Assembly: GCA_000388065.2 (NCBI GenBank)
Contig: KB932207.1
DNA: 52,934 nt
Source of the DNA: Fonticula alba ATCC 38817
Taxonomy: Eukaryota > Protista > Nucleariida
Reading direction: 5' to 3' (one strand)
Shown here: positions 1 to 52,934 of the stretch, in pieces
How the letters are laid out: each line of letters starts with the position of its first letter
Position numbering within the stretch: the first letter of the stretch is position 1
The notes under the pieces: generated by a model
The model's database searches: none
What the model saw: only the letters and a program-made list of their open reading frames with translations
What the model was told of the DNA's origin: nothing
Program-made: the position numbers and the translations under genes

Positions 1-625
1 CCCGCCGATCACACGCCTCGGTGTTCCTGGTCTCCGTGTCCCCCGTCTCTCGCCCGCCTTGCCCGGGCGCCTCGCGGCCGCGACCCCACACACCCAGCCA
101 CCGAGCATGCCCTCCTCGAGTACGATATCAACAACCTCTCCCGGCGGCAGTTCTCTGCCAAGGGGCGGCTGGCTTGAAGCCGTAAACTGCCAACGAATTT
201 CGGCCCCCACTAAAATACACACACCTGCGCATGCGCGTGCACTCGGCGCACTTCCTTTTGCAGGGGGGGGGGGGGGGGGGGGGGAGGCCCGTACGCGCGC
301 GGCATCGCGGCTTGGCCTCTTCCCATGGTGGGTCCCTTTTTTTTCTTCCTCCCACACGTCTGGGGCTAGTCCACCCGGCTGGTGGAGTGTGGCAGGGCAG
401 GGCAGACAACGGGCGAGGAGGCTCAGGTCCAAATGCAGGGACGCCCTGGCCAGGCGACTCGCGCCCGTGAGCATCTCACTTCCACCGTATCTTTCGCCCC
501 TTTTCCCATCTCCTCCCTCCCCCTGGCCTTGGGGCTGTGCCGAATTCCTCCATCTCCTCTTTCTCTCCTTTCTCCCCTGCCTCCTCTCTCTCTCTCTCTC
601 TCCCCCCCCCCCCCCCCTCGTCGGC

Positions 626-3600
626 ATGTCCGGCTGGTCTGGCGATCGCGATGCAGACGCGGAATTCGGTGCGCCATCCTCCAAACGCAATCCGCCCTCC
701 GGGCTTGGCCCCTGCCGGTTCAGGTGGCCCACCTTGCCCCGGCCCTGAAAGTGTGCTAACGTGTTGCAGCTCGCAAGCGCCGGGAAATAAACCGCGATGC
801 GGCCGCCTACGGCTCGTTCTTTTCCCTGGGCGGGGCGGATTCCGACTCGGATGAGGAGTCGGCCGCCTTCGTCGGCTTCGAGGGGGCCCGTCAGGGTGGC
901 GGCCGGACTTCCAAATCACCCGGTCTCGGCCTCCAGTCTGGCTCGGGCCCGACGTGCGTCGCTTCCCCCCTTTGCTGCCCTCCCACTCGCGCCCTGTGCT
1001 GCATCTCATCTCCCCATCTGACTCACACCGAGGACACATTTGGCATATATGCACTCAGCCTGGACGGATCGATGATGATGTTCGTGTCGGCCGGCATCGT
1101 TGGCGGCCAGAAGCCCGAGGCCGCCGCCGACACCAACAACACCGAGCAGATTGCCCTGTCGGATGAGGACTCTGACGGCACGTCGTCCTCGGCGCCGGCC
1201 GCCGCTGCCGCTGCCACCCCGGCCACCGGCCGATCGGAGTACTCCTCGAGCATGGGTCGCCGGAAGCCCACGCGGCCGGCCGTCCAGCAGCCGCTGTCGC
1301 GGGATTTCGCCTCCTTCGAGCGCCACACCAAGGGCATCGGCATGAAGCTCCTTTTGCAGATGGGCTTCCAGCCGGTACGCCGCCATCGGCTTTGCCCGTC
1401 CCCTCCCTGCTCTTTCTGTCTTTCTTTCTTTCGCGCGCGCGCTCTCTCTCTCTCTCTCTCTCGCTCTCTCTCGCTCTCTCTCCCCCCCTCTCGCTCTCTC
1501 TCCCCCCCTCTCTTTCTCCTCTGGCTGTGGCTCCTTTCGCCCTCCCACTCCCTCTAATGTCCTTCCCCATCTCCTGCTGCCACCCGAAACATCCGTCCTC
1601 AGGGTCGCGGCCTGGGCAAGCATGGCCAAGGTCTGGTTGAGCCGATCAAGGCGGTCGTGCGCGACCCGCAGGCTGGCCTCACGATTGACGGCGGGGAGGG
1701 GCCCGGCTCGCGGGGACAGCGCACGCGGCGCGGTCGGAGCGCCAGTCGACGCGGGGCCGCGGCCTCTTCCTCCTCCTCCGGCAGCGAGAGCGACAGCGAA
1801 AGCGGGGCCGCCTCCTTGTCCGGATCCGATGAGTCGGACATGTCGGATGTGGAGGACGCTCCCCGGGGCCCGGCGCGGCCGCGGCCCCCGAAGCTGGTCT
1901 TCCGCACGTTGGAGGAGATTCGCGCGGCCGAGGCGCCTGCCCTCTCGGTGGAGGAGGTCCTCCGAGCGGGGCCCGGCTCGGCGGCCGCCCTGGCTGGCGA
2001 CCTGCCGGACGGGCACACGCGCTACCATGCCGGCATGGCCTTCCCGGAAATCCGCCACAATGTGGCCCTCCTCGTCGAGCACGACTATGAGAGCCTGCAA
2101 GAGGCCACCGACCACCTGGAGCGTGCCAGGGCCGGGGCCTTGCGCGGGCGTCGTGTGGCCACCCAATGTCAAGCGCAGCGCGAGCGCCTGGCCCGTCGAG
2201 CATCGGCCCTGCAACGCCTCGCCGACCATGTGGCCCGGCTGGCCACGGCGGTCGGGCACTTCCACCGGGACTTTGTGGAGTTGCTGCGCCACTGGCCGGA
2301 CCAGTCGGCCGAGGGGCTGGCCGGGGCGTTACCCGTGCTCGGCGGAGATCCAACATCGCCGCCTGGACTGGCACTTTCCTACCCGCCGGAGGCTGGCTTC
2401 CCGGCGGCACCGGCATCAGCCCTGGAGCAGCTTCTCTTTTTCTGCCAATCCCTGGACCGAGTGTTCGGGGTGACAAGCGGCGCCCCCTCGCCGACACAGC
2501 CCGGCAAGCAGGCGGCCCTCTTGCGAGCTCTCCTCATGCGGTATGGGCTGCCGGTGGATGCCCGGTCGCTGGCTGGCCTGGCCGACCCGGTGGCCTTCGT
2601 GGCCGAACTCTTCGGCCGATACCTGGTCGAGGAGGTGGCCGAGCTGGATCGCCTGGCCGAGGCGGCCCAGGTGCTTGACGAGCACCCGGTGGCCGGCGGC
2701 CTCTCGGAGATCACGGCCGAACTGGCAGCCGCCGCGGCACTCCCCTACTTTGCCCAGCGCATGGCCGCCGGTGCCGAGGGGTGGGCCCTGCCGCTGGTGG
2801 ACTCACACCGGGACCATGCCGCGCTGGCCACCTGGCGGCCGCTGCTCCGGCAGCCGGTCCCATCGTCCGGGGCGTCGGCCTCGACTGGGGCCCTGCCTGC
2901 CATGCGCACTGCCGGGCCTCCTGGCTCCTACTTCGACTTGATTGTCTGGGAGCACTGGCTGCCGACCGTCCGATCGGCCATCATGTGCGTGCTGCCTCGC
3001 CCTCCCCCCCCCCCGCGCGCTGGGTTGCATTTGCCATCCACCCCCGTCGCTGTCGTTTCGCCCAGACACGCCGCCCAGCGGCTCGCTGACCGCCTCTCCC
3101 CCTCCCAGTAATGAGTGGAACCCCACATGCACGGTGTCGACGAAGCTCATGTCGGACTTCATCGAGGTTTGGTGCTCCTCGCAGCCGGACCTCCTTCCGC
3201 CGACGTTGCAGGTTCACCTGCTGACGCGCCTGGTTTTGCCACGCGTGGAGGAGGCCTGCCGGTCGTGGCGCCCGGGCTCGGCGCTCAACCGTCCTGGCGG
3301 CCCGATGGCCGGGGCAGCGGCCAGCCATGCCGGCATGGCGCACGTCCTGCGATCTCTGACGGGTCGGGATCGCTTCGCCGGGCTGTCACCCGGGCGCCAG
3401 GCCGAGGTGTTTGACTTGCTTGAGCGCCGAGACGCGCTTCCCGAGTTGGGGGCCGCGTCCACCGGCTGGGTGGCCCTCTGGGGCCCGGTGTTCGGGGCGG
3501 AATTGTTCGCCTCGGTGGAGGCCATCCGCCGGCGGGTGATCGATCTGCTCGCCGGGCCGGGAGCCGCAAGTGTGCCGCTGACAGATTGGCGCACCTTCGC

Positions 3601-4544
3601 CGCGCTGCTTGTGGCCCAGTGGGGGCATTTGCTGCCGCTGGGCCCGGCCGAGCGCGGTCCCACTGGCGAGGCCATCTTGCGTGTGGCCCCGGCCGACCCG
3701 GCCTGCACGCTTGTGTCGCCTGATCACGCCCGGCAGCTGGCCCTGGCCAGCGTGTATCCGAAGCTGGCACACTTGGCCGGCGTGGGCCCCGGGTCGGCAT
3801 CTCCCCCGGCCGCCTTCCATCACATCAAACGCCTGGTTATCGATCCATCCGGCCAGAATACCGGTATGTCGCCGGGAGGGATATGACGGGCCTGTCTTTT
3901 TTCCCAGCTATCTCTCTCTCTTTTCTCTTTCTCTCGCTCTCTCTTTTCTCTTTCTCTCGCTCTCTCTTTTCTCTTTCTCTTGCTCTCTCTTTTTTTCCTC
4001 CCGGCGATCGACGCAAAATTGCCCGCTGCTGGGGCAGATCTCCAGCGTGTGTTTGCTGACTCAGAGGAACAACACACCCATACATACACAAACACATCAG
4101 GTCCCCTCCGGATTCTGATTGCCTTTGGCACGGTCCTCCCCGCAACGGCGTACCTGCGTCTCTGGACCCACGGTGTTCTCCCCCAGTGGATGACCGTGCT
4201 CGATGAGTGGCTGGCACATGTGGCGACCGAGGCCGCTCGTGAGGACGGCCTCGCAGCTGCGCGCGCTCTCTTCCGGCAAATTCTCCAATGGGTTGCCGCC
4301 TGGCGTGGGGCCCTTCCCGCAGCACTGGTGTCCACCCCGGCCCTGGTTGAGCACTTTGTCCAGTTCGTGCCCCCCCCCCCCCCCCCTTTGATCCCCCATT
4401 GCGTCCTCTCTGTCGCTGCCGTCTCCATGCATGTCTCTCTGTCTCGTTTGCCTGTCCGACTGACACAGCCCAATGTCCTGCCTGCGCCCCCGCTTCAGAG
4501 CCTATGATAAGATCGAAGCCAGCATGCAAGTGATCGGTCTGTGA
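626..4544 (+). CDS. TFIP11: Tuftelin-interacting protein 11 / Ntr1-Spp382 G-patch spliceosome disassembly factor; model join(626..668,770..953,1059..1374,1603..2984,3109..3863,4101..4362,4499..4544), ~995 aa
   Basis: G-patch HTKGIGMKLLLQMGFQP|GRGLGKHGQGLVEPI is rebuilt across intron 1375-1602. N-terminal RKRREINRDAAAYG...DSDEE and MFVSAG segments are TFIP11-like, as are the GCFC-like IVWEHWLPTVRSAI-NEWNP and LPQWMTVLDEWL...QWVAAWR. All six introns are GT-AG and phase-compatible. Confidence 0.88.
1438..1515. repeat. (CT)n-type microsatellite in TFIP11 intron 3
   Basis: ctctctctc/cgctctctc runs inside intron 1375-1602. Confidence 0.85.
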
Positions 4545-4750
4545 GTGCATACGTACTCTGTCCCTCTTCTTTTCTCGCGTGCTCGCGCACACATCCTCCC
4601 TCTCTCTTCCCGTTCGCGGAGGTAAGTCTCGCCAGGGACGCAATACAAACATAGACACTCCAATGGACGTTTGCAGAATGGAGGAGGATCCTGAGAGGGG
4701 GGGGGGGGGGATAATTCGTTTTATAAAAAGGGAGGGGGGGAAACAGTCTA

Positions 4751-6067
4751 TCACACGGCAGACAGCCCGGCCTTTGCACACGGACATGTGTCGGAAGGTC
4801 GGGCAGGCAGCGCCGGTAGAGGGAGTGGGTGGCTCGGCGATCGGCCGGGCGCCGCGTCGCCTCCCTCGGGTCCGGGAGCCAGGGCGTAAATGGCAAAGAA
4901 GGCATCGCCAGCTTGACTCACACGCCATCGCCCGGGATCCAGACAAACCAAGTGCGGGAGGACCCAAGCGCCTGCCTGGCTGCCGGTCCCGGCGCCGGGG
5001 TGGCCAAGCGGCCGGGCGAGGGCCAATCGTGATGCGCCGAGAATCCGCTGCACGGACCCGAGCGAGGTCACCCGGCCGACCAGGTCGTGCACCTCGCGAG
5101 TGCTAAGAGGCCCGCGAATTTGATGCCATGGCCCGATGGCCGCCGCGGGAGGCAAGTTGCCGAGGCCGGCTGCCTGCCACAGGGGCGCCAGCCAGGAAGC
5201 CGAGCCCGGGGCGGCTGCCAGGCTGGAGGACCATCCGGAGCCCAGATGAGCGGCCCATCGGGCAACCTGGGCCATGTGAAGGGCGGTCCGGAGGCGCGAA
5301 CAGCGCTCGGGCCGCGGGAGAGTGTCGCCGGCGCCAGGCAATGGCGGCGGCAGGGAAGCTCGGTGCCGTGCACACGCGGCACATTCCCCGGGCGGACCAT
5401 CGGCCAAATGCGTCGGGGAAAATTCCCGGCGGAAGTCCTCCGATTGCCAGGCACCCAGCACCGCGCCGACGGCGGCCACGGCGGATACCAGCTCGCGAAT
5501 GCTTTCCGCCTCGTCGGCCATCGCAAAGCGCCGGGGAAGGGGGAGGCCATTGGCCGGGGCGGTTGCACAGGCGCCCGGCATGTCCAGCCGCAGTGCCACC
5601 CTCGAGGGCGAGTGGGCTGGCGAATGCACCAGCGGCAGCGGTGTGGCCAAGGGGGAGGCCGGAACGGCCGAGGCGGCCGGCCTAGCCGAAGCAGGTGGGG
5701 CAGACGGGGCTTGCGGCTCGGGAACCGGCGCCAATGCCGCCCTGGCCACCGGCAGACGATCTAGGAAGGACCGAGTGGCATTCGGGGCCAGCTGCCGCGC
5801 CCGACGCAGGAGCATGCTCGCTTCGCTGGGACTCAGGTGTGACAGGGAGGAGTGAATGGCACCGGCGGCCGCGCTGGCGGCCCAAGGATCCCTCCCCAAC
5901 GGCGGCTCGCCGGGATGGCCGAAGCCCATATCGCTGTCACTGTCGTCATCGTCACTGCCATCGTCAAAGAGAACCGGCCGACTGGATAGAGGCCGAGCCA
6001 TGGAGCCCAAGCAGCGACCGCCGAGCGCTGACTGGCTCAGCGGCCGTCGCCATAGGCCAGGCCTCAT
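4751..6067 (-). CDS. Hypothetical protein, unrecognised (~438 aa if single exon from ATG 6067; alternative ATG 6001)
   Basis: Long open frame with protein-like composition (acidic DDGSDDDDSDSD patch, helical-looking segments, a CAACARH motif). It sits convergent with TFIP11 and divergent from ccmE. No family motif recognised; both ends uncertain. Confidence 0.5.
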   Translation of the reverse strand: MRPGLWRRPLSQSALGGRCLGSMARPLSSRPVLFDDGSDDDDSDSDMGFGHPGEPPLGRDPWAASAAAGAIHSSLSHLSPSEASMLLRRARQLAPNATRSFLDRLPVARAALAPVPEPQAPSAPPASARPAASAVPASPLATPLPLVHSPAHSPSRVALRLDMPGACATAPANGLPLPRRFAMADEAESIRELVSAVAAVGAVLGAWQSEDFRREFSPTHLADGPPGECAACARHRASLPPPLPGAGDTLPRPERCSRLRTALHMAQVARWAAHLGSGWSSSLAAAPGSASWLAPLWQAAGLGNLPPAAAIGPWHQIRGPLSTREVHDLVGRVTSLGSVQRILGASRLALARPLGHPGAGTGSQAGAWVLPHLVCLDPGRWRVSQAGDAFFAIYALAPGPEGGDAAPGRSPSHPLPLPALPARPSDTCPCAKAGLSAV

Positions 6068-6532
6068 GTGCCGGGCTCGGTCTCGCAGATCACCACGGGG
6101 CCCGGCTCCCGGATGGATGCGCGTGTTGATGGAGGAGCGGTGAAGGCAGCCGGAGGAGCGGAATTCCACGTGCCAGGAAAAGAGGGGGGGGGGGGGGGGG
6201 GGAAAGGCAGCAAGCAGCGGCGGGGATGAGACAGGAGAGGGGGCAGAAGGGGGGCGGGGGCGGGGGGGGGAGGGGAGGGATGTGAGGTGCCTTGGGTACC
6301 ACCGTGTCGGCATGTGGGGGCGGCCGGTGCCGGAAAACCCCCCTCGTCCTCGGCACTCTCCGGGCCCCCATCCGCGGGCAAGCGCGCGACCGGGGATTGG
6401 AGCCATGAGAGGATCGCGCCGATCCCGTGCGCGCCTTGGAGTCATATGATCCTGCTAATCTGCGACACGTGTCCGCGCGCTCCACCGCTCGCACCACGTT
6501 TAGGGGCCGGGCGTGCGCATGTGTGCCTGCCA

Positions 6533-6565
<33 letters not shown>

Positions 6566-6825
6566 CATCCGCATCCTTGGAGCGTTGGCCCAGTCTATGC
6601 TGTGCTGCGCCCGGCCGCCATCCGGGGCGGCCAGAAGGATGCCAGGTCTCACCGAAGAGACTCCCATGTGAGAGCACCGGCCCGGAGATCGGGGCGTCCG
6701 GACAGAGATCCTCCTGTCCCCCTCCCACCACCTGCCTCTCTCTCCCTCCCTCTCTCTCTTTCTCTCCCCCTCTCTCTCCTTCTTCCTTCCACTCCCCCCC
6801 CCCCACCCTCTCCTGGCTCCGGAAT

Positions 6826-7153
6826 ATGTTCTCTCGCACTGTATCTCGCGTCCTTCTGCGTGCTGGCCCGCCTCTGCGCGCCCAGACCGCCCGCATTCCG
6901 ATGGCTCTGGCTCAGCCTGTTGTGCGTCTGCCCTGCCATCATGGCTCGCGTGGGTCACCTCGACCCCCCCTCGCCCGGCTCTCCCCACAGCTCGTCCGCT
7001 TCTCTGACACCCCCCTATCGTCTCATCCCGATCTTGACATCCCAGGAGTCGGCCTCTGCCCGTGGTGTTGGTGCGCCCGCCTCTGTGTCTGCCTCCCCCT
7101 CGCTGTGGCTCAACATCATGTTCACCGCCCATCCCCGCCCCGCCCTCTCTCTA

Positions 7154-7185
<32 letters not shown>

Positions 7186-8242
7186 TCTGCCTTCTGCTTC
7201 ACTTCTCGCCCGGACGCAGCCCGCATGTACTCGCAGGAGGCTGGCGCTGCTGCCACCGCCTCCCGCAGCGCTACGTGCGACCCCTCCCCCTCGCCGGCCC
7301 ATGCCCTCGGCCGCGGCCCCCCACTTACCATCCCACCCCCTCCCCATCCAGTGCTACCCACCGTAAGGCCATGCAGGAGCGCATTGCCAAGGACCGCATG
7401 AAGAAGCGGTGCGTGTCATCTCGGCGGCTCGACACCTTTTTCCTTCCCTCCTTCTCCCTCTCCCTTTGGTCTAACTCTCCAGGACCTTGCTTCCCCCCGC
7501 CCCTTCCCGCCCTCCACCCCTGCACGAAAGGATCATCATGGCGGCCGTGGGTGTCGTCGGTCTTGCTGGCGCGACGCACCTGTTTTTCCAGCGCTTCGGC
7601 GCCCAGCTGGCCGTCTATGTGACCCCAACGCAGCTTCTCGGCGAGGAGATCGATGACCCGTCGCTGCTGCATGCCTTCCTCGAGCCGGGGCAGGTGACCA
7701 TCAATCCCCCCTCGGCGGATGTCCTCCAATCGATGCCGGTCATTCGCGTGGGCGGCATGGTCAAGCCCGGGTCCTTCCGGTCGCTGGACTACATGCACCA
7801 TTGTGTGTTCATCCTGACGGATTTGATGAACGATGTGGCCGTCATCTACCGCGGTGATGCCATGCTGCCGGATCTCTTCAAGGAGGGCCAGAGTGTCGTG
7901 GTGGAGGGCCACTTCGACCGGGAGGCCATGCTGTTCCGCAGTAACCTCCTGATCGCCAAGCATGACGAGAACTACGTGTCCAAGGACATCGCCGAGCTCA
8001 TGGAGCAGACCCGGCAGAAGATGATGCGCATCGAGGAGCTCAAGGCTGCCGAGACCGCCGCCCGGGCCGACGCGCTGGTGGCCGCCAACCGCCTGGAGAA
8101 CCCGGCCATCGAGTCGCAGCAACTCCCGGCCCTGGACATGGCCACGCTCCGGTCCTCTCCGGCTGTCGGGAGTGAGGGCGAGCCCGGCTCCGAGCAGCAG
8201 GCCACCTCCTCTCCGTCCGAGGAGGAGAAGGCTGGCAAGTGA
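6826..8242 (+). CDS. ccmE: Cytochrome c maturation heme chaperone CcmE with predicted mitochondrial presequence; model join(6826..6921,[6991..6993 optional],7046..7070,7220..7274,7352..7408,7531..8242), ~314 aa
   Basis: Diagnostic CcmE motifs: MKKRR followed by a hydrophobic anchor (IIMAAVGVVGLAGATHLFF), YVTPTQL, IRVGGMVKPGS, YRGDAMLPDLFKEGQSVVVEG, and LIAKHDENY with the heme-binding His at 7961-7963 and Tyr at 7973-7975. The N-terminal exon MFSRTVSRVLLRAGPPLRAQTAR is Arg/Ser-rich with no acidic residues. The 5' exon chain is phase-consistent but less certain than the core. Confidence 0.9.
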
Positions 8243-8656
8243 GCAAAGGAGACACGGGCAGGGCCCCTCGGGGGGGGGGGGGCCTTTTTTCTGCCCCCCG
8301 CCCCAGCCCGCCAGATCGACCAAGCCATCTGCCGCCGGAACAACCACCAGTGCGCTGATATGTAGCCATCTCCCGCACGTGACTGGGACTTTTCTTCCCG
8401 ACCAATAGACTTTCAACAAATGTATCGCCCGGGCGTGTCTTGCCCCGCCCCCGCGCGCCCCCACACGTACATACACACAGGCCCCAGCCCCGCCCCGAAC
8501 CGGGCATCTCCCCCCCCCCTTCTAGAACGGATGAATTGCTTCCGCACTCTCGGCCACCACCGCCCCCGGGCCGCGGGGCTAGGCGGGACCCGCCGATTGC
8601 CGGTGTTGACAGATCCGCGCTCTCTCGGGCCGCCCCCCTCCATGCGAAATGCCCAT

Positions 8657-8658
<2 letters not shown>

Positions 8659-8713
<55 letters not shown>

Positions 8714-8770
8714 GTTCGTGTATGTGTCCGTTCGTGTATGTGTGTGTACGTATGTGTGTGTACACGCGCA
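8659..8770. repeat. (TG)n microsatellite between ccmE and HYOU1
   Basis: About 50 nt of pure TG followed by degenerate tatgtgt units. Confidence 0.9.
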
Positions 8771-9216
8771 TGTGTCCCGAGCGCGCTGGCCAAGGCAGGA
8801 CCAGGGGGGACAGCTTGGCGGGGGGGCATCGACTCGCCGTGTGTCAGCAGCCATGGCCGCGTTAACCCCCCCCCCCCTCTCCCCCCCCCCTGCCCTTTTC
8901 CTTCGGGCCCTGTCCTCGGTGTTCGCGAACATCCGTGCCCAGAGACAGATGTACATCATGCCCGCCACCGGTGCACACACGGCCCGGTGTTCGCGGAAGC
9001 CGCGGCATAATCAGCCCCACCCCCGGCCGGCACACTTCTGGGGCGCAGGGCGAGGGGTGGGACCTCCGCCGGAGCCCGCAGCCTCAAAAGCATGCCCGCC
9101 GGCTTGATGCCCCCTCCCGGCCTGGTACCACACTTTCCCACACCCGCCCCCCTTCCCCTGCCTTTCCTCTTTCTCTCCGACGAAAGCATCCCCCCCCCCC
9201 CCCCCCCCTACCTGAC

Positions 9217-12200
9217 ATGACCGCCTCCGAAACTTCCGGGCGGCGCCAGCCTCTCGGCCGGATGGTCAGCACGCTGGCCTTGCTGGGTATGGCCCTCGCC
9301 TCGACGGCCAGCGCCGCGTCGGTCATGTCGATCGACTATGGCTCCGAGTGGTTCAAGGTACGCGCCCATTCGGATTTCGACCCCGGTCTCTGGCTGCTGT
9401 GCCTGACATTACCCCTGCCGCCGCCCCGCCCCACCCCATGTCTGCCCGATCTGCGCCCAGGTCGCCTATGTCCGGCCCGGCTCGCCGATGGACATCGCCC
9501 TCAACCCCTCGTCCCAGCGGAAGACCGCGTCATCGATCGGCTTCGCCCGGGACGGCGAGCGCCTCATCGGCGACACGGCCCTGGCATCGGCCTCGCGCCA
9601 GCCGCACCACACCTACACCGGCCTCCTGGACATTCTTGGCCTGCCGGCCGACCATCCCAAGGTGATCTCTTATCTGGAGCGCTCTGCCAACCAGGTGGTC
9701 GTGCGCCAGGACCAGGAAACCGGGGCTGATCGCCTGCTGCTCAAGGGTCCAGATGGTGCCGAATTCCATGTCGAGGTGCGCGCCATCCCCTGGCCTTCCC
9801 TGTGGTCCCGCCCTCCCTCGCCCGCCCGCGGGCCGCTGTGCATTCTGGCCTCGTCCCTCCTCCCTAACCGTCGCCCCCATCCCCCTCCCTGCCCCCTTCG
9901 CTTTGCCTGGGCGTCGCCCATTCAGGAGCTGATTGCCATTCAGCTGGCCGAGGCGGCCACCTTTGCCGCGCACTCCACCGGCGAGCCTGTCACCGACACA
10001 GTCCTGGTCATTCCCTCGTACTTCACCCAGCCCCAGCGCAAGGCTATCCTCAACGCCGCCAAGCTGGCCGGCCTGAATGTCCTGGGGCTCACCCACTCGA
10101 CGACCTCCGGTACGCCCTCGCTCGTCACTCTGGCCGCGGGGGGGGGGAGACGGCCCGACACTCGGCCGGCTGCCGCCACCTGCCTCATGTTGCTGACACC
10201 CATCTTGCCATGCTGCTGATGCATACGCGCGATCTCTCTCTCTCTCTCCCCGCCCCCCCCCCCCCACACGCCCTTCCAGCCGCCCTCCAATATGCGATTG
10301 GCACGCGTCTGTCCGAGAAGGAGACCCATCTCTTTGTGGACATCGGCGCCGGCAGCGTGTCCGCCAGTGTGGTGGGCATCGTGCCGAAGCCGCCCATTGG
10401 CACGGTCAAGGGCAAGAAGACTGCCGCCGCGCCGACTGCCCGCGATCCGCTCGAGCTCAATGTCCTGAGCCACACGCATGATGTCAACTCCGGTGGCCGG
10501 GCCCTGGATGAGCTGCTTGCCATGCACCTCGGTTCGCTCTTTGACCGGGCGCACAAGCGCAAGTACGTGACCCCTACCACCGCCTTGCCCCTCGGTCCGC
10601 GCCTTGAGCGTCTCCCTGGAGTCTTGTGGCTGACCTCCCTCCCCCCCCCCCCCCCCCTACACATCTCCTCCCCCAACCATTACACCCCGCCCTCCGGACA
10701 GGACCCCGGTCTACTCGGAGCCCCGCGCTCGGGCCCGCCTGTTGCATGAGGCCTCCCGCGTGAAGCAGGTCCTCTCGGTCAACGTGGAGACCATCTCCCG
10801 TGTGGAGGGCCTGCATGATGGGCTGGACTTTTCGGCCCCCATTTCCCGGGCCACCTTCGAGGAGCTGGCCGCCCCGATCGTCCAGCGCATTGGGGCCACG
10901 GTGCGCGCGGCGCTCGCCGGGTCCGGCCTGAGTGCCGACGACCTGACCAGTGTCAAGCTCTTTGGCGGTGGCACACGCGTGCCCCTGGTCCAGCGTGCCC
11001 TGCGGGAAGCCCTCAATGTCGAGACCCTGGCCCACAACATCAATGCCGACGAGGCGGCCGCTCTGGGTGGCGCCTTCCGCGCGGCCTCTCTTCTGTCGAC
11101 CTTCCGCACGCGCACGGTGCGCGTGCGCGAGCACCCCCCGGTCCCGGTCTTCATGCCGACCCGCCTGGCCGCCGACACGGACGACGCCCCGCTGGTCGAG
11201 GTGCCGCTCTTTGAGACGGCCGCCTCGCGGCGGGCCCTGGCTCGGCCGGTCGGGCGCCTGGTCGACCGCACTACCCTGCCCGTGACGCCGGCCTTTTTGG
11301 ATCGGCTCGAGGACACCTTTGCCGATGCCGCGGCCACGGGTCGGCTTTCGGTCCCGGTGCAGATCGGCGCCACCGAGACCGGGGCCCTGTGCAGCCTGGA
11401 TGTGGAGGTGGCCCCCGGGCAGCGGCCGGCTTTGGTGGCCGTGCAGCAGGCCCTGCGTGCGCTTGACGCCGGCGCCGCCCCGGCCGGCCTGCTGGATGAT
11501 GCCCTGTCCCTGGACATGTTCCTGTCCCTGGACTCCTTCGGAGCCGGGCTGCTTGGCGTGGTCAATTCCTCGGTGCACGTCAGTCCCGAGGCCTCCCAGG
11601 CACTTGGCCTGGCCACCGAGGCCACAAACTCCGGCAAGGCCGGTATCATTGGTGCGTTTGCCGCCGCCGCCGCCGCCCCCGCAATCCGGGCCCCACCGAC
11701 CTCCCTCCCTCCCTCCCTCCCTCCGGCATGTGATCTGACCGCTGGTTTGTCGCCCCTCCCTCCAACACCCTGCCACTGCCGCACCCCCACCCCCACCACC
11801 CCAGGCAACATCCTCTCATTCATCAAGGGCAACAAGGCCCAGGCGGCGGACAAGGACGCCGCCGAGGATGAGGAGTTCGCCCAGCCGACCGATACCACGG
11901 TCGCGGCCGAGCCGGCTGATGAGAGTGCCTCCCCCAAGATCGGGGCCTCGGATGTCATCATCACGGCTGGTGGCAATGCCACCGCGGCGGAGCTGCTCCA
12001 GCAGGAGGCCGCGGCCCGGTCGACGGTCATCCCCCTCAAGTCGCGCATCACCTGCCAGCCGGCGGGGCTGTCGGCCGAGGAGCTGACCCGTGCCCGGGAG
12101 CAAATTGCCCGTGTTGACCAGGCCGAGGCCGATCGTCGGGCTCGGCACGACTCGATGAATGCCCTGGAGGGGGCCATTTACCGGATTGGTGGGGCCCTCA

Positions 12201-13477
12201 GCGCGGCGCAGGATGAGTTCCTGTATGCCGACGCCGGGTCCCCCTGGCCGGGTGCGGCCTTTGCCCGGTTTGCCCTGGGGCTCGAGCGCCGCGAGCTGTC
12301 CAACATGGTGTCGGAGTTCCGCGATTGGTATGAGGACTACGAGCCGGGCACCGGGCAGCATGACGACACCCCGACCGCCGAGTATCAGCGCCGCCTTGAG
12401 CAGCTGCAGGACCTCGAGCGCACGATCCTGGCCCGGCGCGATGCCTGGGCTCAGCTTGGCCCGGGGCTTGAGGCCGTCAAGAGTGCGTGACCGACCAGCC
12501 TTGCCCCTCGTCCCTTCTTGCCATTTTTCCCCCTCGCTCCCCCCCCGCCTCCCCTTCTTTGCTGTGCAAGTCGGCCAGCGACTCATTCCTCTCCCCCTCT
12601 CCTTCTCTCGCTCTCCCTCTCGTGACCCTATGTCTCGACCGGCGCCCTCTCCTCCTCACCTGGTGTAGACGCCCGCGCTGCGGCTGTCGCCGTTATCGAG
12701 CAGGGCGCCGCCTCGCTGCTGAAGGGCACCCAGCATGCGGAAGCCGTGAAGGCTTCGACCGAGGTGTCTGGCGCCGTGGCGGCCCTCGGATCGGCGGTCG
12801 AGGCGGTTGACGCCTGGCTGGCCGATGCCGACGTTGCCGGTGCCATGGCTCTGGTGGCGGCGGTGGATGATGGCCGGCTGGGCGAGCATCTTCGTCCGGC
12901 GGCCGGCGCATCGGCCCCGTATGCCCCCTGTGTGCCGGGTGGCGCGGCCAGCGAGGACCAGATGATCTCGCTGCAGGTTCGCCCAGATGCCCTGAGCTCT
13001 TCGGTGGATGGGTCGCCGGATGGGCCGCTGGCGTGCGACCCGCCGCTCCAGGCGGCCAGCGACTGGGAAGAGAAGACCCGGTCGCTGGCCAGCGCGCTGG
13101 ATGCTGTCAGCCGGTCTGTCAAGCGCGTCGAGACCAAGGCCCGGCAGGCCCTCGAGGCGGCTGCCCGGAAGGCCGCGCGCGAGGCCCTCGAGAAGGAGAA
13201 GCTGGCCAAGGAGCGCGCGGCCGAGGCGGCCAAGAACGCCACGGCCACCGACGACAAGGCCGATCCCGGCGCCACCAACAACGAAGAGCAGCACCCAGCC
13301 GGGGAGCCGGATGAGGAGCTGAACACCACCGGCGGCGGCGACGGCGGCGGCGGCGATGGCCCCAATGCTGAGGCTGATGCCGGGCCAGGAGACGCCGACG
13401 ACTGGCACGATGCCACGGACGACACCGCCGGCCATGCGCGTGCTGGCCGCGCCTCGCGCTCTACCTCGGATCTTTGA
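9217..13477 (+). CDS. HYOU1: ER Hsp70-family chaperone / nucleotide exchange factor HYOU1/GRP170/Lhs1; model join(9217..9357,9461..9775,9926..10109,10280..10562,10702..11651,11805..12482,12669..13477), ~1119 aa (alternative start 9262)
   Basis: Signal peptide LALLGMALASTASA, then VMSIDYGSEWFKVA, MDIALNPSSQRKT, VIPSYFTQPQRKAILNAAKLAGLNVL, FVDIGAGS, PRARARLLHEASRVKQVLSVN, LFGGGTRVPLVQ, NADEAAALGGAFRAA and SMNALEGAIY. All introns are phase-consistent. Confidence 0.9.
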
Positions 13478-14247
13478 GTGCGCCCCGCGCGGGTGTGCCG
13501 TCACCTTTGCCATTCTCTCGGCCGAATGGATGTGCTGCGACCCCCCCCCCCCCTTCTCTCCCTCCCTCCTCTTCGGGGCATCATTTCACCTGTCTTTGTT
13601 GGGGCCCATCCGCGCGCTTGCTGTGTGCCCGTGTGCGTGTTCGCCCCTGTGCAACGGAGCTCCCTGCAGAGACGTTCCCCCCTCCCCCCCCACACACATA
13701 TATATATGAAAAATAGACTTTCCCTTGTTTCCCACAGATTCGGGGACCATACGTGGGGGCTATTTGGCTCATGGTCGGCGGGGTGGGGCGGCCTGTGGAA
13801 GGCGGGGACGACACCGAGACAGGCTCATCCCGGCGCGGGGGGATTGAAGGGACAAGAGAAATGACCCGGAACAAAATGAATCACTGAGTCCAGGACCGAG
13901 AGAGCGTGGAGTGATGAGAACGAGCGCGGCACAAAAAGAGGGAGGCACGCCCAGACCGGGGCGCGGCAGGAGGAGAATGCGACGGCACATGTGTCGGTGT
14001 GTGTGTGTGTGTTGACTGTATTGACTCTGGAAGAAAGGATGGCAGTGGAATACACGAAGGAGCGCAACACGCGTGCGCCTTGCTCAAGGGAAGCGGGCGA
14101 GGAGGGTCGTCTCGCGGCGGCCGGGGGAGGACGAGCCACGGGCAGGGAGAGAGAGGAGGAGAGAGAGAGAGAGAGAGGAGCCCCCCTCCCCGCACTGCAC
14201 CTTACCCCGGGGTCGTGCCACGGTCGCTGGTCGCACCAATCAAGCCC

Positions 14248-15593
14248 TTAGTAAACGTAGTTGCGAACGTAGAGGGTCTCGCTGGCGGCGGCGCTGGCGG
14301 CACCACCGGTGTACTTGCCGATGGAGGCCTGGGAGTTGGCCTTGGCGCGCTGGAGAAGGGCGGCCTTGGCGGCGGGGACATTCTCGGCCTGGCCCTTCCA
14401 GGTCTTGAGGACGGTGGCCTGCAGGGCGCGACCGTACGAGAAGGTCAGCTTCCAGGGCTTGCGGTTGGACTCGGCGTCGAAGCGGTTGATGGCGTTCAGG
14501 TGCAGGGTGGCATCCTCCTCGGACTGACCACCAGACAGGAAGGTGATGCCGACAACCGAAGAGGGGACGGTGCGCTGGAGGACGGTCACCGTGGCGGCGG
14601 CCACCTCCTCCGGGGTGTAGGAGACCGGGCAGTCGGCACCGGCGCAGACCATGCTCGGCTTCAGGAGCGACCCCTCGAGGAAGACACCATGCAGGTGCAG
14701 GTAGTAGTAGGTCATGGCCAGGACATGCTCGGCGGCGATGACAGCCTGGGCCAGGTCGTGGGAGCCGTCCATCAGGATCTCGGGCTCGACGATCGGCACC
14801 AGGCCGTTGCGCTGGGAGATGATGGCCATGCGAGCCAGGGTCTCGGCGTTGGCGCGGATGGAGCGCTCGGAGGGGACACCGGTGACCGGGTCGATGCGCA
14901 GGGCGCAGCGCCACTTGGTGAAGCGGGCACCCTGCTGGTAGTACTTGGCGCAGCGGGCCTCCAGGCCATCGAGGCCCTGGGTGACGGTCTCGCCGTTGGT
15001 GCCGGGGATCTCAACGAGACCCTGTGACCGGGTGTGTGCGTGAGGGAGGCGAGGGCAGGGGGGGGGGGGGGGGAGAGCATGTGTCGAGATCGGTGACAAA
15101 GCAGGGAGGTCAGGGGGGGGGGAGCGGAGGGGGCGCGTGGAGGAAAAAGCCAGCTGAGAAAGACCACCCAATCGGCGATGCACGGTACGCACGGTGTCGA
15201 TCTTGATGCCCGGGATGATGCCCGCCTCGTTGAGGATCTCCACGAAGGAGCGACCATCGGCGGCCTTCTGGTAGAGGGTCTCCTCGAACATGATGACACC
15301 ACCAATGGAGTCGGCCAGCTCGGCGCCAGCGGTGAAGAGGAGCTCGCGGTAGGCGCGGCGGTTCTCCTCGGTGTTCTCGACGTTGATGCTCTGGAAGCGC
15401 TTGCCAATGGTGCCAGTGCTGGAGGGGGGCGGTGTCAGGAACCCGGGGGAAGAAAGACCGCTGGGCATGGGGGGGAAGGGGGGAAGTACCTCTCGTCGGC
15501 AGCGAGGATACCGCGGCCGGAGGCGACAATCTTGGCGGCGTTCTGAGCAAGCTCAGCGCGCTTCTCAACGGGGATGGCACAACCGATGGACAT
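14248..15593 (-). CDS. Fructose-bisphosphate aldolase, class I; model join(15593..15490,15418..15193,15021..14248), 367 aa
   Basis: [67 protein letters not shown], Schiff-base [30 protein letters not shown] and a C-terminal Tyr. Strong C/G-ending codon bias. Confidence 0.97.
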
Positions 15594-15710
15594 GGTGTTG
15601 TGGGAAATGGAGTGGAGGGTAGACACAGAAGGGGGAGACACCGTGTGTGTGTCGGGAGGAGGGAAGGGGGGGTGGGGTCCTTCAGTGGGAAGATGCCCGA
15701 TGCCCGGGGC

Positions 15711-15718
15711 CTTTATAT
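15711..15718 (-). promoter_or_regulatory. Candidate TATA-like element upstream of aldolase
   Basis: The minus strand reads ATATAAAG, an AT island in GC-rich DNA about 120 nt upstream of the aldolase ATG at 15593. Confidence 0.4.
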
Positions 15719-17416
15719 GTTCTGAACCCAGCGTCTGAGGCCGTGCGGCCCGCGGGCCACAGAAGTGCGCGAGCCTTAGACCGAGGAACGGCCCCCTCAC
15801 CCGGGGGGGGGGGAGGGGGGGAGGGGGGTGTCCATTGCTCTCGGAGAAGTCCCCCCCCCCCCCCCCAACGCCTCCATGGCCTTGTGGTGCCCGATTACTC
15901 GGTAACTGTTGTNNNNNNNNNNNNNNNNNNNNNNNNNNNNNNNNNNNNNNNNNNNNNNNNNNNNNNNNNNNNNNNNNNNNNNNNNNNNNNNNNNNNNNNN
16001 NNNNNNNNNNNNNNNNNNNNNNNNNNNNNNNNNNNNNNNNNNNNNNNNNNNNNNNNNNNNNNNNNNNNNNNNNNNNNNNNNNNNNNNNNNNNNNNNNNNN
16101 NNNNNNNNNNNNNNNNNNNNNNNNNNNNNNNNNNNNNNNNNNNNNNNNNNNNNNNNNNNNNNNNNNNNNNNNNNNNNNNNNNNNNNNNNNNNNNNNNNNN
16201 NNNNGGTACGGTCGAGCAGCCAAGCCAGAGAGAGGGTCGGGGGGTGTCCATTGCTCTCGGGGCCCTCCCCCCCCCCCCCCCACGTCCGGGGGCAGTCTTC
16301 GGGAAGGAACGAAACCCCAGATGCGGAGGTGGCGGGCCCCGCCCCGGCGGAAATACGCCGGGGCGGCAAGACGGACGGACGTAACGTAGTCCGTCCCCCC
16401 CGCTCGACGTGCCCCGAACCATGGTGAGGCATCGGCGCATCCGCACCCAGCGAGTGTCCCTTCCGGCGGGCTGGCGGGCGGGCGGGCGGGGCGCGGCCCA
16501 GGCCGCGGGCGACCAGGGCCGATCAGGAGGCGTCTCGGCGCGCATGAGATGACGACGTACAAGGAACCGGCTGCCAGGCCGTGGGACACGCCCCGGGGTC
16601 CGGCATGTGTGCGACTGATGTGAGCGCCGAACAGCACTCTCGGGCCTTGTTCGCTGGCGGGCCGGTAGCCCTGCCGTTGTGCTTGGAGGCTCGTCCCCCT
16701 CCCGCCACCAGCCCCCCCAGGCCCGGAGCAGCCAGGCCCGGTAGCCACCAAGGGGGCAAGCCCCGCGGGAGGGGGCCCTCCAACGCATCCCCATTGTCGG
16801 GACTTTCCCACGTTTCGCCGGAGCGAGTGCTTGTCGGGGTCCCGCCTCGGGAGAGCGCGCGCTCACGCAAGGAGCATGCGCGCGGACTCCCTGCGGGGCA
16901 TATTGGCACACTCGTCCCCCCCCCCCCCCCCCCCCCTCCCTTCTCCCGCGCAAACCCACACCCGCACCCGTCGAGGCCTGTCTGCCCACTACGAACCGGC
17001 CGATGGACATCCATCATTCGGGCATCATCACACCTGCGGTTGGCGGAGGGCGCGGCCGCGGCGGCCCGGCCGCCCCAGTTCGTCCGCTTGGGCATTGTCA
17101 TTCAGCTGATCATTCGCCTCCCCACCGTCATGTGCCTAGAATCCCCTGGAAGTCACACCTGCGCTAGTGCGCACGGAGGGGGGGGGCGGCCCACCGCGCC
17201 CTGCCCTGGTGGTCGGCCGCTTGAATCCCGCCACCGTCTATTTCAGATCCCGCCGTGTGGACGGACTGCTACACCAGCACAGCACTCCCCCTCCCCACTC
17301 CGCTCGCCCCTCATCCCTTCCTGCCCCCCCCCCCTCTCCCTTCTCCCCCCCCCCCTCTTTCGCGTATCCCCCTGCATCTAGCCCCCGCTGCTCCAAGGGT
17401 CCTGACTGGAAAGAGC

Positions 17417-19114
17417 ATGTCTCAGAAGCGCAGCGCGGAAGAGGCTGGCATTGGCCCCGGTCGAGCCAGCGTCCGGCCCCATCTTGCAGCCGGACCGCCC
17501 CTCTTGAATGTCCCGGCCGTGCACCCCGGTGCGCCGGTGGCCGCGCGGCCGCGGCCGCCCGGCGCACCCATGGGCATGGCTCGGCCGCCCTCCGGCCCGG
17601 TGCCGGTCCCGCTACACGCACCGCCGGTCATGGTCCGGCCACCCGGGCCATCTGCCGGTGTCAGTGTCGGCGCCCCGGTGGGCCGTCCCGTTCCGCTGGC
17701 CGTCCCGCTGCCGGCCCCCACCACCGCCGCCGCCGGGACCCCGTCCAGCGGGACGAGATCCGTCGGCCCGATGGCCCCATCCGGCCGGGCTGGCCCTGGC
17801 GGGGTCGCCGCCGGTGCCATTCCCGTGCCGTATGCGGTGGCCGTGCGGTCGATGGCCACTTCGACCGGCGTGGCATTGGCCTCGGCTCCCACGGCCGCCG
17901 TGGTTCGGCCCACCAGCGGCGTGGCTCTCTCCTCGCCGCCGGTCCCGGCGGGGCCCACCCCCACGGCCGCCGCCGCCGCCGCCGCCGCCGCTGCCACGGC
18001 GTCCGCCTCTGCCGCATCCCCGGCCGCCCCGGCTGCTTCGACCACTTCGGCACCGGGTACCCCGCTCGGCGGCCCGGCTGCCACGGCCGCCGCCACGGCC
18101 GGCCCTGCCGCCGCCACCACCGCGCGGCCCATCCCTCAAATCGATCCAACCATCCTCTCTTGGGGCGCCTACTACGAGAGCCTTCGTCGCGCCGGGCAGG
18201 ACCCCGTGGTCACGGTGGCCAAACAGCACCTCGCCCAGTATGATGGGAATATGGCGGCCGCGACGGCCGCTGCCCAGGTGGCCATTGCCTCGGTCGATGC
18301 CCAGTACCAGGCCTACCAGGGTGCGCGCTTTGGCCCTCCTGCCCTTTGTCCTGGCCCGCCGTTCCTTTTTCCCTCTTTCCCTTTCGGTGGCTTCCCTTGG
18401 GGTCTCTCTTTGCTCCTCACCCTGGCTGTCCATCTTGCCCGCCTTCGGCCCCATGCGCCACCCATCCGCAGCCGCCACTGGCGCCCTTGATCTCGAGAAG
18501 AAGCGCGAGATCACTGCCCGCGCAGCCGGCGGTGAAGTTTGGAACGATCCGACCCTCGCCCAATGGGATGAGAGTGCGTGCTTGTCGCTGTGGCCTGTCC
18601 CTTTGCCACTCTTCTCCCCCCGCCCCAAGGCCATCGCACTGACCCCAGCACACCCAGACGACTATCGCATCTTCATTGGCGATCTCGGAAATGACGCGAC
18701 CACCGAGCTTCTGACGTCGGTCTTCCGGGAGTATCCCTCCTTCCTGCAGGCGCGCGTGGTCATGGACAAGCGCACCAACACGCCGAAGGGCTACGGCTTC
18801 GTGTCCTTCTCCGATCCGGATGACTACCTGAAGGCCTTCCGGGATTGGGACAACAAGTACATCGGATCGCGCCCGGCCAAGATGCGTCCCTCCTCCTGGA
18901 AGGATCGGTCACGCGTCGAACAGGACCCAACCGAGATCCGGGCCATGAAAAAGATGCACGGCATCCTCTACAAGAAGAAGAGGTGCGCGTGCGCTGGGTG
19001 GAGGTGCCCTGGAAGGTTTCCTGCCTTGGTCGATGACTAACCCCGTGTCCTGGCATTGGCCATGCTTCCCCCTCCATGCTTCCGCTGCTTCCTTGGTCCC
19101 CCTGTAGCCGGTAG
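17417..19114 (+). CDS. RBM42: RNA-binding protein 42 (tri-snRNP RRM protein); model join(17417..18320,18472..18573,18658..18982,19108..19114); if the last intron is not spliced the stop is at 19040
   Basis: RAAGGEVWNDPTLAQWDE-NDYRIFIGDLGND, YPSFLQARVVMDKRTNTPKGYGFVSFSDPDDYLKAFRDWDNKYIGSRPAKMRPSSWKDR. This is the typical RBM42 RRM, preceded by a Pro/Ala-rich N-terminus. Confidence 0.9.
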
Positions 19115-19233
19115 CGGTGTATTCCGCAGAGACACGGACGCCGTCGTTGGTCTCTTTTTTTGTCATTTGCCCCTCAGATCAAGACGTGCAGACGGGAAAA
19201 TACACACAATACCCAGACACGCGACATCGTTGA

Positions 19234-19378
19234 CATACACACACGCACACACACAGACACACACAGACACACACGCACACACACGCACACACACGCACAC
19301 ACACGCACACGCACACACACGCACACACACAGACACAGACACACACAGACACACACACAGACACACACACAGACACAT
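19234..19378. repeat. Compound (CA)n/(CACG)/(CAGA) microsatellite between RBM42 and the carboxypeptidase
   Basis: acacacgcacac/acacagacac repeats. Confidence 0.9.
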
Positions 19379-19604
19379 CGGAAAGGCACACAGGCAAAGA
19401 AAGAAGGAGGGGGAAATGAGTACATGCAGCGCCGGAAACCGGCGCCGTACATCGGAGTGGAGAGGGANNNNNNNNNNNNNNNNNNNNNNNNNNNNNNNNN
19501 NNNNNNNNNNNNNNNNNNNNNNNNNNNNNNNNNNNNNNNNNNNNNNNNNNNNNNNNNNNNGGGGGGGGGGGACATGGCGGGAGACCATGAGGAAAGCCAG
19601 GCTT

Positions 19605-21379
19605 CTAGTTGGAGATCGGCCCCTCGGCAGCGGCGCGCTGACCCAGATACAGGATGCCGGCCCAGGCCTCCTCGGCGGTGGGGCGGATCTGCTCCGGCGG
19701 CAGGCGGAAGCCATAGCGGCCGGTGTCACGGAGCTCGAAAGTCCAGCCCCACATGCCACCCTGCTCGGTGTACCAGTCGTCAGTGCTGCCAGTGGTGGGG
19801 TACAGGCCGGAGGCCGGCATGCTGGTGTACACCGACCCGTGGACGGCCAGGATGGCGGCGGCGATGCCATCGCCAACCGAGGCCAGGACCGCCTCGTTCG
19901 GGGCCGGAGTCACCGTGTAGCCGAAGGACCGGAGGATCAGCTGGCCATAGGCATGGATGTCCAGGCCGACACTGCGGTTGGACAGCTGCTCGAGGACGAA
20001 CTTCTGGACGGCCTGGGTCTCGGGCTCGGAAGCGGCCGACGGACCGCGGTAATCCGTGGCACACGGCCGGGGGGAGGCACCGACACCGCCCCAGTGGTTG
20101 TCGAAGTTGCGGTTCAGATCGACACCAACGCAGGGGGTGGCATCGGCAGCCTGGGCATCGGTCGACTTGTCGGCCGGGCGGCGGTTCTTGCGCCACAGGC
20201 GGTCACTGAGTGCAAGGTGTCCGCAAGGAGGGGCCGAAGAGGCACAAAGGCCAGGGGTCAGCAGATGTATGAAGAGGGGGAGGGAGGGAGACAGACAAAA
20301 CAAGAAAGAAAGAAAGAAAAAAAAAGAAAGAGAGGCACGAAGGGCGGCCCGGTAAGGGATGACGCACTGCTCCCAGCTGAAAACATAGCCATCGGGGTTG
20401 AGCATCGGGGCAATGACAACCTCAAACTCATTCAGGAAAACGGTGGTGTTGGCATCCTGCGGGCGGGCGGGCAGGCGCGCGCGCGCACACACACATGTCA
20501 GAAGAGGTCCCCTCCGGCAGGCACCCTCACAGGCCCGCGTCAAAAAGAGCTAGGCAGAAAGACACCCCAACGTACCGATCCATAGGCGTCCACAATCTGG
20601 GCAGCCACGTACTGGGCGGTGGCCGGGGAAACCCACTCGCGGGCATGGATACCGGCACTGATGAAGAAGGTGCGCTTGGGCTGGGGGCCGAAGCGCGGGC
20701 GCAGGCGGATGACCGGCAGGTCGCGGCCCTCGTGCGACTGGCCGATGCTCGGGATCCAAGTGGCCTCGACCTGGTGCGAGGGGATGGACTCGGTGTGGTT
20801 GACCAGGCCCATGTAGAAGTCCAGGATCTCCGGCAGGGGATGGTACGTGTCGTGGTGGTCCGACAGCTGGGGGTTGGCCACAAAGTGGCCGGGGTGGCTG
20901 CGGCGGGAGCGCCAGCGCGGGGGGGACTCGGTCTCCCACAGGAGATCGGCCACATCCTCCACATGGACAAAGCACCCGGGGAGGGAGGACTGGCGGGGGA
21001 GGGGGAGGCGCAAATCGCGATGTCAGCATCGGGCGAGAGAGACAGTCGGCACGGGGCGCGACATAAGAAAAAAAAACCGACCGTGGGCCGTGCAATCCCC
21101 GGCAGCCGGGGGCCGAGGGGAGCCTCGCACCAGAGTCGTGGTCAGCAGACCAGAGGAAACAACTTCAACATGCTCGGTGGTCTGACCCCAGAACTCCGGC
21201 TCCTGGCCATGAGTCACAAAAGCGTTGTTCAGGGGGTGGAGCTGCTCCAGCGGACAGCGGACGATTTGCTTGCCACGGTGAAGCTCGATCGGCGCGGCAC
21301 CGAACTCGCTGCTGGGGATCGGCGAGCCGGCAACCAGGCCGAGAGCCGAGAGGGCCAACAGGCCAAGCGGGACCAGCAT
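19605..21379 (-). CDS. Secreted zinc carboxypeptidase, M14A family (A/B-type with prodomain); model join(21379..21131,20989..20576,20456..20368,20205..19605), 450 aa
   Basis: Signal peptide, then IGQSHEGRDL, SAGIHAREW (Zn ligands HxxE), PMLNPDGY, DRLWRKNR, GVDLNRNF, SEPET, LDIHAYGQ, LYP (Tyr248 equivalent), TFELR (catalytic Glu) and YGFRLPPEQIRPTAEE. Confidence 0.93.
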
Positions 21380-23001
21380 AGTACGAGGTCCTTGAGGAAG
21401 GGGAGGGGGAGAGATCTGCAAAGGCGGGGGGACAACGAAGCGGGTCTCACCAGTGAGAGGGGAGGAGGGAAGGAGGGAGGGGGGGGGGCCACCGACTGAG
21501 GATCCCGGACCGACCGGGCGGAAGCTTTTCTATGCCCCCGTGCGGCGACGGGCGGGCGCGAGGTGCGGGGCACCGTGGGGCGGCTTGGGAGAGAGCGCGG
21601 GACAGGGAGAAGAAGGTGAGCGGGAGAGCGCAGGCCCGCGCTGGGTCTTGCGCCCTGGGTGAGACTAAACCAATCACAACATTGCACCCACCGGCCCCCG
21701 GACTGACACCTCGACTCCGGGGCATGATGCTTCTCGCATAAGCAGCGCAGGGACAGGGGGGGGGGGGGGGGCTCCTCCTCCGCCCATGGGGCCGGGAATG
21801 AGGGCAGGACCCCGGCTGGGCTCGTCCTCTGTCCCACAGGGCAAGTTATCGTGTCGCCATTCCCCGCGGGCCTTTTCTCCGGCGCGGCCCGCCTGGAAAT
21901 GCCACCCCCAGCTTGCCGGGCCGCGGGATTTCGGTCAACAAAAATAATAAAGCACTGCCCGCCAGACCCGCCGGCAGTGACCGCGCGACCTCATGGCGTG
22001 CGTGTTCACGCGCTTCTACCCTGGTCTGGGGCACCGCGGAGAATTGGACGCCATCCGGCAGACTGCGGCGGGGGGGGGGGGGGGGGGGCGGGGGGGGGGG
22101 GAGCACAAAAAAAAAAGCCCCCAGCCCCCCACCGGGGGCGAAAAAACCCCCCGCTCTGGGGGGGGGGCGCCTGGGCAATGAAGAAAAAACACCCCAAACG
22201 CCGCCCCGGGAGGAGGGGGCCCCCCGGGGGGGGTGCCCCCCCCCCCCCCCCCCGGAGGGCCCCCCCCGCCCCCCCCCCCCCCCCCCCCGGGCGCGCTCCA
22301 CGCGAAAAAGGCGTATCGGGGCCGGACAGTTCTCTGGGAAAGTTCGACGGCTTATCTGGATTTCCACCCGGCAGTCGGAGATGATAGTGAAAATCGCCCG
22401 TGACTTTCGAGGATCACGCCGGGCTGATCTCAGACCGCGCATTATTTCTCTTCGCCCATTTTTTAAATGCCCGTATTATCTGCCTTTCTCGGCGCGGCCT
22501 CGCCCCTCCATCGCCAACTGCCTGGCCAATGAGCCTGCGGGGTCTGGCTCCCCCCTATCAAACGAGGGGACCTGGGAAGGAAGGGCAAAGGGGGGGGGGG
22601 CTTTCTTCCTTGCCCCGTCTCCGCGCTACTGCGTCTGGACACCTCTTGTAGCCGGGAAAAGGAAAATAAAACCCCTGCGCCCACACACGGCTGTTGTGGT
22701 GACCCCCGCACCGCCGATTTGCTCCTTTGATGGTGGGCCGCCCCCGGCCGGCCCCGAGGGCGGTGCCCCTGCTCTCCTGTCGCCCCTGCCGCGCCGCACG
22801 AGCGAAAGGGCGATATGATGTCCTTTTGCATGTGTGTTTGTTCATTTTTGAGTCAGAGATCCCTCATTCAACACCGTACAAGAAAGCATACAGGGAGGGG
22901 GAGAGGGAGGGCCGCTGCACCGCCGGGTCGAAGGTGAGGAAGGCCGGGAGGCTCCCGAAGGAGCGGGTGGGAGAAAAAAAAAGCAAGATGAAGAGTCGAT
23001 C

Positions 23002-23380
23002 TTACTGCTGCTCGACATAGTTGGAGGGGATCAGACCGCGGATCATGGTACGCTCGACGGTGGCGCGCATCCAGCCGTCGGCAAGCTGCTCGGCATCGGA
23101 AACGATATCGCCCTCCATGATGCTAGTCTCGAACTCATCCTGGGCCTCGTAGTCGTACAGGGCGCGGAACTTACCGCCCAGCTTGACGGGCTCAGAGGTA
23201 GGAGCAACATCGTCCTCAGCAGCGGCCTCCTCGACGGTGGCCTCGGCGACAACCTCAGCAGCCTCCTCAACGGCAGGCTCAGCGGCCTCCTCGACGGTCT
23301 CCTCAGCGACCTCCTCGACGGTCTCCTCAGCGACCTCCTCGGCGACCTCCTCGGCGGTCTCCTCGGCGACCTCCTCGACG
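23002..23380 (-). CDS. 3' part of a protein with acidic tandem repeats and a C-terminal SH3 domain of LASP1/nebulin type; 5' part lost in gap 23381-23957
   Basis: KFRALYDYEAQDEFETSIMEGDIVSDAEQLADGWMRATVERTMIRGLIPSNYVEQQ* carries the SH3 motifs ALYDY, GW and PSNY. It is preceded by VEEVAEET-type repeats. Strong codon bias. Confidence 0.8.
23212..23380 (-). repeat. Coding minisatellite (12/24-nt units) encoding (V/A)EE(V/T/A)AEE repeats, running into the gap
   Basis: Repeated ctcctcgacg/ctcctcagcg/ctcctcggcg units on the + strand. Confidence 0.8.
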
Positions 23381-25189
23381 NNNNNNNNNNNNNNNNNNNN
23401 NNNNNNNNNNNNNNNNNNNNNNNNNNNNNNNNNNNNNNNNNNNNNNNNNNNNNNNNNNNNNNNNNNNNNNNNNNNNNNNNNNNNNNNNNNNNNNNNNNNN
23501 NNNNNNNNNNNNNNNNNNNNNNNNNNNNNNNNNNNNNNNNNNNNNNNNNNNNNNNNNNNNNNNNNNNNNNNNNNNNNNNNNNNNNNNNNNNNNNNNNNNN
23601 NNNNNNNNNNNNNNNNNNNNNNNNNNNNNNNNNNNNNNNNNNNNNNNNNNNNNNNNNNNNNNNNNNNNNNNNNNNNNNNNNNNNNNNNNNNNNNNNNNNN
23701 NNNNNNNNNNNNNNNNNNNNNNNNNNNNNNNNNNNNNNNNNNNNNNNNNNNNNNNNNNNNNNNNNNNNNNNNNNNNNNNNNNNNNNNNNNNNNNNNNNNN
23801 NNNNNNNNNNNNNNNNNNNNNNNNNNNNNNNNNNNNNNNNNNNNNNNNNNNNNNNNNNNNNNNNNNNNNNNNNNNNNNNNNNNNNNNNNNNNNNNNNNNN
23901 NNNNNNNNNNNNNNNNNNNNNNNNNNNNNNNNNNNNNNNNNNNNNNNNNNNNNNNNNCCCCCCCCCTCCCCAGCCTCAGAAGGGGGCGTGGGCGCCGCCT
24001 TGACGGCGAGCCCCCAATGCCGAGCCTTCGGCCTCCCCCCGCCATGCAGCCGGACTGGAGGACAGTCTGTGGACCTGGGCCGCGGCCCCTTTCTTGTCGG
24101 TCAATCCTGGGCACTTCCCCCCGCTCACCCCGTATTCCCGTCCTCCACCGACCCCCAAAGTGCGTCTTGGGAATGTGACACGCCTTCCACCTTGGGCCAC
24201 TCTCAGGTACGCGCGATTTACGCGCGGGCACCTGCGCGCCCCCTGAGAGAGGGCAGGCCCAGGGATCAGGGGAAGGGCTCAGGGAGAAGGGCAGACAATA
24301 AAGAAGTGGAATGCCCTCCCCCAGCCACTCGGGGACAGGCCGCCCTGCAAGTCGGCCGGTGTCCTGGGGACAGAGGGGCATGCTGCCGCGCGCGCGCGCG
24401 CGCGCGCGCGCGCGCGCGCAAGAGGAGGAGCGGAGGTCGGGCGCAGGACACGGGCACACACACGGGCGCCGGCCCAATGGGCCTGTTCATTGGAATCGGC
24501 AGGGGCAGCGGGTCCGTCGGCAGGAGCACTCCAGTCTTCTCACGCTACTTTGCCAGGAACGAGAGCCCCTGTAATGCGAGGGCCGAACCCCTGTCAAGGC
24601 CGTGCCAACGGTCCCGCGGCTCGTCTCCCGGCCATCTTGACCACTCGCGCCCGCTCCCCGCACTTGTGCCTGGGCGTGTGTGTGTGTGTGTGTCTGTGTG
24701 TGTCTGTGTGTGTCTGTGTACATGCATGTGTGCGTGTGCATGTGTGTTTGTGTATTGTGCGCGCGTGTATGGCCAGGGGGAGAAGACAAACAAACCGACA
24801 GCCGTGTGGACAGAGGGGGGGGGGAAGCGCCGCATGTGCGGTGGCATGTGCGAAGGGGGGACAAATTGCATTTTCCCCGCGTGCAGAACCAAATGGCAGC
24901 ACCAGACCTGGCCCGAGAACTGGGGCCGGGCTTCGTGCAAGACAAGGGGAAGCAACCATCACCGGCTCTGTTCTTGGAACATGTGGGCAAGGTCGGCGGG
25001 CTGCGAGCCGGCACGGTCGCGCCGACTAAAAAAAAAAGCGATCCCGGCGGCGGTTGGTCAGTTTGGGCAGAGCACGTACGGTCAGAAGCAGCAGGGGAGG
25101 AGAGGGGAGGGGAGGGGAGGGGGGAGAGACAGGAGGAGACATAGTGAAGGGAGCGGGGGGCCCCTGCCCGGGGCCCATTGGCAGAGGAC

Positions 25190-28100
25190 GAACCTTCGCG
25201 GTGTGCCGGTCATCAGCTGCCAGGACTCCCGGATGTGCGAGGTGCTGCGCGACCGCATGCTGCGATGGAGGCGTGTCGAGGTGGTGCAGTGGTCAGCGAC
25301 AGGGGTGCATCAGGGGAGTGGACAGGGCAGCAAACGAAGCAGGCCAGGCGCTCGGGGCCAGGGGGGCAGGCAGGAGGCGGACACACGGGCACATGCCACC
25401 TTCGAACGTACGATCCATTGTCGCCGGGGGTGCGCAGGCGCTGGTGCTGTTTCGGCGCGGCAGACGGGGTCCCTCCAGGGCCGCTGGTGCGCTTCCTGCT
25501 GGGCGTCATGGCGCTGGCCGGCACCCCGGCATCGGGCCGCGCGTAGGAGTTGCTTATCCCCTCCAAGATGGCCGACGTGGTGTAGGGCTGCCCGGCCAGG
25601 ACACCGGCCCCGGCGCCGGCGTGGGAGTTGGGCTTCAAGGAGGGATACCCGGAGCCATGGTGGGAATAGCCACCCGGGGCGCCACCGTCGTATGGCCCGC
25701 CGGAGGGGGGCCGCTGCTCGGTGGCCGAGTCGGGCCCCGGCGCACCGGCATATTCGCCAGCCGGCGGCGAGATCGACAAGCGAGGGAGCCCCACACCCAT
25801 GCCAGGTCCCGGAGGGCTGGCAGTGGTCAGCGATCCAGACGCGGCGCTCTCGCCGAGGGAGGTCCGACTGTCGGCGCGTCCGGCATCGCCGATGCCAGGG
25901 GCGGCATCTCCCGAGTGAGACACCTGTGAAGGGTGCGCAACTGGGCTGGGGCCCGGTGGCGGCAAGTCGCCAACTGGTGTTGATGAGCCGACAGGCCGAG
26001 CCAGTGGCCCGAGACTGGACACACTGCGCATAACGTCAACCAATTGCTGGAGGGGATGTGTGTGTGTGTGTGTGCGTGTATATGAAAAAGGCAGGTCAGT
26101 GGGCCGCCAGGGAGGATGGGGAAGGGGCGACAAAAAAAAGGACTGTTCAAGAACGAAGGAAAAGAAAACAGAAGAGAAGGCACAAGGGGAAGACACGCAC
26201 CGCAAGCTGCTCCATGTGGTTTCCGTAGGACTGGATCAGGGGATTGGTCGAGAAGGTGTGTGAAGCGACTCCAGCCGGTATGGAGGCATTGCTGGTGCGC
26301 GGGGTCGACGCCGCCGGACCAGGGGGAGGCCCATGAGAGACGGACATGCGCGACACACCGGCCGGCGATACCCCGCGTGCGATGCTCAGCGAGCTCGCCT
26401 GGCGCCGGTGTCCTGGCACGAAGGCGGCGGCGGCCGCCGCCGCAACGGCCGCCACGCTGCCCGGCACGGTCAGTCCCGAAGGCGAAGGAGTCATGGCCGG
26501 GGCCGGGGCTGGTGCCGGGGTGGCATGCTGCATGTGAAGGCCACTCGATGCGGCGCCCCCGGCGCCGGGAATGGTGGCACCAAACTGCGGGGAGGACCCG
26601 CCACTTGCCAGTGACAGTGCCGCCATCGGCGAATGGATGACCGGCACCCCGGGGTCCGCCAGATGCGGAGCCGCCAAACCGGGCGCCGGAGCGTGGCCAA
26701 GCCCATGGCCGGCATCCAGCGTGTGCAGCAGCGATCCGGTGAGCGGGATCTCGGAGGAAAACTGCATGGACATGGACAACGGCGGTTCGAAGGTGCACTG
26801 GGTCAAGTCGTCGAAGTGCTCGTGGAAGGTTTGGTGCTTTGGCCAGCGCGATGGGCCGTGGCATGTCAGCGACCTGGGACATGAGCGCAGCAAGGCCTCA
26901 GCTGTCTCTCCCCCTCCCCCCGCCCCGCCCCCCCCCCTTCTAAAGGCACATCAAGCCAGGAGCGCCGATGGAGGGACATCATGACATACCAGCAGCTCGG
27001 CACGCTGGTCGATCAAGGAACGCAGACGCTGAAGGACCTGGATCTCCTGCGTCAAGTACATGGTCAGATGACAGGCGTGCATGGTCGGCAGGCAATTGAG
27101 CGACTCGATCTCATGTCGTGCGGGTGACAGGGTGTAGTCCTGTCGGAAGGAAGGAGGGGTCAGCTTCGAGGGGACCTCAGGGAGAGGGAGGGCGGCACAG
27201 GAAAAAAGGCGGAGGAGAGAAGGTGCCCAAAGAAAAGGGGAGGGGGGGGGGGCGGTGGAGAAAAGCAGCGACCAAGAAATGGACAAAGAAAAGCATGGGC
27301 GAAGGGCTCGCACGTAGTTGATCGGAATGGAGGCGCTGTTGGCGCCCAGGTCCACCAGGCAATTGTCCAGGGCCGAGAGGTTGGTGATGGAGGCCGGGAT
27401 CTCGCGCAGGGGGTTGTTGGCCAGGCGGAGGAGCTTCATTTGGCGCATCTGACCGATTTCCTGGGGGATGGTATGCAAGCGGTTGCCCTGGAGCGCGAGA
27501 GTGACCAGGTTTTCCGCATGGGCAAGCAGCACCGCCGGGTGGATCTTGGTGATGCTGTTGCTGATGAGGAACAGGTGCGTCAGCGTCGGCGCCAGCGGCT
27601 GCTTGATCTCGCTGATGCAGTTGTAGCTCAAATCCAGCCGGACCACCACCTCCAGGTGCTTGAGGGCGTTGAAGCAGGAGTTTTGCAGGTAGTTCCCGGA
27701 GAGATCCAGAATCTGCAGCGACCGGGCCATGGACTTCATCATACGGATGGGGATGGTCTGGCGCGGCAGGCGGCAGTCGGGGAGGAAAGATGGGTGGGGA
27801 AGAGAGAGAGAGAGAGAGAGAAAGAGAAAAGCAGGGAGTTGTCTCGGTGTCAGCGACCAGGCAGGGGCAGGGGAATCGGCCAGCAATGCCCCATGTACCT
27901 TGAGCAGGTTGGTCGAGAGGTGAAGAGACCGGAGGCGCTGCAGCCGCCGGAAAGTTAGGGGGATTTTTTGGATGCGATTTCCACTGAGCTTGAGATCTAT
28001 CGCCCCGAGAGCGGTTGACAGAGTTAGTGTTGGCGCGGGGTGGGGGTGAGGGAGAGCCGGAGAGGAGGGAAGGGAACAGAGGAGCACACGAAACCGAGGC

Positions 28101-29093
28101 CATGGCGTACAAATGAGATTTGGGAAGCGCGAGGGCAGGGAGTCGTGGATCTCGCTGATGTTGTTAAACCCGAGGTTTAGGTAGGTCAAGGACGGCATGT
28201 AGGCCCACTGGTCGGGAAGCTCTGTGCTCGTGGAGAGAGGGAGAGGGAAAGGGGGAAGTCGGGTCAGACGATGCAGAGGAAAGGGCGGTGCAGGGCGGCT
28301 GGTCGGTGCGCACTCTTCAGGACGTTGTTATTCAGGCACAGGCGCTCCAGGCGCGGCATGCCGAGGAACATGTTCTGCGGCAGGGAGACGATGTCATTGT
28401 CCTGAAGCTCAAGGGTCGTCAGACGGGCCATGCTGTTGGGGACCGGGAGGAAGGGCAATCGTTGTGGGGGGGTATTTTCATCAGGTCAGAGGGGCGATCG
28501 GCCAGCCGGGAAAAAAAAAAAAAAAAAGGGAGGCTCCCCCGCCCCCCCACTGACAGCGGGCCCAGCGGGGGCACACAAAAAGGGGAGAGGAAAGGGGCAT
28601 GTCCAGGAATGTCAGCAAGACGCACTGCTCGAAGATCGGCGGCACGATGGAGATGAGGTTGTTGGCGAAGCTCATGTGAATCATGTTGTGCAGGTTGACG
28701 AATTCCGGGGGGATGGACTCAATCTTGTTGTTCTCGGCCCGAAGCACGATCAGGGACTTGCACGAGCCAATCGATGAGGGGAGCTGCTTCAGCTGGTTGG
28801 AGGCCAGGTACAGCTGATTCAGGTGCGGCATGTACTGGCCAAAGTCGGGCGGCAGGTCGGCCAGGGCATTGTTGACCACCGACAGGATGGTCAAGCACTC
28901 GAGCCGAGCCAACGTCGGGGGGAGATGCACCATGAAGTTATTGTAGAGATACAGCTCCTCCAGCGAGGTGAGGCGGTTGATCTCGTGGGTCAGGGACTGG
29001 ATGAAGTTGTCGCCGAGGTTGAGGCGGCGAAGCTGTGTCAGCCGGCGTAGGCCGACCGGCAGGTCCTTCAGCTATTGCGCCACGAGCAGCAGG

Positions 29094-29141
<48 letters not shown>

Positions 29142-30737
29142 GGGGGGGGGAGAGTCAGAGGGGGAAAGAAAAGCCACGGGCCCAGGGCGAACGGGCACGC
29201 CCTGCCCGCATCGGGTGCCCGAGGGAAACACGCTCTGGAGTCCACCTGGACGCGCCCCGCCCCTTCCCCCTCAACGCACCCGGTTGTTGTTCAATTCCAC
29301 GCGCCGGAGCCGGGTCAGCCGGTCGGCCGACCGGGGAAGATCCTGCAGCAGGTTGTCCCCGAGGAATAGATCCTTCAGGGCGGTCATCTTGCCGATGATG
29401 TGCGGCAGCTCGACCAGCGCATTGGAGGAGAGGTCCAACGCGCCACGATGGGTCTGCACCAGATCCACCAGCTCGTGCCACGGGAAATTCGGTCCCGATG
29501 CCAGGCCCCTGGGCCAGGAGGGCTCCCCGCCAGTGGACAGGGCGTCGACCGCATGGGGCGGCCCGGCGCCAGCACTGCCGGTGTCCGGGTGCTGGGCGCC
29601 GGTGGCATCGCCATGGCGCCCGGGCGAGGCGCCGGACGTCGACCGACTGTGAAGCAAGCGCGACATGTGCCCCGAGCCGGCGGCGCCAGACAGGGCGGCC
29701 GTCGACCCGCCCTTGGTGCTGGCCGATGCCGACAGGTTGCTATCCACAGACGGAGAGTGGGGCAGGATGCCGGGGCCGGGGCCGGCCGCCCCGGGCCCGC
29801 CGGCCGGGACACGATCGGCATCCGGATGGTCGGCCAGGGGACCGCGCTCGCCCGGGGGGCCGGCGGTGCCCGGAGCCGTCGGACTGGCAAGCGACCCTCC
29901 GGGCCACATGTTGCCCGTTGCCCCGGAGGAAGGGGGGCCCCGGACCGTGGCCGCACGACGGATGCGTGCCTGCTGGATGAGGGCCTGCTGCTCGCGGTGC
30001 TGCCCGAGCAGCACCATCGGATCACTCGGAAGCGCCGGGTCCGTTTCGTTGCATGCTACCACCGACGAGGCGGCGGCCAGCATGGCGCGCTGCTGCTCCG
30101 GCGTCTGGCTGAAGTAGTGCTGGAAGCGCGGGTCTGAAGGAGCCGGCGGGCCGGTGGAGGGATGCTGCGGCCCGAGAGCCGGACTGCCGGCCAAGCTGAC
30201 CGATCGCCGGGTTCCGAGGTCCTCGCGACCGGCCACCGGCGCCGGTGGCGATCGCATGGACGGAAACAGCGAGTCCATTTGCAGGGGCTCCTCCGGCAGC
30301 CGGCGATACGTTGGACGCGGCCCGAGCAGCAGCGCGTCCGCCGCCTGGATGGAGCCGCGTCGGGCTGTCGGATTGCCCGGGCCACCGAGGGAGTCCTCGG
30401 CGCCCGAGCCTCCGACAAAGGGAAGCGACTCCACCGAGTTACTGCCATTGACGTGGGTGTCATCATCATCGTCCTCATCGTCCTCATCGTCCTCGTCATC
30501 ATCATCGTCCTCATTGTCCCGATTGGCCCCGTCCCGGTTGGCCTTGGGCCGGCGCGAGCGTCCGACATTCGGCTGCGTCGGCGGCCAGAAGGGGGCCGCC
30601 GAGGCAGAAGCCGCGATATAGCTCCGGCGCTTGGGGTCGGCCGCGAGGGTTGTCCCGTGTGGGGCGTTGGTTGGCCCAACTGGCAAGGAGCCCGCCGCGT
30701 GGGATCCGGCGATGGGGCCCGGGGGCCATCGGCCATG
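25190..30737 (-). CDS. Large leucine-rich-repeat protein; exons 30737..29280, 29071..28626, 28432..28314, 28221..28111, 27996..27899, 27757..27314, 27139..26990, ~26896..26201, 26046..25412, 25259..?; start and stop not resolved
   Basis: Many LxxLxLxxNxL repeats (LDLSSNALVELP, LFLGDNLLQDLP, LNLGDNFIQSL, LYLASNQLKQLP, LELQDNDIVSLP, LKLSGNRIQKIP, LALQGNRLHTIP, LRLANNPLREIP) across phase-consistent introns, flanked by long low-complexity regions. Confidence 0.8.
29086..29140. repeat. (CAG)n trinucleotide run inside an LRR-gene intron
   Basis: gcagcagcag... lies within the minus-strand intron 29279-29072. Confidence 0.85.
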
Positions 30738-32494
30738 CTGAAAAGGTCGAGAGGAGGGGTAGCGAGGGCAGACGGCCTGCGAGGGAGGGAAGGCGGGGGA
30801 GGGGGAGGGGCAAGGGGCTCGGAGCCGCCACTGACCGCGATCTGCACCCGAGTCACGAGGGGGGGTCAAGTAGCGAGGAGGAGGAGCAGCAGCAGGAGGA
30901 GGCTGCCAAACGGAGGGTCCCCCGGGAAGCGGGCTGTGGCCGGGACGCGGAGCGGGGGGGGGGGGGAGAGGAAGGAAGAGAAAAAGAGCGAGAGGGAGAG
31001 GAGCGGGTTTGGTTGGCCGGGCCCGAGAGACGCGAGCGCCGGCCGGGTCGATCTTGAATGCCACGCGCAGGATTCGACCGAGTCAGGTCCATGCGCCTGT
31101 GCAGGCACAAGCCCCCAGGCCCGCATGCACTTCGCACCAGGGGTCAACACCATCCGCGGCCGGTCGAGGGGCTCTCTGCATGTGTGCATCGGTGCATGAG
31201 TGTGTGTGTGTGTGTGTGTGTGCGCGCGTCGGAGGGGGGGTGATGTCTGAACACGGCAATAGCCGGGCCATCTCAATGCTGGGGATTGGCTGCACTCGCG
31301 GGAACGGCCGAGACCCACATTCTCGACCTCCTTCCCTCGGGGGCGCCTGAGCCCCCCCCCCCCCCGCGCAGGGCCTTTCTCCCTGCGGCGAAACAGGCCT
31401 TGCTGGGTTACTTGCAGGCGGAGGGCTGGAAAAAAGGGTGGAATGAAGGGGCTCTTTAATCGACATCCGATACCGTGATCAGCGCCCAGCAATTTTCGGC
31501 TTGGGATTTTTCCGCAACTGTCGCCGGCGTGGGAGCCGGCCTCCGTCGCCACACTAGTTGGCCGCGCACGCGGCGCGGTCGCCTCTCCTCTCTGTCTCCC
31601 TCCTTCTCGGGTACGGCCGTCTCGCTTTGGCTTTCTCTTTGCTCCCTCCCTCCCTCCCCCCCTCCCTCCTTGCTGCCTTCCTCTCCCTCCTGCCTTCCTC
31701 TCCTTTCTTCCCACTTCCCCTTCCTGTCTTCGTCTCCTTCCTTCCCACTTCCCCTTCCCACTTTCCCCTCCTGCCTCCCTCTTCCAACCCCTCCGCGTGA
31801 TGACTGTTCTGGTAGTCGGACGCGCGTGGTGCATCGACCGGTGCTTCACGCGCGGAAGAGCGCCGCCTAGGGGCAGAGGCTTGGTCCTCGTGTGTGGCGA
31901 TGGTCTTGCCCATTCATCCTTGGCCAGCGTGTGTGTGGGCCGGCCCTGACCCAGGTGGTCGGGCTGGCCCCTTGGCGGCTTGCTGATGACCAGGTCGAAC
32001 CGTCGCCCCGCGCGAGCATCCTGCCCTCGCCCTCGAGAAGGCAGCCGCAATGACGACCAAAAGGCGAGTCTGACCGGAGACCCCCGTCCCTCTCTAGCCA
32101 CCAGGCCCGACTCCCACAAGACACTGACAAGAAGCCTTCCCTCAACCTCCCCCACTCCCCGCGATCCATCCCCCGCCCCCCCCCCCCCCCCCCCCCAAGC
32201 TGGGACATTTGTGCCGGCAGCTGGCCGCCCCGAGGGGACAGTCGCATCCGGCTTCGCCGCCGGCTCTCGCGTCCCCTGCTTCTGGGGGTCCCTCCGCCCC
32301 CCACCTCATCCCCTTGTTGTTCAAGAAGTGAATTCCAGCATGCCGTCCTTCGGAATTGAGGGTTTGTATTGAGCAAGGCACGAAGAGGCTCAGACCGCGG
32401 GGAGGGAAGCGCAGAGGGAGACAAAGAAAGAGAGATGGAAGGAGGGAGGAAGGGGGGCGCATCAAACACATGGACTGCCATTTGCCCCGCTGCT

Positions 32495-33270
32495 CTACTG
32501 CTGCTGCGGCTGGTGCGGCTGCTCGGCGACCGGCTGCAGTTGCCCCATCTGCTGGTGCGACTCGCCAGGGGGGAGGAGCACAAGCGGCTTGGCCCACGGC
32601 AGAAGCGAGTGGTACACCCGCTCGGGCGCATGATCGGAGATCCAGAAATCGTCGCCCGCCTGAATTCCACGAGCAAATAGGTCCCCGTCGAACACCGGGG
32701 GAAAGAGACACCGCCGGTTAGGAGGGCAGCGAGTGGGGGAAGAGAGGGGCTGCGAGGGGCAGGGCCGAGACACGCCCTCGAATCTCGGCCCGGGGCGAGG
32801 CGTGGAGGACGTACGAGGATTCGGTCGGCCTCATCGCGGATTCGATCGAGCTTGGTCCCGTACGCCATGTCGTACTGGTAGGCCATCATGAAGGGCATGA
32901 CAAAGAGCGGCGCAAGGAGCGGCTTCGGGACATAGCCAAGGCGGATGCGAGCAATGGTCACACCACTAGCCAGAAGAACTGCGGGGGGGGGGGGGGCGGG
33001 CATGGGCGTGAGAGTGTCAGAGGGCATGCAGCAAGCGGGCCGCCCGGCCGAGGCTGGCAATCAGGAGACAGGCATGGAGGGAGAGGAGGCGGACGTACGC
33101 CAAAAGCCACCCTGCCAGTGCATCATCTCCCGGGTCTGGGCAATGCGCGAGGCAATCTGACGACGGATTTGCCGCTCCATGTGTGCGCGCTGCTCGGCCA
33201 TCACAGCACGCTGCCTGTCGGCCATGCTCTGTGCGGCCGAATCCGACAGTCGGGAGATGTATGAACCCAT
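32495..33270 (-). CDS. PLGRKT: Plasminogen receptor (KT)-like small membrane protein; model join(33270..33099,32978..32815,32659..32495), 166 aa
   Basis: MGSYISR...HMERQIRRQIASRIAQTREMMHWQGGFW-LLLASGVTIARIRLGYVPKPLLAPLFVMPFMMAYQYDMAYGTKLDRIRDEADRIL parallels the animal PLGRKT pattern as I recall it (RQMAMQIAWSRE...YQYDLGYGTLLERMKGEAEDIL). Introns are phase-consistent. Confidence 0.8.
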
Positions 33271-34340
33271 GGTGGCAATCTGTGGGAGGAAAGAGCAGAG
33301 GAACAAGGGGCGGGGGCTGGCAGAGAAAGGGGGCAAGGGGGCGCGCGAGTCGGGGGAGTAGGGTGTGGGAGAGGAGTACGGAAGGCGGGACGCCGTGCCC
33401 AGGCGGACCTGGCCGCTGTTCTATATTTTACCGAGGCAAGAAAAGCCCGGAGTGCGGTCCTGTGTCTCCAGTCCCCGGCCCCCGGCGGCCGCCTGCCAGC
33501 GTCTAAAGGTGGATCTGGGCCCAAGACAGGGGGGGGGGGGGGATCTTTCTCCATGACGACTCTCCTTTTCAACGTGCAGGGCATTTGCTTGGATTGTCGC
33601 CCCCCCCCCTCTCTCTCTCTCTCTCTCTTTGGACGAGACCCCCTATGGTCCAAGAGGGAGACATCGGTCCGGGAGTGGCCGCGGGGCACCTGCAAAGGGG
33701 GGCAGCCCGACGCTGGCGCATCAGCGACCGTAACATGTGCCTGGGCTGATCACCTGGCTGTCATATGCCTCCTCGCGATCGCCGTGTGATTATGCAGGGC
33801 GCCCCCTGGGCTCGGGCGTCGCCATTGGCCGGGAGAGGCCGGCAAGTCGCGAAGTCCCCACTAATGAAATGCCGATCCGATCGGGGGCTTCCGACAAACC
33901 AGCCTTCCCGGGGGCAGGTCTGTGTGCATCATGGATGTCGGCGGCTCCGGACCGGAACGTGTTGGGCGGCACGTCGGCAGACTCCCGCTCAAACGAGGAT
34001 ACTGCAGCAAGAACAGGAGCATGCCGGGGGGGGGGGGGGGGAAATGTACGCTTTACTTTGCACGAANNNNNNNNNNNNNNNNNNNNNNNNNNNNNNNNNN
34101 NNNNNNNNNNNNNNNNNNNNNNNNNNNNNNNNNNNNNNNNNNNNNNNNNNNNNNNNNNNNNNNNNNNNNNNNNNNNNNNNNNNNNNNNNNNNNNNNNNNN
34201 NNNNNNNNNNNNNNNNNNNNNNNNNNNNNNNNNNNNNNNNNNNNNNNNNNNNNNNNNNNNNNNNNNNNNNNNNNNNNNNNNNNNNNNNNNNNNNNNNNNN
34301 NNNNNNNNNNCCCCCCCCCCCCCCCCCCCCCCTGCTCGCA

Positions 34341-36875
34341 ATGCTGTCCCGGATTGCTCTCTCCACCAGCCGGCCTCTGGGCTCCGCTGCCATGTCCTCC
34401 TATGGTGCGTTACGATCTCCCCCAACGCCATCGCGCCATTGCTTGCTCTGACCTTGCCATTCGCCCTTGCCCATGCTGCTCCCCTGTCGGCTCCTCTCCT
34501 GTGTAACCCCTATCAGCGGTGCGTCACCCCCCCCCCCCCTCCCCCGCCTTGGCTCGCCCTCCCTTGTGCCCTGCTGCTGACACTGGCCCTTCTCCCTCCT
34601 GTCCCGAACTCCACTCGGCCAAACTGCTCAGGCTGCGTCCACTCGCGTCGCCTGGGCCGGCGGCATCCCGCCTCCCCCGCCCGTCAACGAGCCGGTCCTC
34701 GGTTACCGCCTCAACTCGCCCGAGCGTGTCGGTATGTGGTCCTGCTTCTCGGCCCGCCTCCGCGCGCGCGCGCGCGCGCGCACCCACCTCAGAATGCAAA
34801 TGCTAACTCCACTCCCTGCCCTCCCCCCCCCTCCCTCCCTCGCGCCCGACCCCAGGCACTCTGGCCGCGTATGAGCGCATGCGCACGCGCGACCCGGTTG
34901 ACATCCCGATGATCATCAACGGCCAGGAGGTCTTTACTGGGAATGTGGTGGAGCTGACCCCGCCGCATGACCACAAGAACGTCTACGCCCGGATCCATGT
35001 GGCCGATGGCACTGGTCTGGTCAAGGAGGCCGTGTCCGGGGCTCTGGCCGCCCGGGCCGAGTGGGAGTCCATGTCCTCGGAGGCGCGGTCCGGCATCTTC
35101 CTCCGCGCGGCCCGGCTCCTGTCCACCAAGTACCGCCATGAGGTGTGCGCGGCCACCATGCTCGGCCTGTCGAAGAACCTCTTCCAGGCGGAGATCGACG
35201 CTGCCTGTGAGACCATCGACTTCTGGCGCTTCAATGCCTTCTATGGTGCGTTCGGTGGTGGCGTTTGTTCCTCGCTTGCCGTCGCGCGCGCTCCTCCTAG
35301 CTAACTTGCTTTCCCCGCTCTTCGCACGGACACACACACACGGACACACGCACATACACACACACACACGGACACACACACATACACACACACACACACA
35401 CACGGACACACACACACACACACAGCCAACGAGATTTACAGCCACCAGCCGGCCGCCCACTCGCCCGGCGTCTGGAACCGCCTGGAGCACCGCCCCCTGG
35501 AGGGCTTCGTCGCGGCCATCTCCCCCTTCAACTTCATTGCCATCGGGTCCAACTTGGCCAGCGCCCCGGCGCAGATGGGCAATGTCGTCGTGCTGAAGCC
35601 GGCTCTCGAGACCGGCCTGGCTTCGAGCCTGATGATGCGCATCCTCCAGGAGGCCGGCCTGCCGCCCGGTGTCATCCAGTATGTCCCGGTGCTGGATCCC
35701 CGCGGGGACTTCACCCAGGACGCCCTGCACCATCCGGCCCTGGGTGGCCTGCACTTCACCGGCAGCACCAATGTCTTTGCCCAGCTGCAGCGTGACATCG
35801 CCGCCGGCATCGGCGGCAACCCGGACACCGACCCGGCCCCGGGCGATTCCACCGGTCGCCAGCCGTACCACTCCTTCCCCCGGCTGGTCGGCGAGACCGG
35901 CGGCAAGAACTACCTCTTTGCCCACGAGTCGGCCCTGGCCTCGGAGGAGGGGCGTCGCGATGTGGCGGCCCAGCTCCTGCGCGGTGCCTTCGAATTCAAC
36001 GGCCAGAAGTGCAGCGCCACCAGCCGTGCCTATGTCCCGGCCTCCCAGTGGCCCGCTCTCCGCCGTGTGGTACGTCCTGCCACCTCCCTGTCCCTCGTCC
36101 CTGCCAGCCTCCAGATCTGCCCTGCCTGCCCTGCCTGCCCTGTCCATATTCTCACCCTATGCCCGGCCCGGCCTTCCGGCTCCCTTCTTCCGCTGCGTCC
36201 CCCCCCCCCCCCCCCTCCCCCCAGCTCGAGGAGGAGGTTGCCCGCATCAAGGTTACCGGTCCCTCGGATCCGCAGAGCTTCGTCACGGCCGTCATCAATC
36301 GCCCGGCCTTCGACCGCCTGGCTTCGGCCATCGAGGGCGCCAAGGCCGACCCGGAGATGGATCTTGTGGCCGGTGGCGAGTGCGACGACCGGGTTGGCTA
36401 CTTCGTCGGGCCCACCGTGCTGGCGGTGGACCTGGCTTCGCTGGGGGGTGGTGCCTCGGCCGCCGGGCATATGGCCGCGCTGGAGCGCGCCCATGCCAAG
36501 CACACTGTCCGGTCGGAGCTCTTCGGCCCGGTGATCACGGTGGTGGTGTACGACGACCAGCACTGGCAGGCGGTGGCCCGGGCCGCGGCCGATGCCAGCC
36601 CCTATGCCCTGACCGGGGCCATCTTCGCCCGCGATCGCCGGGTGCTCGAGGAGCTGGCCTCCACCCTGCGCCATGCCCAGGGGAACCTCTACCTCAACGA
36701 CAAGTCCACTGGCGCCGTGGTCGGGCAGCAGCCCTTCGGCGGCAGCCGCCGGTCCGGCACCAATGACAAGGCCGGCCACGCTCTCAACCTCCAGCGCTGG
36801 GTCAGCACCATGGCCATCAAGGAGAACCTCTCGGCCCCCCTGACCACCTGGGAGTACCCGTACATGATGGAGTAA
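34341..36875 (+). CDS. ALDH4A1: Mitochondrial delta-1-pyrroline-5-carboxylate dehydrogenase (ALDH4A1/PUT2); model join(34341..34404,34517..34518,34632..34731,34856..35245,35426..36069,36225..36875), 616 aa
   Basis: Presequence [20 protein letters not shown], then [65 protein letters not shown], catalytic [50 protein letters not shown]. Confidence 0.95.
35331..35424. repeat. (CA)n microsatellite forming the 3' end of a P5CDH intron
   Basis: The CA repeat runs directly into the CACAG acceptor at 35425. Confidence 0.85.
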
Positions 36876-37255
36876 GATGCCCCCCCCCCCCCCCCGACCT
36901 GGTCCGGCCCTCCGCCAGGCGCCCTCCTCTGCCTCGGAATTCGGGCATGTGCGAGAGGCCTGGCGGCGCTGTGAGGGGGAGCTCCGCCAGGGGAGCCGTG
37001 CTTCTCGGTGCCTGCTGCCCTGGTGGGGCCCTCCCAGGCCATGATGACAAGCCACAAGAAAGCCCCATGTTTGGGAATACACATATGACACATGGGATTT
37101 TTCCCCTTTCCTTTTCTTTCGGTCTCCCTTTTTTCGACAAGCGGAATGTATTTTCGAAGGGCGGGGGAGAGAAAAACAAGGAAGGAAGAACTATAATACA
37201 AGAGGGGGGGGGGGGGGGCGACACCAGGAGGAGGGAAGGGACCCTCGTCCAGGGC

Positions 37256-40200
37256 CTAGAGCCGTACCCCGAGGATGGGAGCCAAGCGCGGCAACGAGGT
37301 AACCACCAACCGTTGGCCACAATCCATGAACAGCTGGTCGCCGCGCACCACCAGACGATTGATGATGATCGACGGGTCTAATAGATCCCACTCCAGGGGG
37401 AAGAGGGCCTGGTCATCGCGGCCGGGCTGGAGAGACGGCATGCCCAGCGCCCCGGTGCCGGGCGGCGCATCGACCACGCGCACAGGGACCCCGCCGGCAC
37501 ATTCGGCACATGCGTCGGCCAGCTGGCCGCCGGCCAGCCGCCGCGGCTGGGCAGCGGCCTCGCCAGCCACAAGACCGGGCGGAACTGCCCGGGCCAGACA
37601 CACCGGCCGGCCATCGGCGATGTGGATCGGCACACAGCCAACCGCCCGGCCACGCGCCAACTCGAAGACCCGGAACCCGGCACGGAAGTCGCCGGCCCCG
37701 GCATCCGGCGCGGCGGGCACCACTCCCGGCCCGAGGATGAGCATCTGGTCACGAATGGCAAAGCCCACACACCCGGGATTGGCCAGGCGGCGAACCGTGC
37801 GGAAGGTGCCGAGATCACACAGGAGGACCGTCTCGTCTTCGGCCGTGGTGACCAGCGTCCCGAGCGACTCGTCCAGGTGGAGCTGCCGCACCGGGAACCG
37901 AGCATGGCCATGGTGCACGGACAGGCATTCCCCGGTCTCGGTGCACCACCGGCGCACCTCGCCATCCTTGGCCCCGGACACCACCCGGAGCCACACCCGG
38001 GTCGGGGGAGCGGCCACTCGCCCCGGGGACCCGCCGATGGCACTGGCGGCCGAACTCGCCGGGGGGGCGGCTTTGCCGGTGGTGGCGGCCTCCGGCGAGG
38101 TGCCCATGGCCGCGAGGGCCGCGCGCACACGCGCCAGCTCCGGCAGGCGGCTTGAGGTCGGCAACGGAGCCCCCGAAGAGGAGGCCGCATCACCGAAGGG
38201 GCCGAGCCCGGCATCGCCGGCGATCGATTCGTCGGCCGCAACGCGCCAGGTGACACACCGTGAGAGGGCCGTCACCGGGGTCGTGTGCCCATGCAACACC
38301 CGCAGTGGCCGGCGCAAGTCCTCCCCCGGCAGGTGCCCCTGCAGGTGGTACAGGTGAATGGACCCGCTGGCCAGGCCGACGGCCAGCAGCCCGTCCGGGC
38401 CCAAATCCAAGCAGGTGACACCGGCCGGGTGGGGGATTTGCACGAGACAGCGCAACTCCGGCAGCGTCCACACCGAGACCAGGCCCCCGGCGGCGCCAGC
38501 CACCAGGAGCTGAGCCCGAGCCGAGACCACCAGCCCGGTGATGGCCCCGCCGCCGGGAGGCAGCAGAGAACGCGGCGGACAGGCCGACCCCCCGGCATCC
38601 AGGCCGCCGCCAGTGGCATCCAGGCAGAAGACCGCCCCATCCCCGTGGCCGGAGAAGAGCAGGCGGTCGGCCGCCGCCAAATGCCACGCCGGGCTGGGAA
38701 GCCGATAGCACACGAGCTGCACCCCGGAGGTGGGGTCCCACACGCGAAGGGTCCGGTCCAGGCTGGCCGAGGCGGCCAGCCACTCGGCGCAGGCCACCTC
38801 CTCGGCCGGCAGGTGCCCAAGATCCCAGGCGGCCTGGGCCCCGGTGTTGGAGGCCAACTCCCGGCGCAAGGCCCATGCAGGGGCCCGGAAGGCCAGCTGC
38901 GGCGGCCGGAAGGCCACGAAGGCCGTCACATCGGCCTGGTGGCCGCGCAATGCCAGGCTCTGGGCCTGGGAGCAGGGGACCGGCGCGCCGGGCGGCGGCA
39001 TGACGTGCTGCCCGTCGCGGCCATCGGGCAGGCCCGGGCCGCCGGCCAGCGGAGTCGGGGTCAGCCATGGCGGAGGCACCACCGCCGGCCGGCGGAGCTC
39101 CAGCAAACCGAACACATCGAACCACCGGAGCCGGACCACGGCCAACAAAACCGCCATGCTGACAATCAGCATGGCAATCAGCGCAAAGACCGCCAGCAGC
39201 GGGGACAGTTGACCCAGCGCCGGGGCCAAGTACGCCAGCAAGGCCGACACCCAGGCCGCCGCGCGGACGGACGCCGGCCCGGACATGGGGCTCCCCTGGC
39301 CCCGGACCAGGGCCGCCCCGGCCTGCAGAAGCCACACCACCAGCAGGCGCAAAGGCCGCGACCAGGACCCGGAAGAGGGAGGCGCGTCGGGGCCGGCACC
39401 CGCCCCGGTGCCAGGGCCGCCGGAGGGCGGAGTCGACATGGCCGGACGCTTGGCCGACCCGTCGCCGCCCAGGGCCCCCGGCAACAGGTCCGCCAGACTC
39501 CCGGTCCAGGAGGCGCGGTCGCGCCAGGACGAGGCCGACCGGCGCCCATCCGAAGGGGCACCGGTTGTGGGGATCCCACGGCGGTCATGAGCGGCGCCGC
39601 CCGGCCGGCCGCCAGCCCGGCGAGCTGTGTCACTGATGAGGGCATCCGACAGGCTGACGCACGACCCGAAGGCAGGACGGTCGGGCGAGCTGGGATCGGC
39701 CCGCGCGGAAAGGGTCACCAGCGTTACGGGATGGATTTCCACCAGGAGGTCCACCCCGGCCGGGTTGGCCACAGACCAGATGCTATCACTCACCGGCTGC
39801 GGTAGCCACCGGTGGAAGGCCTCCAGGAAGGCGGTTCCCGACTCCTGGAAACGGCGAATGTCCACCTCCGACGCGGGCTCCCACCCGGCGAAGGAGCTGC
39901 CATCCGGAGGCGTGGCCACCGGTGCCGACTTGGCCGGCATGGAGGAGCCGCCGGCGCCGCTGTCGGGCCGCGCGCCGGCCGGAGCCGAGAGGAGGTGCAT
40001 GCGCACCGTCTCGGTGAAGAGCCGGGCCGGACGCCACCCCCCGGAACCCAGATCCGCACCGGCGCTCCCCACCCCGGCCATGGGCCACAGATCCATCGAG
40101 GAGTCGGCCCACCGAGGGGAGGCCAGAAGATGATCGACCGGCGTGGGCAGCGCCCCGGTCGGGTTGATGCTGCCGCTGTTGCTGCTGCTGCTGCTGCTGT

Positions 40201-43200
40201 TGCCGAAGAGCCCGAGCCCGATGGCCAGCATGATGACACCGATGATGTAGACCCCGGGAATGATGGCCGGGTGTTCGAAGGGATCGACCGGGCGCCGGGC
40301 CTGCCCCCCGGGGGACCCCCCCTGGATGGGACCTGTGGACTTGGCGGCCAGGCGCTGTGCCAGGCGCGCGCCGCCCGGCAGCGCGGCCACCAGTCGGCTG
40401 GCTGGGCGCAAGAGCGGTCGCAGGGCCCCCGGTGGGGCCAGAGCCGGGGTGTGCTTTGGCGAGGGGGAAAACCCGGTGCCGATATCAGCTCCAGCGCTGC
40501 CGGCCTCCCAGCGCATGGATGCCAGCGAGGTTTCCGGGTTCAGGGTGGACCCGGTGGGCAAGGGGCCCCCAGCGGCCGGGTAGCCGCCATGCTGGAGGAA
40601 GCGGTCCATGCGAGGATTGTGCAGGTCGGAGAGCTGCGCGGAGGGGCGAAAGGAGCCATCAAAGGGTGATGGGCCTCCCGAGAAGGGGAGAGGGGGGGGG
40701 AGAGGGGCGTGAGGAAACAAGCGCCGAAGGGAGGGGATGCGGTCAGGGGAATGCCGCCACCGGTCGTACCTCCAGACATCGGATGTCGATCGAGAGGACC
40801 GTGGCAAAGAAGGACATGTGGATGAAGAAGTTGATGATCACAGCAACTGCGGTGAACATGCAAAATTCCTTTTTTTTTCGTCACACGAGAAGAGAGATGG
40901 ATGTCAGCGAGGAGGGAGCGATAAATAAACAAGTGGGCTTGAATGGTGGAACGGAAGAAGACGAAGAGGAGGAAGAGGAAGAGGAAGAGGAAGAGGAAGA
41001 GGAAGAGGAAGAGGAAGAGGAAGAGGAAGAAAATGATGACGATGATGACGATGATGACGATGATGACAATGATGATGATGGTGATGATGAAGAAGAAGAA
41101 GAAGAAGGGGAAGAGACGGGGAGGAGGACACCAATGCAACATACCGTCAGAGCCTGGATGTTGAAGAAGCCCCCGAGGGCCATGAGAACCAACTCAAGGA
41201 CGAGGTTCCGCAGGATCGAGACACCGGCACTGCCGAGCCCCCGGCCGACGCGCTCTTTCACGGGCAGGTCGCACGGGGTGGCGGTCACGGCATTGGTCAA
41301 AGCAAAGGTGCTCTCTAGGCCGATGGCCAGCACGAGGAAGGAAAGGAGCTCCCTGTGGTTGGGACACGCGCAAAGATAACAATAAGGAAGAAGGGCGGAT
41401 CAGCACATTGGCCGCGAGGGGTTGCCAGACAGACAGAGAGAGGACCACGCACCATGGGAGCAGGCCCAATTCGTAGCCCAGGAGCGAGCACACACCGATG
41501 GACATGATCAGCGACGCGAAGACGATCATCAGTGCCGAGAAGGCCAGGCCGAACTTGGACTTGACCAGCTCAACACGACCGAGCATCAGCGACACATACA
41601 CATACACCAGCAGGTAGGACAGGAAGATGATCGCCGCCTCCAGGAGATACATGCGCCCGGCGAGAAGACGCTGCAGTGCACCGCCGTCGGGGCCGCCGGC
41701 ATGCTGGCGTGCTCCGCCGGCCGGGGAGTTCGGATACTGGAAGGGGAAATGATGAGGGGCATGATGTCAGCAGGGCAGGGCAGGGCAGGGCAGGGCAGGG
41801 AAAGGCAGGGGAGAAGGTGCCCAAATGGCAGGGGCAAGGAGGCGGGCGGCCGGGGGGCAAACATCGGCACATACGGAATAGAGGAAGCGATTGGTTTGAC
41901 CAAGCCGATGGACCCGTGCCGGACCCGGAGCCCCGAGCAGCGCATGCCCGGCTGGCAGAGTGAGGCCATCATCTTGGAACAGTGCCGCGGGCAGAGTGGC
42001 ATCACACTCCGGCGTGTCGGTGGCCTCGGGCTCTGGGCGTCCGAGAGGGACCGAGGGGGAAAAGTCCCCCGAGAGGGAACGCTGCCAGAAGCTGTGCCAG
42101 AAATTGTCCACCAATCCGGCCTGCTCATGTCGAACCATGCTCAGGAAGGTTAACTGCACGGAGGCGGCGCGGGACCAGCCAGAGGCTGAGAGACGGAGCG
42201 GGGCGGCGAAAGAGAGGAAGGGGGGGGGGGAGGGAGAGAGAGGGGAGAGGGAGGGAGAACCATCCGGGTGATGTCGGAGGGGAAGATCGTTAGAGCCGCA
42301 GAGTGGGCAAGCCGGTGACATGGCACACAGGTGGATTCACACGACAGGACGCACCACCGGCAGCGGGGGAGGTCGACCGGCCATCGGACGGCGCTGCGGC
42401 GCCCGACAGGCCCCCAAAGAGGGATCCCGCCTCGATCAGCGATCCGAAGGAGGACCGGGCGTCACGTCGGGCCACCGTGCCACGAATGTCCCCATCGGCC
42501 AGCAAGCGTCCGGCATCTGACAGCCAAAACTCCAGTGGCGTGTGGATCAAGCAGCGCGAAGGGTCGGAGGAGGCGCGCCAACAGATGTCCCGGAACCCGG
42601 TGGTCGCGGAGCTTGGGCGAATCGGGTCGGCGGCCGGGTCCTCGGTGGACAGCGAAAGGAGATCCTCCACCGGGGAGGCAGCGTCCGGGAGGAGGAGAAA
42701 TTGTTCGACGGCGCTCTGAAAACGCAGGACCGACAGCAAACGCGCCGTGTCCAGCAGACCCCCGTCAGTGCAGGCAGGGTCGGCATTGGTGCCGGTGCCG
42801 GCTTCGGTGATCGGGCCCGCCCAGCCGCCCCCGTCGCCGCTACCGACCCATGATGCGGAGGAGGCCGAGGTGGCTCCTTCGCCTGGAACCGGACGCCACT
42901 CGCCCTGGCAGCAGTCTCCCGTACGGAAGACCACCGGATCGATGCGCAGGTAGGACCCATGGGAGTAGGCATCGCGCGTGAGTGTGGCGATGGCCTCCGG
43001 ATCGGCGGAGCCCGGCGCCGGCGCCGGGAACACATTCGGGATGGCGGGTGTACGCCAGTCAGCCGGGACCAGGGCCCCGAGCAGTGGCAGGGCCCCGACG
43101 GCCGCGCCAACCGCCGCCAGCCCGGGCAGGCCGTGCTGCTGCCAATCAAGCGACAGGCCGAAGAGAGTGCGGCCCGAGGGGGAGGCCGCGGCCAGGGCGG

Positions 43201-43643
43201 CCCGCTTGGCCAGGACCTTCTCGAAGGAGTTCATGGCCGGATATGTGCAAATGAGGAAGGCCAAGAAGGTGACATAGATGATGAGGAAGGGATGCGTGGC
43301 GCAGTAGAGCCCATGCCGGTAGCAGATGGCCGCCACGCGGGACTGAATGGCCGCCGAGAGCTGTGACACGGGCGAGTCGCGAGTTCGAAAGACGGTAGTG
43401 TCAGCGGGGATCTGGCCGGCCCGAGGGCGAAGAGGAACGGGGGGGGGGCAGCGGCAGAGGGGGATCTCAGCGGAGAGGCCGTACGCTGGAGCGACACTGC
43501 TTGAGGAAGGACTCGCGGGCTTTGGGGCGTGGCGCGTGCGTGGCATTGGGGTGGAAAGACGGCGCCCCGGTCGCCGTCGCCGCTGCCGGCCCCGGGGCAC
43601 GGTGTGAGTCCGGGTGCAGGGTATCCCCGGCGCCGACTTCCAT
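37256..43643 (-). CDS. SCAP: SREBP cleavage-activating protein SCAP (sterol-sensing domain + WD40); model join(43643..43485,43411..42355,42185..41875,41670..41453,41352..41145,40868..40770,40633..37256), ~1809 aa
   Basis: N-terminal AICYRHGLYCATHPFLII..FLICTYP, loop-1 HTPLEFWLSDAGRLLADGDI, sterol-sensing domain YVSLMLGRVELVKSKFGLAFSAL...ELLSFLVLAIGLESTFALTNAV...EFCMFTAV...FFATVLSIDIRCLELSDL, further TM helices, then WD40 repeats (LRGHQADVT, ASASLDRTLRVWD, LHGHTTPVTAL, VSGAKDGEVRRW). Every junction is phase-consistent. Confidence 0.9.
40955..41108. repeat. Compound (GAAGAG)n-(GAT/GAC)n-(GAA)n microsatellite in SCAP intron 41144-40869
   Basis: gaagaggaagag repeated, then gatgatgacgat and gaagaagaa; pyrimidine-rich on the transcribed (minus) strand. 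Confidence 0.9.
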
Positions 43644-44417
43644 GGTGTGCGGGCGGCCGCCGGGGAGAGGGGAGGGAGATGGGATAGGGGGGGGGGGAGG
43701 AAAGAGGGGCGAAAAGAGGGAGCCGGGAAGATGGGTGAGGCGGGAGGCGGGCAGCAGGAAGTGGGAGGCTACGGGAAGTGGTCTGTGTCGCGGAAGCGGG
43801 GGTGCCCTGGGGGAGGGGGAGGAGGGAGAGGATAGATGTCGGCGTGGTCTCGGGGCCCATGAAAGCAGATGCTGCCCCGAAAAACCAGCCCGCGCAGGGG
43901 GGGGGTGTCCGAGCGACGGGGGCAGGGGAACGAGGGCAGGGGGCACCACACCCGTGAGGCCCCTCGTTCCCCCCCCCTCCCCCCCCCCCGGGCGACGACC
44001 CAGCGCGATGGCGGCGGTGTGTATGGTCTCCCCTTCCGGGTTCGCGGATTTCCGCGCCCTGCCGCCCCTCCGGCTTGGGCAGGGCGAAAAAAAAGGGTGC
44101 TTGGTGCCAACTGACCGCCTGCGCCGCCCCATCTGCGGGGGCAGGGTGGTCCCCGCCCGGGGGCGGAGTGGGTGTGGAGGAGCCAGGATCGGCAGGTCCT
44201 GGTGCCCCCTGCCCCGGATGGGCTGGGGGGGGGTGGCGAAGTGCGGGCGGGCGGGCGGGGTGAGGGGGGGGGGGGGGGGGGCCTGCCCCACTGCGCCGAT
44301 TGAAGCGCATCATCCCAAGCCTGGATGGCGTCCCGCCTGGAGGGGCACGATCGGCCATCGAACGGGTCGCTGCCTGCTTGTGCGCGCGCTTACACGCCCA
44401 CACGCCCCCCCTCCATC

Positions 44418-44458
<41 letters not shown>

Positions 44459-45931
44459 ACACACATAATAAAAATAAATACATTAGTGTTACTAACATTG
44501 ACTTATCGGGCCCGCATTCCGCGGCCATCTATTCCAATGCCGAATATGCCCGGGTCTTTGGGTGCTCCGGGTAAATAGACTGAAGCCCCGCCACGGGAGC
44601 CATTTCCCGCAGGCAGGCCTGGTGGCCCCAGCCCGTGGAGAGGCAAATTCGGCGGATGGTCACCCGGACGCCGCCCGCGCCCCCCCCCGGCAGCGGTGCT
44701 TTCCCACAGTTGGCCCCGCCGGGCGCGGGCGGGGGAAAAAGATTCTTCTGGTCAGACGCGGGTTTCCCCCGCCCCCCCCCCCCCCCTGGAACCGCGAGCN
44801 NNNNNNNNNNNNNNNNNNNNNNNNNNNNNNNNNNNNNNNNNNNNNNNNNNNNNNNNNNNNNNNNNNNNNNNNNNNNNNNNNNNNNNNNNNNNNNNNNNNN
44901 NNNNNNNNNNNNNNNNNNNNNNNNNNNNNNNNNNNNNNNNNNNNGCGACGCGCGCGCGAGCAAAAGGCCAAAAGGAAGAGGAGGCCGCGGGGGGGGCGGG
45001 GGGGGGGGGGGGGGGGGGGGCCTGGGCGTGAGGTGCAATATGTTCGGGGCAATGTCCTCGGCAATTGGCCAGGCCCGCCTTGACAGTCCCATTCGACAGA
45101 CATTGGCGAAGGCAAGAAGGCGGAGAACCCGGCGCAAGCCACCCAGCGACCAAGCTAACGCCGATCACAGTGGCGCACATGATTGTCAGGTCCGGGCCCA
45201 CCGGTGCCGGCCTCGGCGCCTCTCGCCGGGCGGGGTTCCCTGCAGTTATTCGCCTTGCTTCGTGCGGCGTTCCTGACGGCTCCCCGAGAAGCGTGTACAT
45301 GCAAGCGGCCCCGCCCCGTCCGCTGGCCCCCCCCCCCCCCCCCCGCGCCCCCGGCTTCGAGAGTCGCAACCACCCGTCTGGAGGTCAGCCCACAGACAAT
45401 CAGCAGCGACAAGCAGATCTATTGTTGCGAGAGTCGCATATGCAAGAAAGGAGCGGGGAAAGGAGAAAGTGAAGGACAGGCGCGCGAGGCGCCCGGAGGG
45501 CGCCATTGCCGGAGGAAGGGGAAAATAACAAGAAGGCCCCCTGCGAGGCAGGGGAGGCAAAGAAGAATAGAGATCATGCAGGCGGGAAAGAGGTAGGGAG
45601 GGGGGGGGAGAGGAGGAAGGATCGATGTGGCAACGCGGAAGGGGGAGGGGAGGGGAGCATGGGCTCAGGCCCCAGGAACCGGCGGGCAAAACAAGCACCG
45701 GCACGAAGAGGCGGGCTCTAAGGCGACCACGAGAACAGAAGGAAAGGGGGAGGAGGACGGAGATCCTGCACGAAACTGGGGCAGACAATCGTCCGTGCTC
45801 TTTCTGCATGCTCGCCCCTGAAGGGCAGCGGCCCACAGCCAGGGGAAACAGCGGGGTTGATGGGGGGGGGGGGGGGGGGGGGGGGGGCGTGGGGGGGGGG
45901 GGGGGGGGCAGGGGAAGCACAGGGAGCCACT

Positions 45932-48900
45932 TCACCCCATGACATCCACTTCGATGTCACTGTCATCGGTGTCGCCATCCAGGTCCAGGGCCCCGGTAGG
46001 CTGCTCCATGCTGGAGGATGTGAGGGGCTCATAGGCGGAGGTACCGGCAACACCGTGCACCAGAAGCACGGCGCTCCCCTCGGCGTGCGGATGGTGACCG
46101 GCCGCCGCGACCAGATCCGTGGAATAATGCCCGTCAAAGGGATGGCCGCCTCCGGCGCCGCCCTTGCCAACTTCCAGCGAGTAGCCCCCCCGTCTGGCGG
46201 AGGAGAAGGCACCCTTCAAGGGGTCACCGGCTGATGAGGCCCCATCCTCCCCCTCATGGGTTTCGCCCTCCTCACCATCACCGTCCTCCTCTTCGGGATC
46301 GGTCTCACCGTCATGGAGGTGGTGGTGGTGGTGATGGAGCCGGCGCCGGTCGCCAATCCCATTGGCACCGGCACTCCCGGGCAGGTAGCCGAGGGCGGGG
46401 AGATCACCGCCGAGGTCGGTGGGCACACCGGCCAGCATGTGGCCGGAAGAGGCGAGCAACGTGTGACCGGTGGCCGCACCGTCGCCATTGACGTGGTGCT
46501 CCGCGAAGCCGGCCAACGACCGGACATCGATGGAACCGCGGCGGCGCGAGTTGGCGGTCACGCCGCCGGCCGCGGCCGCGGCCGCGGCCGCCGCCAAGGC
46601 AGCCGCCCGGCCGCCACCCGGCTTCCCGGCAGCAAGTCGCCGGCCGCCGGCCCCCAGTCGGGCCTTCTTGGCCCCGGGGCGCCCGCCACGGGCCGGGCCC
46701 TCGTCAAAGGCACCGCCCTCGGCCGCCGGCCCGGGCGAGGGGCTACCACTGCCGAGGTGTGAGCCGGTCCCCGGCTCCGGGGTCGTGCCGCTGGGGGAGG
46801 CGCCACACACCGGCGAGGGAGCCCGCGACCCGCCGAGGCCCGAAAGGAGCGACGGGTCGACAGCCCGATCCTGGGCCGGCCCGGTGAAGGGGCCGTCACC
46901 ATAACCGACGTTGGTGGCCCCGGCGAAGGCTACCGCCACCAGGTGATTGCTGCTGAGGCTGTCATGGCCGGCGCCGTCATGGAACTTGCCATCCTCGCCA
47001 TCATGTCCGGCACCACCGTCGTCGGTGTCATTCTGCACGCGCAGTGGCAGCGGATGAAACGTTGTTAGTGCCGGGAAGGCCAAACAGAGAGCAGGGTCAG
47101 CCTCGAGAAAGCAAGAGAGAGAGAGAGAGAGACAGAGAGAAAGCAAGAGAGAGAGAGACAGAGAGAGACAGAGAGAAAGCAAGAGAGACAGAGAGACAGA
47201 GAGAAAGCAAGAGAGAAAGAGACCAGGAAGACATACATCACTGTCGCCATCACCGCCGTCCTGGTTTTTGAGGGCGCGGTTCAAATCACCAATGCGATTC
47301 CGGAGCTCATCATTGGCGCGACGGAACTGGATAGCCAGGCCACATGGGGCGAGTCAGTCGGGCAAAGAGGCCAGATGTCCAGCCAAGAATGGAGCACATG
47401 GGCAAGGGGGGAAGAACCGACGGCTCGACGTACCGAGGCCAATTGCTTGGTGAGGATTTCCTGCTCTGGCAGGCGGTCCTGCGGGGCCGGGACGATGGAG
47501 CTGGACCCGGAGGCGGGGGCCGGGGTTGCGGTAGATGCCGGCCCCGGGGAGGACCCATCTTCGCCATTGAGCGAGGTGTCGGTGTCCGCCGAATCGAGGC
47601 CATCCTCCGTGCCGCCGGTCCCCGGGGGCGGGGCCACATCCAACACCGGATCCTCCGGGGAGGTGACCGAAGAGGAGTGCATGCCGACCACCTCCGGCAC
47701 GGGCCCGGACCCGGCGATGGCGGCGCGGACCTCCACATCGGCTCGACGAGCGGCCAACTCCAGCAGGGTGATGAACTCCTTGGCCTTGGTGAGGACCTGC
47801 ACCGTGGAGGGCTTCTGATCGGCCAGGTTCGGGATCAAATCACGAAGCTGATGCACGATGGACTTCTGGGCCAGGCGCCGGCGACGCTCCAGCTCATTGT
47901 GGTTGGCGCGCTTCTTGCGGGCCGGGGTGCCGGTCGGTCCGGAGGCCGCGGCGGCCGCGGCTGCCGCCGCCGCCGCCGCCGCTGCCACCGCCGCCGCCGA
48001 CACACCCTGCCCATGGTGGTGGGTAACATGGTGCCCCGCGGTGACATGGTGCCCTGCTGTGTGGTGCTCCAGGCGGAGGGGATCATGCCCGATGCCAGCC
48101 CCGAGGGAGGACATCCCCCCGGAAACGGGGCCGGACGCCGGCGGCAAGCTCAAATTACCCAGGGGAATGGAGGCCATGCCGGTGTTGGACATGCCGCCAG
48201 CATGAGAGAGCCCCGGCGAAATGTGCGCCCCGGCCCCGGTGGACATCGATTGCGGGAGATGGTGCGCCGTGTGGTGCGGAGTCGCATGATGGGTCGGGTG
48301 ATGGTATGCCCCGGTGGAGCCACCGCCAGCAGCACCGCCATGGGGGAAGGAAAGGTGCGAGAAGGCCTGCGCCGCGTGGTGCATGGCGGCCGTGGCCGAT
48401 GCCGCAGATCCCAGAGGCGAGGACCCGGCCGCGGCCAGGGAGGCAGCATGCGAAGCGGCCGCCGCGGCCGCGGCCGCCGCCGCCAAGTCCCCATGTGCCG
48501 GGCTCTGCCCGGCGTGGTGCAGCGTCCCGCCCGGCAGGGAAAGCCCACTGCTCAGGCCGGCCATCGGGCTCGCCACGGTGGTGCTGGTCCCCGAGGTGGT
48601 GGTGGTGGTGGCGGCGGTGGTGGTGGTGGCACCGCCGGCCGGGGTTGAGCTCGGCGAAGGGGCCGTCCCGCCGACACCGGCCGGTGCACCGGCAAACGCG
48701 TGCATGGCCATCGGCGGGAGGAGGGACGACGCCAGCACCGACCCGGGGAAGGTGTTGGCTGCCGCATGGGTGGAAAGGAGCCCGGCGGCGGTCGACTGCG
48801 CCGCCATGGCAGCCGACAGGGCAGCCATCGCCTGGTGCGTGTACATGTGGCTGCTGGAGGGGGAGCCGCTGGCGGCGGCTGCGGCCGCGGCCGCGGCCGC

Positions 48901-49206
48901 GGCGGTCTGTGCCTGATGCGCGGCCGCCAGGTGCGAATAGTGAGCCGGCGGGTGCCCGCCGAAGGGGACACCGGACATGTGCATGGCCGCGGCGGCGGCC
49001 GCCGTGGCCGAGGCCGTGAGCGGGTTCGGAGAGTGCGCATGCGCGTGCAATTGCTGGAAGGACTGCGACAGGCTGGCCCCCCCGTTGACGGGGTTGCTGT
49101 TGGCCAGGGCTTGGTAGTGAGCGGCGGCTGCCGCCGCTGCCGCCGTCGAAGTCCCCGGTGGCATGCCGGGATGCGTGCCGGGCGAGGGGGTGGCGGAACC
49201 GGTCAT
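45932..49206 (-). CDS. bHLH(-Zip) transcription factor of Myc/Max/Mad-Mnt type; model join(49206..47434,47326..47237,47032..45932), ~987 aa
   Basis: RKKRANHNELERRRRLAQKSIVHQLRDLIPNLADQKPSTVQVLTKAKEFITLL is a bHLH with the H-E-R E-box triad. It has a long Ala/His/Ser-rich N-terminus and a heptad L-F-L-L zipper spanning the first intron. Confidence 0.82.
47105..47222. repeat. (GA)-based compound repeat with recurring gagagaaagcaagagagagag units in bHLH intron 2
   Basis: The unit recurs about four times within intron 47236-47033. Confidence 0.8.
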
Positions 49207-52200
49207 CCGGGAGGCAGGGAGAGGAGGGAGCGGTGCAGGGGGTAGGGGGAAAGAGGGGGGAGCCGGCCCCGGGCTCGGGTGGAGGGGACGGGCGCGGGAG
49301 GGGGGAGGAGAGGGAGGGAGGGGTATGCGACCCACACACCCACACACATACACACCCACACAGACGTGTAGAGAGTCGCAGGGGAGGGGGGGAGGAGGAG
49401 GGGGAGGAGGAGGGTCTGGAGAGCGAGGACACAGAGGGTGAGGTGGAGGGGGAGGAAGGGAGGAGAAGGATGGGGAGGAGCAGGGGCAAGAGAGGTGTGC
49501 GGGGAGTGTGTGCCCTCTCAGCGGCTGGCAGTCGCTCGGGTGGAGCTAGATGGCCGAAAAATGCCTCCCCCTCCCCTTCCCGCCCCCGGGTCAGACAGAG
49601 GCTTGCGCCGGGCAACGGTCCGGTGGCGGGCCGGGGGCCCGGGTGAAAAGAAGCAGGCAACTGCGAACGACATTATGGAACCAGGGAGGTGATAAGTCAG
49701 ACAGCCCCCCAGCCACCACCCCCCCCCCCCCCCCCGGAGCCCAAGGGCCCGGGGACCAAAGAGTCCAAGAGAGACACCGAGAGCGGGNNNNNNNNNNNNN
49801 NNNNNNNNNNNNNNNNNNNNNNNNNNNNNNNNNNNNNNNNNNNNNNNNNNNNNNNNNNNNNNNNNNNNNNNNNNNNNNNNNNNNNNNNNNNNNNNNNNNN
49901 NNNNNNNNNNNNNNNNNNNNNNNNNNNNNNNNNNNNNNNNNNNNNNNNNNNNNNNNNNNNNNNNNNNNNNNNNNNNNNNNNNNNNNNNNNNNNNNNNNNN
50001 NNNNNGGGGGGGGGGGGGCGGGCGGCGGCGGCCTGGCGCAGGTGTGCGAGGAATGAGCGAGACGGCGGCATTGCCCTGCCGGTGCGGTGGTGAATACCGC
50101 CTGGCGGGGCGGCCGCTATTGTGCAGCTGGGAAGACCGCGGCCGAGTATGGGAACGTGCAGGGCCCCCGCCCTCCCTTCTTCGGGCGGGCTCCGGGAGGG
50201 GGACCCGGGGCTACCGCCAACTCTTCGTGCCTCTCTCGGGCGTGCGGTGGCTAACGACCAGCAGGGCGGGCCGGTTGCCTGGTCGAGGGAGCGGAGGACA
50301 ACGGCGCGTCTGGCGGCGGGCCGGGCATCTCCCTCCCTCTCTCACTCTCACTCTCTCCCAACGGAGACGCCCCTCCTTCGATGCGGGTGAAACGCCCGAG
50401 CGGAACGGCGGTTCGGGACATCGAAAGTGAGGGCACGGGAATGTGTCGCGAGACGGCATCCTTCCCGCCCTCCCGCGCCTCGCCTGGACGGTCGTCCTCC
50501 CGGCCCCGCGCCCCCCCGTACCCCGGCCCGGTCCCCGAAAAAGCCTGACCGCCGGGAGACTGCCCGAGCAAGTGTGCCCGAGGAGAGGGGGGGGGGTAAG
50601 GCGGAGCGGCAAGGGAGGCGAAAAAGCCCCGATCAGCTCCAGGTCTACGGGGGGGGGACGGGGCCGGGGCCGGGGGGCGGCGGGGCGGTTGGGGGGCGGG
50701 GCCCGTCTCCCCACGGGACACCCGGCGCGCCGTGAGGCCACAACGCGTGGCCCCAGAAGCAGCGCTCGGCGTGGCTCAGGGCGCGTCGGGACCTGTGAGC
50801 GAGCGTGCATGCGTGCGCGCGAGCGCGCACATGGGCTCCCCTCTCCCCGGGGCTGGGGCCGCGCGTGCGGCCTCGGCCTCGCCCACGCGCCAAACTTCCG
50901 GAGGGGGGGGGGGGGGCTCGCGCGGCCGCGGCGCGCCGCGCCGACATCCCCGGTTCCCGGGCCCAGAAGCAGGGGGGGGACGATGGGGGGGGGGGGGGGG
51001 GCGGGGGGGCAGGCACCGTCGGCCAGCAGGCCCCCGCGGCTGCGCCCACGGTCGAGTGGGAGTTGGGATTGTTTTCCCAGCCGGGCGAACTTGACCACGG
51101 CCGGGGGCCTCGCGGGACTCCCCCCCCCCCCCCCGCCCCCGGCCCACCCCTGGTGTCGGCGCCCCGGAGCCTGGCCGGGAGGGGCGACCGGCGGGCAGGC
51201 CCAGAGCCAAGCGAGGCCGCTGACGGAGCGGCGTGGAAGCCCGGGCGTTCCTCAGAACTCCCCGGCGGCCAGGGTAAACCCTGGACAAAGTCCGCCGGGC
51301 CCGCCTCAGCGGCTACACCGCAGCGGCCGTGCGCATGCCCCCGCGGCCGCGCGAGGCCCGGTTGACAGAGGCGCCGCGGGTGTCTCCACCACCACCTTTG
51401 ACAGCCGTCCTTCCGCCCAGGTGGGATGAAGGGGAGGGGCCGGCGGGCTGGGGGGGGGGCAGCCCCGACCGTCGCATCCCTCCGCCCGCCCTTCCGGCCG
51501 GCGGCCTCCCGACGGGAGAAGGCAAAAATCTCGCCGATCCCATGGTCTTCCCGTGACCAGACGTCGACAATTCGCATGCGCCGGCATCTGCCATCACTCG
51601 CGCCTTGCTGCATCGGGCAGCCGCCGCATTTGCCCCCGAGGAAAATCCGCCCGGATCCGGGCCGAGGCCCCCCCCTCTCCAGCCCCTGCCCAATAGGCCA
51701 CAACCCAGCACTTGCCCCCCCTGTGTCGCGTCCCGGCACGGGTGGTAATGGCTGATTGCACCGCGCGGAATGCCTTGTGCCGGTGTACCCCTTGCCAGTC
51801 CCCCCCCCGGCCGGTCCCCCTGTGCATGCGGGCCCCGGGCGCGCCGCCGGCGTGTGACGGGGACTGCCCGATCGCGAATGTGTCGTCCCTCGGTATGGGG
51901 TGTATGTCCAGCGAGTGTTGCATTCATTTGTGTCTCGTCCCCCCCCCCCCTCCCCGCGCCCGCGCCCTGTTGGCGCCTGCCAGGCGGGCCGGATGCGTGT
52001 GAGAGAGGGACCTGGCGCCTCCATGTTTATGACTCGGGACGCTACCCCCTGAGGGTGTTTGGCCAATTGCCAGTTCCTCTCACCTCCCCCCCCCCGGTTC
52101 ANNNNNNNNNNNNNNNNNNNNNNNNNNNNNNNNNNNNNNNNNNNNNNNNNNNNNNNNNNNNNNNNNNNNNNNNNNNNNNNNNNNNNNNNNNNNNNNNNNN

Positions 52201-52361
52201 NNNNNNNNNNNNNNNNNNNNNNNNNNNNNNNNNNNNNNNNNNNNNNNNNNNNNNNNNNNNNNNNNNNNNNNNNNNNNNNNNNNNNNNNNNNNNNNNNNNN
52301 NNNNNNNNNNNNNNNNNNNNNNNNNNNNNNNNNNNNNNNNNNNNNNNNNNNNNNNNNNNNN

Positions 52362-52934
52362 GGCACGAACGTGCGCTCCAGGAGCGGATCCTGCCCCCGC
52401 GGGACCGACGCGCCGAGGCGTGTGCGCCCCCCCCCCGCCTCTGCCGGGGCAGGTGGGGTGGCCGGGCCGGGGCCGGGGCCGGGGCCGGGGCCGGGGCCGG
52501 GGGGGGGGGGAGACCGGTACCAGACAATGCCCTGTTATGCCTCCCAGTTGAGGTCCTCGGAAACCAGGCCTTTTTTATACAAGGCCCGCGGATATATATC
52601 TCCCCTTCTCTCTCTCTCTCTCTCCCTCTCCGTCAGCAGGGGGCTGGTATGGAAGGAGCGGGCCGCCCCGTTTGACGAGCATTTTTCCACTCCCCGGGAG
52701 CCCTGGCGTGCGTACCTGGACGCGTCATCGACATGTGGTCCGGCTGCAGCCGGACCACACGTCCGGGCGAAAGGCGTCGCCAACCGGATGATGCCCAGCC
52801 AGGGCCGCGCGGTCCAGGTGTCGCTCCTCCACTCGGGGGGGTCCGCTCATCGGGCGCCAGGGGCCGGGGAGAGGGCGCAGGGCCGGGGGACGGCCAGGGA
52901 GAAACATCACCGATTGAGGCCTGCCCCCCCCCCC
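52362..52934 (-). CDS. Possible partial gene at the window edge (frame ...PEWRSDTWTARPWLGIIRLATPFARTCG...DDASR, donor GTACGC near 52717)
   Basis: Protein-like frame, a donor of the local consensus, a GCTGAC branch-like site near 52635 and a downstream (GP)n-encoding repeat. No family recognised; truncated by the window edge and a gap. Confidence 0.25.
52463..52500. repeat. (CCGGGG)n hexamer tandem repeat
   Basis: ccggggccggggccgggg..., about 6 copies. Confidence 0.8.

Follow-up and report, generated by a model that had tools for sequence, protein, structure and literature searches.

In animals and fungi, HCCS (System III) matures cytochromes c, and a lineage usually has either System I or System III but not both. 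What role, then, could a gene for CcmE, the heme carrier of the bacterial-type System I (Ccm), have in Fonticula alba, a relative of fungi that resembles a slime mold and belongs to the order Rotosphaerida of the Opisthokonta in the NCBI taxonomy? We analyzed a window of 52,934 nucleotides from a nuclear scaffold of this organism (KB932207.1; 2,157,034 bp), in which the CcmE gene, locus tag H696_04562, extends on the plus strand from the ATG at position 6826 to the stop codon at 8240-8242. Positions below are those of the window, and all gene features lie on the plus strand. We conclude, with a probability of about 0.8, that H696_04562 encodes a vertically inherited mitochondrial heme chaperone, CcmE, that forms part of System I in Fonticula.

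The preliminary description of this DNA had assigned it to an opisthokont-like genome, and this assignment holds: in addition to the scaffold and its taxonomy, the translated open reading frame is 100% identical to F. alba KCV69147.1 and KCV69148.1. NCBI lists two products for the locus, one of 314 amino acids (KCV69147.1/XP_009496718.1) and a 272-amino-acid "variant," both named "hypothetical protein"; the corresponding UniRef100_A0A058Z6I9 has already been labeled automatically as "Cytochrome c-type biogenesis protein CcmE." The called genes that neighbor CcmE are eukaryotic and encode a G-patch/GCFC protein, an HSP70-family protein, an aldolase, and an RRM protein. The GC content of the CcmE gene, ∼66%, is the same as that of its flanks. 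CA/GT microsatellites flank or interrupt the gene (6528-6565, 7166-7186, and 8655-8700), and long CT-rich polypyrimidine tracts occupy 6700-6815, with the tract at 6724-6789 directly upstream of the transcript start. An Rfam scan of the window returned no matches, and an apparent collapse of GC content (0 to 12%) at 22 to 24 kb was rejected as a feature; it is an assembly gap, a run of N at ∼23400-23950.

The gene model comprises five exons and four introns, and the five-exon translation is exactly the 314-residue NCBI protein. Exon 1 (6826-6921) carries the start codon and encodes residues 1 to 32 of a presequence-like leader. It is followed by a 25-nucleotide mini-exon (exon 2, 7046-7070), which encodes residues 33 to 41 (ESASARGV and the first base of the codon for A41). 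Exon 3 (7220-7274) contains the end of the leader, with R42-M43-Y44|S45, and the start of the mature part; exon 4 (7352-7408) encodes a basic stretch (HRKAMQERIAKDRMKKR) on the predicted matrix side of the membrane anchor; and exon 5 (7531-8242) encodes the anchor, a linker, the OB-fold, the heme-binding tail, and a C-terminal extension, ending with the stop codon. The introns are 124, 149, 77, and 122 nucleotides long, and every one reads GTGCG...AG. The mini-exon thus lies, as a coding segment, within the presequence region between the 124- and 149-nucleotide introns. The donor pentamer GTGCG is shared by all four introns (at 6922, 7071, 7275, and 7409), a regularity that points to a strong, GC-rich consensus for local donor sites in Fonticula.

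Four RNA runs of a 2012 study yielded contigs whose joints were mapped across 7190-8250; these reveal that the gene is transcribed and spliced. The joint 7274>7352 was found in all four runs and that at 7407/8>7530/1 was also recovered, both with GT..AG borders; the contigs cover 7531-8250 without interruption and match exon 5 without differences. Every run also has a loose end of 136 to 140 nucleotides, which precedes position 7219/7220 and reads CCTGTT|GAGTCGGCCTCTGCCCGTGGTGTT. Here, exon 1 (ending at 6921) is joined to the 25-nucleotide mini-exon, as read from the loose-end sequence itself rather than from mapped joints. The length of the loose end places the transcript start ∼16 to 20 nucleotides upstream of the ATG at 6826, so these transcripts encode the presequence-bearing form. 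The preliminary description was correct that an Arg-rich leader is spliced to CcmE, but its splicing scheme missed the mini-exon; the four-exon, three-intron model that it drew, in which 6826-6949 runs directly into 7220, keeps the frame but disagrees with the RNA contigs. The 272-residue "variant" starts at M43 (7225), two residues ahead of the predicted presequence cleavage point, and such a product would therefore lack the targeting leader. It may be an annotation by-product, as the RNA contigs analyzed here all contain the upstream exons.

The protein belongs to the CcmE family by sequence and by predicted fold. The open reading frame at 7487-8242 matched the Pfam CcmE model PF03100 with 73 bits (gathering cutoff, 24.6; E value, 2.7e-20) over its residues 82 to 165, and solved CcmE chains 1j6q, 1sr3, and 8ce8_E were matched at E values of ∼1e-14, with 28 to 39% identity over the fold. 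An AlphaFold2 model of residues 70 to 250, built from a 71-sequence alignment (mean pLDDT, 87), consists of a long helix (model residues 2 to 34), a five-stranded barrel, and a C-terminal helix. When this model was compared to the PDB with Foldseek, CcmE entries 8ce8_E, 1sr3, 1lm0, 1j6q, and 2kct made up five of the six best matches (ranks 1 to 4 and 6), with TM scores by target of 0.62 to 0.74. The OB-fold β-barrel, which includes PDLFKEGQS, spans approximately residues 147 to 219 (7736-7954), as delimited by Pfam, the five AlphaFold2 strands, and Foldseek.

The barrel is followed by the AKHDENY motif, residues 220 to 226 (7955-7975), which aligns to the heme-binding site of 1j6q and 1sr3. 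His222 (7961-7963) is aligned to His130 of E. coli CcmE, the residue that binds heme covalently in that protein, and Tyr226 to its axial ligand Tyr134, both roles being established for E. coli CcmE. The His and Tyr of the motif are invariant across 222 aligned CcmEs, and the PDLFxEG motif is intact in Fonticula. A set of 65 short CcmEs of bacterial size has 35 positions that are conserved in at least 80% of its members. The Fonticula protein keeps 29 of these positions, including H222, D223, E224, and Y226; this count is at the low end of the range of 28 to 35 observed in the 65 sequences themselves (median, 34). None of the NCBIfam CcmE equivalog cutoffs was reached (best score, 92 bits against a cutoff of 152; e.g., NF009731), which marks the protein as a divergent member of the family rather than a close bacterial equivalent. 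Judged by its sequence, the Fonticula protein is a divergent eukaryotic CcmE and not a near copy of any bacterial subgroup.

Outside the conserved core, the protein has several additional parts. The leader (residues 1 to 32) contains five Arg and no acidic residues and has a hydrophobic moment of 0.8 over residues 4 to 14, and R42-M43-Y44|S45, as read from the sequence, fits an R-3-type processing motif. From this composition and motif only, the leader is predicted to be a mitochondrial presequence, with a putative cleavage site near R42-M43-Y44|S45. Residues 45 to 78 are basic (nine Lys plus Arg) and lead to a single transmembrane anchor at residues 79 to 100 (7532-7597), the sole strongly hydrophobic segment of the 314-residue protein; the highest Kyte-Doolittle window (2.04) is at residue 79, and the segment is helical in the AlphaFold2 model. 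Pfam, the PDB alignment, and Kyte-Doolittle hydropathy thus confirm what had been proposed from the letters of the DNA: a complete CcmE with an N-terminal membrane anchor and the AKHDENY heme-attachment motif, in which H222 and Y226 are kept in alignment with the E. coli and Shewanella proteins. A lineage-specific linker between the anchor and the OB-fold (approximately residues 115 to 146; 7640-7735; pLDDT, 67 to 70) is missing from all other aligned CcmEs, eukaryotic and bacterial alike. The C-terminal extension of ∼84 residues (231 to 314; 7988-8239) is helical at first (AlphaFold2 helix at model residues 160 to 180) and ends in a tail that is acidic and rich in Ser; in the alignment, the extension is missing from short bacterial CcmEs.

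To which CcmEs is this protein related? An exhaustive HMMER search of 1.84 billion representative sequences recovered 1,698 relatives, the best with an E value of 1e-17 and 44% identity, and no relative with more than 50% identity was found among these representatives. The top single-sequence matches came from metagenomes and are short CcmEs of bacterial size. With a profile built from eukaryote-length CcmEs, Capsaspora owczarzaki CAOG_09148 (368 amino acids) was recovered at an E value of 2.7e-72, and bacterial sequences reached only ∼1e-43. A search for long eukaryotic CcmEs with the full 314-residue protein yielded no additional named eukaryote, and the labeling of 20 representatives brought in no more than Galdieria, one aberrant model from Vigna, and metagenomic sequences. 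The Vigna model, a V. angularis "CcmE" (KAG2409032.1), consists of repeated partial CcmE segments without HDENY and was excluded from the analyses; its locus is probably misannotated or rearranged. We also found a 319-residue CcmE, very similar to that of Capsaspora, on a 1513-bp environmental or transcriptome contig in ENA, which suggests that a further filasterean-like organism keeps System I.

The phylogenetic tree was inferred from 77 bacterial CcmEs from named genomes and six eukaryotic CcmEs: those of Fonticula and Capsaspora, the Capsaspora-like ENA sequence, two from Galdieria, and one EukProt transcript. The six eukaryotic sequences formed a supported clade (95/81). At the split that separates Alphaproteobacteria from other bacteria (93/92), this clade fell on the alphaproteobacterial side. 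When the other eukaryotes were omitted, Fonticula was again placed on the alphaproteobacterial side (83/90), indicating that this placement is not due only to attraction between long eukaryotic branches. Two residues point in the same direction: Lys229 is present in all six eukaryotes, at a position where 27 of 32 Alphaproteobacteria have Lys or Arg and where Pro is found in 40 of the 45 named bacteria from other groups, and Ser199 is present in five of the six eukaryotes, in place of the Gly found in most bacteria. The terminal branch of Fonticula is very long (2.49 versus a median of 0.33). A clade of Fonticula and Capsaspora is absent from the best tree but was not rejected by an AU test (P = 0.28); neither was the grouping of Fonticula with Beta- and Gammaproteobacteria and other nonalphaproteobacterial lineages (P = 0.14). 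An intron position shared with Capsaspora could not serve as a test of descent because the Capsaspora CcmE gene is intronless. The preliminary description had proposed an ancestral mitochondrial origin and regarded nesting within a nonalphaproteobacterial clade as evidence against it. The best tree instead has the eukaryotic clade on the alphaproteobacterial side, and the clade, its position, and Lys229 and Ser199 favor the proposed origin; with a branch this long and AU tests that reject neither alternative, the proposal stands in part.

These findings are consistent with the following role. In Fonticula, CcmE would be a component of the System I pathway inherited from the mitochondrial ancestor. 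The Arg-rich leader would direct import into the mitochondrion and would be cut near R42-M43-Y44|S45. The helix would anchor the protein in the inner membrane; from what is established for the bacterial protein and for plant CCME, the N terminus is expected on the matrix side and the OB-fold on the side of the intermembrane space. His222 would take heme covalently from a CcmC-type partner, and CcmE would then pass it to a CcmF/CcmH synthase, which would join heme to the CxxCH motifs of cytochromes c and c1. Judging from CcmE alone, System I has probably persisted in the fungal branch of the group that unites animals and fungi.

A gene typical of bacteria in an organism that is cultured on bacteria could come from a contaminant or from a misassembled bacterial fragment. 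The chance of this is negligible here: the gene is inside a 2.16-Mb scaffold, between eukaryotic genes and with a GC content equal to that of its flanks; it has no close bacterial relative; and its four GT..AG introns are removed in the RNA contigs. The spliced transcripts refute contamination outright, in agreement with the preliminary description, which had considered it unlikely for a nuclear, intron-bearing gene. It is very unlikely, on the same and on phylogenetic grounds, that Fonticula acquired CcmE secondarily, by horizontal transfer from a bacterium or another eukaryote, and that introns and leader were gained later. Transfer would fit the bacterial-size metagenomic CcmEs among the top matches, the lack of Fonticula-Capsaspora monophyly in the best tree, and the AU test that leaves a position with nonalphaproteobacteria standing. 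The best tree, however, unites all six eukaryotes, the alphaproteobacterial position is kept when the other eukaryotes are removed, and a Fonticula-Capsaspora clade survives the AU test. Lys229, a signature of eukaryotes and Alphaproteobacteria, and the eukaryote-typical Ser199 are both present, and four introns and host-like GC content argue against a transfer that is recent.

If the gene was inherited vertically, it could still be an orphan: HCCS would mature the cytochromes c of Fonticula, and CcmE would be a leftover of System I, slowly decaying or kept for another mitochondrial heme job. The very long branch and the low scores against curated equivalog models would be expected of such a relic, as would the lineage-specific insertion and the long C-terminal tail. 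Yet the reading frame is open, transcripts are made with correct splicing of all four introns, and the heme-binding His and Tyr and PDLFxEG are intact; moreover, CcmE is not known to have any function outside System I. In favor of an orphan, a review credits the mtDNA of the related Nuclearia simplex with a gene set of the fungal type together with rps11 and rps12 and names no ccm genes in it (PMC7194472); this review also runs counter to the mention, in the preliminary description, of ccm genes in some nucleariid mtDNAs. Overall, we consider an orphan CcmE quite improbable. That Fonticula has both a complete, working System I and HCCS, as a living two-system intermediate, appears unlikely, too. 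If true, Systems I and III would have operated together over a long period in the opisthokont ancestor, and such an intermediate would explain why System I is patchy on both the animal side (Capsaspora and Sphaerothecum) and the fungal side (Fonticula) while animals and fungi use HCCS. The reading that we favor remains that of a vertically inherited CcmE serving System I.

How much of this is new? Variation between Systems I and III in Opisthokonta is already documented in the literature. Both Capsaspora owczarzaki and Sphaerothecum destruens have ccmC and ccmF in their mtDNA (PMC7194472, PMC7027106). Fonticula is included in a figure of a survey of ccm and heme-lyase distribution (PMC10809612), and our literature search found no paper linking Fonticula with CcmE or ccmF. 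The preliminary description was right that a genuine nuclear CcmE exists in this opisthokont but overstated its novelty, as opisthokont System I had been published. Also known already are nuclear CcmEs, the usual arrangement among eukaryotes with System I, in plants (PMC10879542) and in Capsaspora, and the CcmE name in UniRef. The new element is only the presence of CcmE in a holomycotan, with no new mechanism or kind of system. Published cases were restricted to the animal side, in the mtDNAs of Capsaspora and Sphaerothecum, and a System I component is now found on the fungal (Holomycota) side, which would date the loss of System I in Holomycota after the Fonticula split. Should the remaining parts of the pathway also be present, System I would still have been in use in the common ancestors of Opisthokonta and of Holomycota, and HCCS would either have replaced it repeatedly and independently or have existed alongside it. 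As a culturable organism with a sequenced genome, Fonticula could serve for testing the coexistence or replacement of System I and HCCS.

The closest known counterpart is CAOG_09148 of Capsaspora owczarzaki, likewise a nuclear CcmE of an opisthokont. The two proteins have the same order of parts, namely, a long N-terminal extension, a basic stretch, a transmembrane anchor, the OB-fold, AKHDENY, and a helical C-terminal extension. In the tree alignment, the Capsaspora protein has the highest identity to that of Fonticula (37%), and both are in the same supported eukaryotic clade. They differ in that Capsaspora is a holozoan, on the animal side, and its gene is intronless, whereas Fonticula is a holomycotan, on the fungal side, and its gene has four introns; the Fonticula protein also has ∼30 extra residues in the linker that follows its anchor, and its branch is far longer. 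CAOG_09148 (on KE346376.1), which NCBI names only "hypothetical protein," has ∼190 residues before the membrane anchor, far above the usual length of a presequence.

Plant CCME has an import presequence; it is held by its anchor in the inner membrane, on the side of the intermembrane space, and forms a covalent bond with heme. It is encoded in the nucleus, as is Fonticula CcmE, and CCMB, CCMC, and CCMF of plants are usually encoded in the mitochondrion (PMC10879542). Our comparison with plant CCME of the Arabidopsis AtCCME type draws on the literature and on the red algal CcmEs of Galdieria, rather than on an aligned plant CCME. Bacterial CcmEs, represented by those of E. coli and Shewanella (1sr3, 1j6q/1lm0, and chain E of 8ce8), share with the Fonticula protein the N-terminal anchor, the OB-fold, and a flexible tail that carries the equivalents of His130 and Tyr134. 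Unlike Fonticula CcmE, they are only ∼140 to 160 residues long, lack a leader, and have their genes in ccm operons; beyond this bacterial core, Fonticula CcmE has a 78-residue N-terminal region, the linker insertion, and the 84-residue C-terminal extension.
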